A stretch of DNA of 64,000 bases, from positions 2,249-66,248 of the forward strand of contig CANIFU010000007.1 in the NCBI GenBank assembly GCA_947466965.1, read 5' to 3'. This document shows positions 1 through 64,000 of the stretch, piece after piece. The DNA is from Bacteroidota bacterium. GTDB taxonomy: Bacteria; Bacteroidota; Bacteroidia; 2-12-FULL-35-15. Under the pieces are notes generated by a model. It was not told the origin of the DNA and did no database searches. It was given only the letters and a program-made list of their open reading frames with translations. Positions within the stretch are counted from its first letter, which is position 1, and each line of letters starts with the position of its first letter. The position numbers and the translations under genes were made by a program.

Positions 1-1
1 C

Positions 2-2428
2 TGGCTTAAAGAATATATTAAAAACGACTTGTCGCCTGATGAGCTTGGAATATTATTGACCGATTGTGGTTTAGAAGTAGAAAGCATCGACAAATTTGAA
101 ACTGTTAAAGGTGGATTGAAAGGCATTGTTGTTGGGGAAGTTAAATCAAAAGAAAAACATCCGGATGCTGATAAATTAAATATTACAACAGTTGATGTTG
201 GAACTGGTATACTTTTAACTATAGTTTGTGGAGCAGCAAATGTAGAAGCAGGACAAAAAGTTATTGTTGCAACAATTGGTGCTAAGCTTTATCCTTCAGC
301 TGGGGAACCTTTCGAAATAAAGAAAGCAAAAATTCGTGGGAAAGAATCAGAAGGAATGATTTGCGCTGAAGACGAAATTGGTTTAGGAATTTCGCATGCA
401 GGAATTATGGTATTGGATGCTTCGGCAAAAATTGGAACACCAGCAAATGAGTATTTTAAGATTGAAGAAGATTATACATTAGAAATAGGATTAACACCAA
501 ACAGGGCCGATGCAGCATCTCATGTGGGGGTTGCACGTGATTTGGTTGCGGTGTTGAATGCAAAAGAAAATGCCTTAACACATTCACTTACTCTTCCTGA
601 TGAAAGCATTTTTAAAGTGGATGAAACAACTTCTAAGATGGAAGTGATTGTGGAAGATGCGGTTGCTTGTCCGCGTTACTCTGGATTATCCATTTCAAAT
701 ATTACAGTTAAAGATTCTCCTGATTGGTTAAAAAACAGATTGAAAGCTATAGGACTTCGTCCGATTAACAATATAGTAGATGCTACCAATTATGTATTGC
801 ATGAATTGGGGCAGCCAATGCATGCATTTGATGCTGATAAAATTAAAGGTGGAAAAGTAATTGTAAAAAAGCTTGCTGATAAAACGAAGTTTAAAACATT
901 GGATGAAACGGAGCGCGAATTGTCCGCTGATGATCTGATGATTTGTGATGCTGATGGTGGAATGTGTATTGCCGGTGTTTTTGGCGGACTAGAATCAGGT
1001 GTGACAGCGGAAACTAAAAATATATTTCTTGAAAGCGCTTATTTTAATGCATCATCCGTTCGTAAATCTTCAAAACGACATGGATTAAAAACAGACGCTT
1101 CTTTTCGTTTCGAAAGAGGAACAGATCCGAACATTACTGTATATGCTTTAAAGAGGGCTGCATTATTAATTAAAGTAATTGCAGGCGGTTCTATTGCTTC
1201 CGAAATTATTGATATTTACCCGGCACCAATCGAACATTTTAAAGTTCCTTTTTCTTTTGAAAAGTGTGAACAGCTGATCGGTAAGAAAATTGAATTGGAA
1301 CTTGTTAAAAACATCATTACTTCATTGGGTATTGAAATTGAGCACGAAGGGAATGACGCACTATTGCTTTCTGTTCCTCCATTTAAAGTGGATGTTCAGC
1401 GCGAGCAAGATGTGATCGAAGAAGTATTGAGAATCTATGGGTATAATAATATCGAAATCCCTAAGGTTTTAAATTCCTCTTTGTCATTTGCTGACAAACC
1501 GGATAAAGATAAAATTCAGAACGTTGTTTCTGAATTATTGACGAATAATGGTTTTTCGGAGATGATGTGTTTGTCTCTGACAAAAGGTGAATATGCTACA
1601 AAGCTCAGTTCTTTAAGCGATGACAGAAGTGTGGCGATGATGAATCCTTTGAGCAGTGATTTAAATGTGTTGCGTCAGACACTTTTATTTAGTGGTTTGG
1701 AGACGATTGCCTACAATCAGAACCGTAGAAATGCTGATCTCAAATTATATGAGTTTGGCAAAACATATATTGCTATTAAAGGTGAAACCACAAAGTATAT
1801 TGAAACAAAGCATTTGTCAGTTTTTATTACCGGACGCAAGCAGGAAGAAAGCTGGAATGCAACGAATGATACAATGACTTTTTATACGTTAAAAGGTAAT
1901 GTAAAAAATGTTTTAGAGCGGTTGGGAATTAAAGATTTTAAACTTGCTGCCCTAAGTTCAGATACTTTTTCTCAAGGACTAAGCTTTACATGGAATAAAA
2001 AAATAGTAGTTGAATTCGGAGAAATTGCGAAGTCACTTTCTTCCAAATTGATGGACATTAAAATGCCTGTATTTTATGCCGATTTTAATTGGGATCTTGT
2101 TCTGGAAGCAATGAAAAATTCATCCACGATGTATTCTGAAGTACCTAAATTCCCTGAAGTTAGAAGAGATCTGGCTTTGTTGATCGATAAAGCAGTTCAA
2201 TTTGAACAGCTAGAGCAATTGGCTTATCAGTCAGAGAAAAGTTTACTGAAGAATGTAAATCTGTTTGATGTTTACGAAGGTGATAAATTACCTGATGGTA
2301 AAAAGTCATACGCTTTGAGTTTTATTTTGCAGGATGAAAATGCTACACTTACGGATAAGCAGATTGAAAAGATCATGGAGAAGTTGATGAAAACGTATCA
2401 GGAAAAGGTGGGAGCAGAGATCAGATAA
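2..2428 (+). CDS. pheT: phenylalanine--tRNA ligase beta subunit (5' end lies upstream of window)
   Basis: Reading frame is open from the window edge (WLKEYIKNDLSPDELG...), so the listed Met at 29 is internal. About 800 aa with typical PheT architecture, followed by a strong hairpin terminator. Confidence 0.9.
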   Translation, partial: WLKEYIKNDLSPDELGILLTDCGLEVESIDKFETVKGGLKGIVVGEVKSKEKHPDADKLNITTVDVGTGILLTIVCGAANVEAGQKVIVATIGAKLYPSAGEPFEIKKAKIRGKESEGMICAEDEIGLGISHAGIMVLDASAKIGTPANEYFKIEEDYTLEIGLTPNRADAASHVGVARDLVAVLNAKENALTHSLTLPDESIFKVDETTSKMEVIVEDAVACPRYSGLSISNITVKDSPDWLKNRLKAIGLRPINNIVDATNYVLHELGQPMHAFDADKIKGGKVIVKKLADKTKFKTLDETERELSADDLMICDADGGMCIAGVFGGLESGVTAETKNIFLESAYFNASSVRKSSKRHGLKTDASFRFERGTDPNITVYALKRAALLIKVIAGGSIASEIIDIYPAPIEHFKVPFSFEKCEQLIGKKIELELVKNIITSLGIEIEHEGNDALLLSVPPFKVDVQREQDVIEEVLRIYGYNNIEIPKVLNSSLSFADKPDKDKIQNVVSELLTNNGFSEMMCLSLTKGEYATKLSSLSDDRSVAMMNPLSSDLNVLRQTLLFSGLETIAYNQNRRNADLKLYEFGKTYIAIKGETTKYIETKHLSVFITGRKQEESWNATNDTMTFYTLKGNVKNVLERLGIKDFKLAALSSDTFSQGLSFTWNKKIVVEFGEIAKSLSSKLMDIKMPVFYADFNWDLVLEAMKNSSTMYSEVPKFPEVRRDLALLIDKAVQFEQLEQLAYQSEKSLLKNVNLFDVYEGDKLPDGKKSYALSFILQDENATLTDKQIEKIMEKLMKTYQEKVGAEIR

Positions 2429-2449
2429 TATCCTTCTTACTTAAAATAT

Positions 2450-2502
2450 AAAATCCCGCTCTGTTTCTTGATAAGTTCGAAATGACAGAGCGGGATTTTT
2501 AT
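2450..2502. terminator. rho-independent terminator (bidirectional; pheT and convergent 2509..2964 gene)
   Basis: Inverted repeat AAAATCCCGCTCTGT...ACAGAGCGGGATTTTTATTTT with T-run, lying between convergent stop codons. Confidence 0.8.
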
Positions 2503-2508
2503 TTTGTT

Positions 2509-2964
2509 CTATAACGTTCTAATTGTAGTCGATTTAGGTTGTTGCATTCCAACAACTAAATAAGCACATCCTTGTTTCCCTTTTTCAACAGCAAAAATTT
2601 CAATGATTAAATTTTGTGTTGAATTGGAATAAAACACCCAAGATGTTGGATTTGTAGATGTCGCACTGTTATAGATTTCAGTCTTATACTCATCCAATAC
2701 TCTAAATGTAACTTTACCCAATACTTCTTCTGCTCCGATTTGAAATTTATAATTTAACCCTTTGTAAAAAGAAAGGTGAATTTCAGATGGCTCATCAAGA
2801 ATCAATGTTACAGTGTTAATTTGTCCAGTATGTGTATAAGGGGATAGTTTTTTTATACCTTCTTTTAAAGCCGATTTACATTGGGCTATTGCTGAAAAAG
2901 GACTGGAGGAAAAAAAAACAATCAGTGAAGCAGTTGAAAAAAATGTTTTGAAAGATAATTTCAT
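2509..2964 (-). CDS. hypothetical secreted protein (signal peptide, 2 Cys)
   Basis: N-terminal hydrophobic signal peptide ending AIAQ|C. No recognisable family. Probably co-transcribed with the upstream lipoprotein gene. Confidence 0.55.
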   Translation of the reverse strand: MKLSFKTFFSTASLIVFFSSSPFSAIAQCKSALKEGIKKLSPYTHTGQINTVTLILDEPSEIHLSFYKGLNYKFQIGAEEVLGKVTFRVLDEYKTEIYNSATSTNPTSWVFYSNSTQNLIIEIFAVEKGKQGCAYLVVGMQQPKSTTIRTL

Positions 2965-2974
2965 AATAAGAAAG

Positions 2975-3847
2975 TTAAAGAGTGATTTTATTTCTAAGTG
3001 CTGTTACTTTTTCTAGTATTGATTTTAATTGGTCTTTAGACAATTCAAATGAGCTATTATTCCCAACACTTATTAAATCTTTTTCTACAGAAACGGGTTT
3101 GTTTTGTTTTACTCGAACAGATTCAAATACGGCTTCAATTTTTTTCATGTCTGTTATTGTTGATTTGATATCCGCATCCGACTCAAATTGCGCAAGCATA
3201 TTCATTAAATTTTTCAAAACAGTTTTTTGATCTGCTACTAAGCCCATAATCTCGATTTTTTGTGTTTTATCTGCAATCGTTGTAATAATATACATAGCTT
3301 CTATCCAGCCTCCGGCAGCTATTGTAGCAGTCTCAATATCCCGATCATTTTCTTTTAGGTATTCGTCAGCATTAATTCCTGCTTCAGAAACAATCTCCAT
3401 TAAAGAATCTAAATTGTTACTGTTAGCTTGTAATCTTTTATTTACTTCCATTCCATAGCTAGCATCAATTCCTAAAGCATTGGTTAGATCGTTTATGTTT
3501 TTAAGGTAAAGGTTGAAATCCTGATTCTGTTTATATAAAAAACATAAAGAAAGATCTGTAGAATAAGTCCCCAAATTTGCTGCCATTGAAAAAGATGATA
3601 CGTATTTAGATATTTTATCCGTAGGATTTAAAATGGACTTGTTGAAAGCCGATCCCGACATTTTTAGGATTGTAAAGGTTTCTAATGGTGAAGGAATGTT
3701 GAAAAAAACAATGCTTTTTGTACTGTCAATGTTTATTTTTTTTGCTGAAGAATCTAAAGGAATCTCTGTTTTTTTGACCGGTTCACCGCAACTGATAATT
3801 GATACAGATGTTATGAATAGTATAATATAATTAACGATTCTTTTCAT
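2975..3847 (-). CDS. hypothetical lipoprotein
   Basis: Lipobox-type signal (…VSIISCGEP). 290 aa with predicted helical content and no motif I recognise. Confidence 0.6.
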   Translation of the reverse strand: MKRIVNYIILFITSVSIISCGEPVKKTEIPLDSSAKKINIDSTKSIVFFNIPSPLETFTILKMSGSAFNKSILNPTDKISKYVSSFSMAANLGTYSTDLSLCFLYKQNQDFNLYLKNINDLTNALGIDASYGMEVNKRLQANSNNLDSLMEIVSEAGINADEYLKENDRDIETATIAAGGWIEAMYIITTIADKTQKIEIMGLVADQKTVLKNLMNMLAQFESDADIKSTITDMKKIEAVFESVRVKQNKPVSVEKDLISVGNNSSFELSKDQLKSILEKVTALRNKITL

Positions 3848-4001
3848 TTTAAAAAGTAGTTTTTGAGAATGTATTAATAATTCACTCTTAACAAAACTAA
3901 TACAAATATTGGTATCAAAAAAATAATTTAATTCACATTGGAATGAACGCCCAATTAATTCAATTTTTTTTCGTTTCTCCTAAATTGAGTATCTTTATAC
4001 A

Positions 4002-5777
4002 ATGCAATTTTCTAACTTAATAGTTCGTTTTTTTCCTTTTAAAGCAATAAGAGGCGCTTTCTTATTTCTATTTCTTCTTTTCTCATCCATCTCCTCATTT
4101 GCCCAAAAGCTTTTCTCAATTGAAATCCAATCGGTTGACGCCCCCGACCTATTAAAAAAGATTCCTTACAAGAAGCAATTTGTTTCAAAAATTGAACGTG
4201 ATAAAGAACTCCAGAGCATGTTGTTTACTTGTTTTGATAATGCCTACTTAACTGCTTGTTTTGATAGTTTATATACCGATTCGCTTACCTTACGAGCGTT
4301 TTTGAATTTTGGAGCTCAATACAAATGGGCAAATCTAAAAAAAGGAAATATAGACGAGGGTGTTTTGAGTGCGATTGGATTTCGTGAAAAATTGTATGCA
4401 AACAAACCTGTTTCTTTTAAAAATGTAAAAAAGGTTCAGGAAAAACTTATCATGTTCTATGAAAATAACGGCTACCCTTTCGCTTCTGTGAAGCTCGATA
4501 GTATAGTTATTGGAGAAGGTATTATTTCTGCTCAGTTGAAACTTACCAAAAATTATGAAATAAAAATAGATAGCCTTGTTATTAAAGGAAATGCTAAAAT
4601 TACACCGGTGTATATTTATAATTATTTAGGTATAAAACCCGGTAGCTTGTATGATGAGTCGCAGTTAAAAAAGGTGAATACACGCATTGCCGAATTGCCT
4701 TTCATTCGTTCTACAAAACCTGCATTTGTTAGTTTTTCTGACAAATTCAATAAGTTAATATTAAATTTCGAAAAAAAACGGGCGAGTCAATTCGACGGTA
4801 TTATTGGCATTTTGCCCGATAATGCAACTGGTAAAATTTTGTTTACGGGTGATGTTCGACTGAAATTACAAAATGGTCTGGGTCGTGGTGAACTGATTGA
4901 TTTGAATTGGAGAAAATTACAATCGCAGACCCAAGACCTTAAGGTAAGATTGGTTTATCCTTTCATTCTTCGAACACCATTTGGTTTAGATTATAATTTT
5001 AAACTATATAAAAAAGACACTACTTTTTTAGACATTTATCAGAATATAGGTGTTCAATATTTATTGATTGGCGGAAATTATGTTAAAGTTTTTTATAATA
5101 ACAAAACATCTACTTTGCTTTCCACTAAAGGTTTGGAGTATTTAACATCTTTGCCGGCAAATGCCGATGTAAATACAAATATGTACGGACTAGGTATTAA
5201 ATATGAAAAACTTGACTATCGCTTGAATCCAAGAAAAGGTTTTTCTGTTTTGATGAATGCCAGTGCTGGTTCAAAAAAGATAAAGAAAAATGCAAAGCTA
5301 AATCCTATTGTCTATGAAAAGTTAAAATTGAGTTCTGCTTTGTATAATGGAGATGTTGAAGCTACCTTTTTTTTACCGATAGCCAATAGAAGTAGTATTA
5401 AAATTGGAGCACAAGCCGCTTTTATATATGGAGAAACTACTTTTCAGAATGAATTGTCGCGCATTGGTGGTTTAAAAACATTGCGTGGCTTTGATGAGGA
5501 ATCTATTTATGCCTCCTGCTACTCTATTTTAACCTTAGAATACAGGTTTATTCTGGAGCAGAATTCGTATTTGTATGTATTTGGCGATGGTGCTTGGTAC
5601 GAGAATAACGAAGTAAACCGATACGTGAAAGATACTCCTTTGGGTTTCGGTGCCGGTATTAGTTTCGAAACCAAAGCCGGTATTTTTTCTATTAATTACG
5701 CCTTGGGTAAACAATTCAGCAATCCGATTGAATTTCGTAGCGGAAAGATTCATTTTGGAATCGTTAATTATTTCTAA
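4002..5777 (+). CDS. Omp85/BamA-TamA family outer-membrane protein (POTRA + beta-barrel)
   Basis: Signal peptide, POTRA-like segment (KIDSLVIKGNAKITPVYIYNYLGIKPGSLYDESQL), long beta-rich C-terminal region ending in ...FGIVNYF (terminal aromatic, OMP signature). Confidence 0.65.
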   Translation: MQFSNLIVRFFPFKAIRGAFLFLFLLFSSISSFAQKLFSIEIQSVDAPDLLKKIPYKKQFVSKIERDKELQSMLFTCFDNAYLTACFDSLYTDSLTLRAFLNFGAQYKWANLKKGNIDEGVLSAIGFREKLYANKPVSFKNVKKVQEKLIMFYENNGYPFASVKLDSIVIGEGIISAQLKLTKNYEIKIDSLVIKGNAKITPVYIYNYLGIKPGSLYDESQLKKVNTRIAELPFIRSTKPAFVSFSDKFNKLILNFEKKRASQFDGIIGILPDNATGKILFTGDVRLKLQNGLGRGELIDLNWRKLQSQTQDLKVRLVYPFILRTPFGLDYNFKLYKKDTTFLDIYQNIGVQYLLIGGNYVKVFYNNKTSTLLSTKGLEYLTSLPANADVNTNMYGLGIKYEKLDYRLNPRKGFSVLMNASAGSKKIKKNAKLNPIVYEKLKLSSALYNGDVEATFFLPIANRSSIKIGAQAAFIYGETTFQNELSRIGGLKTLRGFDEESIYASCYSILTLEYRFILEQNSYLYVFGDGAWYENNEVNRYVKDTPLGFGAGISFETKAGIFSINYALGKQFSNPIEFRSGKIHFGIVNYF

Positions 5778-5816
5778 TACAGGAACCAATTTTTTCCCTT
5801 ACAACCAACCGATTTT

Positions 5817-7211
5817 ATGCTTAAATTAGCCATTCTATTAGGACATGATTTTATGGATATTTTATTTTTATTAATTGGTCTGGTTTTAGGTTTTGGAATT
5901 GCTTTTTTGTTTTTAAAAGGAAAACAGCATGTAATGACTGATACATCCATCTTGGATTCGAAAATTATCGGATTGGAAAAGGATTGTTCTTTTGCCGAAA
6001 AAGAAAAAAATCGTATCCATTCCGAAAAGGAATTACTCAATAAGGAAGTGATTTTTATTCGTGAAGAATTAAACGCTTCAAATATTACTATTGCTAAAGC
6101 ACGTGAAGCTTTTAAGTCGCAGGAGGAAAAATTTACAACACTTAAATCCGAATTGGAGAACGTTCACAAAAAATATACTACAGAGTTCGAAAATATTGCA
6201 AATAAAATTTTGGATGAAAAATCCCAAAAATTTACTGAACAAAATAAAACCAATTTGGATGTTATTCTAAATCCTTTGAAGGATAATATCAAACGATTTG
6301 AAGAACAAGTTCAAAAAGCATATAAATCTGAGTCGGATGAACGCATCACTCTTAAAACTGAAATAAAGACCTTGGTAGATTTGAATAAACAAATCAGCCA
6401 AGAAGCACACAATCTCACCAAAGCATTAAAAGGTGAAAATAAAACGCAGGGTAACTGGGGTGAGCTAATTCTAGAAAAGGTTTTAGAGCGCTCTGGTTTA
6501 GTAAAAGATCAGGAATATCGGTTGCAATATAGTACTAGTAACGATGATGGGAAACGCATTCAGCCAGATGCAGTAATTATGTTACCTGATAATAAGCATA
6601 TAATTGTTGATGCCAAAGTTTCACTTATTGCCTATGAAGCATTTGTTAATTCTACCTCTGATGAAGAGCGATTGATTTTAATGAAGGACCATCTGTTTTC
6701 TGTAAGAACGCACATTAAATCCTTAAGTGAAAAAAATTATCCGACCTCCACTGATTTTAATACTCCTGATTTTGTGTTGTTGTTTATTCCTATTGAATCC
6801 TCTTTCATTGTTGCTGTTCAGGCGGATCAGGAATTATTTAATTTTGCTTGGGATAAAAAGATTGTAATCGTTAGTCCTTCTACATTATTGGCTACTTTAC
6901 GAACAATCGCTTCGGTTTGGAAACAAGAGCGTCAAACGAAAAATGCAATTGAAATAGCAAAGCAAAGTGGTGCATTGTACGATAAGTTTGTTGGATTTAT
7001 TGAAGATATGGATAAGATCGGAAAAGGAATTGATGCTTCGCGCAACGCATACGAAAACGCAATCAATAAGCTTCACAAAGGAAGTGGCAATTTAGTGAAG
7101 CGTGCTCAGGATATTGAAAAATTAGGAGCGAAAACAACTAAGCAGATCGCGTCTAAATTTATTGAAAATGATGAGCCATCACAATTAACAGAAGACTCTG
7201 AATTAGTATGA
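5817..7211 (+). CDS. rmuC: DNA recombination protein RmuC
   Basis: N-terminal TM helix plus coiled-coil, then the RmuC core (KTQGNWGELILEKVLERSGL...QPDAVIMLPDNKHIIVDAKVSL). Confidence 0.85.
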   Translation: MLKLAILLGHDFMDILFLLIGLVLGFGIAFLFLKGKQHVMTDTSILDSKIIGLEKDCSFAEKEKNRIHSEKELLNKEVIFIREELNASNITIAKAREAFKSQEEKFTTLKSELENVHKKYTTEFENIANKILDEKSQKFTEQNKTNLDVILNPLKDNIKRFEEQVQKAYKSESDERITLKTEIKTLVDLNKQISQEAHNLTKALKGENKTQGNWGELILEKVLERSGLVKDQEYRLQYSTSNDDGKRIQPDAVIMLPDNKHIIVDAKVSLIAYEAFVNSTSDEERLILMKDHLFSVRTHIKSLSEKNYPTSTDFNTPDFVLLFIPIESSFIVAVQADQELFNFAWDKKIVIVSPSTLLATLRTIASVWKQERQTKNAIEIAKQSGALYDKFVGFIEDMDKIGKGIDASRNAYENAINKLHKGSGNLVKRAQDIEKLGAKTTKQIASKFIENDEPSQLTEDSELV

Positions 7212-8473
7212 AAAAATATTGCTTATATATTTTATTGACGCTGTTTATTTTTGCATGTGGCTCCACCCGAAAAGTTGTTGAAAAAACTCCTTCAGCAAGT
7301 TATAAGCGCGATGTGAATACTATCCATCCCGAATTTACACTGTTTCATGTGAGTGATAGTGTTACCGAATTACACTATAAGATTAGTAGCAAAGAACTTT
7401 TATATACCCGTCCCGATGGATTAAATTTTTCTTCTAACTTATTAATTTCAATTCGCTTGATGAGTTCCTTTGATTCAAACCAAGTTATCGATAGTGCATC
7501 TGTTAGATTGGTGGATATCAACAATGACAATTTAAGCAAATACCTGATCGGTAAAATGAATGTGAAAGCCATCTCTCCAAGGAGTTATTTTCTTCGCATA
7601 AATATTACGGATATAAATAGAAATATAAGTGTTGCAAGTGTTATGGAAATTCAGAAAGATAATGATCTTAACCGCCAGAATTTTATAGTAAAATCAAAAT
7701 TAGATGATGCACCTATTTTTCATAATTACTTTAAATCAAACCAAGAATTATTGATTACTTACAAGGCGAAAATAGCTGTAACACTTTTTGTGAGATATTA
7801 TAACAGAACATTCCCTTTGGCTGCGCCCCCTTTTTCTTCGGTTGACCCTAGGCCCTTTCTTTACAAAGCAGATAGCTTGTTTACTATCCAGTTGGACCAA
7901 AATGGTGTTGCCAAATTTGCAGCTTCAAAAACTGGATTTTATCACTTTCAATTGGATACAACAAAACGGATAGGTCTGACTTTGTTTAATTTTTCGGAAA
8001 CATTTCCTGAAATAAAAAAAGCGGAAGAAATGGTTCCCCCTCTTCGTTATATTACTTCAAAACAGGAATATGATGAATTAAATTCGAGTGTAAATCCGAA
8101 AGGGGCTGTCGAAAAATTTTGGATGAATTGTACCGGAAATCAAGAACGTGCAAAAGAAATTATTCGCAAATATTACAACAGAGTAAGAGATGCAAACTTG
8201 TTTTTCACTTCCTATCTTGAAGGTTGGAAAACCGATAGAGGGGTTATTTTTCTCATTTACGGTGCACCTAATGTGATCTACCGTACAGCTTTTGCCGAAA
8301 CATGGACCTATGGTGAAGAAAATAATATTAACTCTCTCAGCTATTCTTTTTCCAAAGTAGACAATCCCTTTACTGATAATGATTATACGCTTGAACGTTC
8401 GGCTGTTTATAAACAAAACTGGGGTATTGCCGTAGATATTTGGCGTCAGGGTAGAACTTATTTACAAGATTAA
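7208..8473 (+). CDS. GWxTD-domain lipoprotein
   Basis: Lipobox (LFIFACGS). Contains a GWKTDRG motif followed by VIFLIYGAPN...ETWTYGE, characteristic of the GWxTD family. Start overlaps the rmuC stop by 4 bp (ATGA). Confidence 0.65.
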   Translation: MKKYCLYILLTLFIFACGSTRKVVEKTPSASYKRDVNTIHPEFTLFHVSDSVTELHYKISSKELLYTRPDGLNFSSNLLISIRLMSSFDSNQVIDSASVRLVDINNDNLSKYLIGKMNVKAISPRSYFLRINITDINRNISVASVMEIQKDNDLNRQNFIVKSKLDDAPIFHNYFKSNQELLITYKAKIAVTLFVRYYNRTFPLAAPPFSSVDPRPFLYKADSLFTIQLDQNGVAKFAASKTGFYHFQLDTTKRIGLTLFNFSETFPEIKKAEEMVPPLRYITSKQEYDELNSSVNPKGAVEKFWMNCTGNQERAKEIIRKYYNRVRDANLFFTSYLEGWKTDRGVIFLIYGAPNVIYRTAFAETWTYGEENNINSLSYSFSKVDNPFTDNDYTLERSAVYKQNWGIAVDIWRQGRTYLQD

Positions 8474-8486
8474 TATTTTAAAAATT

Positions 8487-9248
8487 ATGCAAACAAAACA
8501 GCAAAAAAAAGAAGAAGATAGTCTGATCTTTGGTTTAAGACCTTTAATAGAATCTATAAATGCTGGAAAAGAAATTGATAAATTACTCGTGCAAAGCGGA
8601 TTAAAAGGAGAGTTGGTGAGCCAATTGATGGGCTTGTTGAAACTAAACAATATTCCTTATCAATATGTTCCAGTAGAAAAATTAAATCGCATGACACAAA
8701 AAAATCATCAGGGTGTTGTCGGATATATTTCTTCTATCGGCTATTATAAAATTCAAGATGTTCTTCCTACTGTTTTTGAAGATGGAAAAGTTCCATTGTT
8801 GTTAATCTTAGATCGCATTACGGATGTTCGTAACTTCGGTGCAATCGCCCGTACAGCTGAATGTTCAGGTGTAAATGCAATCATTATTCCTTCTCGTGGT
8901 AGTGCTCAGATAAACGCAGATGCTATTAAAACATCTACGGGTGCTTTGCAAAAAATACCAGTTTGTAAAGAAGAAAATTTAAAATCTACTATCGATTATC
9001 TTCATGAATGTGGACTACAGGTTATTGCTTGTACCGAAAAAACAACAGATTATTATTTTCAGATCGATTTCACAGTGCCTACAGCTATAATAATGGGATC
9101 TGAAGAAGACGGAATTTTAAATGAATATCTTCAGAAATCAGATGGAAAAGCTAAAATTCCATTGATGGGTGAGATCGGTTCATTAAATGTTTCTGTTGCA
9201 GCAGGGATTATTTTATACGAAGCTGTTAGTCAACGTTTAGTTCATTAA
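8487..9248 (+). CDS. rlmB: 23S rRNA (guanosine-2'-O)-methyltransferase, SpoU/TrmH family (RlmB-like)
   Basis: SpoU substrate-binding N-terminal domain plus TrmH motifs (LLILDRITDVRNFGAIARTAECSGVNAIIIP; IIMGSEEDGI). Confidence 0.8.
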   Translation: MQTKQQKKEEDSLIFGLRPLIESINAGKEIDKLLVQSGLKGELVSQLMGLLKLNNIPYQYVPVEKLNRMTQKNHQGVVGYISSIGYYKIQDVLPTVFEDGKVPLLLILDRITDVRNFGAIARTAECSGVNAIIIPSRGSAQINADAIKTSTGALQKIPVCKEENLKSTIDYLHECGLQVIACTEKTTDYYFQIDFTVPTAIIMGSEEDGILNEYLQKSDGKAKIPLMGEIGSLNVSVAAGIILYEAVSQRLVH

Positions 9249-9252
9249 AAAA

Positions 9253-10659
9253 ATGAATTTTTTCGATAGAAAATATTTTCCTTATTTTATTCTTTTCTCT
9301 ATCGTACTCTTTTCCCGCTTACCTTTTTTGGCAGCCGGATATGGCGTTGAAGAGGATTCATGGGGAATCGCATTGGCCGGTTTTCATACAAAAATTACAG
9401 GTATTTACGAGCCTTCCCGCTTTCCGGGACATCCTGTTCACGAATTTATTTATTCTGCCTTTTGGGGGTATTCTGCCTTTTTATATAATTTGATTACTGC
9501 AATTTTTAGTGCTATTGCTGCAGTGTTTTTTGCAATTGTTTTAAAGGAATTACATTTTAAGTGTTTTTTTATTGCAGCTCTCGCTTTCGCATTTACTCCT
9601 GTTTATTTTATAAGCTCAACGTATACTATCGATTTTGTTTGGACGATCACATTCATCCTTGTTAGTTTTTATTTTGTTCTGAAAAAAAAATTCTTCTTTT
9701 GCGGAGTCTTTCTCGGATTGGCCATTGGTTGTCGTATCACAAGCGGTGCAATGCTCATCCCTTTTGTGATTATCTTTTGGCAAAAAAATAATATTTCAGA
9801 AAATGCCAAACGGTTATTTAAAATAATTTTACCGCTGTTACTTACTGTTCTGATTGCTTACCTTCCGCTCATCACGGAGTTCGGACTATCTTTTTTTATG
9901 TATTACGATCAGTTTCCTTATCCTTCTCTGGCAAAAGTATTCTATAAAATGATTCCCGGTGTTTTCGGGTTTTTCGGTATGGCCGCGATTGCTGTTTCAA
10001 TAGTGTGGATCATTTTCAATTGTAAGAGGTCTCCGAAAGGTGTTTTGTTCGAAAAACAACCTGATAATAAAATTTTTATTGCTTGTTATGCTGTGATCTT
10101 ATTGTTTGTCGTTTCTTATTTTCGATTGCCGCAAAAATCAGGGTATATGATTACCGTTATTCCTTTTTTAATACTTCTTTTCGGATATTATCTAAATGAA
10201 AAATGGTTCCAGCTCTTATGCTTTTCTCTGATGATCTCCTCTTTCTTTTGCAGTATAAATCTTACCGATAAATTAAGAGGCGCTTCTTTTTCAAATTATG
10301 CAATTACAATGACTGTATCCGGACAGGAATTGTTTTTTGATCCGTTTTCCGGACCTGTATTTTCGGATTACTCAAAACGTCTGCAAAAAATAAAATATAC
10401 GAATGACGTTATTCTTCAAGCGGATAGCATGACAATTAAAACGATTGTAATTGCCGGTTGGTGGTATAATCAAATTATGGTAACGCTTATTCCTAAAAAA
10501 AACAACGATTTGGTTGTATTCGAACCGTATATTAATTCGGTAAAATTGGACGAATATGTTTCTAATGGATATGTTATTAAATATTTGCCCGAGCAGAATA
10601 TTTATAATGATCAGATGTATAAAATGGATTATACAGATAAGATTTCAACTCCTTTTTAA
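9253..10659 (+). CDS. polytopic membrane protein, putative GT-C-type (ArnT/PMT-like) glycosyltransferase
   Basis: About 11 predicted TM helices, with an acidic loop motif (GVEEDSWG) after TM1 as in GT-C enzymes. The functional assignment is tentative. Confidence 0.4.
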   Translation: MNFFDRKYFPYFILFSIVLFSRLPFLAAGYGVEEDSWGIALAGFHTKITGIYEPSRFPGHPVHEFIYSAFWGYSAFLYNLITAIFSAIAAVFFAIVLKELHFKCFFIAALAFAFTPVYFISSTYTIDFVWTITFILVSFYFVLKKKFFFCGVFLGLAIGCRITSGAMLIPFVIIFWQKNNISENAKRLFKIILPLLLTVLIAYLPLITEFGLSFFMYYDQFPYPSLAKVFYKMIPGVFGFFGMAAIAVSIVWIIFNCKRSPKGVLFEKQPDNKIFIACYAVILLFVVSYFRLPQKSGYMITVIPFLILLFGYYLNEKWFQLLCFSLMISSFFCSINLTDKLRGASFSNYAITMTVSGQELFFDPFSGPVFSDYSKRLQKIKYTNDVILQADSMTIKTIVIAGWWYNQIMVTLIPKKNNDLVVFEPYINSVKLDEYVSNGYVIKYLPEQNIYNDQMYKMDYTDKISTPF

Positions 10660-10738
10660 GGTTGATAAGTATTTATATTTCTAAAAGTGAATGTTGTTAT
10701 ATTTTGTCTAATTTTCGGATATAAATAACTCGTAAAAA

Positions 10739-11125
10739 ATGCCGACAATCATACAAACTTATGAAATGAATGCAACAGCTGAAAAGGTATTTGAAGCATT
10801 AGTGAATGCTGAAATTATTCAGGATTGGAGTGGTGATGAAGCGAAGATGGGTGAAGAAGTTGGTGCGAAATTTTCATTGTGGGGAGGCCAAATGTTTGGA
10901 ACCAATCTCGAAGTTGTTAAAAATAAAAAACTGGTTCAGGAATGGTGTTACGATCAATGGGAAAAACCATCAAAAGTTACTTTTACAATTAAATCCAAAG
11001 GAAAAAAAACAATTGTTGAACTCTTACACGAAGATGTTCCTGAAAAATCTGTTAACAGTATTGCGGATGGTTGGAGTACTTATTACCTAGGAGCAATTCA
11101 AGATATGTTTGATGAAGCGAATTAA
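10739..11125 (+). CDS. SRPBCC-superfamily protein (AHSA1/Aha1-like domain)
   Basis: 128 aa with sequence pattern (EKVFEALVNAEIIQDWSGDEAKM...KLVQEW) typical of Activator-of-Hsp90-ATPase-like SRPBCC proteins. Confidence 0.7.
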   Translation: MPTIIQTYEMNATAEKVFEALVNAEIIQDWSGDEAKMGEEVGAKFSLWGGQMFGTNLEVVKNKKLVQEWCYDQWEKPSKVTFTIKSKGKKTIVELLHEDVPEKSVNSIADGWSTYYLGAIQDMFDEAN

Positions 11126-11244
11126 TAGTATCAATAAATTTGTTTAATGGCATCTGCTAATGATCTATTCCCCTATCAAAAATCAAATTAGCTTTTTTTT
11201 ATAGCCCGTATTTTCTTATATTTAGTTCTTAAAATTGTCTTCTG

Positions 11245-13689
11245 ATGAAAAAACGTTACTCGATTTTACTACTTGTTTTATTTGTGTTTAATTACGCTGT
11301 TGTCAAGGCACAATCCTGTCAGCAAAAACATGATGCCGTTCATTTTTCAAAATCAGGTTCTCCTGATGTTGATCTCATGGCTTCCAATTTAAGAAGTGAT
11401 ACGGTTGATATTCTAAATTATTCGATCAATTTAAATATTACTGATTTTACTACGAATGTCATTAAAGGAAATACAAAGGTGAAATTTACGCCAAAGGTAA
11501 ATGGCCTTAATAAGATCGAACTCGATCTGTTGGAATTGATTCTCGATTCGGTTAAAATAGGTGCCGTGAGTCTAACCACTCTTTATAATGATACAACACT
11601 TATAGTGAATTTGCCAACTGTTTTGAATATTGGAGATACGTCAATAGCAACTGTTTATTACCACGGAACTCCTCAAGGTGATGCATCCGGATGGGGTGGC
11701 TTTTATTTTCAAAGTGGATACGCATTTAATTTAGGTGTTGGTTTTTCCGCTTTGCCACATGTATACGGAAGGGTTTGGTTCCCTTGTTTTGATAACTTTG
11801 TGGAACGCTCTTCTTATGAATTTAATATCACTACAAATGCAGGAAAGGTCGCTTATTGCAACGGATATTTAGCGCATGACACAACCGATCTTGCCGGTGA
11901 CCGCACTCGTAAATGGATTCTCAATGAAGAGATCCCTTCTTATCTTGCATGCGTTGCCGTTGCTAACTATGCTGAAATCAATCAAACATATAATGGAATT
12001 GCTGCTTCTATTCCAATCGTTATTGCGGCAGTCGCATCAGATACTACCGCAGTAAAAAATTCATTCATCAATCTTCCCGTTGCTTTGTCAACATACGAAA
12101 CTCATTTTGGACCTTATATGTGGAACAAAGTGGGATATAGTATGGTGCCTTTTAATTCCGGTGCTATGGAACACGCAACAAATATTGCTTATCCAAAAGC
12201 AACAGCAACGGGTTCTTTAACGTATCAAACATTGTATGCACATGAATTGTCGCACCATTGGTTTGGTGATCTTGCTACATGCAGAACTGCTGAAGATATG
12301 TGGTTAAACGAAGGTTGGGCAAAGTATTGTGAGTTTTTGTTTTCTGAAACCTTGAATGGATATCCGAATTATTTAACCAATGTTAGAGTCAATCATGAAG
12401 ACAATCTGCATTTTAATACACCTAAAGAAGGAATATTAACGCTTTCAAATATTCCTCAGGCATTCACCTATGGGGATCATGTTTATAATAAAGGTGCTGA
12501 TATTGCACATACAATGCGGGGTTATATGGGTGATAGTTTATTTTTTTATTCTGTGAAAACATATCTTTCAAATAATAATTATAAAGATGTTTCTAGTTTA
12601 GATTTTCAAAACGAACTCAGTGCTGCAAGTGGAATAGATATGACCGATTTTTTTAACGGATGGGTAAATAATCCAGGTTGGCCACATTTTTCAATTGATT
12701 CAAGTATAGTTATCCCTTCCGGTTCGAATTACAGTGTTACCGTTTTTGTAAAACAAAAACTTACAGATGCTCCAAATTATTTTAATAGTGTTCCTTTGGA
12801 ACTTACATTTAAATCCGCTAATTGGGTTGAAAATACACAGACTTTTATCATGTCAGGTGCAAATGCGTCCTTTAATTTTACTGTTCCTTTCAATCCATCA
12901 TTTATTGGTTTAAATATGGCTGAAAAAATTAGTCATGCTGTTGCACCCGAATTCAAAACAATTAAAACTACAGGAACTTCCAATTTCGCCAATGCAAAAA
13001 TGACCTTGAATGTTTTAAGTATTATAGATTCTGCTTTTGTGAAAATCGAACATAATTTCACCACTCCCGATCCGGCATACGCTATTCCTTATCGATTGTC
13101 ACCCAATCATTATTGGAAAGTAGATGGTATACTTCCTTCCATTTTTCGCTCGAAAGCAACTTTGAACTACGATGGTCGCACAACCGCTTTTTCTGGGAAT
13201 TATTGGTTGGATAATAACTTGGTTACAACATTTGAAGATAGTTTGGTGTTACTTTATCGAAGAGATGCGTCTGTAAATTGGAGCGTTTATCCTTTTTATA
13301 CTAAAAATATGCTTTCGAACAATAATGATAAACGTGGAATCATAACAATAGATTCGCTTCAGTTAGGGGAATATGTATTTGCAATGATGGACTATGCTTC
13401 TGGTATTCAACAGGTTGGTTTTGTTGATGATAAGCATACCTTGGCGCTTTATCCTAATCCTGCGAATGATAAACTCACAATTGATTTGTTAGCTTCAGGG
13501 ATTAAATCCTTTGATAATACCATCTGTATTATTACAGATGTATCTGGAAAGATTATATATAAAGAAAAAATAAAACATCAAAACACGATCAGTATAAATA
13601 CAGTTGGGTTTTCTAACGGTATGTATTTTGTTTCATTGAAAACGAACGACGAAATAACCGCAGAAACAAAATTCGTTATTGCTCATTAA
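11245..13689 (+). CDS. M1-family zinc aminopeptidase with T9SS C-terminal sorting domain
   Basis: Signal peptide. HELSHHWFGD...NEGWAKY is the HExxH-x18-E zinc site. C-terminus (LYPNPANDKLTIDL...YFVSLKTNDEITAETKFVI) matches the Por/T9SS CTD. Confidence 0.85.
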   Translation: MKKRYSILLLVLFVFNYAVVKAQSCQQKHDAVHFSKSGSPDVDLMASNLRSDTVDILNYSINLNITDFTTNVIKGNTKVKFTPKVNGLNKIELDLLELILDSVKIGAVSLTTLYNDTTLIVNLPTVLNIGDTSIATVYYHGTPQGDASGWGGFYFQSGYAFNLGVGFSALPHVYGRVWFPCFDNFVERSSYEFNITTNAGKVAYCNGYLAHDTTDLAGDRTRKWILNEEIPSYLACVAVANYAEINQTYNGIAASIPIVIAAVASDTTAVKNSFINLPVALSTYETHFGPYMWNKVGYSMVPFNSGAMEHATNIAYPKATATGSLTYQTLYAHELSHHWFGDLATCRTAEDMWLNEGWAKYCEFLFSETLNGYPNYLTNVRVNHEDNLHFNTPKEGILTLSNIPQAFTYGDHVYNKGADIAHTMRGYMGDSLFFYSVKTYLSNNNYKDVSSLDFQNELSAASGIDMTDFFNGWVNNPGWPHFSIDSSIVIPSGSNYSVTVFVKQKLTDAPNYFNSVPLELTFKSANWVENTQTFIMSGANASFNFTVPFNPSFIGLNMAEKISHAVAPEFKTIKTTGTSNFANAKMTLNVLSIIDSAFVKIEHNFTTPDPAYAIPYRLSPNHYWKVDGILPSIFRSKATLNYDGRTTAFSGNYWLDNNLVTTFEDSLVLLYRRDASVNWSVYPFYTKNMLSNNNDKRGIITIDSLQLGEYVFAMMDYASGIQQVGFVDDKHTLALYPNPANDKLTIDLLASGIKSFDNTICIITDVSGKIIYKEKIKHQNTISINTVGFSNGMYFVSLKTNDEITAETKFVIAH

Positions 13690-13796
13690 TTTGATGCGTT
13701 TGTTTGGCCTAGATCAACTAAATTTTTAAATACGAAGTGTGTTTAAATTTTTTTATTAATTGTAAAAGGCAAACTGAATTCTATTTAAATTGAATT

Positions 13797-15626
13797 ATGG
13801 GATATAAAAGTACGCAAGAATGCGTTAACGACTTGGAAAAAAACGGACACCTTGTTCGTATAAAAGAGGAAGTAAGTTCTGATTTAGAAATGGCGGCTAT
13901 TCATCTTCGTGTATTCGAAAATAAAGGTCCAGCTATTTTTTTTGAAAATATTAAAGATTGTAAATTCAAAGCGGTTTCAAATTTATATGGTTCTGTTGAT
14001 CGAAGTAAATTTATTTTCCGAGATACGATCGAAAAAATAAAAACACTTATTGATCTTAAAAACAATCCATTGGATGCACTGAAGCATCCTTTTAAATATG
14101 CAAATGTTGGCTTAACAGCATTTTCGGCTCTTCCTAAGAGATCACTTTTTTCTAACCCTGTACTTCAGAATCAAACAACGATCTCTTCTTTGCCACAAAT
14201 TAAATGTTGGCCGAATGATGGTGGTGCATTTGTTACTTTACCACTAGTATACTCTGAAGATATCGATAAACCAGGTGTGATGAGTTCCAACTTAGGAATG
14301 TATCGCATTCAATTAAGTGGTAATGAGTATCTCAAGGATAAAGAGATTGGTTTGCATTATCAGTTGCATCGTGGTATTGGTGTTCACCAAACAAAATCAA
14401 ATGCAAAAAATAAACCGCTTAAAGTAAGCATTTTTGTTGGTGGACCTCCTTCTCTTACACTTGGTGCAGTAATGCCCTTGCCGGAAGGAATGTCTGAATT
14501 AGTTTTTGCTGGCGCTCTTGGTAAAAGAAGAATCCGCTATTCTTATGAAGATGGTTTCTGCATTGCTTCGGATGCTGATTTTGTAATTACTGGTGAAGTA
14601 TTTCCGAATGAAAATAAAGCGGAGGGCCCTTTTGGTGATCATCTTGGGTATTATAGTCTGAAACACGATTTTCCAATGATGCGCGTTCATAAAGTGTATC
14701 ACCGCAATAATGCTATTTGGCCATTCACCGTTGTTGGTCGACCTCCTCAAGAAGATACCAGTTTCGGTGCATTGATTCACGAAATAACCGGTAATGCTAT
14801 TCCAACTGAAATACCTGGTTTGAAAGATGTTCATGCTGTGGACGCTTCAGGTGTTCATCCACTTTTGTTGGCGATTGGAAGTGAACGTTATACTCCTTAT
14901 TATAAGGATCGGAAGCCTCAGGAAATTTTAACTATTGCTAACCATATTTTGGGTAAAGGTCAGTTAAGTCTCGCGAAATATTTATTTATTATTGCTGGTG
15001 AAGATAATCCGAAATTAACAACACACGATGTTGCTGATTATTTTATGCATGTCTTGGAGCGCGTCGACTGGACAAGAGATTTGCATTTTCATACACGAAC
15101 CTCTATTGATACATTAGATTATAGCGGAGATGGTTTAAACAGTGGAAGCAAAGTTGTTATTGCTGCAGCAGGAGAAAAGAAAAGAACGTTGGGAACAAAT
15201 TTGTTTGATTTAAATTTGCCCGCTGGATTTACAAATCCGAAAATTGTTATCCCTGGTGTAATTGCAATTCAATGTGATCGTTATTTCGACAAAAAAACGA
15301 CAGAACGTCAAATGCAGCTGCTTTCCGAAAAACTGACCAATATAGATTCCTCCTTTCCTTTGTTAATTATTTGTGATGATGCTGATTTTGTTTCAGCGAA
15401 TCTGAATAATTTCCTTTGGACGACTTTTACAAGAAGCAATCCTTCGCACGATATTTTTGGTGTCGAAAGTTTTGTTGAAAATAAACATTGGGGATGTAAT
15501 GGTGCATTGATTATTGATGCACGTATAAAGCCACACCATGCGCCTCCTTTGATAAAAGATCCTAAAGTTGAAAAGCGTGTAGATGCTTTAGCTACAAAAG
15601 GTAAATCTTTGTACGGTATAATTTAA
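13797..15626 (+). CDS. UbiD-family decarboxylase (probable menaquinone/futalosine-pathway decarboxylase; long form)
   Basis: N-terminus (MGYKSTQECVNDLEKNGHLVRIKEEVSSDLEMAAIHLRV) and downstream blocks resemble the UbiD 3-octaprenyl-4-hydroxybenzoate carboxy-lyase family. At 609 aa it is longer than canonical UbiD. Confidence 0.6.
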   Translation: MGYKSTQECVNDLEKNGHLVRIKEEVSSDLEMAAIHLRVFENKGPAIFFENIKDCKFKAVSNLYGSVDRSKFIFRDTIEKIKTLIDLKNNPLDALKHPFKYANVGLTAFSALPKRSLFSNPVLQNQTTISSLPQIKCWPNDGGAFVTLPLVYSEDIDKPGVMSSNLGMYRIQLSGNEYLKDKEIGLHYQLHRGIGVHQTKSNAKNKPLKVSIFVGGPPSLTLGAVMPLPEGMSELVFAGALGKRRIRYSYEDGFCIASDADFVITGEVFPNENKAEGPFGDHLGYYSLKHDFPMMRVHKVYHRNNAIWPFTVVGRPPQEDTSFGALIHEITGNAIPTEIPGLKDVHAVDASGVHPLLLAIGSERYTPYYKDRKPQEILTIANHILGKGQLSLAKYLFIIAGEDNPKLTTHDVADYFMHVLERVDWTRDLHFHTRTSIDTLDYSGDGLNSGSKVVIAAAGEKKRTLGTNLFDLNLPAGFTNPKIVIPGVIAIQCDRYFDKKTTERQMQLLSEKLTNIDSSFPLLIICDDADFVSANLNNFLWTTFTRSNPSHDIFGVESFVENKHWGCNGALIIDARIKPHHAPPLIKDPKVEKRVDALATKGKSLYGII

Positions 15627-15987
15627 TTGCGTTCGTCTTAGCTGTTCTTGTCAGATTTTCCATTAATGTTTAATTGATTAAGCGCCTTTGATTAGTACTA
15701 AATTTTAAATGGAGTCCAATAATTTTCTGTAATTATTTTTTAATTTCTATTTATTCGAATCAAAATAGATGACGGATTGAATTTATATTGATGACCTAAT
15801 GTAAATAGTGATGCTGCATTTAAAATTAAATAACTATAAAGTTTATTCACGAAGTGACTTTGAGTTTTTTATTGCGTTTAACGGAAAGGGCTATAGCGAA
15901 TAGAGAACACTGTTAGAGCTGAATAAAAATGAATTTTAATAAATGACTTTAGTGCTATAAAGGTTTAATACGAAAATGATAAAATAA

Positions 15988-16021
15988 AAAACCCCGAAGT
16001 AAATTCGGGGTTTTTTATTAA
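15988..16021. terminator. rho-independent terminator downstream of gltA (works on both strands)
   Basis: AAAAAACCCCGAAGTAAATTCGGGGTTTTTTATT: a GC stem flanked by an A-run and a T-run. Confidence 0.8.
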
Positions 16022-17352
16022 GCTTTTTCAGCAGCTTCAGCAGCAGCAATTTTCTTTTTGATTCCTTCTGTGGTAATGGAACCCGGTCGTTCAATCGGAT
16101 GGCCTAATGCTCTATCCCAAACCAATGAAGACAATACGCCTAAAGCTCTTGACACACCAAATAATACAGTGTAAAATTCGTGCTCAACCATTCCATAGTG
16201 TGTCAACAATACACCAGAGTGTGAGTCAACATTGGGCCATGGGTTTTTTATTTTTCCTGTGCTTTCCAAAATTGGAGGCGCAACTTTATAAACCATCTGT
16301 ACAATCTCACAAAGATCATCTGCACCTTGAGGTTTTATATAACGGTAATAGAAATCCTGTTGTGCAGTAAAACGAGGATCTGTTTTGCGTAAAACGGCAT
16401 GTCCGTATCCCGGTACAACTTTTCCGTCGGCTAACGTTTTTTTGATGTAATCTTCAATTTGTTTTTCCGTTGGTAATCCGCCACCTAAATTTTCGCGTAA
16501 TTCAAGAATCCAACTTAATACTTCCTGATTTGCTAAACCATGCAATGGACCCGCCAAGCCATTCATACCAGCTGCAAAAGCTAAATACGGATCACTTAGC
16601 GCAGAACCAACCAAATGTGTTGTGTGAGCGGATACATTTCCTCCTTCGTGATCCACGTGAATGGTCATATACATGCGCATTAAACGTTTCATGTCAAATG
16701 ATTCATAACCCATCATGTGTGCAAGATTTGCAGCCCAATCTAATTTAGGATCCGGTTCAATGTGCTCCCCATTTTTATATTTTCTACGATAAATATATGC
16801 TGCAACACGCGGTAAACGTGCAATCAGATTCATAGAATCTTCGTAGGTATAATCCCAATAATCTTTTTTACTGATTCCTTTTTTGTAAGCAGCTGCAAAT
16901 ACCGATTCTGTTTGCATCGCCATTATCGCCATTACGAACTGAGTCATCGGATGTGTTGATGCAGGCATTTTGTCCAACACGTCAAAAACATGTTTGGGAA
17001 CAATCGCTCTGCGAGCCCATACATTTCCTAAATTCAAAACGTCTTCCTGAGTTGGCAGTTCACCTAACAACATCAGATAAAAAATCCCTTCGGGTAATGG
17101 TTCAGTTCCACCCGGTGCTTTAGGAAGTTTTTCACGAAGTTCAGGGATTGTATAACCGCGAAAGCGAATTCCTTCTTCCGGATCTAGTTTGGAGGTTTCA
17201 GTAACCAAGCCAACTATTCCTTTCATACCTTGGTATACTTGCGCTACCGTATATTCACCTAATTTTACATCACCTTTTTCTTTGATGATTTGTTTCACTT
17301 CAGCAGCCATTGGGCCTGCTTTTGCTGCGAACTTATCTTTTAATGAATCCAT
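16018..17352 (-). CDS. gltA: citrate synthase
   Basis: 444 aa with citrate synthase signature regions (GYGHAVLRKTDPRF, HVDHEGGNVSAHT). Confidence 0.9.
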   Translation of the reverse strand: MDSLKDKFAAKAGPMAAEVKQIIKEKGDVKLGEYTVAQVYQGMKGIVGLVTETSKLDPEEGIRFRGYTIPELREKLPKAPGGTEPLPEGIFYLMLLGELPTQEDVLNLGNVWARRAIVPKHVFDVLDKMPASTHPMTQFVMAIMAMQTESVFAAAYKKGISKKDYWDYTYEDSMNLIARLPRVAAYIYRRKYKNGEHIEPDPKLDWAANLAHMMGYESFDMKRLMRMYMTIHVDHEGGNVSAHTTHLVGSALSDPYLAFAAGMNGLAGPLHGLANQEVLSWILELRENLGGGLPTEKQIEDYIKKTLADGKVVPGYGHAVLRKTDPRFTAQQDFYYRYIKPQGADDLCEIVQMVYKVAPPILESTGKIKNPWPNVDSHSGVLLTHYGMVEHEFYTVLFGVSRALGVLSSLVWDRALGHPIERPGSITTEGIKKKIAAAEAAEKA

Positions 17353-17494
17353 AAATCGTAATGAATTGTTGTCCTATATTTCTTATTTCCGAAAGGTAAA
17401 AGGATTTTATGATATTAAAAACAATATTGAGAAAATTATTTATTCTTTAACACTCACTTTAAGTTGTTAGTGAACGTTAAAGAATAACAAAGGT

Positions 17495-18799
<1,305 letters not shown>

Positions 18800-18839
18800 T
18801 TATTTAGTGTATTTTTCTTTGACCTGAAATTGATGATTC

Positions 18840-18880
18840 AAAAGTAAAAATAAAACCTGTGGCTATAAGTGATTTTTATT
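18840..18880 (-). promoter_or_regulatory. putative Bacteroidota-type promoter for eno (TAnnTTTG -7 box)
   Basis: Minus-strand TACTTTTG (complement of 18840..18847) lies about 50 bp upstream of the eno start. Confidence 0.3.
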
Positions 18881-19057
18881 AACATTTTAGCTCATTTCGG
18901 TTGATATTTTCAATCTTTTAAGATTGTTCTATCATTTAATAAATCAGTACATTCGTTCAAAATAAATTATTATTTGCATCCAATTTCATCTTGAAAGATC
19001 AGCTGAAAAGATTGCAATTTATTAATAACGTTTGTAAACTAACCTTACATAATTAAC

Positions 19058-20293
19058 GTGGTACTCAATTATATTTGGATTGCCTTTTTTGTAATTGCCT
19101 TTGTTGTTGCTCTTTTAAAATTAGCTTTTACAGGTGATACAGAGACTTTTAAAACGATCATTGATGCTACTTTTGATTCTTCAAAAATGGCTGTCATGGA
19201 TATTTCTTTGCCTTTGGTTGGTGTGATGACCTTATGGCTGGGACTCATGAATATTGGTGAAAAGGCTGGCGCAATAAATTTTTTGTCGCGTATTGTTGGC
19301 CCTTTTTTTAATAAATTATTTCCTGAAATTCCGAAAAATCATCCTGCAAACGGACAAATTATGATGAATTTTTCTGCTAATATGCTTGGTTTGGATAATG
19401 CTGCTACACCGCTTGGTTTAAAAGCAATGAATACCATGCAGGAGTTAAATCCTGTTAAAGATACCGCTTCAAATGCTCAGATCATGTTTTTGGTTTTGAA
19501 CACCTCCGGTCTAACCATTATTCCTGTTACCATTATGGCACAAAGAGCGATTATGGGGGCTGCAAATCCTTCTGATGTTTTTATCCCGATTCTAATCGCT
19601 ACTTTTTTTTCTACACTAACGGGTTTATTGGTTGTTGCCTTTTGGCAAAAAATAAATTTATTAAACAAAGTTGTTTTAAGTTGGTTACTTGGAATTTCTG
19701 CTTTTATTTTTTCAATTATCTGGTATTTTAGCACCTTGAGTCCCGATCAGATTTCGAAAGTTTCAATGGTGTCTGCTAATTTTATTCTTCTTTTGATCAT
19801 CGTTTCTTTCATGCTTGGTGCCTTAAGAAAAAAAGTGAATGTGTATGATGCATTTGTTGAAGGTGCAAAATCGGGTTTTGAAACAGGAGTTAAAGTTATT
19901 CCTTATTTAGTTGCAATGCTTGTTGGAATTGCTGTTTTTAGAGCTTCAGGCGCTATGGGGTTCATTGTTGATGGGATAGCATTTTTATTTCATGCTTTGA
20001 ATTTTAATACCGACTTTGTGGGTTCTTTGCCTACCGCATTCATGAAACCTTTGAGTGGAAGTGGCGCTAAAGCAATGATGCTGGAAACAATGAAAGTAAA
20101 TGGTGCCGATTCTTTTGTGGGAAGATTAAGTTGCGTTTTTCAAGGTGCTGCAGATACCACTTTTTATATTGTAGCGCTCTATTTTGGTTCTGTTGGCATT
20201 AAGAAAACAAGGTATGCCATTGCTGCTGGTTTAATCGCTGACCTTGCAGGTGTTATTGCTGCAATTTTTATTTCATATTTGTTTTTTCATTAA
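19058..20293 (+). CDS. nucleoside-recognition (Gate) domain membrane protein, SpmA/SpmB-like fusion
   Basis: GTG start. N-terminus VLNYIWIAFF... resembles SpmA (MLNYIWIGFF). Multi-TM with two Gate-domain halves. Confidence 0.65.
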   Translation: MVLNYIWIAFFVIAFVVALLKLAFTGDTETFKTIIDATFDSSKMAVMDISLPLVGVMTLWLGLMNIGEKAGAINFLSRIVGPFFNKLFPEIPKNHPANGQIMMNFSANMLGLDNAATPLGLKAMNTMQELNPVKDTASNAQIMFLVLNTSGLTIIPVTIMAQRAIMGAANPSDVFIPILIATFFSTLTGLLVVAFWQKINLLNKVVLSWLLGISAFIFSIIWYFSTLSPDQISKVSMVSANFILLLIIVSFMLGALRKKVNVYDAFVEGAKSGFETGVKVIPYLVAMLVGIAVFRASGAMGFIVDGIAFLFHALNFNTDFVGSLPTAFMKPLSGSGAKAMMLETMKVNGADSFVGRLSCVFQGAADTTFYIVALYFGSVGIKKTRYAIAAGLIADLAGVIAAIFISYLFFH

Positions 20294-20301
20294 CAAAAAA
20301 A

Positions 20302-21237
20302 CTAGAAGTCTTCGTTTTCGGGCTTCTGAGATCGCATATATAATTGATCTCCGGTCTTTGGTTCTTCACCAGGTTTCATATTGTTTTTTTTGTAAAGTTT
20401 CTTTAATTTTATTCCATGCAATTGTGAAATGGATTTCATTGTCTCTCCCTTTTTAACTATATGAAAAGGCTCTTTCGCTTTGTTTCTTTTTGGCTGAAGG
20501 TAAATTTTTTGACCTACAAGTAATTTTGAATCCGGTTTCAGATCATTGAATTTGTATAATTGCCAAAGATCTTTATCGGTATCTACCGAAATTTTATAAA
20601 ATGAATCTCCCGGTTTTACTATAGTATATTTTATAAATCTGAATCGTAAAATTTCTCTTACTTCCATTGTTTCAGGTGGCGAAGTGTTGCTTGCTGCAAC
20701 AACAATGTTTGGTAATTCAGCCACCTCATCGTATTGAAACAATTTGTGCATTTCAATAAGGTCAATTAAACGTTGTGTGTATTTTGGATCTGTTGCATAT
20801 CCTGTTTGTTTTAAGCCTTTTGCCCAACCTTTATAATCTGTACGTTTTAATGCAAATAACCCAGAATATCTGCTGCGTGTTTTTAAAAAATTGGAGTGAT
20901 CGGTATAGGAGTCTAAAACAGAAGTGTATTTTCTAAAACATTCGTCTTTGCTATCATCATCTTTTATGAATGAAGGACCGCTCCATTCTTTGTGACATTT
21001 TATACCGAAATGATTGTTTGCATATACCGCCAGGTCACTGTTCCCGTTTCCGCTCTCAAGCATGCCTTGCGCCAACGTTATGCTTGCAGGGATATTATAC
21101 ATTAACATTTCCTTGATCGCTTCGTCCTTGAAGTTTTCAATGTATTGGTTAGCTGTCATTTTACGTTCAGCCGGTTGCGCGATTAACGTTGAAACATAAA
21201 ATGTAAATAAAGTAATTATTGGTAATTGTGTTCGCAT
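20302..21237 (-). CDS. peptidoglycan hydrolase: glucosaminidase (FlgJ-like mannosyl-glycoprotein endo-beta-N-acetylglucosaminidase) domain + 2 LysM domains
   Basis: PASITLAQGMLESGNGNSDLAVYANNHFGIK matches the glucosaminidase domain. There are two C-terminal LysM-like repeats (YTIVKPGDSFYKIS..., HIVKKGETMKSISQLHG...). The likely true start is the internal Met followed by a signal peptide. Confidence 0.75.
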   Translation of the reverse strand: MRTQLPIITLFTFYVSTLIAQPAERKMTANQYIENFKDEAIKEMLMYNIPASITLAQGMLESGNGNSDLAVYANNHFGIKCHKEWSGPSFIKDDDSKDECFRKYTSVLDSYTDHSNFLKTRSRYSGLFALKRTDYKGWAKGLKQTGYATDPKYTQRLIDLIEMHKLFQYDEVAELPNIVVAASNTSPPETMEVREILRFRFIKYTIVKPGDSFYKISVDTDKDLWQLYKFNDLKPDSKLLVGQKIYLQPKRNKAKEPFHIVKKGETMKSISQLHGIKLKKLYKKNNMKPGEEPKTGDQLYMRSQKPENEDF

Positions 21238-21305
21238 TGTTTCAAAAATACAAATTATTGTTCTCAAATCAATTTCAATAAGATGAACTTTCAAACAGTG
21301 ATTTG

Positions 21306-22193
21306 TTAGTTTTCAAATCCTAAATTGCCTTGTAAACCGCCAGTGTGGACAGCTATAATTGTATGTCCTTTTTTAAAAGCCCCCTTTTTAATCAAATCGT
21401 ATATTCCAAACATCATCTTTCCAGTGTAAATATAATCCAAGGGAACGTCATTCTCCTTTTCAAATACTTGTATAAAATTTAGTAATTCGGTTTTTAGTTT
21501 TGCATATCCTCCAAAATGATAGACATCATTAATTTCCCAATTTTTTTGTGCTGAAGAAAATTGATTCAGCCATGTGGAAACTTCATTTTTAATATAATTT
21601 TCAGCCTTCAACACCTGAAAACCAATCGCCTTTTGATTCGTTTTTATTGAAAGAAGTATCCCTGTAAATGTTGCTCCCGTTCCGCACGCACAGCAAATAC
21701 TATCAAAATTGATGGGTATGTTTTTTGTTATTTCTTTACAGCCCTCTATTCCTAATTGATTTGAACCTCCCTCTGGTATTAAATAATAATTTTGTTCTCC
21801 GAATTTATTACTGATATATTCATTCAATTCGTTCTTATTCTTATACAACATACGTGAAACGTAATGTAATTCCATACCTTGTTCTTTTGCGAAACGTAAT
21901 GTCGGATTCAGCTTTTGACATTCTTCACCCCTTATAATTCCAATGGTTTTTAATCCATACTCTTTGCCGGCTGCTGCTGAAGCGGCAATGTGGTTCGAAA
22001 ATGCTCCACCAAATGTTAGGATTGTTTTCTTGTTTTCTTTTTTTGCAGCATCAATATTGTAGTGCAACTTATACAATTTGTTGCCACTGATAGATGCATG
22101 GTTTAAGTCTAGGCGATATACATACAGGTTTATTTCATGCGCTGTTAAAAATGCCGAAGTGATTTTCTGAAGAGGAACAATTTTATGTATCAT
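21306..22193 (-). CDS. PLP-dependent 1-aminocyclopropane-1-carboxylate deaminase/D-cysteine desulfhydrase family protein
   Basis: About 295 aa; the SGNKLYKL...FGGAFSNHIAASAAAG pattern (PLP-Lys region) is typical of the ACC deaminase/DcyD family. Confidence 0.7.
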   Translation of the reverse strand: MIHKIVPLQKITSAFLTAHEINLYVYRLDLNHASISGNKLYKLHYNIDAAKKENKKTILTFGGAFSNHIAASAAAGKEYGLKTIGIIRGEECQKLNPTLRFAKEQGMELHYVSRMLYKNKNELNEYISNKFGEQNYYLIPEGGSNQLGIEGCKEITKNIPINFDSICCACGTGATFTGILLSIKTNQKAIGFQVLKAENYIKNEVSTWLNQFSSAQKNWEINDVYHFGGYAKLKTELLNFIQVFEKENDVPLDYIYTGKMMFGIYDLIKKGAFKKGHTIIAVHTGGLQGNLGFEN

Positions 22194-22536
22194 TTGAAGG
22201 GATCTGAAAAAAGAACATTCGGCAAAAACGACTGATTTGCCTGTGTTGCAATAAATAACTCAACTTTAGACTTTTGGAAGGCGGATAAATTCAATTGGTT
22301 CGGTGTTCCACTTTTCAAGACAGTGATTCGATGTTTAATCGAACAGATGAACCTTAATGGTGGCGCCTTAAAATCACTTAAAAATATGTTTGTATTAAAT
22401 GAATAGACTTTTTTTGAAATAACCTCTAAATTCGGGAGTTTAAAGTGGTGTTTTGAAAACCTTATTATTAAGCCTATACCCGAAAAAATAGAAAAATAAA
22501 TGCCATTTTGATAACTCATTACACAAAGATATAATT

Positions 22537-22568
22537 TTTGGTGTGCGGATAATGATAAAATACTTTTG
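22537..22568 (+). promoter_or_regulatory. putative promoter (-33 TTTG / -7 TACTTTTG) for the small Cys-rich gene and hutU
   Basis: TTTG at 22537..22540 and TACTTTTG at 22561..22568, with about 20-bp spacing as in Bacteroidota sigma-A promoters. The ATG is at 22600. Confidence 0.4.
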
Positions 22569-22599
22569 ACAATTCTTTTTCCCGCATTATCTTTGTTTC

Positions 22600-22788
22600 A
22601 TGGCAGATGATATTGGATTTTCAAATAATAAACAATTAAATCCAGAAGATTTTTATTACAGCGATCTAGGGTATATTATTTTTACTGAAAAGTATTTGTT
22701 GAAGCGCGGATATTGTTGCCAGAATGGTTGTAAACATTGTCCTTATGGTTTTAATAAAGGCAAAGGCCGAATTGATAAAAAGAAATAA
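22600..22788 (+). CDS. small cysteine-rich protein (C-x-GYCCQNGCKHCPY motif; DUF5522-like)
   Basis: 62-aa ORF with 5 Cys in a tight motif, promoter-like boxes upstream, and hutU starting about 55 bp downstream on the same strand. Confidence 0.55.
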   Translation: MADDIGFSNNKQLNPEDFYYSDLGYIIFTEKYLLKRGYCCQNGCKHCPYGFNKGKGRIDKKK

Positions 22789-22845
22789 GTAAACAGTTTG
22801 AATAATTGGCATCTTTATTATTGCCATAAATATAAAGATATGGAT

Positions 22846-24849
22846 ATGAGTACTGAATTCAAACAACAAATTATAGCAGGAATTCCTGCTGAATTACCAG
22901 GCGTTAAACCTTTTGATTTCTCGATCAATCACGCTCCCAAACGAAAAGATATTCTTAACAAAGAAGAGAAAAAACTTGCTATCCGCAACGCTCTGCGCTA
23001 CTTTGATAAAAAGCATCATGCCGTTTTGTCGAAGGAGTTTGCAATGGAACTTAAAGAATACGGGCGTATTTATATGTACCGTTTTCGCCCGGATTATAAA
23101 ATTTATGCCCGTCCTATAAATGAATATCCGCATCAGTCTAAACAAGCTGCGGCTATCATGTTGATGTTACAAAATAATTTAGATGATGCTGTGGCGCAGC
23201 ACCCTCATGAATTAATTACATACGGTGGAAATGGTTCTGTTTTTCAAAATTGGGCGCAGTATCTGCTCACGATGAAATATTTATCGGAGATGACCGATGA
23301 ACAAACGTTGGCAATGTATTCCGGTCACCCGATGGGTTTATTCCCTTCTCATAAAGATGCTCCCCGCGTAGTAATTACAAATGGAATGATGGTTCCGAAT
23401 TATAGTAAGCCCGATGATTGGGAGAAATTTAATGCCTTGGGTGTAACTCAATATGGACAAATGACTGCGGGTTCATTTATGTATATCGGACCGCAAGGGA
23501 TTGTTCATGGTACAACCATCACTGTGATGAATGCTGCGCGTAAAATTTCTACATCAGAGGAAGATCGAAAAGGAAAACTCTTTGTTACCTGTGGTTTGGG
23601 TGGCATGAGCGGGGCTCAACCGAAGGCAGGTAAAATTTCAGGTTTGGTTTCTGTTGTTGCAGAAATTAATCCGAAAGCTGTAAAAACAAGACATTCCCAG
23701 GGTTGGGTAGATGAAGTATTTGAAGATCTTCCTGCTTTGTTAAAACGAATCAATAAAGCTCAAGCTACAAAAGAAGCAATATCATTAGCGTATCTAGGAA
23801 ATGTAGTTGATCTCTGGGAATATTTAGTGAAAGAAAATGTGAAGGTGGATATCGGATCTGATCAGACATCTTTGCATAATCCTTGGGCTGGGGGCTATTA
23901 TCCCACAGGATTATCCTTTGAAGAATCTAATAGGCTGATGGCGAATGATCCTGATCGATTCAAAAAGGAAGTTCAAAATACGTTGGTCCGACATGCGAAT
24001 GCTGTAAATAATATTGCAGCTAAAGGCATGTATTTTTTCGATTATGGAAATGCATTCTTGTTGGAAGCGTCCCGCGCCGGTGCCGATATTCTTAATCCAG
24101 ACGGAACATTTAAATACAAATCATATGTTCAGGATATTCTAGGACCAATGTGTTTTGATTATGGATTTGGTCCTTTTCGATGGGTGTGTTCTTCCTGCGA
24201 CCCCAAAGATCTTGCAACAACAGATCGTTTAGCACTTCAAGTATTGGAGGAAATGTACAAGTCAGCCCCCCTTGAAATTAAACAACAGTTGAGTGATAAT
24301 ATTCTCTGGATCAAAGATGCTATGCAAAATAATTTAGTTGTTGGATCTCAGGCACGCATATTATATGCCGACTCAGAAGCACGTGTGAAAATTGCAGAAG
24401 CATTCAATCATGCAATTCAATCAGCTGAATTGTCCGCCCCTGTTATTCTTGGTAGAGATCATCATGACGTTTCCGGTACAGATTCTCCTTATCGTGAAAC
24501 ATCCAATATTTATGATGGTTCAAGTTTTACTGCTGACATGGCTGTGCAAAATTTTGTAGGTGACGGTTTTAGAGGTGCAACCTGGATTTCCTTGCACAAT
24601 GGTGGTGGAGTAGGGTGGGGAGAAGTAATTAATGGTGGTTTCGGAATGGTTCTCGACGGTTCACCCGATTGCGATAGGCGATTAAAATCAATGTTGTTCT
24701 GGGATGTTAATAACGGTATCGCTCGCAGAAGCTGGGCAAGAAATGAAGAAGCTTTATTTGCAATAAAACGTGAAATGCTGCGAACTCCTCAATTAAAAAT
24801 CACTATCCCAAATATTGTGGATGATGGTTTGATAAACGATCTGTTTTAG
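22846..24849 (+). CDS. hutU: urocanate hydratase (urocanase)
   Basis: Long-form urocanase with GGMSGAQP and GSDQTSLHNP motifs. The start is probably MSTEF (22846) or MDMSTEF (22840) rather than the listed 22798. Confidence 0.9.
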   Translation: MSTEFKQQIIAGIPAELPGVKPFDFSINHAPKRKDILNKEEKKLAIRNALRYFDKKHHAVLSKEFAMELKEYGRIYMYRFRPDYKIYARPINEYPHQSKQAAAIMLMLQNNLDDAVAQHPHELITYGGNGSVFQNWAQYLLTMKYLSEMTDEQTLAMYSGHPMGLFPSHKDAPRVVITNGMMVPNYSKPDDWEKFNALGVTQYGQMTAGSFMYIGPQGIVHGTTITVMNAARKISTSEEDRKGKLFVTCGLGGMSGAQPKAGKISGLVSVVAEINPKAVKTRHSQGWVDEVFEDLPALLKRINKAQATKEAISLAYLGNVVDLWEYLVKENVKVDIGSDQTSLHNPWAGGYYPTGLSFEESNRLMANDPDRFKKEVQNTLVRHANAVNNIAAKGMYFFDYGNAFLLEASRAGADILNPDGTFKYKSYVQDILGPMCFDYGFGPFRWVCSSCDPKDLATTDRLALQVLEEMYKSAPLEIKQQLSDNILWIKDAMQNNLVVGSQARILYADSEARVKIAEAFNHAIQSAELSAPVILGRDHHDVSGTDSPYRETSNIYDGSSFTADMAVQNFVGDGFRGATWISLHNGGGVGWGEVINGGFGMVLDGSPDCDRRLKSMLFWDVNNGIARRSWARNEEALFAIKREMLRTPQLKITIPNIVDDGLINDLF

Positions 24850-25032
24850 TTGCACTATTTTATATCAAACGTTTTTCGTTTTTTTTGTTTCCTAAAGGGT
24901 TGCCACTGTTCAATAAAATTATACAAAGCGGTTAAGTGTTTTGATGCTTTTATTTAATTGGAATGATTTTTGGCATTGTAAATTAGAACGTTAAAATTTA
25001 ATTTGTCAATGATTAAAATATCCCAAAGCAAT

Positions 25033-26229
25033 ATGAAAAAAATAGCCTTCCTTTTTTTATTATTCACGCTGTGTAATAATAAAGTTGCTTTTTCTCAGAA
25101 AATTGAAAAAGCCGATTCATTGGGACTCCCCGGTGATAATTTAAATTTATATGCAGTCCTGGATCTGTTTCAAAAATCTGAAACGTTTGAAGAATTCGAA
25201 AAACAAATTAATTTGGAAGACTCAAAGATCAATAACCTGGATTTAAATAATGATGATAAAACCGATTATATTAAAGTTGTAGACCATCAGACTGGTGAAT
25301 CACATGCTGTTGTTTTGCAAGTATTGGTGAATGAAAAAGAAACACAGGATGTTGCGGTCATTGAAATAGAAAAAGATAAAAACGGCAAAGTGCTTGTGCA
25401 GATTGTTGGAAATGAAGAATTATACGGCAAGGACTATATTGTTGAACCGACAGATAACGAACCGACTACGAAAGCTGCCGATCCGAATAAAAAATCGGAT
25501 ACAACCTCTGATGGAAAAACAGTAATCATCAACAATACAACTAATAATTACAATACAACAACGGCTCAAAATAATTCTCCCGATACATATGTAGTCGTGA
25601 ATCAATGGCCGATTATACATTATGTTTATACTCCATCTTATGTAATGTATGTTTCGCCTTGGCATTGGTATTTATATCCTTCTTGGTGGAGTCCTTGGTC
25701 ACCTTGGTATTGGCACAGTTACAATTGGCATCATTATAATTATTATAATCATCATGGACACTACCACCGAACAAATTATTACCGTGCTCCTAATGCGCAT
25801 AACTATTATGGTACAAGAAGATCTGTTTCTGTTACAGTGCAGCAAAACAGAATATCAAAAGTTTATCAACGGACATATACTTCGAAAAGTCGAAAGGGTG
25901 ATGGAAAAATAAATTCTGGAAAAGCAAATCCAGCATATAAAGAAAAGCAGAGAGAAAGTAAGTTAAATCCAGTAAATAATTCAAAAGATTCTCGCAACAA
26001 TAATGGAGATGGGATAAAAAATCAACCGAATGTAAATCCAAATCAAAGTCGTCCAGCTGCAAAGTATGATAATAAAGATAGGGGAAGCAAACCTGTTTTT
26101 CGTCCTCGTGATAATGCACGGCCAAGTCAAAAACAGAACCCTCAGCCAAGTCAGCGGCAAAACCCCAAGCCCTCAAATAAGCCGAGTCAAAGAGCACCGA
26201 AAGCAAATAAAAGTGGAGGCGGGCGTTAG
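25033..26229 (+). CDS. secreted low-complexity protein (Trp/Tyr/His-rich core, N/P/Q/K-rich tail); paralog of 59827..61137
   Basis: Signal peptide MKKIAFLFLLFTLCNNKVAFSQ. Has an INNTTNNYN motif, a W/Y/H-rich segment (SPWHWYLYPSWWSPWSPWYWHSYNWHHYNYYNHH), NPAYKEK, and a P/Q/N/K tail. Confidence 0.7.
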   Translation: MKKIAFLFLLFTLCNNKVAFSQKIEKADSLGLPGDNLNLYAVLDLFQKSETFEEFEKQINLEDSKINNLDLNNDDKTDYIKVVDHQTGESHAVVLQVLVNEKETQDVAVIEIEKDKNGKVLVQIVGNEELYGKDYIVEPTDNEPTTKAADPNKKSDTTSDGKTVIINNTTNNYNTTTAQNNSPDTYVVVNQWPIIHYVYTPSYVMYVSPWHWYLYPSWWSPWSPWYWHSYNWHHYNYYNHHGHYHRTNYYRAPNAHNYYGTRRSVSVTVQQNRISKVYQRTYTSKSRKGDGKINSGKANPAYKEKQRESKLNPVNNSKDSRNNNGDGIKNQPNVNPNQSRPAAKYDNKDRGSKPVFRPRDNARPSQKQNPQPSQRQNPKPSNKPSQRAPKANKSGGGR

Positions 26230-26252
26230 ACCTAAAAAAAATTTGCTTAATA

Positions 26253-26292
26253 CAAAAAAACTGCGATCAATAATATGATCGCAGTTTTTTTA
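26253..26292. terminator. bidirectional rho-independent terminator
   Basis: AAAAAAACTGCGATCAATAATATGATCGCAGTTTTTTTAT lies between convergent stops at 26229 and 26319. Confidence 0.8.
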
Positions 26293-26318
26293 TAATTGAG
26301 CAGGTATGTTTTAATGTT

Positions 26319-26960
26319 TTATTCTACGTACGTTGGAGTATTGCAACTTTCCTTAGCGCCAGCAAATTCATATTTTAATCCGATCCGTAGTTCAATGTTT
26401 TTATTTTTTACATGCAAATCTGGTGTAACGTATGCAGGAGCAATATCAGGATTATAAAATGCTTCAACCAAAAATTTAAAGTTTGAAAAACTGACGAACT
26501 CAATACCGCCTCCTAATCCAGCACTCATGTTTAACTTAGAAAAGTTACTGACGATTGTTGGTGATGTTGTACTTTGTGAAAGCATATAATCTAAACGTGG
26601 GCCAACTAATACGTAAGGGATAATACTATACATTTCGTAGCGGATTTTCAGATAGTTGTTCCATGAAATATACTGCAGTTTATTAGGGTAATTCTGGTCG
26701 AACTGCTTATCGATTGAACCCTTTTGATTGTATTGTAATTCGCTCACCCAGCGTGTATAATCATGACTGAAAAATTCAGCAAAGAAACTCGCATTAAAAC
26801 CAAACGTATATTTTTTTTGGGAGATGGCTGCCGGATCTTTAAAAAAGAATTTCTGATTTCCTGCGGAGACCCCGGCTGTTAAACCAATGCTATTTACAAA
26901 CTGCGCTTTGCATTGAAAGGCAATGGCTAAAATAAATGCAATTGAAATTAATTTTTTCAT
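26319..26960 (-). CDS. outer-membrane beta-barrel protein (small OmpA-like/PorT-like barrel)
   Basis: Signal peptide (AFQCKAQ). About 190 aa with alternating amphipathic strands and a terminal aromatic. Confidence 0.55.
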   Translation of the reverse strand: MKKLISIAFILAIAFQCKAQFVNSIGLTAGVSAGNQKFFFKDPAAISQKKYTFGFNASFFAEFFSHDYTRWVSELQYNQKGSIDKQFDQNYPNKLQYISWNNYLKIRYEMYSIIPYVLVGPRLDYMLSQSTTSPTIVSNFSKLNMSAGLGGGIEFVSFSNFKFLVEAFYNPDIAPAYVTPDLHVKNKNIELRIGLKYEFAGAKESCNTPTYVE

Positions 26961-27027
26961 GATTTCTATTTAAAACTAAACGTGAAATTATTTCATAAAG
27001 TACAAGGCTACAGCAAAAAAAACAAAT

Positions 27028-27912
27028 CTATGCACTTGTTGCTTCCATCGCAGGATTTACTTTTTTTACCAATCCTTGCAATACTTTTCCCGGCCCTACT
27101 TCTGTGAATAAAGTCGCGCCATCAGCGATCATTTGTTGAACAGTTTGTGTCCATCTTACAGGAGCTGTTAGCTGTGCAATCAGATTCTTTTTTATTTCCT
27201 CCGGATTTGATACCGCACTTGCTGAAACATTTTGGTAAATAGGGCATATTGGCATGCTGAAATTGGTTGCATGGATTGCCGCTTCCAGTTCTAATGCTGC
27301 AGGCTGCATCAACGGAGAATGAAATGCACCTCCGACAGGTAAAACCAATGCACGTTTTGCTCCTGCCGCTTTTAATTTTTCACAAGCAATATTTACACCA
27401 TTGATTGATCCTGAAATAACTAGTTGACCGGGGCAGTTATAATTTGCTGCTACAACGATATCACCATTTTGTGTGATCTCAGCACAGATATCTTCAATGA
27501 TCTTATCGTCCAGATTCAATACGGCAGCCATTGTAGATGGATTCATTTCACATGCTTTTTGCATTGCCAATGCTCGTTTAGAAACTAAAACAAGGGCATC
27601 ATCATACGACAAGGTTTTGTTTACAACCAATGCGGTGAATTCTCCTAAGCTATGTCCTGCAACCATTTCCGGTTTTAAACGATCACCTAATGTAGCCGCT
27701 AATATTACGGAGTGCAAAAATATTGCGGGTTGTGTCACCTTCGTTTGTTTTAGCTCTTCATCCGTTCCGCTAAACATAATGTCTGTAATTCTGAATCCTA
27801 GGATCTCATTTGCTTTTTCAAACATTTCTTTTGCTAATGGGGAAGTTTCGTATAGTTCTTTTCCCATTCCTACAAATTGGGAACCTTGTCCCGGAAATAC
27901 ATATGCTTTCAT
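27028..27912 (-). CDS. fabD: malonyl CoA-ACP transacylase
   Basis: MKAYVFPGQGSQFVGMG and the GHSLGEFTALV active-site motif. Confidence 0.95.
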   Translation of the reverse strand: MKAYVFPGQGSQFVGMGKELYETSPLAKEMFEKANEILGFRITDIMFSGTDEELKQTKVTQPAIFLHSVILAATLGDRLKPEMVAGHSLGEFTALVVNKTLSYDDALVLVSKRALAMQKACEMNPSTMAAVLNLDDKIIEDICAEITQNGDIVVAANYNCPGQLVISGSINGVNIACEKLKAAGAKRALVLPVGGAFHSPLMQPAALELEAAIHATNFSMPICPIYQNVSASAVSNPEEIKKNLIAQLTAPVRWTQTVQQMIADGATLFTEVGPGKVLQGLVKKVNPAMEATSA

Positions 27913-27994
27913 ATTATCATTTTTTTTTACAGGGAATTTATTAACTGAAAAATCCTTGCTATTATGGTTAAATACTATTCAATATTAATAAAAT

Positions 27995-28032
27995 AAAAAG
28001 AGTCCTGAATTTCTTCAGGACTCTTTTTATTC
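27995..28032 (-). terminator. rho-independent terminator after the BI-1 family gene
   Basis: AAAGAGTCCTGAA TTTC TTCAGGACTCTTT hairpin with flanking A/T runs. Confidence 0.75.
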
Positions 28033-28048
28033 ACAATAAATTGTGTGA

Positions 28049-28771
28049 TTATTTTCTGTCACCAAAGATGCGCAATAAGAAAAGGAATAAGTTAAGGAAA
28101 TCCATATAAAGATTTAATGCACCCATGATTACCAGTTTGCTTGCCATTTCTGTTCCGTATTCAACTCCAGCACCTATGCGTTTTAATTTTTGCACATCGT
28201 ATGCAGTTAATCCTGTAAACACCAATACACCAATAAGACTGATGACATAATCCATCATTTCACTTTGCAAGAAAAAGTTAATTAAGCTTGCAATGATAAT
28301 TCCTACCAAGCCCATCATCATAATAGAACCAAACTTTGTTAAGTCTGTATTAGTAGTATAACCTACAACTGCCATTAATCCAAACATACCAGATGCTGCA
28401 GCAAATGTTCCATAAATTGAACCTATTTCGTAGGCATGAAAAATGAAACTTAAACTCATGCCCATCACACCTGAAAACAAAAGGTATAAGAAAAGCAAAA
28501 CAGGGTAAGCTAAACGGTTAAACCCAAATGAAATAACAAGAATGAATGCTAAAGGAGCAAACATAACAATATACCCCAAAGTGCTTAATCCTCCTGTTTG
28601 AGTATTTACAAGTGTAGCAAAGAGGTCTAGATCATTAGCAAAATAATATGCTACAACAGATGTAATTGCTAATGCCGCAAACATCCAAGAAAATACACTT
28701 GCCATAAATGTTTTTGACATTGATGACGTTTCCTGTTCCGACTGAACATAATTATAATTATTTATTCCCAT
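28049..28771 (-). CDS. Bax inhibitor-1/YccA family membrane protein
   Basis: 7-TM protein of about 240 aa with typical BI-1 N-terminal region and C-terminal basic tail. Confidence 0.8.
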   Translation of the reverse strand: MGINNYNYVQSEQETSSMSKTFMASVFSWMFAALAITSVVAYYFANDLDLFATLVNTQTGGLSTLGYIVMFAPLAFILVISFGFNRLAYPVLLFLYLLFSGVMGMSLSFIFHAYEIGSIYGTFAAASGMFGLMAVVGYTTNTDLTKFGSIMMMGLVGIIIASLINFFLQSEMMDYVISLIGVLVFTGLTAYDVQKLKRIGAGVEYGTEMASKLVIMGALNLYMDFLNLFLFLLRIFGDRK

Positions 28772-28862
28772 AGTTTTTATTTTTTGTTTTAAATAACATT
28801 ACAAAGATAATACCTTTTGAGTCTTTATGCAACATTGTCAGATGCGTTAACAAAATTGACCC

Positions 28863-29486
28863 TTAATGCAGTTTAGATCCTATTAGGCTGATAAATTCCT
28901 TACGGGTGGTGTCTTTTAAAAACTCACCAGTAAATGCCGAAGTTGTTGTCACAGAATTTTGTTTTTGTATTCCTCGCATCTGCATACATAAGTGAGAACA
29001 CTCAATAACCACAGCCACTCCGATCGGATTCATTGTATCCTGAATACAATCTCTGATTTCATTCGTTAATCGTTCCTGCACTTGCAATCTTCGGGCAAAT
29101 GCATCAACTACACGCGGGATCTTACTCAATCCAACCACGCAGCCATTGGGAATGTATGCTACATGTGCCTTTCCGAAAAAAGGAAGTAAATGATGTTCAC
29201 ACATCGAATACACTTCAATATCTTTAACAATCACCATTTGTTTATAATCTTCCTTAAACATTGCCGATTTCAGAATTTCAGAAGGATTCAGATCGTAACC
29301 ATGTGTCAAAAACTGCATTGCTTTAGCAACGCGTTCTGGTGTTTTTAATAAACCTTCGCGTTCAGGATTCTCCCCCATATCGCTCAGTATGGTTTTGTAT
29401 TTGGAGGCAATGTTATCTATCGATTTTAAATTGTATCGGTCAATTTTTTTGTAGCCTTCTACTTCATCAAATTCATCGTGTCCCAT
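28863..29486 (-). CDS. folE: GTP cyclohydrolase I
   Basis: [18 protein letters not shown] and downstream conserved blocks of FolE. Confidence 0.9.
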
Positions 29487-29560
29487 ATCGTATATTTGTT
29501 CAATTCATTATTCATTTTTAATTTCTATTTAAATAAAATCAACATGTTAGATTAATCGGT

Positions 29561-29974
29561 TTACTCACCGAAATATTCAACATAATTATTTTCAGTCTCA
29601 AACAGTTTTATACTGTATAATTTACAATCCAGGTTGTTCACATGTGGCAATAGTTCTTTCCAGATAGCGATGGCAACATTTTCTGTTGAAGGCATTATTC
29701 CCTTCATGAAATCTACATCTAAGTTCAGGTTCTTGTGATCCAATTTGTCTGTGATGTAAGTTCTAATAATTAGGCTTAGTTCTTTCAAATTTACAGAATA
29801 ACCTGTATCCGGATTTACATTTCCTTTAACAGTTACAAATAGATTGTAATTGTGTCCGTGCCAATTTGGATTCGCACATTTACCAAAAACTTCGGTGTTT
29901 TTTTCTTCGCTCCAACTCGCGTTATACAGTTTATGTGCTGCATTAAAATGCTCTCTTCTTGTTATATTGATCAT
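29561..29974 (-). CDS. queD: 6-carboxy-5,6,7,8-tetrahydropterin synthase / 6-pyruvoyl-tetrahydropterin synthase family
   Basis: 137 aa with the REHFNAAHKL...CANPNWHGHNY zinc-binding His/Cys pattern of the PTPS/QueD fold. Confidence 0.8.
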   Translation of the reverse strand: MINITRREHFNAAHKLYNASWSEEKNTEVFGKCANPNWHGHNYNLFVTVKGNVNPDTGYSVNLKELSLIIRTYITDKLDHKNLNLDVDFMKGIMPSTENVAIAIWKELLPHVNNLDCKLYSIKLFETENNYVEYFGE

Positions 29975-30093
29975 AGTCGTTTAAATAGGATGCAAATATA
30001 AGTTATCTGTTCAATATATGAATAAAACCATGCAGTAAATAGATTAAACAGACGAACGTATTTTTTGTTTAGAAGATAACTATCTTTGCAAGT

Positions 30094-30750
30094 ATGAAAC
30101 TTTTAATTGTAGCGGCTACTAAGTTTGAGATTGTTCCATTGTTGGAAAGAATGGGAGTAAATAAGCCTTCAGAAGGCAGGGTTATTTCTGTCGATTTTAA
30201 AGAGCATGAAATTGATTTTTTGATAACAGGAGTGGGGATGGTTGCAACGGCATATTATACAGGTAAAGTGTTGGACGAAACTTTTGATGCCGCATTTAAT
30301 ATAGGGATCTGCGGAAGCTTCAACCGGAATTTCGAAATCGGAACAGTTGTAAATGTGTATGATGATTACTTTTCTGAACTCGGAGCAGAAGACGATGAGG
30401 TACTTTTATCCTTGGAAGCCTTGAATTTAAATGGTGTTTCCAGAATTGAAAATAAGAGTGGCGCCTTGCATCCACTCATTGAACTTCTCCCAAAAGTAAC
30501 AGGCATTACAGTAAATACTATTCATGGAAATGAGGATAGTATTAGAAAAGTATACAATCAATTTCATCCTTACACCGAAAGTATGGAAGGTGCCGCTTTT
30601 ATGTTTGCTTGTGAACAGGAAAATATTCCTTACGTTCAAATTAGAGCGATTTCTAATTATGTTGAAAAAAGAAATCGTGAATCATGGAACATTCCTCTTG
30701 CAATTGTAAATTTAAATAAGGAGATATTCGAAATAATAAATCATCTGTAA
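30094..30750 (+). CDS. mqnB: futalosine hydrolase (MTA/SAH-nucleosidase family)
   Basis: MKLLIVAATKFEI... PNP/UDP-1 fold of about 218 aa, with the adjacent gene being MqnD-like. Confidence 0.7.
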   Translation: MKLLIVAATKFEIVPLLERMGVNKPSEGRVISVDFKEHEIDFLITGVGMVATAYYTGKVLDETFDAAFNIGICGSFNRNFEIGTVVNVYDDYFSELGAEDDEVLLSLEALNLNGVSRIENKSGALHPLIELLPKVTGITVNTIHGNEDSIRKVYNQFHPYTESMEGAAFMFACEQENIPYVQIRAISNYVEKRNRESWNIPLAIVNLNKEIFEIINHL

Positions 30751-30763
30751 ATAAACAGGTTTT

Positions 30764-31651
30764 TTGAAAGGTTGTAATGCAAGTTCAATAATAATGGGTA
30801 AATCAAATAATAATAATGAGCAATCAAGCATCAAATTGGGTTTTAGTCCTTGCCCTAATGATTGCTTTATTTTTGATGCGATGTTACATGGCAAAATTGA
30901 TACAGAAGGCTTGACTTTTGAAACTTTTATGTTAGATGTGGAGACGCTGAATCAAAAGGCTTTTGCTGCTGACTTAGATGTTACCAAACTTAGTTACCAT
31001 GCCTATGCGCACCTTACAAAGAAGTATCAACTTCTAAATGCAGGAAGCGCACTGGGTAATGCTTGTGGACCACTGCTCATTTCTTTGAAAAGTTTCTTGT
31101 TGTCAGATGTTAACCGATTAAAAATTGCTATTCCTGGAAAATATACTACCGCAAATTTTCTTTTATCTCTTGCTTTTCCTGAAGCGATAAATAAAGTAGA
31201 GATGATTTTTTCAGAAATCGAAGAGGCAATATTATCAGGAAAAGTAGATGCCGGTTTGATAATTCATGAAAACCGGTTTACCTTCGAGCAAAAAGGTTTG
31301 AAAAAAATTATCGACCTTGGTGACTATTGGGAAAAACTAACTGAAGCACCCATTCCATTGGGTGGAATTGTAATCAAACGAGAACTTTCTGAACAACTTA
31401 AATTAAAATTCGACAGGGTGTTGCGCAGAAGTATTGAATATGCATTTGCAAACCCTGAATCTAGTATTAACTTTGTAAAAGAAAATGCTCAGGAAATGAG
31501 TGAAGATGTAATGTATAAACACATCGATTTATATGTGAATAATTATTCGGTTGATCTCGGAGTTGAAGGCAAGCGAGCTATTAGATTACTTTTTGATAAA
31601 GCGGAGGATTTAGGAATAATTAATAAAATTGAAGAGGACGTTTTCTTGTAA
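30764..31651 (+). CDS. mqnD: 1,4-dihydroxy-6-naphthoate synthase (MqnA/MqnD family, MqnD-like)
   Basis: IKLGFSPCPNDCFIFDAMLHGKI: the SPCPND motif distinguishes MqnD from MqnA. Confidence 0.7.
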   Translation: MKGCNASSIIMGKSNNNNEQSSIKLGFSPCPNDCFIFDAMLHGKIDTEGLTFETFMLDVETLNQKAFAADLDVTKLSYHAYAHLTKKYQLLNAGSALGNACGPLLISLKSFLLSDVNRLKIAIPGKYTTANFLLSLAFPEAINKVEMIFSEIEEAILSGKVDAGLIIHENRFTFEQKGLKKIIDLGDYWEKLTEAPIPLGGIVIKRELSEQLKLKFDRVLRRSIEYAFANPESSINFVKENAQEMSEDVMYKHIDLYVNNYSVDLGVEGKRAIRLLFDKAEDLGIINKIEEDVFL

Positions 31652-31744
31652 TTTATTTTTAGGAACAAAGATGATAATTTGAATGGATTCGTAAAAAAAT
31701 TAACTATAACTCTAAGCTTTTAAAAAGAGCGTAATTCTCGGAAT

Positions 31745-32710
31745 ATGATAATAGTAACAGGTGCAGCAGGTTTTATTGGTAGTTGTTTGGTTAGCAAACT
31801 TAACAATGAAGGGTTTATTGACCTTGTTCTCGTGGATGATTTTTCAGCTGAAGAAAAGATGAAAAATCTGGAAGGAAAAAAATATAGTCAGCAGATTCAT
31901 CGTGATGATTTTATTCAATGGCTGAAAGAAAATCAACGCATGGTACAATTTATTTTCCACATTGGTGCCCGAACGGATACTACTGAATTCAGTAAAGAAA
32001 TATTTGATAGATTGAACTTAAATTACACAAAAGATATTTGGAATATATGTGTTGAATTTGGTTTGCCATTGGTGTATGCATCATCTGCTGCAACCTATGG
32101 AATGGGCGAATACGGTTATGATGATAACGAAGCGCTTGTTGAAAAATTAAAACCATTAAATCCCTATGGCGATTCTAAAAACGAATTTGATAAGTGGGCA
32201 TTAAAGCAAGACAAAAAACCATATTTCTGGGTCGGACTTAAATTCTTTAATGTTTATGGTCCGAACGAATTTCATAAAGGAAGAATGGCATCGGTGATCA
32301 TGCATTCTTTTAATCAGATTCAAGAAAAAGGGTCTGTAAAATTATTTCGTTCTCACAATCCAGATTATAAAGATGGTGAGCAGTTGCGCGATTTCGTATA
32401 CGTTAAGGATGTTGTGGAAGTTTGCCATTTCTTGCTTCATCACCGAAAGAATTCTGGTATTTATAACCTTGGTTCCGGTAAGGCACGTACTTTTTGGGAT
32501 CTTGTTAAAAATACGTTTTCAGGAGTTGGTAAAGAAGCCAAGATTGAATTTATGGATACACCACTTGATATTCGGGATAAATACCAATATTTTACAGAAG
32601 CGAATATGGCAAAGCTAAAGTTAATTGGTTATTCAAAACCTTTTCATTCGCTGGAAGAAGGGGTGAGTGATTACGTTGAAAATTATTTAATAGGTAAGAA
32701 GTATTATTAA
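31745..32710 (+). CDS. hldD: ADP-L-glycero-D-manno-heptose 6-epimerase (NAD-dependent epimerase)
   Basis: MIIVTGAAGFIGS Rossmann N-terminus, about 320 aa, with overall HldD/RfaD pattern and a YxxxK catalytic region. Confidence 0.75.
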   Translation: MIIVTGAAGFIGSCLVSKLNNEGFIDLVLVDDFSAEEKMKNLEGKKYSQQIHRDDFIQWLKENQRMVQFIFHIGARTDTTEFSKEIFDRLNLNYTKDIWNICVEFGLPLVYASSAATYGMGEYGYDDNEALVEKLKPLNPYGDSKNEFDKWALKQDKKPYFWVGLKFFNVYGPNEFHKGRMASVIMHSFNQIQEKGSVKLFRSHNPDYKDGEQLRDFVYVKDVVEVCHFLLHHRKNSGIYNLGSGKARTFWDLVKNTFSGVGKEAKIEFMDTPLDIRDKYQYFTEANMAKLKLIGYSKPFHSLEEGVSDYVENYLIGKKYY

Positions 32711-33066
32711 ATTAACGTACGCAGGCTAATCAATCTCTCTTTAATCGTTTTTAGTTTATTTTCTATTTCCGAAAATTGATTTTTTTCAATTTTCATTTCA
32801 TGCTTTACTGTTTTTTTGTTTTCTTTCAAATATTTCTTTGCACCCTCTAATGTTAGTCCTTGTTCTTTTACAAGATTGTAAATAACTTTAAAGTTGTCAA
32901 TATCATCAGGAGTGAATAAGCGATTGCCTTTCTTGTTTTTTTTTGGCTTAATAATATCAAATTCCTTCTCCCAAAATCGAATTAAGGAAGTGTTCACTAC
33001 AAACATTTCCGAAACTTCACCAATGGTGTAGTACAATTTAATGGTATCAGTTTCTTTATATGGCAA
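32707..33066 (-). CDS. MerR-family transcriptional regulator
   Basis: N-terminal HTH (YYTIGEVSEMFVVNTSLIRFWEKEF) typical of MerR, with a C-terminal coiled-coil. Confidence 0.75.
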   Translation of the reverse strand: MPYKETDTIKLYYTIGEVSEMFVVNTSLIRFWEKEFDIIKPKKNKKGNRLFTPDDIDNFKVIYNLVKEQGLTLEGAKKYLKENKKTVKHEMKIEKNQFSEIENKLKTIKERLISLRTLI

Positions 33067-33129
33067 TGTGTTAGATTATAAATTGAAAATTATGAATTAT
33101 AAATGATACTGCATGAAAAAAAAAATATT

Positions 33130-34101
33130 TTAGTCAAACGACTGTGAGGATTGCTCCGAAAGTTCAATTAGTTTTTGATATTGTTCTGGTGTTAAGTCGC
33201 TGTAATAATAGTTGATCGGATTCATTTTTTCTCCCCCTTTTAAAACTTCATAGTGAACGTGAGGAGCCGTTGAAAGCCCCGTACTGCCTACATATCCTAT
33301 CAATTGACCCCGCTTGATTTTTTGTCCGGGGTGCACTACAAATTTTAACATATGTCCGTATAATGTTTTATAACCGTAACCGTGATTTAAAACAACATGG
33401 TTTCCGTATCCCTGAGCTGCAGCGTCTGCTCGTTCAACAGTTGCATCACCAGTGGCTCTGATTTCTGTTCCTTGAGGCGCTGCAAAATCCATTCCCGGAT
33501 GAAACTCAGGTGTTTTATAAATCGGATGGGTTCTCCATCCGAATCCGGATGGTTGGTGACGCAGGTCTTCATTGGCAATGGGTTGAATAGCAGGGATTGA
33601 AGCCAACAGTTGCGCTTTCCCTTTTACGAGCTTCACTACTTCATCAAACGATTTGGATTGAATATACAGTTGTTTACTAATACGGTCCATCCGCTTACTT
33701 GTTTCTACCATCAGATCCGAATTGTTATATCCTTGTAATTCTTTATAGCGATCTACGCCACCGAAACCAGCTTTACGGATAGAAGCAGGAATAGGTTCCG
33801 CTTCAAAGATTGTCCGGTAAATATTGTTGTCCCGCTCCTGAATATTCTCAAGAACTTCAGCAACCTCTGTCATTCTGTTATTCAAAAGTTCATATTGAAG
33901 TGAAATAACCTCATTTTCACGTCTCAATTGTTTCTCTTTTGGCGAATTCAGATATTTGAAGGCAAGTATAATAGTGATTGTTGCAAAAAATAAACCAGTA
34001 GCAAGGTATGAAAGCACTTGCCATACCCGTTTACGAATAGTCACGGTCACCTTTTCATAGGTAAGCGACTTGGTGTTGAATTTATATTTGATTTTACTCA
34101 A
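33130..34101 (-). CDS. M23-family peptidase (peptidoglycan DD-endopeptidase, LytM domain)
   Basis: HPGMDFAAPQGTEI...GNHVVLNHGYGYKTLYGHM...GSTGLSTAPHVHYEV, the HxxxD/HxH zinc motifs of M23. Has an N-terminal TM anchor and coiled-coil. Confidence 0.85.
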   Translation of the reverse strand: MSKIKYKFNTKSLTYEKVTVTIRKRVWQVLSYLATGLFFATITIILAFKYLNSPKEKQLRRENEVISLQYELLNNRMTEVAEVLENIQERDNNIYRTIFEAEPIPASIRKAGFGGVDRYKELQGYNNSDLMVETSKRMDRISKQLYIQSKSFDEVVKLVKGKAQLLASIPAIQPIANEDLRHQPSGFGWRTHPIYKTPEFHPGMDFAAPQGTEIRATGDATVERADAAAQGYGNHVVLNHGYGYKTLYGHMLKFVVHPGQKIKRGQLIGYVGSTGLSTAPHVHYEVLKGGEKMNPINYYYSDLTPEQYQKLIELSEQSSQSFD

Positions 34102-34270
34102 TTTTTCTTTTCTTTGCTTAATGCGAATTTACGCAAATAAACTAAATTTGCAATCCGTTATAAATTTGTTGTTGATAGTGCTGAGTTCGAATGCGGATAT
34201 TTTAAAAAATTTTGGTTAAAATGGATTAATTCATACAATAACTATTTTGCCAATTAACTAACTAATTTTT

Positions 34271-36928
34271 ATGGAATCAAGTAAAGTACGCCAAACATTT
34301 TTAGATTTTTTTAAGTCGAAAGAACATGAGATTGTGCCTTCATCACCAATGGTTGTCAAAAATGATCCAACGTTAATGTTTATTAATTCGGGGATGGCGC
34401 CTTTCAAAGATTTGTTTCTGGGAAATGCAACTATAAAATTTCCCCGTGTAGCGGATACACAAAAATGCCTTCGTGTTAGTGGCAAACATAACGATTTGGA
34501 AGAAGTAGGCGTAGATACATATCATCATACGATGTTTGAAATGCTTGGTAACTGGAGCTTTGGCGATTATTTTAAAAAAGATGCTATTACTTGGGCTTGG
34601 GAACTTTTAACGGAGGTTTATAAAATTGATAAGTCCCGTTTATATGTTACCGTTTTTGAAGGAAGTAAAGAGGATAATTTAGGTTTCGATCAGGAGGCCT
34701 ATGATATCTGGAAACAATTTATTCCAGAAGAACGAATCCTAAGAGGAAATAAAAAAGATAATTTCTGGGAGATGGGTGACATTGGGCCTTGTGGCCCTTG
34801 TTCTGAAATTCATTACGATGGAAGAACCGAAGAAGAAATTGCAAAAATAAGTGGCGCATTACGAGTGAATAATGATGATCCTCAAGTGATTGAAGTATGG
34901 AATAATGTATTCATGGAGTTTGAAAGAAAAGCGGATGGTTCCTTGGTAAAGCTTCCGAAACAGCATGTGGATACAGGAATGGGATTTGAGCGGCTAGTAA
35001 GAGTGTTGCAAGGCAAACAGTCAAATTATGATACAGATGTGTTTAAGCCAGTTATCGATAAAATTGAAGAGCTTTCTGGATTACGTTACAAGCCCCAAGA
35101 TGAAAATAAACATCCGAAACAACTTATTGTAAATATCGCAATGCGTGTAATTGCAGATCATATACGTGCAATATCTTTCAGTATTGCTGATGGTCAGTTG
35201 CCTTCAAATACGGGAGCCGGTTATGTCATCCGCAGGATTTTAAGAAGAGCAATCCGTTATGGATATCAATCGTTGAACTTAAGTGAACCATTTATGTATC
35301 GTTTGGTTCCAATTCTTGCAAATCAGATGGGACATGCTTTTCCTGAGCTTGTATCACAAAAATTATTGATCGAAAAGGTAATTAAAGAAGAAGAAATCGC
35401 CTTTTTCCGAACGCTTGAGAATGGTCTTAAACGTATTGATCAAGTTTGTGCTACTACCTTAAGTGAGAAGAAGCAAATAGTAGATGGTTCCATCGTTTTT
35501 GAATTGTATGATACATTTGGTTTTCCGCTCGATCTTACTTCTTTGATTGCTCGTGGCTATGGTTTAAGTATTGATGAAGCTGGTTTTCAAAAAGAATTGG
35601 AAAAACAAAAAAATCGTTCGAGAGAAGCAACTGCTGTTGATACTGGCGATTGGATACTGGTTGAAGGAAGAACGGCTGATGAAGGTGGGCGGATATTTGT
35701 CGGTTATAAACAATTGGAAGCTGAAAGTAAAATTATTCAATATCGAAAAGTAAAAGCAAAAGGGAAAGAACAATTTCAATTAGTGTTGGATCATTCCCCT
35801 TTTTATGCAGAGAGTGGTGGACAAGTTGGTGACATTGGTATATTAGAGTCGGAAAATGAAACGATTCAGATTACCGATACTAAAAAGGAAAATGGAATCA
35901 TTATTCATTTTACAGATAAACTTCCCGAAAATTTCTCAAAACCTTTTCTTGCAAAAGTAAATACGCGTAAAAGAAAATTGACTGAAAATAATCACAGTAC
36001 AACCCATTTAATGCACGCAGCATTGCGTCAGGTTCTTGGAACGCATGTGGAGCAAAAAGGAAGTTTGGTGAACGAAGAATATCTGCGATTTGATTTTTCA
36101 CATTTTTCAAAATTAACGGATGAAGAAATTACGCAGATTGAATTCATTGTGAATGAAAAAATTCGTGAAAACATTGCATCAGACATTAAAGAAATGCCGA
36201 TTGATGAAGCAAGAAAAACGGGGGCAATGGCCTTGTTTGGCGAAAAATATGGAGACTTAGTTCGCGTAGTGACATTTGATAAAAATTACTCAATTGAATT
36301 ATGTGGTGGAACACATGTTCCGGCAACTGGGCAAATTGGCCTATTCAAAATTATTTCTGAAGGAGCTGTTGCTGCGGGTATCAGACGTATTGAAGCAATT
36401 ACTTCTGTGAAGGCCGAGGCGTTTTTTAACGAGCAAATTGATTTGGTGAACGAAGTAAAAGTACTTTTGAAAAATCCGAAAGATGTGTTGAAGAGCTTGC
36501 AAGGCTTGATAGATTACAATCTCGAATTGCAAAAGCAGATTGATCAATTGCTTCATGCAAAAGCGAAAGGTATAAAGGTAGAATTGCTTGCAAAGCAAAA
36601 AGCTGTCAATGGGATTAATTTTATAGCTGAAAAAATAGATCTGGATTCTGCTGAGGCCATAAAAGATCTTTTATATGATATAAGAAATCAGGTTGATAAT
36701 TTATTTATGGTAATTGGTGCTGAGGTGAAAGGAAAACCAAGTTTGTCAATTATTATTTCGGATAACTTAGTGAAAGAAAAAAATTTGAACGCAGGAACTA
36801 TCATGCGCGACATTGCTAAGGAAATTCAAGGTGGTGGAGGGGGTCAACCGTTCTATGCAAATGCAGGTGGAAGTGACTTGCAAGGGATTTTGAAAGCGCT
36901 TGAAAAGGCGAAGACATATTTAAATTAG
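34271..36928 (+). CDS. alaS: alanine--tRNA ligase
   Basis: 885 aa with class II AlaRS catalytic core, an editing-domain HxxxH/CxxxH zinc motif region (TTHLMHAALRQVLG) and a C-terminal DHHA1-like tail. Confidence 0.95.
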   Translation: MESSKVRQTFLDFFKSKEHEIVPSSPMVVKNDPTLMFINSGMAPFKDLFLGNATIKFPRVADTQKCLRVSGKHNDLEEVGVDTYHHTMFEMLGNWSFGDYFKKDAITWAWELLTEVYKIDKSRLYVTVFEGSKEDNLGFDQEAYDIWKQFIPEERILRGNKKDNFWEMGDIGPCGPCSEIHYDGRTEEEIAKISGALRVNNDDPQVIEVWNNVFMEFERKADGSLVKLPKQHVDTGMGFERLVRVLQGKQSNYDTDVFKPVIDKIEELSGLRYKPQDENKHPKQLIVNIAMRVIADHIRAISFSIADGQLPSNTGAGYVIRRILRRAIRYGYQSLNLSEPFMYRLVPILANQMGHAFPELVSQKLLIEKVIKEEEIAFFRTLENGLKRIDQVCATTLSEKKQIVDGSIVFELYDTFGFPLDLTSLIARGYGLSIDEAGFQKELEKQKNRSREATAVDTGDWILVEGRTADEGGRIFVGYKQLEAESKIIQYRKVKAKGKEQFQLVLDHSPFYAESGGQVGDIGILESENETIQITDTKKENGIIIHFTDKLPENFSKPFLAKVNTRKRKLTENNHSTTHLMHAALRQVLGTHVEQKGSLVNEEYLRFDFSHFSKLTDEEITQIEFIVNEKIRENIASDIKEMPIDEARKTGAMALFGEKYGDLVRVVTFDKNYSIELCGGTHVPATGQIGLFKIISEGAVAAGIRRIEAITSVKAEAFFNEQIDLVNEVKVLLKNPKDVLKSLQGLIDYNLELQKQIDQLLHAKAKGIKVELLAKQKAVNGINFIAEKIDLDSAEAIKDLLYDIRNQVDNLFMVIGAEVKGKPSLSIIISDNLVKEKNLNAGTIMRDIAKEIQGGGGGQPFYANAGGSDLQGILKALEKAKTYLN

Positions 36929-36932
36929 ATAA

Positions 36933-36965
36933 AAAACTCCGAAAGCAATTTCGGAGTTTTTATTA
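36933..36965 (+). terminator. rho-independent terminator after alaS
   Basis: AAAAAACTCCGAAAGCAATTTCGGAGTTTTTATT. Confidence 0.85.
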
Positions 36966-37076
36966 TTGTATATTGATTTTTAATCATTTTATTTAAAATC
37001 ACTAAATCACATTTTAATCCTATTTAAATGACTTTTATTTCTTTTTATTCTTACTTATATTTGTAAAAAAAAACGC

Positions 37077-38456
37077 ATGAAAAAAATTAATTATTTCTTT
37101 GCTACGATTTTATTCTTTTTAACATTTATATTAAATGCGCAGCCCTATCAAATTGGTCATACCCAAATAACATATGCCGATCCTTCAAGAGGTGGACGAA
37201 ATATTCAAACGGAGATATATTATCCTACAATTACAGCGGGTACAAGTGTGCCTGTTTCTTCCGGAATGTTTCCTCTTATTGTTTTTGGACATGGTTTTGT
37301 AATGACATGGGATGCGTATCAAAATATATGGGAAAATCTTGTTCCCCAAGGTTATGTAGTTGCTTTCCCCCGAACAGAGGGAAGTATTAGTCCTGTTCAT
37401 GCCGAGTTTGGAAAAGATCTTACGTTTTTAATCACAAAGTTGCAAAGTGAAAGTGCTGTAAATGTGGCGTCCCTGTTCTATAATCATATTAATACAAAAT
37501 CAGCGATTATGGGTCACTCGATGGGAGGCGGAAGTGCATTTTTGGGTGCAGAAAGCAATCTGAATATCACAACGCTGGTAACCTTTGCCGCTGCAAATAC
37601 AACTCCCTCTTCAATTTCAGCTGCGCATAATGTCTCGATTCCTTCACTTGTATTTGCGGGAGAAAATGATTGTGTTGCTCCGCCAGCGGTACATCAAATT
37701 CCTATGTATGATTCGCTGGGGACACTTTGTAAAGCATTTATCAAGATCAAAGGAGGAGCACATTGCGAATTTGCAAACTCTAATTTTAATTGTACATTTG
37801 GTCAATTAACCTGCACACCAACACCAACAATTACTCGAACACAGCAACAAGATGTTGCATCAGATTTTCTGAAACTTTGGTTGGAATATTATTTAAAAGA
37901 TAATTGTAATTCCTGGGATGTATTCAATGACTCATTAGCTGTTTCTCCTCGCATTACTCAAAATCAATCTTGTACAATTGTTGATCCGGTAATCTCGCTT
38001 TCTGGTTCATTGCTAACATCAACACCTGCATCAACCTATCAATGGTATTTCAATGGATCGATTATTTCGGGAGCAACCTCTCAAAATTATACGGCTTTAT
38101 CGGCAGGTAATTATTACGTGGAAGTAACGTATTTCAATGGCTGTCCATATCTTTCGAATACCATAAATGTTTTTCCGACGAATGTTTTAAGTATTGGATC
38201 TAGTGATGGATTTAGCGTTTTCCCAAATCCTACGAATGAAAATCTGACAATTCTTTTTTCAGCCGAATCAACTGGTTTAATTACAATTCGACTTTCGAAT
38301 TTGATTGGAGAAATTATTTTTGAGAACTCGTTCTTTGGGATAGGAATTCAAAACCAAACTCAACCATTGTCTCTTTCAGATTTTAACAGTGGGGTTTATT
38401 TTATTGAGATAAGTTCAAGTAAAAGTAAATATGTAGAAAAAATAATAAAGCAATAA
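37077..38456 (+). CDS. secreted alpha/beta-hydrolase of the cutinase/PETase-like (dienelactone-hydrolase-fold) esterase type, with T9SS C-terminal sorting domain
   Basis: Signal peptide. YYPT oxyanion-region motif, nucleophile elbow GHSMGGG (Ser codon 37518..37520), ENDCVAP (Asp) and GGAHCEF (His), collinear with Ideonella PETase motifs YYPT / GWSMGGG / ENDSIAP / GGSHSC. C-terminus (FSVFPNPTNENLTILF...GVYFIEISSSKSKYVEKIIKQ) is a Por/T9SS CTD. Confidence 0.75.
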   Translation: MKKINYFFATILFFLTFILNAQPYQIGHTQITYADPSRGGRNIQTEIYYPTITAGTSVPVSSGMFPLIVFGHGFVMTWDAYQNIWENLVPQGYVVAFPRTEGSISPVHAEFGKDLTFLITKLQSESAVNVASLFYNHINTKSAIMGHSMGGGSAFLGAESNLNITTLVTFAAANTTPSSISAAHNVSIPSLVFAGENDCVAPPAVHQIPMYDSLGTLCKAFIKIKGGAHCEFANSNFNCTFGQLTCTPTPTITRTQQQDVASDFLKLWLEYYLKDNCNSWDVFNDSLAVSPRITQNQSCTIVDPVISLSGSLLTSTPASTYQWYFNGSIISGATSQNYTALSAGNYYVEVTYFNGCPYLSNTINVFPTNVLSIGSSDGFSVFPNPTNENLTILFSAESTGLITIRLSNLIGEIIFENSFFGIGIQNQTQPLSLSDFNSGVYFIEISSSKSKYVEKIIKQ

Positions 38457-39149
38457 TTACAGGCTTTTCTCTTTTTCGATGCGCCAGTCGATCGGTAAAA
38501 TGCCCTGATGTTCTAATATTTTATTTGACTTTGAAAAATGTCTGCAACCAAAAAAAGCACCCCTAGCAAGCGGCGAAGGGTGAGCCGTCTTTAAGATAAA
38601 GTGCTTGTCGTTATCAATTAATTCAGCTTTTGTTTGAGCAAAATTACCCCACAGTAAAAACACAACCCCTTTTTTATTGTCAGAAATGGCTTTTATGATT
38701 CCATCTGTAAATTTTTCCCAACCCTTTTTTTGATGGGAACCAGGCATTCCAGCCCTTACTGTTAGTGTAGCATTCAATAATAAAACGCCTTGGTCGGCCC
38801 ATGGTTCCAAGTTTCCATCCTTTGGAATCGGGATACTGAGATCGTCTCTTAATTCTTTGAAAACATTTACCAATGAAGGTGGTTTTCGAATGCCTGGACT
38901 AACGGAAAAGCATAATCCATTTGCTTGTCCCGGACCATGATAAGGATCTTGACCGATAATAACAACTTTTATTTTGTCGAATGGAGTCCGGTTGAGTGCC
39001 GCAAAAATCTGAGTTCCTTTTGGGTATACTAAATACTTTTTTTTCTCGTTTACCAAAAAGGTCTTTAAATCAGAAAAATAATCAGCCTTAAATTGTTCTT
39101 CTAAAACCGTTTTCCAGCTTTTATGAATATCAACATCGGATTTCGTCAT
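38457..39149 (-). CDS. ung: uracil-DNA glycosylase
   Basis: GQDPYHGPGQANGLCFSV water-activating loop plus the HPSPL motif of family-1 UNG. Confidence 0.95.
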   Translation of the reverse strand: MTKSDVDIHKSWKTVLEEQFKADYFSDLKTFLVNEKKKYLVYPKGTQIFAALNRTPFDKIKVVIIGQDPYHGPGQANGLCFSVSPGIRKPPSLVNVFKELRDDLSIPIPKDGNLEPWADQGVLLLNATLTVRAGMPGSHQKKGWEKFTDGIIKAISDNKKGVVFLLWGNFAQTKAELIDNDKHFILKTAHPSPLARGAFFGCRHFSKSNKILEHQGILPIDWRIEKEKSL

Positions 39150-39307
39150 TTTTTACGATTGATTCAGAGCAACAAAAGTAGTTTTATTTAGCATTTTAAT
39201 ACTCTTGTGTATAAAATAGTTGATAAATGGTTTGCATAAATCTAGAATTATTCTAATTTTGCATCACATCTTATGATTTTACACTATTAATTATTATAAT
39301 TCCTCTC

Positions 39308-39460
39308 ATGAAAAAAGTTTTTGTAATTGCCATTTCATTCGTTTTTGTAGGTGCTACTTTATCTTCATGCAGAAGTCATGAGCGTTGTGCTGCTTATGGA
39401 AAAATCAATAAAATTGATTCAGGAAAGAAAATTTCAGATAAAACTGAAAAGTCAATTTAA
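39308..39460 (+). CDS. possible small lipoprotein (50 aa), absent from the ORF track
   Basis: ATG at 39308: MKKVFVIAISFVFVGATLSSCRSHERCAAYGKINKIDSGKKISDKTEKSI*. Signal peptide plus lipobox in an otherwise empty 460-bp intergenic stretch. Confidence 0.35.
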   Translation: MKKVFVIAISFVFVGATLSSCRSHERCAAYGKINKIDSGKKISDKTEKSI

Positions 39461-39611
39461 TCCTAAGATTTTTTCAGATTTTTTTTTAATTATAGCAGTT
39501 TTTTGAGCGCTACTTTCTCTTTCTATAACACTGTCTCCACTTTTACCCTTTTTTTTTCAGTCGGAATCGTAAATTAAGCCTTAATTCTACTCTTTTGAAA
39601 TTCTATATTTT

Positions 39612-39959
39612 ATGAATTGGTTGCCTTTAATCACCGAAGAACAGTTGACACAAATAAATAGTTTATCTCAACAGAAAGATATTGCTGCTGTTGTTATTTT
39701 TAAACACAGTACGCGTTGTTCAATTAGTTCAATGGCACTCAATCGGTTAGAGCGTTCTTGGAATCTTCATGAACAGTCTGTTCCGGCTTATTATTTAGAT
39801 TTGTTGAATTACAGAGGCATTTCAAATGCGATTGAAAAGTTGTATGGCATAACGCACCAATCTCCACAAATTTTAGTTATTAAAAACGAGAAATGCATCT
39901 ATTCAGCCACGCATTCCGATATTTCCGCTTCTGAATTGGCAGAATTTATTAATAGTTAA
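39612..39959 (+). CDS. ytxJ: bacillithiol-system redox protein YtxJ (monothiol thioredoxin-like, DUF2847)
   Basis: 115 aa; W/L-rich N-terminus and a single TRCS-type motif (FKHSTRCSIS) as in YtxJ. Confidence 0.75.
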   Translation: MNWLPLITEEQLTQINSLSQQKDIAAVVIFKHSTRCSISSMALNRLERSWNLHEQSVPAYYLDLLNYRGISNAIEKLYGITHQSPQILVIKNEKCIYSATHSDISASELAEFINS

Positions 39960-40353
39960 AAATAAGTGTTTGTTTAATTTCAGAGCTTAGGCTTTTTGCA
40001 ACCGGACAAGTATGAGCAGCATGTTCTAATAAGGTTCTATCTTTATCAGAATAATTATTTTTTGGCATCGTAAACGCTACAATTATTTCTCCCACTCTCC
40101 TCGGATCAGAAATCATAATCTTTGTAATTTCGATGGTTGTTCCTTCAATTTTCAGAGCATGTCTTTCAGCAGCAATCCCCATGATTGTTATCATGCAGCA
40201 TCCCAAAGATGTTGCCAACAGATCGGTTGGAGAAAATGCTTCTCCTTTGCCATTGTTGTCTATTGGCGCATCGGTAAGTATTGTTATGCCCGATTGCAAA
40301 TGCGTAGATTCAGTCCGAAGACTCCCTTGGTATACTATTTTTGATGTTTTCAT
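39949..40353 (-). CDS. OsmC/Ohr-family peroxiredoxin-like protein
   Basis: 134 aa with the paired-Cys region (ATSLGCCMIT...AHTCPVAKSL) typical of OsmC. Confidence 0.8.
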   Translation of the reverse strand: MKTSKIVYQGSLRTESTHLQSGITILTDAPIDNNGKGEAFSPTDLLATSLGCCMITIMGIAAERHALKIEGTTIEITKIMISDPRRVGEIIVAFTMPKNNYSDKDRTLLEHAAHTCPVAKSLSSEIKQTLIFNY

Positions 40354-40427
40354 GGTTTTATTGCTTGGGATAAATGTGTTTTGTTTCGTATATTTGTAAT
40401 TATAATATAGTAAGCAAAGGTAAGCGA

Positions 40428-41201
40428 ATGCGTATTAATCTATATCTATTTATTTTATTTTCTCTTTTTTCTTTTTCCATTTTCGGTCAGGAGTTAAAGG
40501 ATGATCTTTCTCGTTTGGAACGTGGCGAAGATTTAAAAGTTCTTTATCGTAACGAATCCAGTATTTCACTGTATGTTCATTCTGCAGGAGGTTTGGGTTT
40601 AGCTTATCGTCGAGGATATCATGTGCATGGTACTCGTAAGCGCATGTTTGAAATTGAAGTTCAGAATTTCAGACATCCCAAAGAAATTAAAAGTGTAAAT
40701 GCCTATTACGATAATGCCAAAGGGTTTAGTTATGGTAAATTAAATTCGTTTTTGATCATCCGTCCCGGTATAGGATTTCAGAATATTTTATTTGAGAAGT
40801 TAGAGAAAAAAAATGTGGAAATTCGTTATTCTTACTTTATAGGAGCAACATTGGCTTTTGCAAAACCTGTTTACCTAGAAATTATTGTTCCAACATCAGA
40901 CCCAACCGTAAATACAATTTCAACAACACGATATGATCCGAATGAACACTTTCCTTCTGAAATTTATGGGAAAGCAAGCTTTTTTAAAGGAATTGATCAA
41001 ACCCGTATTTACCCTGGAGGTTATGCAAAAGTGGCCTTGAGCTTTGAGTATGGAAAGCGTTACAATGTAATTAAAGCAATTGAAACAGGAGCCGTACTGG
41101 ATGTTTACCCTACCGTACTTCCTATGATGGCTTTCAACAAAAATCAACAAGTATTTGTTTCTTTGTACTTGAAGATGGTATGGGGAAAGAAATGGTTTTG
41201 A
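40428..41201 (+). CDS. hypothetical secreted beta-rich protein (possible small outer-membrane barrel)
   Basis: Signal peptide MRINLYLFILFSLFSFSIFGQ. Alternating hydrophobic pattern with a C-terminal ...WGKKWF aromatic end. The listed 40374 start is an upstream extension. Confidence 0.5.
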   Translation: MRINLYLFILFSLFSFSIFGQELKDDLSRLERGEDLKVLYRNESSISLYVHSAGGLGLAYRRGYHVHGTRKRMFEIEVQNFRHPKEIKSVNAYYDNAKGFSYGKLNSFLIIRPGIGFQNILFEKLEKKNVEIRYSYFIGATLAFAKPVYLEIIVPTSDPTVNTISTTRYDPNEHFPSEIYGKASFFKGIDQTRIYPGGYAKVALSFEYGKRYNVIKAIETGAVLDVYPTVLPMMAFNKNQQVFVSLYLKMVWGKKWF

Positions 41202-41288
41202 TAAGTAGTAAATGAAAAAAATGAATGAGAAATCAATTTAGGCTCAATTCCTTTCAAGCCATTTACAAATCAAATTAATGAAATTATT

Positions 41289-42161
41289 ATGTCCGACACG
41301 CTAATATCCGAAGAAAGAAAATTTCAACGTAAACCTGATTGGTTGCGGGTTAAATTGCCAACAGGAAAAGAGTATTCTCAAGTCCGAGAAATTGTTTCTA
41401 AACATAAATTACATACAATCTGTGAAAGTGGAAATTGTCCGAATATGGGTGAATGCTGGGGTGCTGGTACTGCAACTTTTATGATTCTTGGTAATATTTG
41501 TACACGCTCCTGCGGATTTTGCAACGTTGCCACTGGAAGACCTTTATCTGTTGATCTGCAAGAGCCTGAAAGAGTTGCAGAATCAGTTCGTTTGATGAAT
41601 GTGAAACATTGCGTTATCACATCTGTTGATCGTGATGACTTAAAAGATGGTGGTTCCACTATTTGGGCGGAAACAATTAATGCAATCAGAAGAGTTAGTC
41701 CTCAAACAAAATTTGAAACACTGATTCCTGATTTTCAAGGGAAGTGGGAAAACTTACAACGTATCATTGATGTAAAGCCTGATATTGTTTCTCATAATTT
41801 AGAAACGGTTCGCCGACTTACAAAACAAGTGCGCATACAAGCAAAATACGACAGAAGTTTAGAAGTGTTAAAGCGTTTAAAAGATGCTGGTGTAAAAACA
41901 AAATGCGGTGTGATGCTTGGTTTGGGTGAAACCGAACATGAAGTAATTGAAACAATGAATGATTTGAGGGCTGTTGGTTGTGATGTATTAACATTAGGGC
42001 AATATCTTCAGCCAACCACAAAGCATTTGCCTGTTGCCGAATTTGTTCGACCGGAAGTATTCGCAAAATATAAAGAGATCGGTTTATCAAAAGGATTTCG
42101 TTTTGTTGAAAGCGGTCCGTTGGTGAGATCCTCTTATCACGCTGAAAAGCATATATTTTAA
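41289..42161 (+). CDS. lipA: lipoyl synthase
   Basis: Two Cys clusters ([12 protein letters not shown] and CTRSCGFC, the radical-SAM CxxxCxxC) and the C-terminal SSY motif. Confidence 0.95.
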
Positions 42162-42164
42162 AAA

Positions 42165-42183
42165 AAATTAAACACATAGACAC
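42165..42183 (+). repeat. 19-bp repeat AAATTAAACACATAGACAC, copy 1 (immediately 3' of lipA stop)
   Basis: Identical to 43025..43043. The reverse complement occurs at 43229..43247. Confidence 0.7.
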
Positions 42184-42224
42184 TTAGAAAAAAGGAAGAT
42201 TAAGCACTTTTCGTTTAGCGTTTC

Positions 42225-42262
42225 ACATAGCCCATAAATCGTTAACGATTTATGGGCTATGT
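42225..42262. repeat. perfect 38-bp palindrome (17-bp arms around a GTTAAC centre)
   Basis: ACATAGCCCATAAATCG-TTAA-CGATTTATGGGCTATGT reads identically on both strands. There is no T-run following it. Confidence 0.85.
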
Positions 42263-42423
42263 ACTTATCTAATCTGCTTGCATATTAATAATCCGTTTTA
42301 AATCCATTCTTGCTCCGAAAAAATCAGTATAAATCCGTTTTATCTGCGTCATCCGTGTTCCATTTCCACGAATGTTCCATCCGAAGTCGCATTATTTTTC
42401 CAGCATCGAACTACTTTTCACTC

Positions 42424-42431
42424 TATCTTTG
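42424..42431 (+). promoter_or_regulatory. putative -7 box (TATCTTTG) for the pentapeptide-repeat gene
   Basis: TAnnTTTG consensus 22 bp upstream of the ATG at 42454. Confidence 0.3.
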
Positions 42432-42453
42432 TAATGAAATTCCACTAAGTAAA

Positions 42454-43026
42454 ATGAGCATAACAATAACCGAAAATAAAACATTTGAAAAAAGTAATTT
42501 TCCTGAAACTTCTTTGCAAAAAGGAGAATATGAAAATTGTAAATTCAAAGATTGTGATTTTTCAAATGCTCATTTATCCAACTATATTTTTGTGGATTGT
42601 GAATTTATCGATTGCAATTTAAGTCTGACCAAATTCAGTAATACTGCATTGAAGACAGTGAAGTTTAAAAATTGCAAAGTATTAGGAGTGAATTTTGCTG
42701 AATGCAACGACTTTTTGTTTGCTGTAAATTTTGAAGATTGTTTGTTGAATTTATCCATGTTCTACAATACAAAACTAAAAGGAACAAAGTTCAAAAATTG
42801 TAGTCTGCACGAAGTGGACTTTACGGAGACGGATTTAACAAATGCAACCTTTGATAATTGCGATTTGATGGGTGCTATTTTCAGAAATTCTATTTTAGAA
42901 AAAGCAGATTTAAGAACAGCCTTTCATTTTTCGATTGACCCGGAAGCAAATAGAATGAAGAAAGCAAAATTTTCACGAATGGGATTGGATGGGTTGCTTC
43001 ATAAGTATGGCATTGATGTAACGTAA
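42454..43026 (+). CDS. pentapeptide-repeat protein
   Basis: Tandem A(D/N)LxX-type pentapeptide repeats throughout (CKFKDCDFSNAHLSNYIFVDCEFIDCNLSLTKFSNTALK...). The first Met after the promoter-like box is at 42454; the listed 42310 start is a likely spurious extension. Confidence 0.75.
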   Translation: MSITITENKTFEKSNFPETSLQKGEYENCKFKDCDFSNAHLSNYIFVDCEFIDCNLSLTKFSNTALKTVKFKNCKVLGVNFAECNDFLFAVNFEDCLLNLSMFYNTKLKGTKFKNCSLHEVDFTETDLTNATFDNCDLMGAIFRNSILEKADLRTAFHFSIDPEANRMKKAKFSRMGLDGLLHKYGIDVT

Positions 43027-43044
43027 ATTAAACACATAGACACA
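43025..43044 (+). repeat. repeat copy 2 (immediately 3' of pentapeptide gene stop); left arm of a 19-bp inverted repeat
   Basis: TTAAACACATAGACACATA at 43026..43044 is the exact reverse complement of 43229..43247. Confidence 0.8.
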
Positions 43045-43228
43045 TAAAAAAAATATAAAAGGTTGGGGTGTTATTACATAGAAAAAAATAAATTTTGTAC
43101 ACAGACATCTCTCTATCTTTGATAGCTTGCTTCAAACATATGAAAACACAAAGGAAAAATAGAATTAAGAAAATAGAATAATGATCGTTTTGCAGCATTC
43201 GCACATTCGTAACTAAAAAGGTAAAAAC

Positions 43229-43247
43229 TATGTGTCTATGTGTTTAA
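43229..43247 (-). repeat. inverted copy of the AACACATAGACAC repeat (right arm), 30 bp upstream of gap
   Basis: TATGTGTCTATGTGTTTAA. The two arms enclose about 184 bp of AT-rich sequence that contains a TATCTTTG box (43113..43120). Confidence 0.8.
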
Positions 43248-43276
43248 AAATCCATGATTAAAAGACAAATCACTAA

Positions 43277-44281
<1,005 letters not shown>

Positions 44282-44308
44282 AATAAGTAGAATTGTTGTA
44301 TTGAGATT

Positions 44309-44348
44309 AAGTCAGGCTGTATAACGAATTTTGATACAGGCTTATTTT
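44309..44348 (+). terminator. probable terminator after gap
   Basis: AGTCAGGCTGTAT...ATACAGGCTTATTTTT imperfect hairpin plus T-run. Confidence 0.5.
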
Positions 44349-44404
44349 TCCAAATAAATTATAAATTATAAAAAATAATTTACAGTAAAAAGAATGTACT
44401 TATT

Positions 44405-45154
44405 CTATTTATAGATTTTTAGTTCCAAATTATCTCCATCAAATACCGCATATGTATTGTGGTTGATCCATTCTCCTAAATTAATGTAGCGACTATTTTT
44501 ATTCAGTTGTATATCGAGCGGTAAATGGCGGTGACCGAAAATAAAATAATCAAAATGTTCTTTTTGTAAAATTTCTCTGCAGTAAACAGCTAACCATTCG
44601 TGTTCTTCACCTTTAAATTGTTCATCTTTTGGAGCATTTGATGCTCTGCTTTTGCGCGACCAAAAATGGGCCATTCCTATTCCGAAATTTGGATGGATGC
44701 GTGCAAAAAGCCATTGATTAATTGGACTTGTGAATATTTTCTTGATGAACTTATAGCCATAATCACCAGGTCCTAATCCATCACCATGTCCCAAATAAAA
44801 TTTCTTACCATTGTATTCTTTCGTTATTGGCTTGCGGTGAATCCTTACTCCTAATTCTTTTTCTAAATAATCAAACATCCACACATCGTGATTTCCGGTG
44901 AAAAGGGTGATTGGGATTCCTGAATCAACAATCTCGGCAATTTTACCAAGTAAACGAATAAAGCCTTTTGGAACAGCATGTTTGTATTCAAACCAAAAAT
45001 CAAAAACATCGCCCATTAAATAAATTTCCTGAGCATCTTGTTTTACATCGTCCAGCCATTTTACAATAAATTTTTCTCGCTCCAAACTTCTTTCATAGTT
45101 TGGAACACCAAGATGAAAGTCGGACGCAAAGTATATTTTTTTGTTTGGTGTCAT
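44405..45154 (-). CDS. lpxH: UDP-2,3-diacylglucosamine diphosphatase (LpxH-family calcineurin-like phosphoesterase)
   Basis: DFHLG...GDVFD...GNHD metallophosphoesterase motifs in LpxH order. lpxK is also present in this window. Confidence 0.75.
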   Translation of the reverse strand: MTPNKKIYFASDFHLGVPNYERSLEREKFIVKWLDDVKQDAQEIYLMGDVFDFWFEYKHAVPKGFIRLLGKIAEIVDSGIPITLFTGNHDVWMFDYLEKELGVRIHRKPITKEYNGKKFYLGHGDGLGPGDYGYKFIKKIFTSPINQWLFARIHPNFGIGMAHFWSRKSRASNAPKDEQFKGEEHEWLAVYCREILQKEHFDYFIFGHRHLPLDIQLNKNSRYINLGEWINHNTYAVFDGDNLELKIYK

Positions 45155-45263
45155 TTTATATTTTCACTGTAAAGTTCTTTGTTCGTTCTTTTAAATTACA
45201 TTTCATTAACCTTTCAGTCGCATTCTTCTGTCATTTCGATCGGAGCGTCGAAATATCATTCAA

Positions 45264-48200
45264 TTACAATTCAAAATTCCGGATCAAATTAAATGGATTA
45301 ATTAGATTTATGTTTAAAGTAAATCTAATTGTTTCTTGGTATTTGAGCCCATTTGCTTCTTTGTAATTTTTGAAATCTTGAGATATTAAAATCGGAAAAT
45401 AAATTTCGAATAAGTTTTTTCTAAAGGAAAGGCAAACACCTACATTGTATAAAAATTTTTCACTTGTTAAAGAATTGTTGTCGGCTGTTCCTAAATCTGC
45501 GTACAAGTTGATTGGAAGTTTTAAGTTTCCTAATGAAGATTTTAAATTAATTGCAGCGATCCATTCGGATGATTGTCCCAATGGTGAATAGAACTTAAAT
45601 CCCCCATCGGTTTCAGTAAATTGATTGGCAAGGATATTCCCGTCACCAATTGTTTCTGTTCGTCCTAAAAAAACGTTGTCATATAAATAATCCTGTGAAC
45701 CTATTTGTCCGCTTAATCTAAATTCGTAAGGTCCTGCATCCACAGCTTTAGTCCCAATAAAAGTTCCTGCAAAGAAACGAATGTCGAATCCTTTATTTTT
45801 TCGTTTATAGTTAATAGAATAATGAGCAGTTAGCGCCGTCTTCATCATTTTTTCTCCTTGCTGAAAATTGAAATTAAGATCAAACGGATTGACTGCATCC
45901 TCTTTTGAAAATGAAAAAGTTAAGTCGTTAAAGTTCGAAGTTAGCGTGTTATTTCTTTTGTATATAGTAGGTCTGAATGCATAATTTGCTGCATAATTAT
46001 CTTTAATTATAGTTATGTGCCGATAGCGTATATCAAAATTGAACGGACTTCTTGGTTCTGATTTTTTAAGACGTATAAATAGTTCAGGTGCAATTTTATT
46101 AAAATTTAAATTTAAAGGATCATTATTAATATCACTTGGGTCGTTGGAAAATGTGTAGCGAGATCCTGTGATTGCAATTGTTACACGTTGCAATAAATTA
46201 TTTGGAAAAATGTTATAAGCAAGATGTCCATATCCTGCAAAATCATTTGTACTGTAACTGAACAGAGGCATCAATTCAAATTCAAATTTTTTCTGTGGAA
46301 GAATATTGTTGTAGAATGCGAGTCCGAACATCCATTTATTATAGTTATTCCATCCAGCAACAGGTGTCCAGAAAAGTTGTGTTTTATCTTTATTATCGAG
46401 GCTTCCAAGAAATTGAAATTTGAGGGGTTCTATTTTTCTGAAGATACCAGAAGTGCGAATTTTATTGTTGTTTCTGTTGATTTCAGGCATATCCTCACGC
46501 ATGTCAATGTTGAAATAATCAATATCTGAAACTGGAAATGATAAGGCTTGTTTTCCTTCGAAGCCATCATAAATTACTTCCCCGATAAGTTTACCATCTT
46601 TAACTCCTTGAATAAATACAGGACCATTTATACCTCCTGTATTTTTCACTCCAACATCCCATGTGCCATCTGCATTTTTATGAGCAAAAGATAATTTATA
46701 ATCCAGTTTTTCAGTTGAGTTAATTAAGCCTTTGAATAACCAATCTAAATTTTTGCCACTTGATTTTTCTATCGATTTTTTGAAGTCTTCAGGCAAGGGG
46801 TGTTTAAAATGCCATTCATCAAAATAGTTTTGCATGGCTTTGTCCATCTCTGCTTCGCCCAAATATGCCATCAGATAATCCATCACAATCGCTGTTTTGG
46901 AATAAACGATGCCACCATAATTTATTTGTGTGAAATCTTTTGATGAAGTGGACATTGCCTGGTCTTCGTTTTTAGAAGCAGCGAAGAGGTAGGCCAATTC
47001 ATACTGGCTTTTATGCCTGTAGCGAGCAAGGTCAAATACTTTTCCGATTGGACCATCAGCAATATTTCCCAGAAGTTTTTGATCTGGATATTTTGTTTCG
47101 ATATATCTATTTTCGTTAAAGGAATTTAATCCTTCATCCATCCAGCCGTGTTGCCTTTCATTAGAACCTAACATCCCATAAAACCAATTGTGTCCTACTT
47201 CATGTGTGATCACCACATCCAGTTGAAAAGCATTTCCACTTCCGCCAATTACGGTAATGTTCGGATATTCCATTCCTCCGCCCGCGCTTATTGTTCCATC
47301 TATTGCAGTGCAATGAGCATAAGGATAATCACCATTCCACAGAGAGTAATAATATATCGCATCATTCAGATATTGGATGCTATTTTTCCATAAGTTGCCT
47401 TCGGCATTTGTGAACATAGCCCAAGTTGTTACTTTGTTTTTTGAATTGGGTGTAACAATTTCTCCTTTTAATACGTGATACCTTTTGTCGCAGAACCATG
47501 CAAAGTCATGTACATTTTTTTGTTTAAAGCGTAATGTTTTTGTTTCCTGGTCTGATGGAGGGAATGCAAGATCATCCTTGTCGAAGGTTGTCATTGCTTC
47601 TGTCGCTTTTACATTATTTTCAAGCCATTCAATTTCTTTTTCACCATCAACCAGATCACCGGTTGCACCGAGAATATAATTTTTAGGAAGTGTAATGCTG
47701 ACATCGAAACTTCCGAATTCTGAATAGAATTCACCTTGATTCAGATATGGCATTTGATTCCAACCTGTTCTATCAAATACAGCAGGTTTGGGATACCATT
47801 GAGTGATTTGATATGATTGACCGATATGACCCATACGCGAAATTTTTCCTGAAGGGATTTTTACATGGAATGGTGTAGATATGATTATTTTGTCTCCGCT
47901 TTTTAATGCTTCATTTAAAATGATTTTACAAATATCTATACTGTCTTTCAAATATTCCCATTTAACGGGTTGTTCATTTACTTTAAAATCCAATTGATCG
48001 ATATACCCTTTATCTTCCTCTTTTGCATTGTATAGTTCTTTGTTCCCACCTTCCAGTAATTGTTTTGCCAGAGCAGTGTTGTTGTCTTTATATGCATTTG
48101 GCCACAAATGCATGTAAAGATAAGTTAGTGAAGTAGGAGAGTTGTTGATATATTCAATTTTTTCATCAGCTGTAAACTCATTTTTAACATCATCTAATTT

Positions 48201-48326
48201 TACATGAATGGTGTAATTTACTTCTTGTTGAAAATAAGTTTGAGCACTTGCTTTATTTATAAAAGGAAGGACAACAATAAGGCTATATATAAAATGTTTT
48301 GTTTTCATTACAAGAGCAGGTAGCAA
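45264..48326 (-). CDS. large secreted M1-family zinc metallopeptidase (about 1020 aa) with extended beta-rich C-terminal region
   Basis: Signal peptide, the zinc site HEVGHNWFYGMLGSNERQHGWMDEGLNSF (HExxH-x18-E), and about 450 extra C-terminal residues ending ...NLIRNFEL. Confidence 0.8.
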   Translation of the reverse strand: MLPALVMKTKHFIYSLIVVLPFINKASAQTYFQQEVNYTIHVKLDDVKNEFTADEKIEYINNSPTSLTYLYMHLWPNAYKDNNTALAKQLLEGGNKELYNAKEEDKGYIDQLDFKVNEQPVKWEYLKDSIDICKIILNEALKSGDKIIISTPFHVKIPSGKISRMGHIGQSYQITQWYPKPAVFDRTGWNQMPYLNQGEFYSEFGSFDVSITLPKNYILGATGDLVDGEKEIEWLENNVKATEAMTTFDKDDLAFPPSDQETKTLRFKQKNVHDFAWFCDKRYHVLKGEIVTPNSKNKVTTWAMFTNAEGNLWKNSIQYLNDAIYYYSLWNGDYPYAHCTAIDGTISAGGGMEYPNITVIGGSGNAFQLDVVITHEVGHNWFYGMLGSNERQHGWMDEGLNSFNENRYIETKYPDQKLLGNIADGPIGKVFDLARYRHKSQYELAYLFAASKNEDQAMSTSSKDFTQINYGGIVYSKTAIVMDYLMAYLGEAEMDKAMQNYFDEWHFKHPLPEDFKKSIEKSSGKNLDWLFKGLINSTEKLDYKLSFAHKNADGTWDVGVKNTGGINGPVFIQGVKDGKLIGEVIYDGFEGKQALSFPVSDIDYFNIDMREDMPEINRNNNKIRTSGIFRKIEPLKFQFLGSLDNKDKTQLFWTPVAGWNNYNKWMFGLAFYNNILPQKKFEFELMPLFSYSTNDFAGYGHLAYNIFPNNLLQRVTIAITGSRYTFSNDPSDINNDPLNLNFNKIAPELFIRLKKSEPRSPFNFDIRYRHITIIKDNYAANYAFRPTIYKRNNTLTSNFNDLTFSFSKEDAVNPFDLNFNFQQGEKMMKTALTAHYSINYKRKNKGFDIRFFAGTFIGTKAVDAGPYEFRLSGQIGSQDYLYDNVFLGRTETIGDGNILANQFTETDGGFKFYSPLGQSSEWIAAINLKSSLGNLKLPINLYADLGTADNNSLTSEKFLYNVGVCLSFRKNLFEIYFPILISQDFKNYKEANGLKYQETIRFTLNINLINPFNLIRNFEL

Positions 48327-48327
48327 T

Positions 48328-49473
48328 TTATTTAAATACTTCTTCTAGTTTTTTATCCAATGCTTCACCGCGTAAGTTTTTCGCTATAATTTTTCCTTCT
48401 TTGTCGATGAGCACATTGGTAGGAATAGAATTGAAATTATACAAAGCAACAACAGGAGATTGCCAGAATTTAAAATCACAAACGTGATTTTGCCAGGTTA
48501 GTCCATCTGCACGGATTGCGCCTTTCCATTTTTCCATGTCTTTGTCAAGAGATACACTGAAGATATCAAATCCTTTTGCTTTATATTTGTTGTATGCTTT
48601 TACAACGTTAGGGTTCTCCGCGCGGCAAGGTCCGCACCATGATGCCCAAAAGTCGATCAATACAACTTTTCCTTTTAAAGATGATAAAGCCAGGGGTTTT
48701 TCATCCGGTGTATTCATGTTGATTTCCGGGGCGAGGGTTCCAACTGCTAATTTCCTACTTTTAGTTATTCCATCATGAAAAGCTTTGATGTATGCAGAGT
48801 TGGGGTATTTTGTAAATAAACCGTCATCCAGTTTAAAATAGGTTTCCATAAATTCTTCCGGTTGCAATTGTTGAATGGCAGCAAGTGAAGCGAATGAGGA
48901 TGAATTTTTTTCAATAAACGCTTTTAGATATTGGTTGTGACTTTCAACCAATTCTGTATATGGTTTTTCAAGTGCGTTGCTCATGGAATCGATACGAAGG
49001 GAATCCATTTTGGTAATATTTACAAATGCTTGAAATATTTTTTGGAGTGAATCTCGTTTCTTATAATTTTCAGCCGAGCGCTGGTTGACTTCCCAAAATA
49101 ATTTAGAATCTTCAGAACCTTCTACACGGTATGTGTTTCCAAGGTCAGCAACATCCCCTGTGATTGAAACTTTTTGATCAATATCAAAAATTAACGTTGC
49201 AAAATTTCTGTCAGTAGTTTTTAATCGGTAAAATCCAATTTCAGTAATTGATGGATTCATGGTGAACTCTCCATTCTCATCCAGTATAGCAGTATCGATT
49301 TTTTTTAAACCATCGGTAGCCATCTGTTCAAGAAATAGTGTGTCATTGTGGGCGTTTCCCAATTTTCCTTTTAGTTCAAATCCATTTGCAGCATCCGAAT
49401 TGGAGTTTGAACATCCGGATAAAAGGATTATCGGCAATGCAAGATTTAGTAGGTATAATTTCATTGTTTTCAT
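48328..49473 (-). CDS. TlpA/ResA-like thiol-disulfide oxidoreductase lipoprotein (thioredoxin fold)
   Basis: Lipobox LLSGCSNS and a C-terminal thioredoxin domain with WASWCGPC active site. Its stop abuts the M1 peptidase start by 1 bp. Confidence 0.8.
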   Translation of the reverse strand: MKTMKLYLLNLALPIILLSGCSNSNSDAANGFELKGKLGNAHNDTLFLEQMATDGLKKIDTAILDENGEFTMNPSITEIGFYRLKTTDRNFATLIFDIDQKVSITGDVADLGNTYRVEGSEDSKLFWEVNQRSAENYKKRDSLQKIFQAFVNITKMDSLRIDSMSNALEKPYTELVESHNQYLKAFIEKNSSSFASLAAIQQLQPEEFMETYFKLDDGLFTKYPNSAYIKAFHDGITKSRKLAVGTLAPEINMNTPDEKPLALSSLKGKVVLIDFWASWCGPCRAENPNVVKAYNKYKAKGFDIFSVSLDKDMEKWKGAIRADGLTWQNHVCDFKFWQSPVVALYNFNSIPTNVLIDKEGKIIAKNLRGEALDKKLEEVFK

Positions 49474-49478
49474 TATTT

Positions 49479-50927
49479 TTATTTTTCAAGCATTTCTTTT
49501 ACCAATTCGGTAGCAACTTTAGGATCAGCCTTTCCTTTAGAAAGTTTCATTACTTCACCCATGAATAATCCGAGAAGGTTTGTTTTTCCATTTTTATATT
49601 CAATTACTTTTTCAGGATATTTAGCAATTGCTACTTTTACAAATTCTGTTAGTGCGCCAGTGTCACTTTCCTGAATCCAATTGTTTTCAGCGGCAATTTC
49701 TGAGGGTGTTTTTGAAAGATTTTCCAACATCATCGGAAATATTTTTTGAGTAGCAATCGTATGACTTACTTTTCCGCTATCGATAAAATTTACTAGTTCG
49801 GCAATGCGTTCAGCTGTAATTTTAAAATCAGATATATGCAATGCGCTATCATTTAGATATGATTTTATCTGAACTGTTAGCCAGTTAGAGGCGGCTTTTG
49901 CGTTTTTTGTATTCGCGATGATCTTTTCGAAATACAAAGCAATTTCTTTTGAATCCGTTAATACACCGGCATCGTATTCAGATAAACCCAATGAAGTATA
50001 TTTTTTAAATAATTCATTTGGCAATGGAGGTAATGCTTGTCTTACTTTTTCAATATATTCTTTGGTAACAATTACTGGTTGAAGATCTGGCTCCGGAAAA
50101 TAACGGTAGTCGTTGGCCATCTCTTTACTCCTCATCAAATATGTTGAGCCGGTAACAGCATCAAAACCCATGGTATCTTGTGAAATAACACCACCATTTT
50201 CAATGATATCAATCTGCCTTTTTATTTCATATTCAATCGCACGTTGAACATTACGTATTGAATTCATGTTTTTTGTTTCTGTTCTTTTGCCAAATTCTTT
50301 TGCACCTTTCAGCCGGACAGATACATTGGCATCACAACGCATGCTTCCTTCTTCCATATTGCCATCGCAAATGTCAAGATACCGCACAAGTTTTCTTGCT
50401 TCGGTCACATATTGATAGGCTTCCTCACCGCTGCGGATATCTGGCTCACTTACAATTTCTAATAATGCAACACCGGCTCGATTTAAATCAATTAAAGTAT
50501 CGAATGGATCAATGTCATGAATACTTTTTCCGGCATCTTCTTCCATGTGTATGCGCGTGATATTTATTTTTTTTTCAGATCCGTCATTAAGTTTAATTGT
50601 CAGGAAGCCACCAGTACAAATAGGTGTTTTATCTTGTGTAATCTGATATCCTTTTGGAAGATCGGCATAGAAATAGTTTTTACGCGCATACTCATTCACT
50701 TCCCGTATATCGCTCTTGCAGGCCAACCCAAGACGGACAGCATATTCAATTACTTTTTTATTTGATTTTGGTAATGTTCCCGGATGACCTAAAGAAATGG
50801 GGCTTACATTGGTATTCGGTAAAACACCATATTCAGTAGAATCATTGGAATACGCTTTGCTTTTGGTGGATAATTGTGTGTGAATTTCCAGACCAATCAC
50901 TGCTTCGTACTTATCGTAAATATTCAT
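49479..50927 (-). CDS. gatB: Asp-tRNA(Asn)/Glu-tRNA(Gln) amidotransferase subunit B
   Basis: MNIYDKYEAVIGLEIHTQL... canonical GatB N-terminus, with GatB/YqeY C-terminal domain. Confidence 0.95.
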   Translation of the reverse strand: MNIYDKYEAVIGLEIHTQLSTKSKAYSNDSTEYGVLPNTNVSPISLGHPGTLPKSNKKVIEYAVRLGLACKSDIREVNEYARKNYFYADLPKGYQITQDKTPICTGGFLTIKLNDGSEKKINITRIHMEEDAGKSIHDIDPFDTLIDLNRAGVALLEIVSEPDIRSGEEAYQYVTEARKLVRYLDICDGNMEEGSMRCDANVSVRLKGAKEFGKRTETKNMNSIRNVQRAIEYEIKRQIDIIENGGVISQDTMGFDAVTGSTYLMRSKEMANDYRYFPEPDLQPVIVTKEYIEKVRQALPPLPNELFKKYTSLGLSEYDAGVLTDSKEIALYFEKIIANTKNAKAASNWLTVQIKSYLNDSALHISDFKITAERIAELVNFIDSGKVSHTIATQKIFPMMLENLSKTPSEIAAENNWIQESDTGALTEFVKVAIAKYPEKVIEYKNGKTNLLGLFMGEVMKLSKGKADPKVATELVKEMLEK

Positions 50928-51117
50928 TTTATAGCGGCTAATTTTAAAGTTTAAAGATACAAAAAAAATGAATTGTATCAGGTCTAAAATTGTGTGTTTA
51001 ATTGGATGCTATTCACACAGTTCGTCAGATTTTATTCATGGTTGAATCATTGAAATTCAAGCGAGGAATGAACGTTTAAGGGTATGGATAAAATAGATTC
51101 AATAGAATTTGAATTAT

Positions 51118-51160
51118 TAAAAAAGGCTTCTAAAATTTATTTTTAAGAAGCCCTTTTTAA
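51118..51160 (-). terminator. rho-independent terminator after the choice-of-anchor-B gene
   Basis: AAAAGGCTTCT AAAATTTATTTTTAAG AGAAGCCCTTTTT. Confidence 0.7.
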
Positions 51161-51172
51161 ATATACCGTTTA

Positions 51173-52597
51173 TTATTTTTTAATTATTTTTTGTGAATAG
51201 TGGATGTCTTTACTCGACATTTTTAAAATATACAGCCCACTATTGTATTGGTCTAGGTGCATTGTTCTGCTTGAATTTCCCGCTCCGATTGTTTCCGTTT
51301 TGCTGAAAATTTTCTTTCCGGTTATATCAAATAATTCAAACAAGACATTTTCTGCTTGCAATAAGTTAATTTTTATAGAACAATAGTTGTTAGTCGGATT
51401 CGGGAATACAGAAATGGCATTGTCAGCGGTGTTGTTTTCTTTTACTCCCAAAGCAATTGAACCATCCAAAACATATAATCCGTTTTGCATATCACCAACT
51501 AAAATCACTCCGCTTGGCAGATCGATATAAGCACCCCAGGCACCGTGATAGGTGTTCGACACCGGGAAGTTGTCGTTTAATCCATGCAATGTATCCGTGT
51601 CGAAATAGCCGGTTCTGTATGGTGCTGCAGGATTTGAAATGTCGTAGATCTGCAATCCATCCTGATAGTAGGCTATAACCACACGGTTGGTTCCCCACAT
51701 ATATGGATTGTGTGCGGTGGCTCCTTCATTCGATTTAAAGGTGCTTGCAATAGAGATATTTGAAATATCTGAAATGTCGAGAACGCGAACAGCTTTGTTT
51801 GCAGGTACTTCATCACAAAACACCAATGTTTTTCCATCCGGAGTAAGCGCGCTGCTGTGATTATACCCTTGGTCGGGATAGGAAGTGAGTGAATTTATTT
51901 CAGTGAATGTATTCGCTCCGGTGTTGTACTTGTAAATATACAATCCTTGATATCCGCAGGAAGCATAAACGGTATCGTTTCTTACTAACATATCGTGTGC
52001 ATAACTTACAAGCGGGTATTCAGAACTAAGCGAATGCAAAAAAACGGGAAATTGAGGGTTTGCTAAACTATATACACCCATTGAGTGATATCCAGCGCCA
52101 GCGGCTAATGTAACACTCCCGCAGTATAATTTGTCGCCATCAATATAGAGTGTGTGTGCACGTTCAAATAGAGAATTATCGTCATAAACAACATGCACGG
52201 AATCGGGCAAATAGCTCATATCAATAATCTGCAAGCTATTCGGAGAAGTATCATCACTGATCGCGTATAAAAAATTACCATACGTTTTATATTCTCTCCA
52301 GATCACCTGATTTCTTCTGCCGGCAACAAAATCAACTTCTACCGGATTTGTAGGAACGGATACATCGATAATGTGAGTGCCTAATCCTGATCCTAAAATC
52401 GCATATTCTTTATTAGCATGCGCTGTATCTACCCAACCCCAAACGCTGTTGTATTTTATTCCATAGGATGGTTCAGGTGCTTGCAAAGGATTAAACCAAT
52501 GTCCTAATAAGGAAATGTTTTGAGAACTATACTGCGCGGTAAGTCCGGAGGTCATCACTACTGCTATTAGCAGAATTACTAATCTATTTTTTTTCAT
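51173..52597 (-). CDS. choice-of-anchor B / LVIVD-repeat beta-propeller protein with T9SS C-terminal sorting domain
   Basis: Signal peptide. N-terminal pattern (LLGHWFNP...YNSVWGWVD...EYAILGS) is typical of the choice-of-anchor B family. C-terminus ISVFPNPTNNYCSIKINL...GLYILKMSSKDIHYSQKIIKK is a Por/T9SS CTD. Confidence 0.7.
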   Translation of the reverse strand: MKKNRLVILLIAVVMTSGLTAQYSSQNISLLGHWFNPLQAPEPSYGIKYNSVWGWVDTAHANKEYAILGSGLGTHIIDVSVPTNPVEVDFVAGRRNQVIWREYKTYGNFLYAISDDTSPNSLQIIDMSYLPDSVHVVYDDNSLFERAHTLYIDGDKLYCGSVTLAAGAGYHSMGVYSLANPQFPVFLHSLSSEYPLVSYAHDMLVRNDTVYASCGYQGLYIYKYNTGANTFTEINSLTSYPDQGYNHSSALTPDGKTLVFCDEVPANKAVRVLDISDISNISIASTFKSNEGATAHNPYMWGTNRVVIAYYQDGLQIYDISNPAAPYRTGYFDTDTLHGLNDNFPVSNTYHGAWGAYIDLPSGVILVGDMQNGLYVLDGSIALGVKENNTADNAISVFPNPTNNYCSIKINLLQAENVLFELFDITGKKIFSKTETIGAGNSSRTMHLDQYNSGLYILKMSSKDIHYSQKIIKK

Positions 52598-52633
52598 GAA
52601 TCTGAATTTATGATAAAGGTATCGTGGATCTTA

Positions 52634-53446
52634 TTAAAGTTCTTTTATTAATTCTTTCATGATGACCGTCATTTTTTTCTCTGCTAATGCGGCAACTTGT
52701 TGAACCTCTTCATGCGTTACTTCAACGATTTTCCCGGGAACACCAAGATCTGTAATGATAGACATTGCGAAGCAAGGCAAATCCATATGACGTGCAACAA
52801 TTACTTCAGGCACGGTACTCATACCCACGGCATCGGCACCCAATACTCTCACCATATTATATTCAGCAGGTGTTTCAAATGTTGGTCCAGATAACCCTAA
52901 ATAAACGCCTTCTTGAACTTTTATATTATTTACAGCAGCTACTTTTTTTGCTTTCGCGATGATTGTTTTGCTGTATGCTTCGCTCATGTCGGGGAAGCGA
53001 GGACCCAATTCTTTACTATTTTTTCCGATCAGGGGATTGGATGGAAAAAAGTTAATGTGATCGTTGATGATCATCAAATCACCAATTTCAAAATCAGGAT
53101 TAACACCACCGGAAGCATTGGAAACAAATAGGTTTTTTACTCCGATGAACTTCATAACACGCACAGGAAATGTGACCTGCTGCAAAGTATATCCTTCATA
53201 ATAATGAAAGCGGCCTTGCATCGCTACTACATTTTTCCCTCCTAATTCTCCGAAAATTAGTTTTCCTGAATGACCTTCTACGGTTGAAACAGGGAAGTTC
53301 GGGATATCTTCATACGATATGGTATGTTTGATGTTGATCTCCTGAACGAGACCACCAAGTCCAGTGCCTAAAATAATTCCAACTTCGGGTGTCATTGAAA
53401 TTTTACTTTGTATGTACGCTGCTGTGCTTTTGATTTGTTCTAACAT
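52634..53446 (-). CDS. purine nucleoside phosphorylase (PNP family I, punA-type)
   Basis: IGIILGTGLG...GHSGKLIFGELGGKNVVAMQGRFHYYEGY... motifs of trimeric PNP. Confidence 0.9.
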   Translation of the reverse strand: MLEQIKSTAAYIQSKISMTPEVGIILGTGLGGLVQEINIKHTISYEDIPNFPVSTVEGHSGKLIFGELGGKNVVAMQGRFHYYEGYTLQQVTFPVRVMKFIGVKNLFVSNASGGVNPDFEIGDLMIINDHINFFPSNPLIGKNSKELGPRFPDMSEAYSKTIIAKAKKVAAVNNIKVQEGVYLGLSGPTFETPAEYNMVRVLGADAVGMSTVPEVIVARHMDLPCFAMSIITDLGVPGKIVEVTHEEVQQVAALAEKKMTVIMKELIKEL

Positions 53447-54578
53447 AATTAACTATTTGTTTGTTAAATTCGTTTTTGTCTTTATTGTGAAAATCAATTT
53501 CTATCGGGATGTAAAAAAGTGGAAGGTTTTTTAATGCTTCGCTATACTCCACGCTTTTTAGGCGCATCGCATCTTTTTCAGTCGTCAATATTATTTTATT
53601 TGCAGTTGCAATGTTATTAAATATTTTCCGAATATTTTCAATGTCGCTACTTGTAAAGTGATGGTGGTCATTATATTTGATTGGAGTGATGTTTTTTACT
53701 TTATCTTTTAAATAGTATTCCAATGGTTTTGTATTGGCGATGCCTGTTAGTAAAGCAATCGAGAAGCCTCTTTCAAAATAGTAATCTTTAGCCAAGGGGT
53801 TTGACCCTTCGCCATTCAAACGAATGAAATCACCATATTTAATGTAGGAGAAGTATACGCGCTGGTTGGCATTCGGATTTATTTCTGTCAGCAATCGTTT
53901 GCGCTCAATGGGTAATAATATGTCGGGGCATTTGGTTACAATAATTATATCAGCCCGTTTAATACCGGATTTAAATTCTCGCAAATTTCCGGTCGGCAAA
54001 ATCTGATCGTTTGTATAGAGTTTGCTAAAATCGCTGAGGACAATGTTTAGTCCGGGATTAACCGCTCTGTGCTGAAAAGCATCATCCAATAGAATCGTTT
54101 GAAGGGAAGGAAATTCATGCAGCAGCTCTTGAATGCCACGAACTCTTTTCCCATCTACAGCAACTCTCAATCCACTGAATTTTTTTTTGAATTGAAGCGG
54201 TTCATCACCGATATCGCTTGCAGAAGATTGTGTATCTGCTAGAATGAATCCTTTCGTTTTTCTACCATATCCTCTGCTAAGTGTAGCAATGTAGAATTCC
54301 TGTTTTAATAATCGGATAAGGTATTCGATGTGTGGCGTTTTTCCTGTTCCTCCAACACTTAAGTTTCCTATCGAGATAGTAGGGATATCAAATTTTTTTG
54401 AAGAAAACATTTTCCAGTCGTACAGTTTGTTTCGAACAAAAACAATACAGCCATATAAAATGGAGATGGGGAATAATATGATTCGCAAAAACTTCACAGC
54501 CCTAAAATACGAAATGAATGTGACAATTTGGAAATTTGCTAATTTGAAAATGTAAAAGAAAATATCTGATGATTGCAC
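53403..54578 (-). CDS. lpxK: tetraacyldisaccharide 4'-kinase
   Basis: N-terminal membrane helix, then the P-loop IGNLSVGGTGKTPHIEYLIRLL. The exact start is uncertain, as the LpxK-homologous region begins near LRIILFPIS. The 3' end overlaps the PNP gene by 44 bp. Confidence 0.85.
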   Translation of the reverse strand: MQSSDIFFYIFKLANFQIVTFISYFRAVKFLRIILFPISILYGCIVFVRNKLYDWKMFSSKKFDIPTISIGNLSVGGTGKTPHIEYLIRLLKQEFYIATLSRGYGRKTKGFILADTQSSASDIGDEPLQFKKKFSGLRVAVDGKRVRGIQELLHEFPSLQTILLDDAFQHRAVNPGLNIVLSDFSKLYTNDQILPTGNLREFKSGIKRADIIIVTKCPDILLPIERKRLLTEINPNANQRVYFSYIKYGDFIRLNGEGSNPLAKDYYFERGFSIALLTGIANTKPLEYYLKDKVKNITPIKYNDHHHFTSSDIENIRKIFNNIATANKIILTTEKDAMRLKSVEYSEALKNLPLFYIPIEIDFHNKDKNEFNKQIVNYVRTNQKHSSVHTK

Positions 54579-54594
54579 CTTCTATATCAATCAG

Positions 54595-54630
54595 ATTCGT
54601 AAATTCGTGAAAATTCGTAATTCGCACCGT
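54595..54630. repeat. cluster of four ATTCG(T) direct repeats in the lpxK/nif3 divergent promoter region
   Basis: ATTCGTAAATTCGTGAAAATTCGTAATTCGCACCGTAATG, ending at the Nif3 start codon. Confidence 0.6.
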
Positions 54631-54631
54631 A

Positions 54632-55726
54632 ATGAAATTAAGAGAAATAACTAACTATTTAGAATCCATTGCTCCATTGGCCTATCAGGAAAGTTATGAC
54701 AATTCGGGATTGATTTGTGGTCACCACGATATGGAAATTACGGGCGCCGTAATTTGTCTGGACAGCACCGAAGCAGTAATTGAAGAAGCAATCGCAAATA
54801 AATGCAATCTTGTGATTGCCCATCACCCGATCATATTTTCCGGAATAAAAAAATTCAATGGAAAAAATTATGTGGAGCGTGTCATTATAAAAGCGATCCA
54901 AAATAATATTGCCATTTATGCAGCGCATACTAATTTAGATAATGTAGCAAAGGGCGTCAATTCAAAAATTGCTGAAAAAATTGGCTTACAAAATTGCCGC
55001 ATTCTTGCCCCGATGCAAAATACACTAAAAAAAATAGTTACTTATTGTCCAGAACAACAAGCGGCTGCATTAAGAAGTGCATTGTTTGCGGCTGGTGGAG
55101 GTGCTATTGGAAATTATAATGAATGTAGTTTTAACACTTCTGGTTTGGGAACATTTAAAGCAGGTGAAAATACAAACCCTTTTGTTGGCGAAAAAGGGAA
55201 GTTACACCAGGAAAAGGAAACAAAGATAGAGATAATTTATTCCGCCCCTATTGAGTCACGTTTGCTGAAAGCCTTATTTGCAGCCCATCCTTATGAAGAG
55301 GTGGCCTATGAAACATTCCCGTTGGATAATATAAATAATTCAATAGGGGCAGGAATGATAGGCGAACTTCCGTCAGAAATGGAAGAAACTGCTTTTTTAA
55401 ATTTCCTGAAACAAACGATGAAAACAGAAATGATTCGTTATACTTCCTTAAGATGTAAAAAAATAAAGACTGTTGGAGTTTGTGGCGGCTCCGGAAGTTT
55501 TTTGCTGAATAATGCGATTGCAGCTGGAGCAGATGTTTTTGTGACCGGAGATTTTAAATACCATCAGTTCTTTGATGCTGAAAATCAGATTGTTATTGCT
55601 GATATCGGGCATTATGAGAGTGAACAATTCACTATGGAATTATTTTATGATATATTAAGTGAAAAATTTAGTACATTTGCACTCCATTTGTCAAAAATCA
55701 ATACAAATCCAATAAACTATTTATAA
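54632..55726 (+). CDS. Nif3-like dinuclear-metal-centre protein (YqfO/GTP cyclohydrolase 1 type 2 family)
   Basis: LAYQESYDNSGL...AHHPIIF N-terminal motifs and a second conserved half at the C-terminus. Confidence 0.85.
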   Translation: MKLREITNYLESIAPLAYQESYDNSGLICGHHDMEITGAVICLDSTEAVIEEAIANKCNLVIAHHPIIFSGIKKFNGKNYVERVIIKAIQNNIAIYAAHTNLDNVAKGVNSKIAEKIGLQNCRILAPMQNTLKKIVTYCPEQQAAALRSALFAAGGGAIGNYNECSFNTSGLGTFKAGENTNPFVGEKGKLHQEKETKIEIIYSAPIESRLLKALFAAHPYEEVAYETFPLDNINNSIGAGMIGELPSEMEETAFLNFLKQTMKTEMIRYTSLRCKKIKTVGVCGGSGSFLLNNAIAAGADVFVTGDFKYHQFFDAENQIVIADIGHYESEQFTMELFYDILSEKFSTFALHLSKINTNPINYL

Positions 55727-55728
55727 AA

Positions 55729-56493
55729 ATGGCAAAAACTAAAACTGACGAAATTTCTGTAGAGGAAAAGTTAAAAGCCTTGTTTGAATTACAACAGGTA
55801 GATTCAAAGATCGATAAAATCAGAACTGTTAGAGGTGAATTGCCTTTGGAAGTTAGAGATTTGGAAGATTTAGTTGCTGGTTTAGAAACCCGTATAACTA
55901 ACTATTCAGAAGAGTTAAAAAAATTAGAGGAGTCTATCACAGAAAAGAAAAATGTGATTAAAGATGCTCAAGCTTTAATTAAAAAATACGAAACCCAACA
56001 AGGTAAGGTTCGCAATAATCGTGAATACGATGCAATCACTAAGGAAATTGAATTCCAGAATTTAGAGATTCAGCTTGCTGAAAAACGTATCAAAGAATAC
56101 AAAGCCAATATTCTTGCTAAGAAAGAAGTGATTGATGCTTCTGAAGAAGATTTTAAAGACAGACAAAAAGATCTTAAAATCAAAAAGAAAGAATTAGATG
56201 ACATTGTTGCAGAAACTGAAAAGGAAGAAGCAACATTGATAAAAAAATCAAAAACTTCTGAAGCCATCATTGAAGAACGTTTGTTGAATGCTTATAAACG
56301 TTTGCGTTCAAATGTAGTTAATGGCTTGGGTGTTGTTACTGTTGAGCGCGATGCATGTGGTGGATGCTTTAATAAGATTCCGCCTCAACGTCATTTGGAT
56401 ATTAAAATGCACAAGAAAGTAATAGTATGTGAGCATTGTGGAAGAATATTAGTTGATGCTGATATTCTTACAGGAAAAGCTGAAAGAGTATAA
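55729..56493 (+). CDS. zinc-ribbon coiled-coil protein (COG1579-type), conserved partner of Nif3
   Basis: Long coiled-coil followed by CGGCFNKIPP...VIVCEHCGRIL C4 zinc ribbon. Start is 2 bp after the Nif3 stop. Confidence 0.8.
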   Translation: MAKTKTDEISVEEKLKALFELQQVDSKIDKIRTVRGELPLEVRDLEDLVAGLETRITNYSEELKKLEESITEKKNVIKDAQALIKKYETQQGKVRNNREYDAITKEIEFQNLEIQLAEKRIKEYKANILAKKEVIDASEEDFKDRQKDLKIKKKELDDIVAETEKEEATLIKKSKTSEAIIEERLLNAYKRLRSNVVNGLGVVTVERDACGGCFNKIPPQRHLDIKMHKKVIVCEHCGRILVDADILTGKAERV

Positions 56494-56513
56494 TTGCTCA
56501 ACCGAATCATTTA

Positions 56514-56550
56514 AAAAGCCCTTCGTAAAAATTACGAAGGGCTTTTTAAG
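56514..56550 (+). terminator. rho-independent terminator
   Basis: AAAAGCCCTTCGTAAAAATTACGAAGGGCTTTTTAAG. Confidence 0.85.
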
Positions 56551-56621
56551 TTATTTTAAATATTTTAGAAATTAATTTATTTTCATATATTCACGTGTAA
56601 CTATTTTAACTCTCATTTCAT

Positions 56622-58223
56622 ATGAAAATTAAATTCTTCTTCTATTCTTCTATACTATGTATAGCCATCGCAATACTTGGTTTTTTTTATCCGAAAGTAT
56701 TATGGTCTTTTTTGCTTGTTGCTCCAATTGTTCTATTGGGAATTAAAGATGTACTCCAAACAAAACATAGTTTGAAACACAATTTTCCAATTATCGGACG
56801 CCTGCGTTGGTGGGCCGAATGGATGCGACCAAAGGTGTATCAATATTTTGTTGAATCGGATACTGACGGCGCTCCATATAATCGTTTGAGTAGAAATGTT
56901 ATTTATCAGCGTTCAAAAAAAGTATCAGACTCAACTCCTTTTGGAACGCAATTAAATGTTTATGAAGTAGGTTATGAATGGTTGAATCATTCCATTGCGC
57001 CACTGCCTTTAGAGAAAGGAGAGCAAAATCCGAGAGTTATTGTTGGTGGACCCAATTGCAAACAACCTTATTCTGCCAGCATCTTTAATATATCTGCATT
57101 GAGTTTTGGTTCTTTGAGTAAGAATGCAATTATGGCATTGAATAGTGGTGCAAAACTTGGTGAATTTGCCCATAATACAGGTGAAGGAGGCTTGAGCCCA
57201 TATCATTTAGCTCTAGGTGGTGATATTATCTGGCAAATTGGAACTGGCTATTTCGGTTGCAGAAATGTGGATGGTACTTTTAATCCCACTGCTTTTGCTG
57301 AACGCGCTGTTTTACCGAATGTAAAAATGATAGAGATAAAATTATCTCAAGGAGCAAAACCAGGACACGGAGGAATTCTTCCTGCTGCTAAGGTTACTGA
57401 AGAAATTGCAAAAATTCGTTTAGTTGAAAAAGGCAAGGAAGTTTTATCTCCTTCTTATCATAAAGCATTTGGTACACCTATAGAATTACTTGCTTTTATT
57501 AAACAATTACAAGATTTAAGCGGAGGTAAACCTGTTGGTTTTAAATTGTGTATCGGACAAAAAAGTCAGTTTATCGCTATTTGTAAAGCAATCGTGAAAA
57601 CCAATATTATCCCCGATTTTATTACTGTTGATGGAGGTGAAGGTGGAACAGGGGCTGCTCCTTTGGAGTTTAGTAATTCGGTGGGAATGCCTTTGAGAGA
57701 AGGCTTGGCTTTTGTTTATGATGCATTGAATGGCTTTGGATTAAAAAAACATATTAAAATTATTGCTTCCGGAAAAGTGCATACGGGATTTGATTTAGTG
57801 AAAAACTTTTCGCTGGGCGCAGATATGTGCAGTGGCGCAAGATCAATGATGATGGCTTTGGGTTGTATTCAAGCATTAGAGTGCAATTCCAATACTTGTC
57901 CTACGGGAGTGGCTACTCAAAATCCGAATTTATACAATGGGTTAAACGTTGATCATAAAAAAGTTCGTGTATTTAACTATCACCATGAAACGGTTAAAGC
58001 AGCAATAGAATTAATGTCGGCAGCTGGAATTGAACATCCTAATAATTTACATCGATCGCACATATACAGAAGAGTGAGCGCCAATAAAATTCAAACGTAT
58101 GCCGAGATGTATCCTTATTTATTAAAAGGATCTTTGTTGGAATCACCTTATCCAGAAGGCTGGGAATTTGATGTTATGCATAGCAGTGAAGAAACATTTA
58201 CTAATAGTTTGAAATATTCCTAA
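56622..58223 (+). CDS. FMN-binding glutamate-synthase-family protein (GltS FMN/Fe-S domain-like)
   Basis: Two N-terminal TM helices, then a GltS-type TIM-barrel region (HNTGEGGLSPYH...GGEGGTGAAP...CNSNTCPTGVATQ). Confidence 0.75.
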   Translation: MKIKFFFYSSILCIAIAILGFFYPKVLWSFLLVAPIVLLGIKDVLQTKHSLKHNFPIIGRLRWWAEWMRPKVYQYFVESDTDGAPYNRLSRNVIYQRSKKVSDSTPFGTQLNVYEVGYEWLNHSIAPLPLEKGEQNPRVIVGGPNCKQPYSASIFNISALSFGSLSKNAIMALNSGAKLGEFAHNTGEGGLSPYHLALGGDIIWQIGTGYFGCRNVDGTFNPTAFAERAVLPNVKMIEIKLSQGAKPGHGGILPAAKVTEEIAKIRLVEKGKEVLSPSYHKAFGTPIELLAFIKQLQDLSGGKPVGFKLCIGQKSQFIAICKAIVKTNIIPDFITVDGGEGGTGAAPLEFSNSVGMPLREGLAFVYDALNGFGLKKHIKIIASGKVHTGFDLVKNFSLGADMCSGARSMMMALGCIQALECNSNTCPTGVATQNPNLYNGLNVDHKKVRVFNYHHETVKAAIELMSAAGIEHPNNLHRSHIYRRVSANKIQTYAEMYPYLLKGSLLESPYPEGWEFDVMHSSEETFTNSLKYS

Positions 58224-58242
58224 AAAATAAATGCACAAATAT

Positions 58243-58275
58243 CCCTTCTTAAAATTTACGAAGGGCTTTTTATTA
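58243..58275. terminator. rho-independent terminator between convergent genes
   Basis: CCCTTCTTAAAATTTACGAAGGGCTTTTTATT shares the TTACGAAGGGCTTTTTA core with the terminator at 56514..56550. Confidence 0.7.
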
Positions 58276-58298
58276 GAATCTAAATAGGGCAGTTGAAA

Positions 58299-59744
58299 TT
58301 AGAATCTTAATCCGAGTGATAACATAAAACTTGAATTCTTGTATTTGTTTTCTACCGCAGTTGCTTTCGGGGAATCATACAGATAATTATACTCGGTATA
58401 TTTTGTGAAGACGTATGCAAAGTCAATGAAGTACTTGTCCGCACGATACCCGATACCACCAGTATAACTTGTACGGTTAGCATTTTTGTTTTCATTGCTG
58501 CTAAACGGACTGCCATATAAAGCATATCCCAAGCGAATTGCAATTGGATCTAAACGGACTTCAGATCCAATACGGAGATTTCCTGTAGACGTATATTTTG
58601 ATAGGATAGTGCTGTTTACGTCGCTGAATACATTCGGACTCGAATGCAATTGAGCATAGGTATAGTCAACATATTCATACTCGACATTTAATAAGGCCAA
58701 TTTTTTTATGATAAAGCCAATGCTGCCGATGGCACGGAAAGGTGTTGTAATGGTGTAGGGCTCAAATAATCCTTGCGGAGAGATGGTGTCATACGTAATG
58801 CCGTTTTCCAGATCTGATTTCATTGAATTGTTGTAATCATCTCTCAACCTCAAAGAGGTTGGCGTATGGAAAGCGGCGCCAATTCTAACCCAGTCGTTCG
58901 GGCGGAAGATAGCGCCCAATTTTAGATTTACACCATTTCCTTTTGTAGTTAAATTTTGGGAAAAAGAAAACGATTTGAAGTCAGGGATTGTATCGGTTTC
59001 ATCAATTTCTTCATAGGTAGACTCTTCATGATATTTTGCTTTCACAAATCCGATGGTGCCACCTAAATACAATTTACTTTTATAATTTCCACCAAAGCTA
59101 ATTACCGTTTCACCCATTGCTCCAGTTGTCTCCACCACTTTTCTTTGTTTGATTCCATAGTGCTGTATCACATGGTTATAATTACCTAAAGTATCCGGAT
59201 TGATCAGATAGGTTTGATAAGCCAGATCGGTAGAAAACAGGTCGAAGCTGGAAGGGGGATTTCCATTTGCGTTTGCAACAAAAACATCCAACAGTGAACT
59301 CGTTTTATTGTCAGCCTGGATATCCATTCTGTTGTGGAAATTATTTGTTCGGTTGTAACCGAATCCGAAATTAATATTTTCCCAACCTGTTGTATTTGAT
59401 TCTTTAATGAGGTTGATACTTGCTACCAATCCGATGTTTCCTAAATTAAAATTAAGTTTACTATCGCTCGATGTATTTGAGTTGTATGTGGAAGAAGTGG
59501 TTTGTGAAAAAATAGAAGGAGTGATAGAGATCTCCGTTTTTTTGAATATTGCTAGGCCAGCCGGATTAAAGCTAAGCGTTGATATGTCGCCACCAAGAGC
59601 TCCCATTGAGCCCGCCATAGAAGCGAAACGGGCAGTTCCTCCAAATGTAATCTGTGAGTAACGCATTGCGTCAATATCATTTTGTGCTTGTAAATGCCAT
59701 GCACATAACAAGGCCATGCCGGTGATCAGAATTTGTTTTTTCAT
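58299..59744 (-). CDS. outer-membrane beta-barrel protein, FadL/OmpP1/PorV-like
   Basis: Signal peptide (MKKQILITGMALLCAWHLQAQ). N-terminal FNPAGLA hatch-like motif, a long beta-rich body and a C-terminal ...LGLRF. Confidence 0.55.
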   Translation of the reverse strand: MKKQILITGMALLCAWHLQAQNDIDAMRYSQITFGGTARFASMAGSMGALGGDISTLSFNPAGLAIFKKTEISITPSIFSQTTSSTYNSNTSSDSKLNFNLGNIGLVASINLIKESNTTGWENINFGFGYNRTNNFHNRMDIQADNKTSSLLDVFVANANGNPPSSFDLFSTDLAYQTYLINPDTLGNYNHVIQHYGIKQRKVVETTGAMGETVISFGGNYKSKLYLGGTIGFVKAKYHEESTYEEIDETDTIPDFKSFSFSQNLTTKGNGVNLKLGAIFRPNDWVRIGAAFHTPTSLRLRDDYNNSMKSDLENGITYDTISPQGLFEPYTITTPFRAIGSIGFIIKKLALLNVEYEYVDYTYAQLHSSPNVFSDVNSTILSKYTSTGNLRIGSEVRLDPIAIRLGYALYGSPFSSNENKNANRTSYTGGIGYRADKYFIDFAYVFTKYTEYNYLYDSPKATAVENKYKNSSFMLSLGLRF

Positions 59745-59826
59745 GTGACTGTTTTTTAAATTTCGAATCGCGTTTTCCATTTTCACATGGTGTGTATGTG
59801 AAAATGGAAAAGCGATTTAGAAAAAT

Positions 59827-61137
59827 TTACCTTCTTGGAGGTTTTGAACTTGCCGGTGTATTGTTGGGGGTTCCTCTGCTGGGGCTAGAAGAATTATTTC
59901 TTGGAGCATCATTTTGAGGCCTTTCGAATTTAGGTTGTTCAACCGGTTTTTGTCTGTCGTTATGATATACCGGATTTTCCTTGATCACCGGATTCTCCTT
60001 GTATACCGGTCTGTCGTTGTAAACGGGTTTCTCTTTATAAACCGGATTCTCTTTATAAACCGGATTTTCTTTATTAGCAGGCGTCTCTCTATAAGTTGGT
60101 TTTTCCTTATAAGCAGGATTGTCTGTTGATACAGGTCTGTTGTTATCTGGTTTGTAAGCAGGATTAACCGGGCCGGCAGGTTTTGAGTTGTCATTTCTGT
60201 TATCCGCAGGTTTATAAACAGATGCAGCAGAAGAGCTGGTATATACTGGTTTGATGCGTCCGTAATCATCTTTCGTCCAGTTTTCCGGATTGGCTTTTGC
60301 TTGTGTTTCAATCTCGGTCATCATGTGGCTTGCAAGAGAGGGTTGAGCAGTTACTCTGCCGTTTGAACCTGTCGTTCCGCGTGGTCCGTAGTAATAACTG
60401 TTATTGTCATAGCTATTGAAATAATTGTTGTTGTTTAAGCCACTGTAATATCCGTCCCAATATCCATTGTTGTAACCATTCATGTATGGATTATATCCGT
60501 ATCCGTAATTTCCATAGGGGTTGTATCCATAACTATATCCATAAGGGTTGTAACCGTATCCGTATGGATTATACCAAGGGTCGTATCCCCAACCCTGATT
60601 GCCATACCAGTAATAACTTGGGTTGTATGAATAGGTACTGTAACTTGGCCCCCAGAAATTGTAGCCCATGTAAACGCTTGTTCCGTAATTGTAGGGATCA
60701 CCTGTATACCAATAGGAGTTGGTATAATAGTTATCGTAGTAACCATAACTGCCACAGTTGTTGTGAAAACGTCTTAATCGGACAGAATAAGCGTCATCAT
60801 AATAATCGTCGTAGTTGAATGGTGTATTGTCGTTGTAATTATTGGTTGTGTTGTTAATGGTGGTTGTTCCATTATCTGATGGAGTGTAGTAGTCATCAGC
60901 TGGAGCGTCGCTGCTGCGTTTTGTATTCTGTGCAGCCAGTGCCGCCTCGTCCGCCTGCTTTTTTGCCTCTTCTTTTGCAAGGGCATCTTCTAGTTTACGT
61001 TTTTCCTTATCCGCTGCTTTGTCTTTTGATGAATAATAAATATCATCGCTATAAGTTTTTGATTGAGCTCCCTCCGGTGCTTTGCAGGCAGTAAACGCTA
61101 ATAAAAAGAAAGTCAGAATACTTAGAAAGGTTTTCAT
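59827..61137 (-). CDS. low-complexity lipoprotein (Tyr/Gly/Asn-rich core, hexapeptide xPVYKE repeat tail); paralog of 25033..26229
   Basis: Lipobox LLAFTACKA. Shares INNTTNNYN and NPAYKEK motifs with the 25033 gene. Has YGYNPYGY-type aromatic repeats and a C-terminal array of at least 7 NPVYKE-like hexapeptides. Confidence 0.7.
   Translation of the reverse strand: MKTFLSILTFFLLAFTACKAPEGAQSKTYSDDIYYSSKDKAADKEKRKLEDALAKEEAKKQADEAALAAQNTKRSSDAPADDYYTPSDNGTTTINNTTNNYNDNTPFNYDDYYDDAYSVRLRRFHNNCGSYGYYDNYYTNSYWYTGDPYNYGTSVYMGYNFWGPSYSTYSYNPSYYWYGNQGWGYDPWYNPYGYGYNPYGYSYGYNPYGNYGYGYNPYMNGYNNGYWDGYYSGLNNNNYFNSYDNNSYYYGPRGTTGSNGRVTAQPSLASHMMTEIETQAKANPENWTKDDYGRIKPVYTSSSAASVYKPADNRNDNSKPAGPVNPAYKPDNNRPVSTDNPAYKEKPTYRETPANKENPVYKENPVYKEKPVYNDRPVYKENPVIKENPVYHNDRQKPVEQPKFERPQNDAPRNNSSSPSRGTPNNTPASSKPPRR
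59970..60113. repeat. tandem 18-bp repeat array (CCGGATTCTCTTTATAAA-like units), coding for hexapeptide repeats on the minus strand
   Basis: Units at 59970, 59988, 60006, 60024, 60042 and 60060; neighbouring copies 60024..60041 and 60042..60059 differ at 4 of 18 positions. Confidence 0.85.
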
Positions 61138-61268
61138 TTTATACTTTAAATTGATGAAGGGGGATGATTTTTAAATCTTTTAAAATCGACAAAAGGTTTA
61201 ATTTTCTATTTTTACGATTCCTAAAGTCAATTATAAAATTACAAATACTATACCACAAAAAAAAGATT

Positions 61269-62741
61269 ATGAGCAAGGAGTTATCAACGAGAGAAGGAAA
61301 TTATTCTGAATGGTACAACGAATTAGTTGTCAAAGCAGATTTAGCAGAACATTCTGCTGTAAAAGGCTGCATGGTCATTAAGCCTTATGGCTATGCTATT
61401 TGGGAAAAGATGCAGCAGGCATTGGATAAAATGTTCAAAGATACAGACCATGTCAACGCGTATTTCCCCTTGTTCATACCCAAATCTTTTTTTAGCAAAG
61501 AAGCGAGTCATGTTGATGGATTTGCAAAAGAATGTGCCGTTGTGACACATTACCGTTTGAAAACGGCTCCTGATGGAAGTGTTGTGGTAGATGAAACAGC
61601 AAAGTTAGATGAAGAATTAATTGTTCGTCCGACCTCCGAAACCATCATCTGGAATACATACCGAGGCTGGATTCAATCGTACCGCGATTTACCTATATTG
61701 GTAAATCAATGGGCGAATGTGGTACGTTGGGAGATGCGGACACGTTTATTTTTGAGAACAACAGAATTTCTGTGGCAGGAAGGACATACCGCACATGCAA
61801 CATCAGCGGAAGCAGTAATTGAAACAGAAAAAATGCTGGGGATCTATGCAGAATTTGCAGAAAAGTGGATGGCGATGCCGGTGATAAAAGGAATTAAGAC
61901 AGCAAACGAACGCTTCGCAGGTGCGGTTGAAACCTATTGTATTGAGGCATTGATGCAAGATGGGAAAGCGTTGCAGGCAGGAACATCTCATTTCTTGGGA
62001 CAAAATTTCGCGAAAGCATTTGATGTAAAATTTGCAACAAAAGAAGGAACGCAGGAACACGTTTGGGCAACATCATGGGGGGTTTCAACCCGTTTAATGG
62101 GAGCTTTAGTGATGTCGCATTCGGATGACAAAGGTTTGGTTTTGCCTCCTAAATTAGCGCCATTTCAAGTAGTAATTGTTCCGATTTATAAAGGAGAAGA
62201 GCAATTGGCACAGATAAATGAAGTGGTTGCAAAGATGAAAAAAGCAATGGAAGCCAAAGGGATTACTGTGAAATACGATAACAGAGATACACAGCGTCCA
62301 GGTTGGAAATTTGCGGAATATGAATTAAAAGGAGTGCCTGTTCGAATAGCAATCGGAGGACGGGATCTGGAGAACGGAACCGTTGAGGTGGCGAGGAGGG
62401 ATACAATGGAAAAGGAAACGCTGCAGCAAGCCGACATTGAAAACAAGATCGAACATTTGTTGGAGCAAATTCAAGAAAATCTGTACCAGAAAGCAAAAGC
62501 AATGAATGATGCTAAAACTTATTCAGCCGATACGTACGAAGAATTTAAAAAGATTCTGGAAGAAACACCCGGTTTTATTATGGCACATTGGGACGGAACA
62601 CCGGAGAGCGAGCAAAAGATAAAAGAAGAGACCAAAGCGACCATCCGTTGCATCCCAATAGGTAATAAGCAGGAGCAGGGCTTGTGTATTTATAGTGGGA
62701 AGCCATCCACACAGCGGGTGGTATTTGCAAGGGCATATTAA
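61269..62741 (+). CDS. proS: proline--tRNA ligase (archaeal/eukaryotic-type class II ProRS)
   Basis: [27 protein letters not shown]... characteristic N-terminus, class II motifs and a C-terminal zinc-binding tail (CIPIG...C). The listed 61164 start is an AT-rich extension. Confidence 0.9.
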
Positions 62742-62762
62742 GCGAACAAATTCATTGAAAAA

Positions 62763-63455
62763 ATGGAAAAGAAAACACCAAGAGAATTGATCTTAAAAGC
62801 GCTTGTCGAGAAGTCGAGCATGAAGCAGGATGTGTATGCGAATACATTGAGTTCCTTTAATACCTTGAAAGCGGTCGCAAAGGAAGTATTGGCTGAGATG
62901 TCAAAGGACATTGCGACAAAAGATAAACGGGTGATCATTGAGTACCGCGAAAAAGGTGAATTTGAGTTCGAGATCAGAATTGCTGGCGATCTATTGATCT
63001 TCTCGATGCATACAAATATTTTTGAATTTGACAGGAGCCATCCGATCTGGAAGAGTTCGTATATAAAAGAAGATCATTTTCGGACTTTCTGCGGGATGAT
63101 CAACATCTATAATTTTCTGAACGATTCATTCAAATATAACAGAATAAATGATTTAGGTTATGTGATTGGGCGAATCTTTGTAAATAAAGAAAACCATTAT
63201 TTTGTGGAAGGAAAAAGACAGTTGGGTTTCTTGTATAACGACTTTGTGCATGCTGTTATAGATGAGCATGCGATCAAGGCAATTTTGGAATCAACGATAC
63301 TGTATTGCTTAAATTTCGACCTGTATACCCCGCCATTTGACGCCATTAAGGAAATTAGTGTGATGGATATGCAGTCGGTTAGTGAAAGTATGCAGATAAA
63401 AACAGGAAAACGCTTAGGCTTTCGTTTTCAAGCAGATAGTGATTCAATTGATTGA
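62763..63455 (+). CDS. hypothetical cytoplasmic protein
   Basis: 230-aa ORF with no signal peptide and no recognisable motif. Lies between proS and tRNA-Glu. Confidence 0.5.
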   Translation: MEKKTPRELILKALVEKSSMKQDVYANTLSSFNTLKAVAKEVLAEMSKDIATKDKRVIIEYREKGEFEFEIRIAGDLLIFSMHTNIFEFDRSHPIWKSSYIKEDHFRTFCGMINIYNFLNDSFKYNRINDLGYVIGRIFVNKENHYFVEGKRQLGFLYNDFVHAVIDEHAIKAILESTILYCLNFDLYTPPFDAIKEISVMDMQSVSESMQIKTGKRLGFRFQADSDSID

Positions 63456-63480
63456 TTTTTATTTAAAGTTTTAAAAATAT

Positions 63481-63511
63481 TTTGCAGAAATAGAATTTTC
63501 ATTTACATTTG
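63481..63511 (+). promoter_or_regulatory. putative promoter for tRNA-Glu (-33 TTTG, -7 TACATTTG)
   Basis: TTTG at 63481..63484, then 19-bp spacing to TACATTTG at 63504..63511. The tRNA starts 18 bp downstream. Confidence 0.5.
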
Positions 63512-63528
63512 CACTCCCAAAATCAAAG

Positions 63529-63600
63529 GGCCCGTTCGTCTAGGGGTTAGGACGCCAGGTTTTCATCCTGGTAAGAGGGGTTCGATTCCCCTACGGGCTA
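63529..63600 (+). tRNA. tRNA-Glu (anticodon TTC)
   Basis: GGCCCGTTCGTCTAGGGGTTAGGACGCCAGGTTTTCATCCTGGTAAGAGGGGTTCGATTCCCCTACGGGCTA. 7-bp acceptor stem (G1-U72 wobble), D-arm, anticodon stem CCAGG/CCTGG with loop TTTTCAT, and T-arm GGGGTTCGATTCCCC. Confidence 0.9.
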
Positions 63601-63616
63601 CAATAAACAACATCTA

Positions 63617-63652
63617 AATCCTTGCAAATCAATAGATTGCAAGGATTTTTTC
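63617..63652 (+). terminator. rho-independent terminator after tRNA-Glu
   Basis: AAATCCTTGCAAATCAATAGATTGCAAGGATTTTTTCTTTT. Confidence 0.8.
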
Positions 63653-63723
63653 TTTTGTAGGTGGATTTGTAGGTGGACTTTCGCTATATTAGCTGTAAAA
63701 TCAACCCTTTAAAACTAATCAAA

Positions 63724-64000
63724 ATGAAAGCTGCATTAGAATTATCTTCGAAACCGAACAGAGATGGGTTGTTTGAAATTTACATCCGTATTCAAGAGGG
63801 TAAAAAGAAGAAAAGAATTAAAGCGAATATTGCTGTAAAGCAAAATCAATTTAAAGCTAAAAATCATAATCTGAAATGGGTGTACAATCATCCAAATCAA
63901 CACGCTATTAATTCTGACCTAAAAGCGTTGATTGAAAGTTATAATGATGTGCTTTTTGCTAATGCCGTTTTGAATGATAGATTTTCTCTTCAGAAAGTTG
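63724..64000 (+). CDS. tyrosine-type site-specific integrase, N-terminal arm-DNA-binding domain (3' end outside window)
   Basis: MKAALELSSKPNRDGLFEIYIRIQEGKKKKRIKANIAVKQNQF... matches the Bacteroidota integrase arm-binding N-terminus (KxxxxGLxPIYIRI pattern). Located directly 3' of a tRNA gene. Confidence 0.75.
   Translation, partial: MKAALELSSKPNRDGLFEIYIRIQEGKKKKRIKANIAVKQNQFKAKNHNLKWVYNHPNQHAINSDLKALIESYNDVLFANAVLNDRFSLQKV

Follow-up and report, generated by a model that had tools for sequence, protein, structure and literature searches.

The window analyzed here is a stretch of 64,000 nucleotides from a Bacteroidota bacterium (GenBank assembly GCA_947466965.1, contig CANIFU010000007.1), and it carries two genes 34 kb apart, referred to as A and B, that encode exported proteins. 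Gene A starts at an ATG (MKKIAFLF); a longer TTG start at 25003 is unused by most homologues. An original prediction for this DNA held that A and B are secreted paralogs that share two exact motifs, an aromatic-rich middle segment, and a basic tail. The aromatic-rich segments (SPWHWYLYPSWWSPWSPWYWHSYNWHHYNYYNHHGHYH in A and YGYNPYGYSYGYNPYGNYGYGY in B), the export signals, and the basic tails were all present as described. The features of both genes and their surroundings are collected in Table 1.

Table 1. Features of genes A and B and of their surroundings, with coordinates of the window and amino acid (aa) positions of the encoded protein.
Feature	Coordinates	Strand	Description
Gene A	25033..26229	+	398 aa, exported protein of a large undescribed Bacteroidota family
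A signal peptide	25033..25095	+	aa 1-21; Gln22 exposed on cleavage
A N-terminal acidic globular domain	25096..25452	+	aa 22-140, pI 4.3
A Ca-loop-like motif DxNxDxxxDY	25240..25269	+	aa 70-79
A shared motif SDGKTVIINNTTNNYN	25507..25554	+	aa 159-174
A Trp/Tyr/His/Pro block	25603..25770	+	aa 191-246; WPxxxYxYxPxYVxYxSPWxWxxYPxWWxPWxPWYWH...
A YYGxRRS block and predicted short helices	25771..25881	+	aa 247-283
A polycationic Pro/Asn/Lys/Gln tail	25882..26226	+	aa 284-398, net +20, pI 11.1, end ...KSGGGR
NPAYKEK in A tail	25927..25947	+	aa 299-305
Bidirectional terminator hairpin	26254..26291		between A and convergent OMP gene
FadL/Toluene_X-family outer-membrane barrel	58299..59744	-	same strand as B, downstream of it
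Gene B	59827..61137	-	436 aa, lipoprotein of a second undescribed Bacteroidota family
B Pro-rich basic tail	59830..60237	-	aa 301-436, net +8, end ...SKPPRR
B tail 18-nt tandem repeat	59969..60066	-	hexapeptide KENPVY, x5
NPAYKEK in B tail	60100..60120	-	aa 340-346
B predicted helix and hairpin	60247..60336	-	aa 268-297
B NNYFNSYDNNSYYYGPR block	60367..60429	-	aa 237-257
B Tyr/Gly/Asn/Pro low-complexity stretch	60430..60612	-	aa 176-236, variable length
B Tyr-rich conserved core	60613..60822	-	aa 106-175; FNYDDYYDDAYxxRLRRFHNN..YGYYDNYYTNSYWYxGxPYNYGxSxYMGYNFWGPSY
B shared motif SDNGTTTINNTTNNYN	60832..60879	-	aa 87-102
B long Lys/Glu/Ala helix	60907..61029	-	aa 37-77
B signal peptide and lipobox LAFTAC	61084..61137	-	aa 1-18
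proS (prolyl-tRNA synthetase)	61269..62741	+	divergent from B

A protein database search with A returned 4,231 homologues at E ≤ 1e-3, every one labeled "hypothetical" (more than 4,000 relatives, counted as clusters at 90% identity); among the homologues is IUY40_02435 of Flavobacterium sp. ALJ2. Signal peptidase cleavage in Bacteroidetes follows a Q-rule, by which SPI substrates expose Gln at the cleavage site (PMC5837995). Protein A conforms to it: Q22 is conserved at 90% or more in the family alignment, and the xxQ cleavage pattern occurs in 107 of 120 relatives. The DxNxDxxxDY loop of the acidic head is invariant in all 120. AF2 models were confident only for this N-terminal domain and for a few helices of A and B, with low confidence for the aromatic block of A and for the tails and aromatic parts of both proteins. 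Aromatic residues make up 49% of the Trp/Tyr/His/Pro block, in which W192, P201, S208, P209, W212, Y215, P216, W219, and W222 are invariant; its Trp and Pro positions are kept across relatives that are approximately 40% identical overall. The adjoining YYGxRRS block (pLDDT 69–83 over aa 247–283) has an invariant Y259 and near-invariant R251 and S266. In the tail, NP[AG] is found in 116 of 120 relatives and GG inside the last 12 residues in 91, and the last residue is R or K in 98.

In the window, the neighbors of A are hutU, an OMP gene, and fabD. The hairpin after A (fold energy −23.1 kcal/mol, z = −8.0) has A- and T-tracts on its flanks; it was missed by a simple terminator scan and established by folding. 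No conserved neighbors were found across four distant A loci, and this, together with the terminator hairpin, points to A being a monocistronic, stand-alone gene.

Clustered at 50% identity, the B family comprises 1,639 clusters when the E value is limited to 1e-3 and 381 when it is limited to 1e-30, and it is present in at least 441 species-level genomes. B has the lipobox with invariant Cys of a Sec/SPII lipoprotein; C18 does not vary in the 38 relatives of the family alignment, and the lipobox pattern recurs in 92 of 120 relatives and 95 of 121 wider representatives. The long helix at aa 37–77 was modeled with a pLDDT of approximately 90 and the segment at aa 268–297 with approximately 86. 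A [TSN]NNY[YN] pattern occurs in 54–67 of 120 relatives and 66 of 121 wider representatives, and the TNNYY motif is missing from one B subclade. The core at aa 106–175 is a strongly conserved block, with invariant columns from D111 to W162 and with DDYYD and R[LIV]xRF each in 111 of 120 relatives; the stretch that follows it varies in length across the family alignment. Y239, N241, Y250, G251, and R253 of the NNYFNSYDNNSYYYGPR block are invariant. The last residue of B is R or K in 110 of 120 relatives and in 104 of 121 wider representatives, and the net charge of the tail at the family level is +16 for A and +5.9 for B. When 46 large ORFs of the window were compared, the richest stretches of A and B contained 22 and 34 W/Y/G/N residues per 40, respectively, and no other exceeded 17. 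The aromatic segments, originally described as low-complexity, are more than that, given the invariant Trp and Pro positions of A and the conserved core of B.

The order of divergent proS, B, and a same-strand downstream barrel gene is retained in 76 of 80 loci; the survey of synteny proposed with the original prediction found a conserved context for B and none for A in four distant loci. Pfam domains support the proS assignment in three loci. The barrel belongs to the FadL/Toluene_X family, scoring 42.3 bits against Pfam PF03349 (cut-off 29.7), and PF03349 is precomputed for nearly all of its homologues, which the sources name "OmpP1/FadL family transporter". An invariant NPAG lies in its N-terminal segment; NPA is the hatch motif of FadL. 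The barrel is not PorV/PorQ (NCBIfam NF033709, 26.3 bits where 90 are required), and its profile matched no relevant PDB chain at E ≤ 10, being too divergent to match any solved FadL homologue. Likeness to the hydrophobic-compound channels FadL of E. coli and TodX is confined to this neighbor of B, through PF03349, and does not extend to A or B. Classical FadL is not known to have a partner lipoprotein. No terminator-like site was found between B and the barrel gene, and the two are probably co-transcribed. Locus tags from the same MAG link A with B, or A with a FadL-like barrel, in three cases (JNL69, V4608, and WAQ28), and one A relative and one B relative lie on contigs of equal length (286,647 bp).

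Pfam screens covered A, B, and 71 relatives (33 of A and 38 of B). As the original prediction had stated, neither protein could be assigned to a family with known function: A and B had no Pfam, NCBIfam, or PDB match, and matches to TrsH, Mucin, Extensin, and PARP were far below cut-offs or compositional. A literature search on Tyr-rich Bacteroidota lipoproteins yielded only the EL3 loop of BamA, a disordered Tyr/Gly/Asn-rich loop of 38 residues on the outer face, with no known function (PMC12578637). A and B belong to two separate families of Bacteroidota cell-envelope proteins, both large, widespread, and undescribed.

Both proteins had been proposed to be extracellular, and the known secretion tags do not bear this out. 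The T9SS C-terminal domain (Por_Secre_tail) gave no match in A, B, or the 71 relatives; as a positive control, the M1 peptidase encoded in the window, a T9SS cargo, matches PF18962 at 1.2e-13. Surface export of Bacteroidota lipoproteins is signaled by at least two acidic residues that immediately follow the lipidated Cys (PMC12578637). This signal does not follow the B lipobox in the 120 relatives and 121 wider representatives scanned: at positions +2 to +6, the 92 lipobox-bearing relatives have no acidic residue in 85 cases, one in 6, and two in a single case, and none of the 95 lipobox-bearing wider representatives has two or more. With no T9SS domain in either protein and no export signal in B, A and B are probably periplasmic rather than extracellular, an argument from missing signals. 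The Q-rule site of A counts toward a periplasmic location as well. Another export route, perhaps via the FadL-type barrel, is conceivable.

Whether A and B share ancestry was addressed at several levels. INNTTNNYN (A166–174, B94–102) and NPAYKEK are exact in both proteins and occur in the same order, as originally reported, and a search of every six-frame ORF in the window found the motif in A and B alone. Shuffling A and B 2,000 times globally and 2,000 times locally (30-aa window) produced no common 9-mer, and a common word of 7 was reached in only 2 global and 5 local shuffles. The coding DNA of the shared words is identical at 23 of 27 and 17 of 21 bases, with the differences at synonymous sites; it is thus the protein sequence that has been maintained, and recent gene conversion between the two genes is ruled out. 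The A motif SDGKTVIINNTTNNYN extends the identity to SDGKTAVNNTTNNYY of the B family, and a near-identity of 13–14 residues (SDGKT..NNTTNNY) is common to both families. An HMM of the B-family TNNYY block beats all 50 local shuffles in 75 of 120 A sequences (median z = 3.35), the YYGxR blocks of A and B align by hhalign with 81% probability (E = 1.2e-5; column-shuffle z = 5.5), and none of 100 local column shuffles reaches the real score of the whole module (z of approximately 4.4–4.9). By these measures, two short blocks and the module order are alike beyond local composition.

Full-length comparisons are less favorable to the paralogous pair of the original prediction, and the BLAST and HMMER checks proposed with it, which found each family to be large on its own, were negative or marginal for A against B. 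BLASTP gave E = 0.04, full-length hhalign aligned only the signal peptides, and the N-terminal parts are unrelated, an acidic globular domain in A and a lipid anchor with a long helix in B. The A-module HMM found no B sequence after bias correction, and HMMER cross-searches between the families gave nothing or only marginal scores once corrected for bias, the bias terms being 40–77 bits. An hhalign E value of 1e-25 obtained without composition correction is an artefact. The aromatic blocks score barely above shuffled sequence (block HMM z = 0.5–0.8), so the shared module could be two short convergent motifs on similar composition. The regular expression Y.Y.P.Y...WGY.P matches the aromatic blocks of both families and no shuffles, but it was rejected as evidence because it was written after both families had been viewed and the unbiased z is only that given above.

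These results leave room for A and B to be unrelated, sharing low-complexity composition and two short motifs, acquired either independently or through a small transfer long ago. B would then simply be the lipoprotein that assists a FadL-type channel for hydrophobic compounds, and A would have a separate function in its conserved N-terminal domain. We regard this as doubtful but as the likeliest of the alternatives: the failed full-length and bias-corrected comparisons, the completely different N-terminal parts and gene contexts, and the B subclade without the TNNYY motif are all consistent with it. Against it stand five features in identical order in both families, the significance of two blocks and of the whole module over local-composition nulls, the near-identity that spans the families, and a position-specific basic C terminus common to both.

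The explanation we favor, tentatively, is that A and B carry a common module, both sticky by its aromatic residues and cationic, that tethers them in the periplasm, on the inward side of the outer membrane. From the N- to the C-terminal side, the module would consist of SDGKTxxINNTTNNYY, an aromatic/proline block, YYGxR with a short helix, NP[AG]YK, and a proline-rich polycationic tail ending in GGGxR(R). In A, exported by Sec/SPI, it would be mounted on the acidic globular head with its Ca-loop-like motif, and in B on the lipid anchor and long helix; both proteins would remain periplasmic, with B at the periplasmic face of the outer membrane. The sticky aromatic block may target the membrane interface or glycan, and the cationic tail may hold the protein electrostatically to anionic components of the envelope such as peptidoglycan, phospholipid, or LPS head groups. 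Through the shared polar motif, A and B could bind one partner in common or bind one another, and B would work with its FadL-type barrel; we infer this location and these targets and contacts from the features above. The architecture of B, with a lipid anchor, long helix, proline-rich repeats, and basic C terminus, is like that of TonB proline-rich spacers and Lpp/Alanine_zipper (PF11839) proteins. However, Lpp attaches covalently by a C-terminal Lys, whereas the last residue of B is mostly Arg, and B has no TonB C-terminal domain. Alanine_zipper was matched weakly by one of 38 B relatives, and B of the window has no PF11839 match.

A and B could instead, in line with the original prediction, be matrix proteins of the cell surface or the extracellular space, self-assembling by way of the polar-zipper-like NNTTNNY segment and the Tyr/Trp-rich region into adhesive, amyloid-like, or phase-separating material. 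Tyr accounts for 14% of B, W/Y/G/N for 34 of 40 residues where these are densest, and an aromatic block is combined with an Arg/Lys/Gly tail. In FUS-like proteins, Tyr-rich regions together with RGG-type tails bring about condensation by cation-pi contacts, and NNTTNNY resembles GNNQQNY, the zipper peptide of Sup35. Functional amyloids (curli CsgA and Fap) and prion-like or RGG proteins are presumably comparable in being Asn/Tyr/Gly-rich, with a polar heptad and aromatic and Arg/Gly segments as in A and B. We nevertheless consider a matrix role unlikely: A and B lack both a T9SS domain and a lipoprotein export signal, Curlin repeats and any Curlin or other amyloid Pfam match are absent, no CsgG/E/F, Fap, or other amyloid-export genes adjoin either gene, and the aromatic residues are conserved at individual positions, which sets them apart from a purely compositional sticker region.

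A, and perhaps B, might also be a periplasmic metal-binding or buffering protein, with ions bound by the His/Tyr/Trp block of A and by its head with the invariant Ca-loop-like motif. The His-rich character of the A block is conserved, averaging 8.2 His per 60 aa across the family; the window protein has 10 within aa 191–262, and one B relative carries the JGI label "Ni/Co efflux regulator RcnB". This role appears improbable, given that at E ≤ 0.01 none of 38 B relatives matched Pfam RcnB, that no RcnB or other metal-binding Pfam match was obtained in the 33 A and 38 B relatives, that the B family is almost without His (0.9%), and that no metal transporter is consistently adjacent.

The B locus also invites comparison with the Bacteroidota BAM, of which cryo-EM structures are reported and in which the FadL-family barrel BamG holds the lipoprotein BamH; a paralogous pair, Bt1785/Bt1786, has consecutive locus numbers (PMC12611786, PMC12578637). 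Both systems pair a FadL/Toluene_X-type barrel with a dedicated lipoprotein, but BamH has a CBM-like fold, is exposed at the surface, and carries glycans, whereas B is mostly disordered and Tyr-rich and has no export signal. Identity of B and its barrel with BamH and BamG was rejected: the B profile found no relevant PDB chain at E ≤ 1, the barrel profile found none, and single-sequence searches were empty, in a PDB copy that may lack BAM chains. The likeness of B to BamA EL3, also Tyr/Gly/Asn-rich and disordered, is by composition alone; EL3 is a barrel loop on the outer face, whereas B, a lipoprotein in its own right, is probably oriented toward the periplasm. That B and its barrel, with A as a soluble relative, act by analogy with BamG/BamH in outer-membrane protein or lipoprotein biogenesis, the Tyr/Gly/Asn region of B playing the role of EL3, accords with the conservation of the pair beside a housekeeping gene but is quite improbable in view of the dissimilarity of both to any PDB chain, even by profile, and of B to BamH.

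A further reading, which we offer as a long shot, is that the shared module self-associates, through its polar-zipper-like motif and through aromatic-cation contacts of its Trp/Tyr block with the Arg/Lys/Gly tail. It would then build a scaffold beneath the outer membrane, gel-like or cross-beta in nature, for which the complex of B with the FadL-type barrel serves as the nucleus, and A and B would represent a Bacteroidota-specific periplasmic class. If so, this would be a new means of organizing or tethering the envelope in a phylum without Braun's lipoprotein.

FadL-like barrels and Tyr/Gly/Asn-rich loops have recently been shown to be unexpected parts of outer-membrane biogenesis in Bacteroidota. 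Both families span uncultured and cultured Bacteroidota and merit domain definition even if the tether idea fails, and the conserved 16-residue motif is a precise handle for mutagenesis. If the module is an envelope tether or assembly element, it would supply a structural part that has been lacking from the picture of the Bacteroidota envelope.

Both open reading frames (ORFs) of the exported, aromatic-rich proteins A and B were as originally predicted, and the exact words INNTTNNYN (A, residues 166–174; B, 94–102) and NPAYKEK (A, 299–305; B, 340–346) are present in both proteins and colinear. Across 2000 shuffles of the whole sequences and 2000 local ones, a common A/B word of 9 residues was never reached and one of 7 in only 2–5 cases; chance is therefore ruled out for the shared words. 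Their coding DNA is identical at 23/27 and 17/21 bases and differs at synonymous positions, which indicates conservation at the protein level and rules out recent gene conversion as their source. A six-frame search found the shared motif in no other ORF of the window, and no other large ORF there has an aromatic stretch comparable with those of A and B.

Features of the A and B loci and control gene in the window
Feature	Coordinates	Strand	Remarks
M1-family peptidase	11245..13689	+	T9SS C-terminal sorting domain; positive control within the window
Gene A	25033..26229	+	398 aa ORF
Strong bidirectional terminator hairpin after gene A	26254..26291		-23.1 kcal/mol; missed by a simple terminator scan
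Small OMP_b-brl_2 outer-membrane protein	26319..26960	-	Convergent to gene A; same terminator hairpin
FadL-type barrel	58299..59744	-	Passes Pfam Toluene_X threshold; labeled OmpP1/FadL by the sources
Gene B	59827..61137	-	436 aa ORF
18-nt tandem repeat encoding the KENPVY repeats of the B tail	59969..60066	-	5.4 copies, ~80% matches
230-aa protein without Pfam match	62763..63455	+	Directly downstream of proS

Family A comprises 4231 homologs at E ≤ 1e-3, all labeled hypothetical, from Bacteroidia MAGs and Flavobacterium. A near-invariant Gln comes after the signal peptide, as in the Q-rule described for SPI substrates of Bacteroidetes (PMC5837995). Conservation is very strong in the acidic domain (aa 22–140, ~45 invariant columns), where a DxNxDxxxDY loop, present in 120/120 relatives, resembles a DxDxDG-type site and may bind calcium. 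Next come a linker that includes (S/A)DGKTxVINNTTNNYY, a Trp/Tyr/His/Pro block in which W, P, and Y positions are invariant, a YYGxRRS block, and a Pro/Asn/Lys tail (net charge ~+16 in the family) with a GGGGKGR-like end. The charge layout of A is bipolar, with an acidic head (-14, pI 4.3), a block of 49% aromatic residues, and a tail of +20. AF2 modeled the head as three helices and a four-stranded sheet (pLDDT 70–90); outside it, helices at aa 253–282 were confident and the remainder was of low confidence.

Family B comprises 1639 clusters (50% identity) at E ≤ 1e-3, 381 of them at E ≤ 1e-30, and occurs in at least 441 species-level genomes; the 80 best-matching ones are without exception uncultured Bacteroidota MAGs. 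An invariant lipobox Cys precedes DDxYYSSKD, a Lys/Glu/Ala helix, and a strongly conserved Tyr-rich core, DDYYDYEYAxRLRRFHNN..YGYYDNYYTNSYWY..SVYMGYNFWGPSY; a Tyr/Gly/Asn stretch of varying length, the block NNYFNSYDNNSYYYGPR, a helix, and a basic, Pro-rich tail ending in GGGHRPR or KPPRR follow. In charge, B runs from lipid anchor and helix through an acidic Tyr-rich region to a tail of +8 with KENPVY hexapeptide repeats. Tails vary widely in length and repeat type across the family, with P[IV][RK]-type repeats in some relatives instead. About half of the members carry TxxINNTTNNYY between the Lys/Glu/Ala helix and the core; one subclade (e.g., P0164, P0166, and P0201 in the family B alignment, A2) has ANPYYKDREF in its place and a different tail repeat, so the shared motif is not universal in family B. 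AF2 was confident only at helix 37–77 and helix-hairpin 268–297 of B. The MSAs for both proteins were shallow (33–38 sequences), and the conserved aromatic blocks, though modeled with low confidence, are not thereby proven to be disordered.

In line with the original observation, neither protein could be assigned to a family of known function: A, B, 33 A relatives, and 38 B relatives gave no meaningful Pfam or NCBIfam match, and PDB profile searches with both families found nothing. Membership tests failed for curli, T9SS cargo, surface lipoproteins, BamH/BamG, PorV/PorQ, RcnB, and Lpp, and passed for generic export classes (A and B) and for FadL (the neighbor of B). The nearest parallels are ones of architecture: a FadL-type barrel paired with a lipoprotein (at the gene B locus), Tyr/Gly/Asn-rich disordered segments of Bacteroidota envelope proteins, and proline-rich periplasmic spacers.

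The predicted paralogy was borne out only in part. The N-terminal thirds of A and B are clearly unrelated. BLASTP gave a best E = 0.04, hhalign of the full alignments aligned the signal peptides alone, the A-module HMM found no family B sequence after bias correction, and the reciprocal B-module HMM search gave 20–23 bits with a bias of 40–77 bits. The region behind the N-terminal parts (TNNYY motif, aromatic block, YYGxR block, NP[AG]YK, and basic tail) was compared with nulls preserving local composition. With hhalign, the whole module scored 193.3 without composition correction (null 139±12) and 47.1 by default (null 21.5±5.2), and 0/100 local shuffles equaled either score. For the TNNYY block, the B-HMM gave a median z = 3.35 against family A, with 75/120 family A sequences scoring above every one of 50 shuffles. 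Without that block, the default score was 44.2 (null 21.8±4.1, z = 5.5), with t..yR.p.ah.yYg.RRS.S of A aligned on nnYfNSYDnNSyyYGPR.s.g of B (probability 81%, E = 1.2e-5). Motif sharing is somewhat stronger than first claimed, with this second block aligning significantly and the TNNYY likeness being longer (A, SDGKTVIINNTTNNYN; B relatives, SDGKTAVNNTTNNYY and SDGRTTINNTTNNYY). The aromatic blocks (z = 0.5–0.8) and NPAYK regions (z = 0.5–1.0) are barely more alike than local shuffles. A hand-made regular expression joining the aromatic blocks was discounted, having been written after both families were viewed. A position-specific C-terminus is also common to the two families: 98/120 family A and 110/120 family B sequences end in R/K, usually after a Gly run. 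In our reading, A and B have in common a colinear series of short conserved stretches set in similar composition. Such a pattern is compatible with, but does not prove, a distantly homologous C-terminal module on different N-terminal parts, which we consider somewhat more likely than not; that the proteins are unrelated and their motifs convergent, as the full-length searches would allow, seems rather unlikely given the two blocks that exceed composition.

Gene A is a stand-alone gene, its neighbors differing across four distant loci and alike only in near-identical contigs. In cultured Flavobacterium sp. ALJ2 (GCA_015594725.1; locus L010, 6001..9881), genes for a Porin_O_P phosphate-selective porin and a Na+/sulfate-type symporter come after the A homolog in the same orientation, an arrangement absent from the other A loci examined. 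At the B locus, divergent proS lies upstream in 76/80 loci (missing in only one with enough flanking sequence), and the FadL-type barrel gene comes directly after B in the same orientation, likewise in 76/80, with no terminator-like site between B and the barrel gene. The 230-aa protein has a same-position tblastn match (73%–99% identity) in 11 of 12 related loci inspected out of the 80. Several freshwater MAGs with the B locus (L014, L029, L063, L077, and L087) are labeled "Chitinophaga pinensis"; they are uncultured and mutually divergent, and the label is probably an artifact. The barrel is much more conserved than B (62%–93% versus 30%–67% identity) and has an invariant N-terminal segment, QNDIDAMRYSQ..FGGTARF..NPAG. 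No solved relative was found even by profile (E ≤ 10), although published BamG chains may not be in the PDB copy searched; by sequence, the barrel represents an unstudied, deep-branching lineage of FadL proteins.

Neither A nor B has a T9SS C-terminal domain. The sorting domain of the M1 peptidase shows that the organism has a T9SS and that such domains are picked up by the model. Family B lipoproteins almost never show the mark of Bacteroidota surface lipoproteins, at least two acidic residues following the lipobox Cys (PMC12578637). With both signals absent, A would by default end up in the periplasm and B in the outer membrane's inner leaflet. The extracellular location originally proposed is therefore unlikely, and we consider it improbable that the proteins form adhesive, amyloid, or condensate material outside the cell.

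In general, segments rich in Trp, Tyr, and Pro localize to membrane interfaces or stack against sugars, and polycationic Pro-rich tails bind anionic polymers. Because of this general behavior and the charge and aromatic layout of A and B, we tentatively favor a possible role in tethering or scaffolding the envelope beneath the outer membrane, in which B would act together with its FadL-type barrel and the shared motif may be a strand through which A and B dock to a common partner or to each other. Putative metal binding by A, through its His-rich block and calcium-loop head, seems doubtful. A part in the biogenesis of outer-membrane proteins, on the model of BamG/BamH and of EL3, the Tyr/Gly/Asn-rich loop of BamA (PMC12611786, PMC12578637), seems similarly doubtful. 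Tethering or scaffolding is a putative role; what is new is the two protein families, both widely conserved and previously undescribed, and the unusual module that they share.

Follow-up and report, generated by a model that had tools for sequence, protein, structure and literature searches.

MITEs are known together with autonomous partners, examples being the Correia/NEMIS elements of Neisseria and the MITE of Porphyromonas gingivalis. REP and REPIN sequences are associated with RAYT transposases, as was reportedly described by Nunvar in 2010 and by Bertels and Rainey in 2011, and REPs tagged with GTAG or CGTC are a related REP class. In 23S rRNA intervening sequences, small proteins are encoded between long inverted repeats.

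Here, we analysed a 64-kb stretch of Bacteroidota DNA (this whole stretch is called the window below), in which a first-pass annotation had described two identical 19-bp direct repeats bracketing a gene for a pentapeptide-repeat protein (PRP) between lipA and gap, and had likened the bracketed unit to an inserted cassette or a duplication junction. We now consider it likely that these repeats belong to three local copies of the termini of a GxxExxY element, that a 220-bp stretch between PRP and gap, named E2, is an ORF-less derivative of such an element and that the PRP gene is an old resident rather than cargo.

Repeat copies, promoter P1 and element E2 in the window

The interval under study is flanked upstream by lipA (lipoyl synthase; 41289-42161, + strand; Pfam Radical_SAM and LIAS_N) and downstream by gap (GAPDH; 43277-44281, + strand; Pfam Gp_dh_N and Gp_dh_C). 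The 19-mer AAATTAAACACATAGACAC is found in two exact copies, both on the + strand (42165-42183 and 43025-43043), and three matches to it with at most three mismatches are found in the 64-kb window when 0.03 are expected from shuffles, showing that the identical direct repeats around the PRP gene are real and non-random. They can be extended to 29 nt at 93% identity (42165-42193 and 43025-43053). Their reported position right at two stop codons was also verified: copy 1 begins 4 nt past the stop codon of lipA (TAA 42159-42161), and copy 2 overlaps that of PRP (TAA 43024-43026). A third copy, missed by the first-pass annotation, lies inverted at 43228-43250 with its 12-nt core exact; this core (ACACATAGACAC) occurs at three sites only in the 64-kb window and has the structure of a tandem octamer, ACACATAG ACACATAG.

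Copy 1 is a solo terminus of F type (AAATTAAACACATAGACACTTAG; 42165-42187, + strand). At the same position in relatives of the window, it carries 3 changes in L079, is degenerate in L146 (TTAAACGCACAGAGACATAG) and is perfect in L145. It is followed by a hairpin module (42223-42264) made of a perfect 38-nt palindrome (42225-42262) flanked by CACATAG and CTATGT, which corresponds to a 49-nt indel relative to L146 and whose layout, CATAG-hairpin-CTATG, is that of the centre of elements at other loci. Logan contigs break at this module. Further downstream, the stretch ATCTGCGTCATCCGTGTTCC (42342-42361), made of tandem 9-mers, may be the R-type terminus of another subfamily in a degenerate state: by eye, it agrees with the R terminus at 12 of 18 positions, a related stretch is also found in L146 and L018, and it resembles the variant-unit termini around a Bacteroides GxxExxY gene that is described below.

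The PRP gene (42454-43026, + strand; Pfam Pentapeptide_4 and Pentapeptide) encodes a protein of 190 aa from ATG 42454, a start that was preferred over TTG 42310. The TATCTTTG promoter box that had been proposed for it (42424-42431) is real, unique in the window and kept in relatives; it lies within P1 (CTTTTCACTCTATCTTTG; 42414-42431, + strand), a promoter-like box that contains a Bacteroidota -7 type TAnnTTTG.

Copies 2 and 3 delimit E2 (43028-43247, + strand), an ORF-less inverted-repeat element of 220 bp located between PRP and gap. Copy 2 (43025-43047, + strand) is its F-type terminus and copy 3 (CTATGTGTCTATGTGTTTAAAAA; 43228-43250, - strand) its R-type terminus; together, they provide a perfect 19-nt inverted repeat (43028-43046 and 43229-43247, 19/19 complementary) with 182 nt in between. 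The single ORF in E2 is a low-complexity GTG ORF of 58 aa on the minus strand. An internal box, ACATAGAAAAAAATAAATTTTGTACACAGAC (43076-43106, + strand), is homologous to the leader that separates the terminus from the ATG of a GxxExxY gene in L147, a relative from the same genus. E2 also contains a central imperfect palindrome, TTTGATAGCTTGCTTCAAA (43118-43136), with TTGAAGCTTGCTTCAA as family consensus, and a candidate element-borne promoter for gap that reads TTTG-N16-TATCTTTG (43094-43121, + strand). E2 is the one full element in the 64-kb window, in which no GxxExxY gene is found.

E2 could be aligned with ~185-220-bp elements from sister lake MAGs, located at unrelated loci (three CAMCUO01 loci, L029, L070 and L087; L111 and L116 from CANNHN01; and L109). 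All the aligned members are ORF-less, and the boxes shared by E2 and these dispersed relatives are ATAGAAAAATAAATTTTTTACATAGA and the palindrome TTGAAGCTTGCTTCAA. Copies of this family with different flanks occur at three loci of CAMCUO01 and at three loci of CANNHN01. E2 thereby displays what is seen in MITEs, namely terminal inverted repeats, a small non-coding body and dispersed copies at non-orthologous sites, and, with a leader that it shares with the GxxExxY gene of the same-genus relative, it appears to derive from a GxxExxY element in the manner of a MITE. The dispersed copies, and the presence or absence of elements among diverged genomes, suggest that E2-type elements are or were mobile. 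Both ends of E2 read TTAA, and a target-site duplication there is ambiguous because TTAA is palindromic: no clean pair of filled and empty sites with such a duplication was recovered from the E2 site (L018 compared with the window) or from the metallophosphoesterase/M1-peptidase spacer (L147 and L145 compared with the window), where the spacers are too diverged.

The E2 family also displays a fixed orientation towards its downstream neighbour. Past the R end of 8/8 members (seven independent loci), the start of a co-oriented gene is reached after 18-67 nt, and three of these elements sit in divergent intergenic regions. Since the latter separate divergent genes, the promoter of the downstream gene must be in or at the element, and we infer from both observations that E2 may drive, or at least pass, transcription into gap.

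Termini and GxxExxY genes across Bacteroidota

When species-representative genomes (one per species) were scanned for the exact 19-mer pattern TTAAACACATAGACACWTA, at least 120 stretches were found, compared to about 6-10 expected by our own estimate from base composition. Among the matches listed, nearly all are from Bacteroidota and belong to many families, with Flavobacterium, Chitinophagales, Saprospiraceae, Prolixibacteraceae, Cyclobacteriaceae, Pedobacter and others as hosts, and at about 85 loci an inverted, convergent copy lies no more than 250 nt away. Such pairs have a lineage-typical spacing (about 30-40, 100, 115-140 or 175-180 nt), the usual layout being terminus, spacer, CATAG-hairpin-CTATG, spacer and inverted terminus, and the consensus terminus is TTAAAC-ACATAG-ACACATAG, a tandem octamer. 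Termini also occur in arrays, of up to 19 copies in L097. A single match to the 19-mer was found in viral contigs, so that carriage by phages is no major feature of the family.

Among the 120 matches listed, 116 termini are intergenic, and their outer side is at most 30 nt from a stop codon in 41 cases and at most 30 nt from a start in 24 cases. The location of the repeat immediately after stop codons is therefore a habit of the family. The first-pass annotation had itself noted that a repeat found after many genes would speak against its cassette, and this is what the scan brought to light: rather than target duplications or att sites specific to one cassette, the repeats are element termini that adjoin many genes throughout Bacteroidota.

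Terminus pairs that are 430-550 nt apart (L025, L091 and L098) each enclose one GxxExxY ORF, assigned to TIGR04256 and PF13366 (PDDEXK_3). In L147, from the same genus as the window, a terminus and an E2-type leader box lie upstream of a GxxExxY gene (8172-8603, minus strand). These first examples were drawn from loci selected by the motif, and GxxExxY homologues were thus also selected by protein only to remove this selection bias. All of the six genes in this unbiased sample (L149, L152, L154, L155 and two complete records from cultured strains) are bracketed by inverted tandem-octamer termini. The termini are 1-160 nt before the start and 1-26 nt past the stop in the first four; the two cultured-strain records, a Bacteroides finegoldii plasmid and a Bernardetia replicon, have termini with the variant unit CACAGAG. 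A search of plasmids returned two distant GxxExxY matches only, both of them informative. All six protein-selected genes are co-oriented with both neighbours, and the neighbours of GxxExxY elements are functionally unrelated genes. In an alignment of 8 sequences, the GxxExxY motif and the catalytic residues D...ExK are invariant.

ORF-bearing versions with the same ends and leader as ORF-less elements thus exist, and the protein that they encode is a GxxExxY PD-(D/E)XK protein with a putative transposase role. This is not restricted to E2 and L147, since the leader GGCGTTTCAC is common to ORF-less Flavobacterium elements and to the ORF-bearing L155. Leaders common to ORF-bearing and ORF-less forms are thus seen in a pair of lineages, and in both, the short elements seem to have arisen from a local ORF-bearing element by internal deletion. 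If a GxxExxY element is defined by inverted termini of CAC[AG][TG]AG units around a PF13366 gene or, when ORF-less, by the termini plus the leader, E2 is one of them. Altogether, these results show that the repeats form the ends of mini-elements from a GxxExxY-associated family that is found Bacteroidota-wide, E2 being an ORF-less member and copy 1 an old solo terminus.

To our knowledge, no GxxExxY protein has a known activity, and a PDB sequence search with the GxxExxY protein gave no match. In the literature, GxxExxY and PF13366 were found in incidental mentions only and the motif string in no paper; the searchable literature held no description of the link between the termini and GxxExxY genes, which annotators may know informally. 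PF13366 has been listed as being of unknown function with "multiple transfers" (PMC3424549).

It could also be proposed that the copies are REP/BIME-like hairpins that are not, or no longer, mobile and that act on transcripts at gene ends, by termination, by RNase III processing or by stabilisation, the triplet having been selected as insulation between lipA, PRP and gap. The predicted RNA fold of E2, with a 19-bp closing stem (z = -3.2), is in favour of this proposal, but the stem is followed by AAAAATCC, an A-run and not the U-run of an intrinsic terminator, and a promoter and terminator scan gave nothing exceeding shuffles, with 0 terminator-like sites between 41000 and 44500 when 2.1 are expected. 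The elements do sit at gene 3' ends and in every case have the same orientation as the gene that follows, and GxxExxY genes are co-oriented with both neighbours, as one would expect from sequences acting on transcripts. However, conservation concerns the sequence itself, beyond what pairing alone would need, and no Rfam family was matched: at gathering thresholds, tRNA was alone in the window, and in E-value mode (42100-43320), chance miRNA-type matches to the palindrome and nothing else were obtained. Moreover, ends and leaders common to ORF-bearing and ORF-less forms are the pattern of an autonomous element and its derivatives. We thus consider this proposal unlikely as a replacement for the element reading; as a secondary role acquired by exaptation, it would be compatible with that reading.

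History of the lipA-gap interval

Relatives of the locus were gathered via a neighbouring 275-aa protein and via PRP homologues, and their gap distances define two clades. Clade A consists of the window and L079 (87% nucleotide identity) and clade B of L145, L146, L147 and L018, whose gap genes are 83-86% identical to each other and about 80% identical to those of clade A. With the native spacer downstream of lipA called IG1, the order in the window and in L079 is lipA, copy 1/IG1 spacer, P1, PRP, E2 and gap. In L018, it is IG1, P1, PRP, 6 nt and gap; in L147, lipA, another spacer, P1, PRP, an unrelated inverted-repeat element, a second P1-like box and gap; in L146, lipA, degenerate copy 1, IG1 without the 49-nt palindrome module, P1 and gap; and in L145, lipA, one perfect terminus, an E2 orthologue with the same right flank, and gap. 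The interval of L146 thus lacks PRP and E2, that of L145 lacks IG1, P1 and PRP, and E2 is absent from those of L018, L146 and L147. P1 precedes PRP in the window, L079, L018 and L147 and gap in L146, and the second P1-like copy of L147 is also upstream of gap.

Two relatives, L145 and L146, are therefore without PRP, so that the unit between the direct repeats varies in presence among relatives, and a comparison that had been proposed for the lipA-gap interval, looking for a single repeat copy, gave the anticipated picture in L145: lipA, one copy, then gap. The direction of change is another matter. PRP orthologues that are 79% identical adjoin gap in L018 and L147, and the PRP genes of the two clades are 76-78% identical at the nucleotide level, compared to 78-81% for gap, the PRP tree being incompletely congruent with the gap tree. 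Since PRP is present in both sister clades and diverged about like gap, it is, on these comparisons, ancestral at the lipA-gap interval. IG1 and P1 are common to genomes with and without PRP; therefore, PRP and P1 are best seen as old residents, and L145 and L146 as two independent losses. L145 was also considered as an ancestral empty site, which was rejected considering that the IG1/P1 spacer that it misses is common to both clades. Because PRP is in both clades and IG1/P1 is native, the state of L145 would be a deletion and not an empty insertion site. An in silico deletion of the window between copies 1 and 2 aligns with L145 over 242/315 columns, and this single-copy state is the product expected of recombination between the two direct copies, keeping in mind that L145 is a metagenome contig in which a mis-join or a chimeric path at repeats could mimic a deletion.

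Comparison within clade A gives a second view of the locus. Between the window and L079, divergence is 13.5% in lipA (third codon positions accounting for 98 of the 118 differences) and 12.6% in gap; it is 1.4% in PRP, 0/104 in the 104 nt upstream of PRP that include P1, and 4.0% in E2. Past copy 3, divergence resumes within a few bases, and to the left of about 42350 it increases gradually, the low-divergence tract starting at about the candidate terminus ATCTGCGTCATCCGTGTTCC. These data suggest that about 0.9 kb was recently transferred or converted, in a tract ending at the outer E2 terminus, although L079 is also a metagenome contig, in which switching of the assembly path at repeats could mimic such a tract.

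The best solved relative of PRP is AlbG, a McbG-like protein (2xt4/2xt2; E = 3e-34, residues 17-188), followed by MfpA and Qnr. PRP had been called Qnr/MfpA-like, which holds insofar as its closest solved relative is the gyrase-protecting AlbG; in NCBIfam, PRP falls far short of the curated cut-off for Qnr (NF033086; 59.2 bits for a cut-off of 240) and of that for MfpA (NF000349; 50.6 bits for a cut-off of 360). A topoisomerase-protecting role of PRP is thus plausible. In Bacteroidota, chromosomes commonly carry homologues at 55-60% identity.

In the light of these comparisons, a recently inserted PRP cassette of ~860 bp, with the 19-bp repeats as target-site duplication or att-like sites, is very unlikely. 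Direct repeats placed exactly at two stop codons would suit such a cassette, but these repeats are the termini of an element family with at least 120 sites, and copy 2 forms a separate 220-bp element with inverted copy 3. Some relatives lack PRP, and a single repeat copy is found in one of these, but the spacer and P1 located inside the "cassette" are native, being present in L146 without PRP. An incoming gene could also account for PRP, its promoter and E2 being about 98% identical between the window species and L079 when their flanks differ by about 13%, and for PRP homologues at 60-67% identity sitting in other gene contexts. However, PRP co-diverged with gap over both clades, it adjoins gap in L018 and L147 without these repeats, and neither an integrase nor a transposase is found within ~6 kb on either side of the locus, where genes are housekeeping ones. 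What remains of the inserted-cassette claim is that the unit is variable and exchanged and that a single-copy relative exists, with loss instead of insertion as the event.

Finally, that the motif would be the site of a conserved Bacteroidota transcription factor co-regulating PRP and gap, with no mobile element involved, is the least probable account and was rejected, for if exact conservation over the phylum suggests recognition by a protein, if tandem octamers resemble repeated half-sites and if sites are near promoters and gene ends, the copies are mostly convergent pairs around modules of lineage-typical length with internal hairpins of their own, they bracket GxxExxY genes in 6/6 unbiased cases, their neighbouring genes are functionally unrelated, they form arrays of up to 19 copies (L097) and copy 1 decays freely in relatives.

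Proposed element behaviour and known systems

According to the element reading that we prefer, full-length members of ~450-700 bp would consist of one GxxExxY gene (~135 aa, PD-(D/E)XK nuclease fold) between inverted termini, and ORF-less derivatives of 50-220 bp would be common in intergenic spacers, where they would often abut stop codons. E2 would be such a derivative, inserted between PRP and gap with the leader of the GxxExxY gene retained; copy 1, past lipA, would be an older, solo terminus, and the hairpin module beside it something separate. PRP and P1 would be long-standing chromosomal residents of the lipA-gap interval in this genus and not cargo. Direct copies 1 and 2 may have served as substrates for deletion; the stretch that L145 has probably lost, with the spacer, P1 and PRP, is exactly the one that they enclose, and the recently exchanged inter-species tract appears to have its edges at element ends. 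The GxxExxY nuclease may recognise or cleave the termini and thereby mobilise the elements, breaks directed to termini may underlie both the deletion and the conversion tract, and E2 may give gap a promoter or read-through.

More tentatively, one may ask whether GxxExxY proteins (PF13366/TIGR04256, thousands of copies) are the nucleases of an unrecognised class of compact mobile elements in Bacteroidota, with tandem-octamer ends and co-oriented intergenic insertion, whose ORF-less derivatives keep an outward promoter, rewire operons and, as points of breakage or homology, drive gene loss (as for PRP in L145) and short tracts of inter-species conversion (as for PRP and E2 between the window species and L079); we regard this generalisation as possible without favouring it. 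The present analysis links a very abundant intergenic sequence of Bacteroidota with a very abundant protein family of unknown function and gives both a testable role, that of a nuclease-associated mini-element with MITE-like derivatives just upstream of genes. More locally, a gene with the appearance of a mobile cassette for resistance is more plausibly an old chromosomal one that is being lost and exchanged at the ends of repeat elements, and this reading of a gyrase-protector-like gene bears on how such genes are scored in resistome surveys.

Compared with known systems, the locus resembles an integron cassette by its single small accessory gene and by a repeat at the 3' end of consecutive ORFs. 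Integron gene cassettes are characterised by attC, by the lack of a promoter and by intI/attI nearby, whereas here the repeat is not attC-like by eye, PRP has its own conserved promoter P1, no IntI integrase or attI is found within ~6 kb and the repeat occurs at no fewer than 120 non-integron sites. As an all-PRP protein of 190 aa, PRP is like AlbG/McbG, MfpA and Qnr, with AlbG the closest solved, but it differs from Qnr and MfpA in scoring below their curated cut-offs and in being chromosomal and widespread in Bacteroidota at 55-60% identity. Like 23S rRNA intervening sequences, the elements combine a small ORF with long complementary ends in a host-transcribed context, and their stem is a plausible substrate for RNase III; unlike them, they are located in mRNA spacers and not in rRNA helices, and their protein belongs to another family.

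The elements resemble REP/REPIN sequences more closely, being short intergenic repeats clustered at gene ends, mostly as inverted doublets able to form hairpins, and associated with one small nuclease-type protein family. They differ from them by the lack of a GTAG or CGTC head and by a terminus that is a direct tandem repeat and not a palindrome; the associated gene (PF13366) encodes a PD-(D/E)XK protein instead of a Y1-HUH transposase, and it lies between the repeats and is multi-copy. With MITEs, the elements share a small size (50-220 bp), the lack of an ORF, an intergenic location, terminal inverted repeats, many dispersed copies, and ends and subterminal sequences in common with a longer ORF-bearing version; with Correia elements in particular, they share a seat directly upstream of genes and a plausible supply of promoters. 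They are set apart from described MITEs by a partner that encodes a PD-(D/E)XK (GxxExxY) protein of ~135 aa and not a DDE, HUH or serine transposase, and by a terminus that is made of tandem octamers and conserved over whole orders.

Variation between lipA and gap

The spacer between lipA and the pentapeptide-repeat protein gene (PRP) contains a loop-free 38-nt perfect palindrome (window 42225-42262), with CACATAG and CTATGT on its two sides, and this palindrome is the start or end point of many Logan contigs. Since the 49-nt palindrome module is missing from the homologous spacer of L146, a clade-B contig in which lipA, the spacer, the promoter-like box P1 and the GAPDH gene gap are found without PRP, this module is an indel itself.

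In L147, another clade-B contig, tandem GTAACTAG-type octamers open the lipA-PRP spacer (5104-5140), and an inverted-repeat element of an unrelated kind (TTGTCAGTTCGAGTG ... CACTCGAACTGACAA) lies in the PRP-gap spacer (5913-6123). This element is followed by another P1-like promoter box, and the L146 arrangement would result from recombination between the two P1 boxes of L147.

The 3' end of PRP also varies within the species of the window: the same-species contig L012 (BUCK21-1 scaffold_490) matches the window exactly through 42935 and differs beyond that position (window 42936-43026; L012 7650-7762), so that its PRP encodes 174 aa with a C-terminus unlike that of the window. A second contig, ERZ1426532, carries four small ORFs (122, 112, 136 and 70 aa) in place of gap. 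The change at the 3' end of PRP resembles an insertion or a replacement.

Downstream of gap

When the window was compared with L079, a contig of the sister species, a second low-divergence patch was observed at 44134-44433 (95-97% identity against a background of ~85%), which takes in the 3' end of gap together with the spacer between gap and the metallophosphoesterase gene. The two species may commonly undergo mosaic exchange.

Further downstream, clade-B relatives carry an element of the same type as E2, the ORF-less inverted-repeat element of the window, between the metallophosphoesterase and M1-peptidase genes (L147 7947-8700; L145 14655-14819), and L147 additionally has a gene for a GxxExxY protein (PF13366) there. 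The corresponding spacer of the window is just 110 nt long.

The terminus motif and GxxExxY proteins in other genomes

The terminus motif, a tandem octamer of the CACATAG family, also forms tandem arrays in L097 (269-1310; at least 19 copies with a period of 53 nt), L074 (4810-5330; 21-22 nt) and L051 (301-650; 41 nt). A terminator-like hairpin, AAAAAGCCCTTCGTAAAAATTACGAAGGGCTTTTT, is present twice in the window, 1.7 kb apart (56505-56562 and 58237-58286), and bears no relation to this family.

The lake MAGs nearest to the window (L029, L070, L079 and L087; CAMCUO01, CAMCYR01) are titled 'Chitinophaga pinensis', and the motif-bearing contigs L046, L113 and L124 (CALRIY02) belong to a MAG titled 'Synechococcus sp. 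UW140'. Despite the first title, L079 is only an 86%-identity orthologue of the uncultured lineage of the window. The MAGs under both titles are probably mislabelled or misbinned.

Among the protein homologues listed, GxxExxY sequences from Flavobacterium, Bacteroidia and the genus of the window, which represent different orders, share 75-87% identity. Such values are far above those typical of housekeeping proteins at these distances and are consistent with horizontal spread.

Follow-up and report, generated by a model that had tools for sequence, protein, structure and literature searches.

Directly upstream of gap, the gene for type I glyceraldehyde-3-phosphate dehydrogenase, lies a non-coding element of 215-220 bp that is bounded by perfect 19-bp inverted repeats and recurs in relatives at this locus and at a second one. 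We give about an even chance to the reading that this ~220-bp element is a MITE-like "mobile promoter" cassette that settled here long ago and was domesticated as the 5' region of gap. If so, a central glycolytic gene would be driven from a promoter brought in by a small mobile repeat and then kept under selection, which would make this a clean natural case of promoter capture in an uncultured freshwater and soil clade of Bacteroidota. The window (the whole stretch of DNA analyzed, 64 kb) was compared with related genomes and with RNA-family, plasmid and phage collections; the comparative data are metagenome assemblies throughout.

The element and the candidate promoter of gap

Reading of the sequence and a pattern search of the window placed the left arm, TTAAACACATAGACACATA, at 43028-43046 on the + strand, 2 nt past the stop codon of a pentapeptide-repeat (PRP) gene; it consists of two tandem NCACATAG words. 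The right arm (43229-43247, - strand) is its exact reverse complement over 19 of 19 positions, just as an earlier reading of this DNA, made from the sequence alone, had stated. The sequence-only reading was also right about the presence of the left arm, a right arm adjoining gap and a TAnnTTTG box between the arms, but its positions need adjustment: it had the left arm at 43026-43044, an interior of 184 bp rather than 182 nt (43047-43228), the box at 43113-43120, one base to the left of its actual place at 43114-43121, and the right arm 30 bp before gap, where we count 29 nt to the ATG at 43277. When up to three mismatches were allowed, the pattern search gave 3 arm matches in the 64 kb, against 0.03 expected from 100 shuffles. 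The core CACATAGACAC is present at just these three arm sites, and the window contains one full element plus one extra arm.

The inner segment (+ strand) is AT-rich and non-coding, and holds two invariant blocks, CATAG(AA)AAAAATAAATTTT and AGCTTGCTTCA, which flank the candidate promoter box in a six-sequence alignment (A4). A small conserved palindrome or hairpin in the same alignment, TTGA(T)AGC-TT-GCTTCAA (43119-43135, + strand), overlaps the end of the -7 box. Its outermost pairs, compared by eye, vary yet stay complementary, with T-A in the window, A-T in L226 and C-G in L228; L028 has A-T versus T-A, again complementary. The only ORFs in the element are a 58-aa minus-strand GTG ORF and short uORFs, which are lost in L217, L221 and L226. 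Small peptides and uORFs (MKTQRKNRIKKIE, MCLCV and an 8-codon uORF overlapping the gap ATG) were rejected as candidates, none being conserved in these three. Between the right arm and gap (43277-44281, + strand; Pfam Gp_dh_N/C) lies a 29-nt leader (43248-43276, + strand) that is conserved outside the repeat. The string CATGA(T/A)TAAAAGAC..AAATG is common to the window, L217, L221, L226 and L228, and ATTAAAAG-ATG is retained in L223, which is without the element.

The candidate Bacteroidetes-type promoter (43094-43121, + strand) has TTTG at 43094-43097, then 16 nt, then the predicted -7 box TATCTTTG at 43114-43121, the single TAnnTTTG of the PRP-gap spacer. Taken by itself, a lone TAnnTTTG in a 250-nt spacer is not improbable: the strict motif occurs 96 times in 128 kb (both strands), or ~0.19 times as expected per 250-nt spacer. 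The box is perfect solely in the window's clade (the window, L217 and L221), and reads TATCCTTG in L228 and TATGAATTG in L226; because it is weak in L226, the promoter assignment stays a candidate one. In L226 and L228, however, the element occupies the lipA-gap spacer, leaving ~10-17 nt between lipA and the left arm and ~30 nt between the right arm and gap, so that any gap-specific promoter must sit within the element. Judging from this layout, the element probably supplies the promoter of the glycolysis gene gap. Transcription of gap would then start within the element and give a ~150-nt leader carrying the right arm alone, in keeping with the suggestion of the sequence-only reading that use of the internal promoter would put the right arm in the gap 5'-UTR. 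As a domesticated 5' regulatory cassette, the element may thus offer gap a promoter box together with an invariant A/T-rich block and, where transcription presumably starts, a small palindrome.

Age, movement and the third arm copy

Five related species, all in one genus-level clade (GAPDH 89-100% identical), have the homologous element immediately 5' of gap; it is carried there by L217-L222 and L226-L229 at an unchanged position, its right arm 29-31 nt short of the gap ATG. The arms are its most conserved part. The left arm is invariant but for its edges in alignment A4, the right arm is conserved in L217, L221, L226, L228 and L028, and the terminal inverted repeats match at 21 of 21 positions in L226 and 23 of 25 in L228, the arms of L028 being identical. 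Although the interiors differ by indels, the arms stand ~200 bp apart in each of the window, L226, L228 and L028. Element and leader together are 77-82% identical between the window and L226/L228, whereas the four-fold sites of gap and lipA agree in 37-42% of cases, that is, are saturated. Such identity against saturated four-fold sites (~40%) indicates constraint. At the level of sequence comparison, these data show that the gap-locus element evolves far more slowly than neutral sites and that the gap copy is old, not a recent insertion at this locus. Comparison of the inner segment alone gives 72-79% identity of L226/L228 to the window. Inside the window's clade, conservation of the motif copies does not exceed that of the remaining spacer sequence (7 of 60 variable columns in the copies, 28 of 465 in the rest). 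The element is missing upstream of gap in L203 (PRP-6 nt-gap) and L223 (lipA-44 nt-gap). We had considered L203 as proof of recent insertion, a reading overturned by L226 and L228, which show the element to be old at the locus. GAPDH relatives from JGI metagenomes (at most 74% identity, not syntenic) were kept just as a negative control for motif density.

Between eamA and yicC, the related metagenome-assembled genome L028 carries a homologous element whose arms are identical. Its inner segment is 66% identical to that of the window over the 128 nt aligned by blastn (E 3e-5) and 60% identical over the whole inner segment. In relatives with arsC-eamA-yicC-gmk synteny (L230-L234), the site is an empty spacer of 63-73 nt with a conserved right flank. 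This paralogous copy upstream of yicC and the empty sites in the relatives of L028 show that the element has moved, copying itself to new sites at least once. Filled and empty orthologous sites are seen at both the yicC and the gap locus (L203 and L223 being without it at the latter).

At neither locus is a clean target-site duplication visible, just AT-rich ambiguities (TTAA, TA, AAA) inside the arms or adjoining them. Spacers at the empty sites are too diverged for junctions to be defined. Transposases and recombinases were not enriched, and no transposase family was among the 25 most often matched of 132 Pfam families, for the 80 nearest ORFs at 36 family loci, a scan of 8-kb snippets from which single-member matches could escape, and no arm pair at insertion-sequence-scale spacing around a transposase was seen in the family loci. 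A PDDEXK_3 nuclease was rejected as mobilizing gene; it is arm-bracketed in L006 and L046 alone and absent from all other loci. Plasmid and phage collections gave no BLAST match to the element, and the 18-mer was found once in 2.9 M viral contigs, with no phage or plasmid link. The sequence-only reading had proposed a small mobile element and a search for further copies, paired terminal repeats and target-site duplications. It is borne out in that the element is discrete, repeat-bounded and non-coding, with arms that recur in many Bacteroidota, a full copy at a second locus in L028 and empty sites, but not in respect of a clean duplication, a neighboring transposase or a recent arrival here.

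The extra arm in the window, TTAAACACATAGACACTTA (42168-42186, + strand), begins 6 nt past the lipA stop at 42161 and has one mismatch (CACTTA for CACATA). The sequence-only reading had correctly noticed a copy after lipA, but had taken it as exact, at 42165-42183, and as one of multiple genomic copies. A 29-nt direct repeat of 93% identity joins 42165-42193 and 43025-43053, and in L226 and L228 the left arm of the single element stands at the third-copy position after lipA. Between the two direct left-arm copies lies a segment of ~0.84 kb (42187-43027, + strand) with a perfect palindrome of 38 nt (42225-42262), a PRP promoter box, TATCTTTG, at 42424-42431, and the PRP gene (42454-43026, + strand). 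None of L226, L228 and L223 has this segment; past lipA they have the element or a stretch of 44 nt. In the window's lineage, the ~0.84-kb segment with the PRP gene and its promoter may have entered just inside the left end and so duplicated ~29 nt of left-arm sequence, which would account for the third copy after lipA. We read this copy as a duplicated or ancestral left arm, parted from the rest by the PRP segment, and not as an independent element.

Both spacers, the PRP gene and the element are covered by a low-divergence block (42147-43308) whose divergence from sister species is 2-3%, compared with 13-14% for lipA and gap on either side. Relative to L217, its start is placed at 42147 (support 42081-42234) and its end at 43308 (support 43278-43329), with a delta lnL of 57; relative to L221, the bounds are narrower (42242-43255). 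Because this block was clearly exchanged recently, conservation could be due in part to interspecies exchange and not to selection alone.

The repeat family and the alternatives

A genome scan with AAACACATAGACAC gave at least 120 loci. At the Bacteroidota loci the match runs on to ...ACATAG and more words, usually with an inverted partner 1-250 nt away; outside the phylum, matches have the look of chance. Dozens of Bacteroidota genomes contain the identical 18-20-nt motif, and the same ends are seen in intergenic hairpins and inverted-repeat elements of many families, with Flavobacteriaceae, Saprospiraceae, Chitinophagales, Prolixibacteraceae and Cyclobacteriaceae among the taxa that share them. 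These ends are made of 2-4 tandem NCACATAG words, with a consensus of a T-rich run followed by AAACACATAGACACATAG, and the interiors are lineage-specific. In almost all Bacteroidota cases the motif is intergenic, its left end falling 5-56 nt past a stop codon and its right end in most cases 14-43 nt short of a start codon; many members have loops of 1-40 nt. Seeded loci totaling 0.89 Mb hold 79 word arrays, whereas a single one was found in 0.44 Mb of Bacteroidota gap loci taken without selection. Flavobacterium aquaticum and F. difficile (loci L067 and L068) are examples of isolates rich in the motif. An early impression of a redox regulon (BrxC, MsrB, SelO, thioredoxin) did not survive gene-by-gene annotation of what lies downstream, and was rejected.

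Rfam gave no match to the element, either in the window at gathering score, in 42100-43350 at E up to 10, or in 18 family loci; what it matched was a tRNA and SRP and Flavo-1 RNAs, all away from the elements. A literature search found the exact motif strings in no paper, and a short-motif search gave primer noise only. A dCas12f/sigma-E paper was set aside as unrelated to the motif. We could find no previous description of the tandem-CACATAG family in Rfam, the searched literature or the described Bacteroidetes MITEs. Family members keep the CACATAG words unchanged but not the complementarity of the linker bases that separate them, which argues for protein recognition sites over an RNA stem. 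The arms would then be sequence-specific sites for a mobilizing enzyme or a DNA-binding factor. Phylum-wide conservation of such a non-coding array, 18 nt long, would imply a conserved reader protein, and the arrays would mark gene boundaries, although annotation will call them MITEs or spurious small ORFs.

Several other explanations of the arms can be weighed against this evidence. Arrays of heptad words, direct and inverted, invite comparison with MetJ- or omega-type ribbon-helix-helix repressors and with Fur-like arrays. The arms might accordingly be paired operators ~200 bp apart for a CACATAG-heptad-binding protein that loops out the gap promoter, the family being its binding sites. Words that are invariant across the families of the phylum, with linkers free and not complementary, would suit such a protein, as would the steady arm spacing and the standing of the arms as the best-conserved part of an element under constraint. 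The downstream genes, however, have no coherent function (MsrB, BrxC, SCO1, GltD-like, YicC, DciA, PorP, TolC-like, a sigma-54 activator and others), and the left ends hug stop codons, with 1 of ~19 inspected cases between divergent gene starts. The arrays are also very patchy among genomes, as the single one in the other gap loci illustrates, whole 220-bp units are present or absent between relatives, unlike the sites of a regulon, and no candidate protein was identified. We regard the operator explanation as possible but unlikely. Quite unlikely, in our estimate, is a role at the RNA level, in which the arms would pair in a PRP-gap or lipA-gap read-through mRNA as a 19-21-bp stem enclosing ~180 nt and act, in the manner of REP or Correia hairpins, as an RNase III site or 3' stabilizer that uncouples the upstream gene. 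Short-loop family members do resemble REP-type hairpins between co-directional genes, and in L220/L221 the palindrome near lipA has three C-to-T changes that preserve G-U pairing on the sense strand (a weak point, n = 3). Folding, which the sequence-only reading had proposed as a check on a possible structured leader, closes the full 19-bp stem in a 261-nt region (MFE -45.3 kcal/mol, z = -3.1), but RNAalifold gave a covariation term of +1 and a predicted helix consisting of the invariant closing stem alone, so that the structured leader gains no support from covariation; a stem that is invariant is uninformative on pairing. The sole arm substitution in L221 (CTATGTG to CTATATG) turns a sense-strand pair into a C-A mismatch, linkers of the family hairpins frequently fail to pair, and a transcript started at the internal box would be without the left arm. 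Nor does 41800-43600 contain any terminator-like site, the loop of the element being 182 nt. Canonical terminators are present elsewhere in the window, for example at 56512-56547. An asymmetry of G-U versus A-C arm mismatches for the transcribed strand was also considered and dropped, the counts being balanced, flank-dominated and uninformative.

Perfect inverted repeats of 19-21 bp around ~180 bp that hold the sole predicted promoter box, directly 5' of a gene, would also be expected of an invertible promoter (inverton) like the phase-variable ones of Bacteroides, in which a site-specific recombinase flips the 182-nt segment and turns gap on and off. The arms are best conserved, and the same repeat occurs at several loci, as with a master invertase, which may be encoded elsewhere in a genome. 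Yet none of the 16 full-element contigs (five gap-locus species plus L028, from many samples) has the flipped orientation, a count in which assemblies report the majority orientation only; no recombinase domain was found by Pfam among genes within ±10 kb, family loops of 1-40 nt could not invert, and gap is a housekeeping gene. We consider such a switch improbable. Chance, or a purely local duplication without wider meaning, might be suspected in AT-rich, low-complexity sequence whose three copies in 64 kb all fall inside 1.1 kb. This reading has next to no probability and is refuted by the shuffles, with their 0.03 expected matches, by recurrence of the motif across Bacteroidota genomes, and by the conserved element in L226/L228, part of its presence in five species and at a second locus.

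A more far-reaching reading is one that we hold to be doubtful. In it, the CACATAG words would be recognition or crossover sites of a phylum-wide Bacteroidota protein, either a recombinase or a heptad-binding protein of ribbon-helix-helix type. The arrays would serve as attachment sites that mobilize promoter cassettes and let gene cassettes integrate, and the lipA-to-gap block would have moved between species with its bounds at or near the outer motif pair. A PRP gene between two direct arm copies (29 nt, 93%) is what the integration of a circle into a resident site would leave behind.

Comparison with known repeat systems

REP/BIME and REPIN elements are mobilized by RAYT transposases (PMC3733652). 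Like them, the short-loop family members are extragenic palindromes past stop codons, mostly between co-directional or convergent genes, and often stand in tandem or inverted doublets. Unlike REP and REPIN sequences, the arms are tandem heptad words whose consensus is without a GTAG or CGTC tag, and the element here has a 182-nt interior with promoter-like content. BrickBuilt of P. gingivalis has demonstrated promoter activity beside a housekeeping gene, argS (PMC4596501). BrickBuilt/MITEPgRS and the Cardinium element MITECca01 are, like our element, intergenic, non-coding and repeat-bounded. Comparison of the terminal repeats, however, showed them to be unrelated: BrickBuilt/MITEPgRS has IS5-type ends (GAGACC...) and MITECca01 is IS982-derived. 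Those elements are species-restricted and have identifiable parent insertion sequences, whereas we found no parent for the element here, whose ends recur in different families of the phylum. Bacteroides invertons likewise have ~20-bp inverted repeats that bracket ~180 bp with a TAnnTTTG box directly 5' of a gene. They differ from the present case, with its one orientation in 16 contigs, no nearby invertase, and the same repeats also forming hairpins too short to invert.

Correia and ERIC elements are 100-300 bp long with inverted repeats of ~20-26 bp, often lie just 5' of genes or between co-transcribed genes, and can carry parts of promoters and form mRNA hairpins. Correia elements also have a clear TA duplication, a high copy number and an IHF site. 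Both Correia (CREE/NEMIS) of Neisseria and the enterobacterial ERIC/IRU are small, non-coding intergenic elements with inverted-repeat ends (PMC3488235). The element studied here is likewise small, non-coding, intergenic and inverted-repeat-bounded, but it belongs to another phylum and has no sequence similarity to them, and the TA duplication, high copy number and IHF site are features of Correia. Its ends are tandem 8-9-nt words conserved phylum-wide, its interiors are lineage-specific, and its gap copy appears to be under purifying selection. Putative mobile promoters, for which the survey of Matus-Garcia et al. 2012 required at least 80% identity within one genome (PMC3488235), differ in that our two loci lie in different genomes, with ~60% inner identity, identical arms and a predicted promoter. 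As with those promoters, homologous 5' sequence stands before non-homologous genes, here gap and yicC, and was probably moved there by a non-autonomous, repeat-bounded element.

Structure, age and exchange of the element at gap

The element upstream of gap, the type I GAPDH gene, is bounded by two 19-nt arms found by pattern search: TTAAACACATAGACACATA on the plus strand (43028-43046) and its exact reverse complement on the minus strand (43229-43247), which together enclose 182 nt. The left arm starts 2 nt past the stop codon of the pentapeptide-repeat gene (PRP; 42454-43026, 190 aa, Pfam Pentapeptide families), and the right arm ends 29 nt 5' of the gap ATG at 43277. A third copy (42168-42186), 6 nt past the lipA stop codon, has one mismatch to TTAAACACATAGACACATA. 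Allowing up to 3 mismatches, the 19-mer has exactly 3 matches in the window, against 0.03 expected. The only strict TAnnTTTG promoter-type box of the spacer, TATCTTTG (43114-43121), falls inside the element; about 0.19 such boxes are expected per 250 nt, and one alone is not improbable. The sequence-only reading had the arms, third copy and box in place, but with positions shifted by 1-3 bases, and it took the third copy for the same 19-mer, overlooking the mismatch.

The distance from PRP to gap is only 6 nt in the related contig L203 (GAPDH 92%, PRP 79% identical), and L223 (GAPDH 93%) has 44 nt between lipA and gap, with neither PRP nor the element. The recent insertion at gap that these two suggested is overturned by other relatives. 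The order lipA-PRP-element-gap is exactly that of the window in the sister species L217-L219 (GAPDH 94%) and L220-L222 (93%). The more distant L226/L227 (GAPDH 92%) and L228/L229 (89%) lack PRP, and in them the 257 nt between lipA and gap are the element. In L226 and L228 its arms match at 21/21 and 23/25 positions, its interior is 177-179 nt, and the same leader follows the right arm. When the window is compared with L226/L228, the four-fold degenerate positions of gap and lipA show only 37-42% identity, essentially saturation, yet identity reaches 77-82% over the element with its leader and 72-79% over the interior by itself, the same level as in the coding sequence. Identity of this order beside saturated sites argues for purifying selection on the element, or for exchange between lineages. 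The best-kept parts in the alignment are both arms, an A/T-rich block and AGCTTGCTTCA, and we regard the gap copy as an old, probably selectively maintained 5' region.

A recent exchange is indicated for one block. Window lipA and gap differ from those of L217 and L221 by 13-14% (four-fold identity 54-58%), whereas the interval running roughly from the lipA stop to the gap start differs by only 2-3%, with PRP four-fold sites 98% identical. A two-rate change-point model places the block shared with L217 at 42147-43308 (delta lnL 57; supported range of the start 42081-42234, of the end 43278-43329); that shared with L221 is narrower, 42242-43255, its left edge lying within the lipA-PRP spacer. 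Because the block is 97-98% identical and the flanking genes only about 86%, the comparison indicates a recent inter-species transfer of just this interval, both spacers and PRP. Within resolution, the ends found against L217 fall on the two outermost motif copies, and either homologous or site-specific exchange would fit. Within the window's clade the motif copies are no less variable than the remaining spacer sequence (7/60 vs 28/465 variable columns, p = 0.10), which says little, divergence in this shallow clade being so low.

Rearrangements between lipA and gap

The sequence-only reading had counted the third copy as a further copy of the repeat. A 29-nt direct repeat, 93% identical, joins it to the left arm (42165-42193 and 43025-43053), and the stretch separating the two copies holds a palindrome, a PRP promoter box TATCTTTG 22 nt 5' of the PRP ATG, and PRP. 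In L226/L228 the left arm stands directly 3' of lipA; in the window's clade AAAAAAGGAA comes after the lipA-proximal motif, as it does after the ancestral left arm. The simplest reading is that insertion of a PRP segment of about 0.84 kb immediately within the left end duplicated the arm; the third copy would thus not be an independent element.

The lipA-gap region is prone to such rearrangements. One strain of a sister species (L220, 2108-2510) carries 133 bp twice in tandem, comprising the PRP 3' end, the left arm and half the interior; the join lies at a TTGCTTCA microhomology between element and PRP, and the left arm is now present twice beside a single right arm.

The palindrome 3' of lipA is a perfect 38-nt one, ACATAGCCCATAAATCGTT|AACGATTTATGGGCTATGT (42225-42262), with CACATAG/CTATGT at its base. 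The 3 C-to-T changes in its left half in L220/L221 still allow G-U pairs on the sense strand, a hint that an RNA hairpin forms here and could act as the lipA terminator. In some strains of the window's species (L211, 4648-4762; ENA contigs of sample ERZ1426532), unrelated DNA with small ORFs of 122, 112, 136 and 70 aa enters PRP some 90 nt ahead of the stop codon (window ~42936), a strain-specific island at which the assemblies break. PRP homologues are annotated by JGI as 'fluoroquinolone resistance protein' (Qnr-like).

A second copy and a phylum-wide family

The same architecture occurs between an eamA-like gene and yicC in L028 (MAG contig CAMCUO010000018), with the left arm 14 nt past the stop, an interior of 178-183 nt, and the right arm 69 nt before the ATG. 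The two interiors are homologous (blastn E 3e-5) and have blocks CATAGAAAAATAAATTTT and AGCTTGCTTCA in common. Among relatives sharing the arsC-eamA-yicC-gmk order, the eamA-yicC gap is only 63 nt in L230-L232 (YicC 94% identical) and 73 nt in L233-L234 (86%), the promoter-proximal right flank being kept. Since two outgroups lack the element, it was gained at this site in the L028 lineage. The mobile element proposed from sequence alone thus finds a copy at a new locus, absent in relatives, but comparison of the L028 and L230-L234 junctions gave no clean target-site duplication. The ~220-bp unit is a discrete, repeated element, and its move to a new locus and its loss or absence in relatives resemble the behaviour of a MITE or 'mobile promoter'.

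A scan of 185,579 species genomes with the 14-mer AAACACATAGACAC found at least 120 loci. Among the matches listed, those outside Bacteroidota run into unrelated sequence and are often intragenic, whereas those in Bacteroidota nearly always extend as AAACACATAGACACATAG and are intergenic in almost every case; the taxa include Flavobacterium, Saprospiraceae, Chitinophagales, Prolixibacteraceae, Cyclobacteriaceae, Crocinitomicaceae and Dysgonomonadaceae. Often the array runs on to a third or fourth NCACATAG word, with a period of 8-9 nt, and has a T-rich run on its 5' side; most Bacteroidota sites have an inverted partner CTATGTGNCTATGTGTTT at 1 to ~250 nt. Left ends lie 5-56 nt past a stop codon and right ends mostly 14-43 nt ahead of a start codon, chiefly between co-directional or convergent genes; the functions of the genes 3' of family members have nothing in common. 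Arrays are patchy, with 79 in 0.89 Mb of seeded loci vs 1 in 0.44 Mb (80 unselected Bacteroidota gap loci).

Other repeats were seen at several loci. Word repeats AATTCGT, TAACTTC and ATCCGT/ATCTGCG adjoin CACATAG arrays in L086, L068 and the window (42290-42370), and 5' of gap in L123 (2862-2966; GAPDH 74% identical) a different tandem word forms an inverted repeat, GGTACAGATAACAGAT ... ATCTGTTATCTGTACC, with 34-nt arms 82% complementary; arrangements of repeated words may not be confined to CACATAG. L087 (5660-6290) and L065 (3540-4040, minus strand) carry tandem arrays of 100-200-bp units, each starting with 2-4 CACATAG-type words; the L087 units contain a GATGAAAC...GTTTCATC hairpin, and a Flavo-1 RNA (Rfam RF01705, 6401-6478) follows ~240 nt beyond the end of that array. 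In two Flavobacterium genomes (L006, 1909-2440; L046, 532-1063) a small PD-(D/E)XK gene (PF13366, PDDEXK_3), frameshifted in L046, lies between inverted CACATAG arrays; it was found next to such arrays at these two loci only. A MITE-like element of another kind lies between the metallophosphatase and M1 peptidase genes of L223 (4260-4545): two units of ~105 bp in tandem, enclosed by a G+C-rich inverted repeat, CACACCCCTAATCCCTCTCAAGAGGG ... CCCCTCTTGAGAGGGGCAGGGGTGTG. The gap and metallophosphatase genes stand 375 nt apart in L217 (3509-3883) vs 123 nt in the window (44282-44404); the additional ~250 nt include a terminator-like hairpin, CTGGTCAGAAGA...TCTTCTGAC, followed by TTTTTT, and this too is an indel-prone spacer by gap. 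Near-identical canonical terminator hairpins AAAAAGCCCTTCGTAAAAATTACGAAGGGCTTTTT (56512-56547 and 58237-58272; 50-nt copies 80% identical) flank a single window gene (56622-58223).

Possible roles of the element

Since the element fills nearly all of the space between lipA and gap in L226/L228, a promoter serving gap alone must lie within it. Positions expected of upstream and -33 elements are taken by the invariant A/T-rich block and a TTTG, and a small palindrome, whose outer pairs show complementary substitutions in the alignment, overlaps the end of the box. Outside the window's clade the -7 box is imperfect, and we therefore infer rather than assert that it is the gap promoter. Transcription would start near 43128 and give a gap leader of ~150 nt, long by comparison with the 4-62 nt that separate box and ATG in most cases in the window.

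A mobile promoter cassette domesticated at gap is the most likely reading, to which we give about an even chance. In arm pairs of the family the CACATAG cores do not vary, whereas the bases linking the words are unlike in the two arms and often fail to pair, a pattern that favours the word itself being recognised over any requirement for an unbroken stem. That the arms serve as paired operators for a protein seems unlikely. A role of the arms as a stem in RNA we hold to be rather improbable: the full region folds with a 19-bp closing stem (z = -3.1), but the alignment fold lacks covariation and the sole arm substitution, in L221, breaks a sense-strand pair. An inverton is very improbable, as the interior faces the downstream gene in 16/16 contigs with the full element (assemblies reporting the majority orientation) and no recombinase lies within ±10 kb. 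Transposase and recombinase families are absent from the 25 most-matched Pfam families of the 80 ORFs nearest family members.

The domesticated cassette, like every explanation so far, leaves the phylum-wide conservation of the terminal words unaccounted for. The feature itself is a genuine non-coding element bounded by repeats, and its family appears to be undescribed: Rfam has no family covering the CACATAG-word elements, the motif strings were not found in the literature searched, and the MITEs already described from Bacteroidetes have ends unrelated to the CACATAG words.

Follow-up and report, generated by a model that had tools for sequence, protein, structure and literature searches.

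Does the tandem repeat near the end of this lipoprotein gene serve as a device for rapidly varying the length of the protein, or is it a coding repeat of an ordinary kind in which units are gained and lost only from time to time? The question arises from a sequence-only reading of the window (the whole 64-kb stretch of DNA that was analyzed), in which an 18-nt array on the minus strand, in the tail of a lipoprotein ORF of 436 aa, was read as having recently expanded or contracted and as a candidate contingency locus. Based on the analyses described below, we consider it probable, at roughly 70%, that we are dealing with a minisatellite that codes for part of a disordered, proline-rich tail or tether, in which units are occasionally gained or lost, the motif is under selection and the number of units is loosely constrained.

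An in-frame 18-nt tandem repeat

The array comprises nine in-phase 18-nt units on the minus strand (60120..59959) with the consensus AATCCGGTTTATAAAGAG, which encodes NPVYKE. In order, the units encode NPAYKE, KPTYRE, TPANKE, NPVYKE, NPVYKE, KPVYND, RPVYKE, NPVIKE and NPVYHN, and the encoded motif can be written as [N/K/R/T]P[V/A/T]Y[K/N/R][E/D]. A tenth, degenerate unit (RPVSTD) keeps its proline in phase and extends the array to 60138 (60138..59959). Every hexapeptide that the sequence-only reading had listed was recovered in the same order, and the range that it had given (59970-60113) is slightly short at both ends relative to the nine units (59959-60120). Tandem Repeats Finder identified a period of 18 with 5.4 copies, 80-81% matches and no indels at 59969-60066, as well as a second row with a period of 36 over the array region (60020-60124), and a gapless repeat search returned seven copies spaced 18 nt apart. 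Across the 64-kb window, tandem arrays with a score of at least 60 were confined to the lipoprotein gene, these being the 18-nt array and a 27-nt array.

To judge the array against chance, its self-match at a lag of 18 (103 of 144 positions) was compared with that of 2000 codon shuffles of both the whole gene and the tail alone. The observed value was reached by 0/2000 shuffles: the whole-gene shuffles gave a mean of 54.5 matches (sd 3.6, maximum 74) and the tail-only shuffles a mean of 50.8 (sd 4.6, maximum 68). The array is thereby confirmed as an in-frame coding tandem repeat above chance. The mismatch matrix revealed that two adjacent units on the minus strand (60066-60049 and 60048-60031), both AATCCGGTTTATAAAGAG, are identical at 18/18 positions, so that the closest pair differs at none of 18 positions and not at four, as had been stated for two adjacent copies; the remaining unit pairs differ at 4-11 of 18 positions (39-78% identical).

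The host protein and its family

The gene that carries the array (59827..61137, minus strand, from the ORF table) encodes a protein of 436 aa that belongs to an uncharacterized Bacteroidia family. Its translation and the family alignments indicate a signal peptide with a lipobox ending at Cys18 (MKTFLSILTFFLLAFTAC; 61084..61137, minus strand), and this cysteine is invariant in two family alignments (A1 and A2) and nearly invariant in a third (A3). As judged by inspection of the lipobox, the protein has the features expected of a bacterial lipoprotein, i.e., a putative substrate of signal peptidase II. Three further regions can be distinguished on the minus strand: a charged alpha-helix (residues 37-77, 60907..61029), a core rich in Tyr, Asn and Gly (28%, 16% and 16%, respectively; residues 111-262, 60352..60807), and a C-terminal tail (residues 301-436, 59830..60237) that is proline-rich (18%), has a net charge of +8 and ends in PPRR. 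In an alignment of 78 sequences the Tyr-rich core has many invariant Y, W, G and P columns. A conserved motif, YSDDIYYS, lies in the N-terminal part of the protein. The AlphaFold2 model built on that alignment has a mean pLDDT of 53.6, and its confident parts are the signal peptide and two helices, one at residues 37-77 and a shorter one at residues 268-282. The first of these helices, with a pLDDT of 92-96 at residues 41-70, is the sole long element that is confidently predicted, and pLDDT is below 50 in the Tyr-rich core and mostly below 50 in the tail. The tail is accordingly predicted to be disordered, low pLDDT being no proof of disorder.

Searches with the lipoprotein gave no Pfam match at E <= 0.1, and its match to the NCBIfam model TrsH (16 bits against a cut-off of 150) was judged spurious. 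When the family alignment was used as a sequence profile against the PDB, nothing but noise was obtained, namely ribosomal protein S21 at E = 0.35. There were 396 homologues at E <= 0.001, none of them with a functional name; they are unnamed or labeled 'hypothetical protein', except for one with the JGI label 'Ni/Co efflux regulator RcnB'. Relatives are present in 422 GTDB species representatives, and the 80 that were retrieved are all metagenome-assembled genomes (MAGs), all but one of them labeled Bacteroidota. The host itself is a free-living freshwater MAG lineage.

Lipoproteins that are exported to the surface in Bacteroidota carry an acidic signal after the lipidated cysteine, such as K-(D/E)2, Q-A-(D/E)2, SDDDD or SDDFE (PMC5080379). 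Such a signal is absent after the cysteine of the window protein (C-KAPEG), and 60 of 68 family members have no D or E in the five residues after it. We infer that the lipoprotein probably faces the periplasm and not the cell surface, a missing motif being weak evidence in an uncultured lineage. Of the earlier description of the array as lying in the tail of a surface lipoprotein, the lipoprotein signal and the C-terminal tail are thus retained, and the surface location finds no support.

Tandem repeats are not peculiar to the window protein. Lineage-specific in-frame DNA repeats were identified in 43 of 58 family tails, with periods other than 18 nt that range over 6-192 nt and are in almost every case a multiple of 3. 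The tails span 165-372 aa, and nearly all of them end in a basic motif such as PRR, RKR or GRR. As such, the birth and death of repeats is a general property of the tails in this family, with conservation of their far C-terminal end. Within the clade of proteins 56-67% identical to that of the window, an NPVYKE-like motif ([K/N]P[V/A/S/T]Y[K/N][E/D]) occurs in in-phase runs of 3-10 units.

Gene neighborhood

The next gene on the same strand encodes a protein of 481 aa (58299..59744, minus strand) that matches the Pfam family Toluene_X (PF03349) at E = 4.6e-11, with 42.3 bits against a cut-off of 29.7. In a Foldseek search of the PDB, its AlphaFold2 model (pLDDT 76.8, pTM 0.72) matched best to FadL-homologue chains from the BAM complexes of B. 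thetaiotaomicron, F. johnsoniae and P. gingivalis (E about 1e-15, TM 0.53-0.65, 12-14% identity), with E. coli FadL scoring just behind them; over FadL, TodX and the BAM FadL-homologue chains the E values ranged from 1e-9 to 7e-16. The sequence profile of the protein reached only a Pseudomonas FadL homologue in the PDB, and no BAM-complex chain. Both the family match and the predicted fold therefore point to an outer-membrane barrel of the FadL fold. Two more specific identities were considered for the barrel. Assignment to PorV or type IX secretion was rejected: PorV_fam scored 26 bits, well under its cut-off of 90, and in the fold search FadL ranked far above 8gl6_F, the presumed PorV chain of a type IX secretion complex. 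The identity of BamG was left unassigned, as the fold match is only marginally better than that to E. coli FadL, at 12-14% identity, and the profile reaches the Pseudomonas FadL homologue only.

The order of a divergent proS, the lipoprotein gene and the FadL-like barrel gene was found in 80 of 85 related loci, and in the other five the sequence ends within ~600 bases after the lipoprotein match. Because the lipoprotein and barrel genes lie on the same strand, with the barrel gene next, they are probably co-expressed. Between the two is a conserved hairpin with a 22-bp stem (59766..59817, minus strand; -29.4 kcal/mol, z = -6.5), in which compensatory changes were identified at 11 of 20 pairs among 11 relatives. 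No T-run follows the hairpin.

Copy number differs between lineages

The expectation that copy number would vary in multiples of 18 bp was borne out. Relatives at 91-97.5% nucleotide identity have 7, 8 or 9 units, and the indels behind these differences, all of them within the array, measure exactly 18 or 36 bp; a uniform copy number in all related strains, which was also looked for, was not found. In DNA alignments with five relatives (L001, L003, L082, L083 and L101) the indels map to the identical unit pair (60031..60066). Exactly 18 bp are missing from L001 and L003, which thus have eight units, and exactly 36 bp from L082 and L083, which have seven. Nine units are present in L002 and L084-L086, in which the sequence has diverged at the indel position, and in L101, in which the NPVYKE pair differs by 1 nt. 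A metagenome-wide scan with a conserved 17-mer flanking the array yielded 24 loci, of which only one was from a relative (L101), adding one allele.

The same pattern is apparent among proteins. In the 90%-identity cluster of the closest homologue, a list that is not exhaustive (the window protein is absent from it and present in the gene-position index), full-length proteins have 429, 435 and 441 aa compared with 436 in the window. The differences in length come down to gaps of 6 or 12 residues that fall in the NPVYKE/KPVY units, together with a gap of five residues (IEQPK) that only the window protein has. The latter corresponds to a 15-bp deletion found only in the lineage of the window (59898..59902, minus strand), which removes 'IEQPK', the second copy of a short EQPK direct repeat of which every close relative has both copies. 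Six genomes were aligned over 4.4 kb comprising proS, the lipoprotein gene and the barrel gene; of the indels in this alignment, the three longest (18, 36 and 15 bp) are all in the tail, and the remaining ones, of 1-9 bp, are in the barrel gene. Since the largest indels all fall in the tail, the array is a local indel hotspot.

Stability within the clone and rate of turnover

Fourteen contigs, drawn from no fewer than seven sequencing runs, carry the exact protein of the window; they were found in part by an exact-sequence look-up, a procedure that retrieves the same allele only and so is biased towards invariance. The clone contigs, which were located through a database entry for a 100%-identical barrel protein and through the exact look-up of the lipoprotein, came from the ENA assembly ERZ28612946 and the Logan runs ERR3761204, ERR3761205, ERR3761218, ERR3761219, SRR6754094 and SRR6787038. 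Seven clone loci were compared with the window over 2.4-4.3 kb, and all had the same array with 0 mismatches, these being consensus assemblies in which minority length variants of a population are invisible. With seven loci from seven runs or assemblies in full agreement, an assembly artefact is excluded as the source of the array.

To place the differences between lineages on a common scale, copy numbers were mapped on a neighbor-joining tree of the adjacent barrel gene with a total length of 0.208 substitutions/site (window, 9; L084/L085, 9; L101, 9; L082/L083, 7; L001/L003, 8). Parsimony places nine units at the root and requires at least two unit-indel events, both of them losses. On this reconstruction the window has kept the ancestral nine and it is relatives that lost units, which lends no support to the recent expansion that had been suggested as one of two possibilities. 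For the same reason the identical unit pair was rejected as proof of a very recent duplication; only ~1-2 differences would be expected in 18 nt even since the lineages split, and so the pair fits an old duplication. On a tree of this length, roughly ten ordinary nucleotide sites taken together would produce as many changes as these two events represent. The mutation rate of contingency loci exceeds that of a single site by a factor of thousands to millions. In these consensus assemblies, turnover of the array is slow and without hypermutation, the array being fixed within the clone and drifting between lineages. A moderately raised slippage rate may be compatible with such data, and selection against length variants could mask a higher mutation rate.

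Selection on the tail

Differences of the units from the consensus are concentrated at codon position 3 (24 of 36). As these differences are mostly synonymous, the units are old and selected at the level of the peptide. When the window was compared with five relatives, dN/dS came to 0.19-0.31 for the tail and 0.10-0.14 for the N-terminal part, was as low as 0.02-0.04 for the Tyr-rich core and was 0.10-0.12 for the lipoprotein gene as a whole. Selection on the tail is thus relaxed yet purifying, and there was no sign of diversifying selection in the tail in these comparisons.

A coding minisatellite and its alternatives

In the explanation that we favor, purifying selection would keep the short motif [K/N]P[V/A/T]Y[K/N][E/D], the number of units would be only loosely constrained, and replication slippage or unequal recombination between adjoining units would occasionally add or remove whole 18-bp units. 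It follows from such occasional gain and loss that related lineages would differ by one or two units and that each clone would be stable. The tail may then act as an extended spacer or tether that bears repeated short binding motifs. The geometry of the six-residue period suggests that Pro/Lys, Tyr/Asn and Val/Glu would be on separate faces of a polyproline-II-like rod.

A related but unlikely explanation is that the array is a length ruler, an extended polyproline-II-like rod that spans a defined distance in the envelope and whose copy number is tuned by selection to the geometry of the envelope in each lineage with no drift. Such a role would be in keeping with a proline at strictly every sixth residue over 9-10 units, with a K/E-rich array of net charge 0, with the maintenance of the motif across the clade, with tail lengths that remain within 165-372 aa, and with the basic C-terminal end (PRR/RKR) conserved family-wide, as would follow if the tail were to dock somewhere by its distal end. 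It is harder to reconcile with the finding that the sequence and period of the units are entirely different between lineages (6-192 nt), or with the more than two-fold variation in tail length, and among close relatives the differences in unit number (7, 8 and 9) are not accompanied by any other correlated change. In its broadest form, which we regard as conjectural and still less probable, the lipoprotein and the FadL-fold barrel would constitute an undescribed, widely conserved Bacteroidia envelope module beside proS in 422 species representatives, with a functional Tyr/Gly/Asn-rich core and a KPxYxE array serving as a length-adjustable tether that positions the basic C-terminus, its copy number being an adaptive ruler and not subject to neutral drift.

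We also weighed the proposal that the array is a contingency locus, that is, a hypermutable tract whose units come and go frequently, altering the length of a surface lipoprotein and so supplying pre-adaptive antigenic or adhesive diversity. Relatives do indeed differ in length mainly by whole-unit indels, a difference of two units separates two lineages with 97.5% identity in the neighboring gene, one pair of units is identical, and the lipoproteins of Mycoplasma and Ureaplasma vary in size in a like manner (PMC7954426). However, high-frequency variation by localized hypermutation is required of a contingency locus (PMC11868660, Table 1), and the array was unchanged on all clone contigs compared, from seven runs, with the at least two events over 0.208 substitutions/site being orders of magnitude below contingency-locus rates. 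There is, moreover, no long tract of identical units, given that only two of nine (36 bp) are the same, and the period is a multiple of 3, so on/off switching is impossible. The dN/dS values below 1, the missing surface-export motif and the free-living freshwater habit of the lineage also count against the proposal, and we consider it very unlikely that the array has this role.

Hardly credible, lastly, is a function at the DNA or RNA level (protein-binding sites or mRNA structure) or an overlapping gene in an alternative frame as the basis of the periodicity. Two alternative-frame ORFs, of 71 and 108 aa, do overlap the array, and one relative (P0122/L087) is read in the alternative frame. These ORFs, however, arise as by-products of the repetition, and the allele of L087 is due to the loss of 94 nt on one contig of 2 kb. 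It is the third codon positions of the main frame at which most differences among units fall, that frame is conserved in about 400 homologues, the array is ~1 kb from any intergenic region, and distant relatives keep the peptide rather than the nucleotide unit.

Comparison with known systems

As a coding minisatellite, the array resembles the variable-number tandem repeats (VNTRs) of other bacterial envelope proteins in its head-to-tail units, its unit length in a multiple of three and its whole-unit differences between related genomes, as well as in its location in a low-complexity, proline-rich site and in the presumed operation of slippage or unequal recombination. It differs from them in being short (9-10 units) and mostly degenerate and in varying only between lineages that are 2.5-8% diverged, being the same within the clone, and its host protein family is uncharacterized.

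The nearest functional counterparts of the proposed contingency locus are the size-variable lipoproteins of Mollicutes, which include Vlp of M. hyorhinis, Vsa of M. pulmonis and MBA of Ureaplasma (PMC7954426). Like the window protein, these are lipoproteins with C-terminal in-frame tandem repeats whose number sets the length of the protein. In Ureaplasma, the repeat of MBA likewise has a unit of 18 nt, and the hexapeptide that it encodes contains Pro, Lys and Glu. In contrast to the array described here, the Mollicute arrays have many near-identical units that change at high frequency in clonal cultures, and the proteins are on the exposed surface of wall-less pathogens, with phenotypic effects that have been shown. 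No homology of the window lipoprotein to Vlp, Vsa or MBA was detected by Pfam, NCBIfam or the PDB profile search. Simple-sequence contingency loci (PMC11868660, Table 1) have in common with the array a localized, repeat-mediated change of length in one gene; the array differs from them in having no high-frequency variation, no long perfect tract and no switching by frameshift.

TonB has a proline-rich periplasmic spacer of the form (EP)n/(KP)n. Both this spacer and the array have periodic proline with alternating Lys and Glu, and both are probably extended, non-globular segments of envelope proteins. The period and motif are nevertheless different, that of the window protein being a Tyr-containing hexapeptide, and TonB is held by an inner-membrane helix whereas the window protein would have an outer-membrane lipid anchor. 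The window protein has neither a TonB C-terminal domain nor homology to TonB.

Pairs of a FadL homologue and a lipoprotein are known in Bacteroidota, namely BamG-BamH of the BAM complex and the products of the Bt1785-Bt1786 operon (PMC12578637). As in the BamG-BamH pair, the lipoprotein gene of the window adjoins a gene for a barrel of the 14-strand FadL-fold type, but its product, unlike BamH, which is a folded arch-like scaffold with a DUF4270 domain and an export signal, is predicted to be largely disordered and has neither a match to DUF4270 nor such a signal. Assignment of the lipoprotein as BamH was rejected on these grounds (no DUF4270 at Pfam E <= 0.1, no BAM-complex chain reached by the PDB profile, a low-confidence model and no export signal). 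In composition, the Tyr-rich core resembles the unexplained Tyr-rich loop EL3 of Bacteroidota BamA.

Significance

In-frame repeat polymorphism in envelope proteins is already well known, and the array is real but ordinary. It is of little import alone, with a possible use as a lineage marker (7, 8 or 9 units) for closely related populations of freshwater Bacteroidia. The more useful result concerns the host gene, which belongs to a large and unannotated family of lipoproteins, strictly paired with a FadL-fold barrel, whose Tyr-rich core is under extreme purifying selection, yet has no confident predicted structure. Since FadL homologues are now known as subunits of the BAM complex in Bacteroidota, the pairing of this lipoprotein with its barrel could merit experiments.

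Tail, C-terminus and Tyr-rich core of the lipoprotein family

In loci L001-L087, the tail that follows the conserved YYYGPR motif contains lineage-specific in-frame tandem repeats in 43 of the 58 proteins of the family, and the repeat periods range from 6 to 192 nt and are almost always multiples of 3. In the same loci the last residues of nearly every protein form a basic motif (PRR, RKR or GRR), so the function of the C-terminus may be conserved. The window's lineage alone lacks 15 bp (encoding IEQPK) at ~59900, which are present in all close relatives and represent the second copy of a short direct repeat encoding EQPK. A 94-nt tail deletion, equivalent to ~60120-60215 of the window, shifts the frame through the array in one relative, L087 (protein P0122); it is known from a single 2.2-kb contig, and may reflect either a pseudogene allele or a mistake in the assembly.

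Residues 111-262 of the lipoprotein (60352-60807, minus strand) form a low-complexity core rich in Tyr, Asn and Gly (28% Tyr). Extreme purifying selection on this core was indicated by a dN/dS of 0.02-0.04, and invariant Y, W, G and P columns were numerous in the alignment of 78 sequences; despite this strong constraint, its AlphaFold2 pLDDT was <50. A second, weaker repeat system within the gene (60391-60585, minus strand; 27-nt and related periods; Tandem Repeats Finder score of 64; gapless repeat families D3-D7) codes for the GYNPYGY-type units of the core. In composition the core is similar to EL3 of Bacteroidota BamA, an unexplained loop rich in Tyr, Gly and Asn (PMC12578637).

Conserved gene order and flanking features

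Comparison of 58299-62741 with loci L001-L087 revealed that, of the 85 related loci that were tested, 80 keep the divergent proS, the lipoprotein gene and the FadL-fold barrel gene in this order. The top structural matches of the barrel were FadL-homologue subunits of Bacteroidota BAM complexes, with E. coli FadL only marginally behind. The stretch that separates the lipoprotein stop codon from the start of the barrel gene holds a hairpin with a 22-bp stem (59766-59817, minus strand; free energy of -29.4 kcal/mol, z = -6.5), which is not followed by a T-run. Compensatory changes preserve pairing at 11 of its 20 pairs among 11 relatives. The hairpin is thus an intercistronic structure under selection, and it may act as a terminator, as an attenuator or in mRNA stability.

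Further along, three independent Logan contigs of the window's clone (L112-L114) share an exact end at 57755, inside the glutamate-synthase-like gene (56622..58223); there may be a boundary at this point that varies between strains or is repeated.

The longest proS ORF has 525 codons' worth of protein (525 aa), and proS is called at 490 aa in some relatives; the first 35 codons (61164-61268, plus strand) are therefore possibly upstream of the true start, which may be further downstream. If so, the divergent promoter region common to proS and the lipoprotein gene would be wider.
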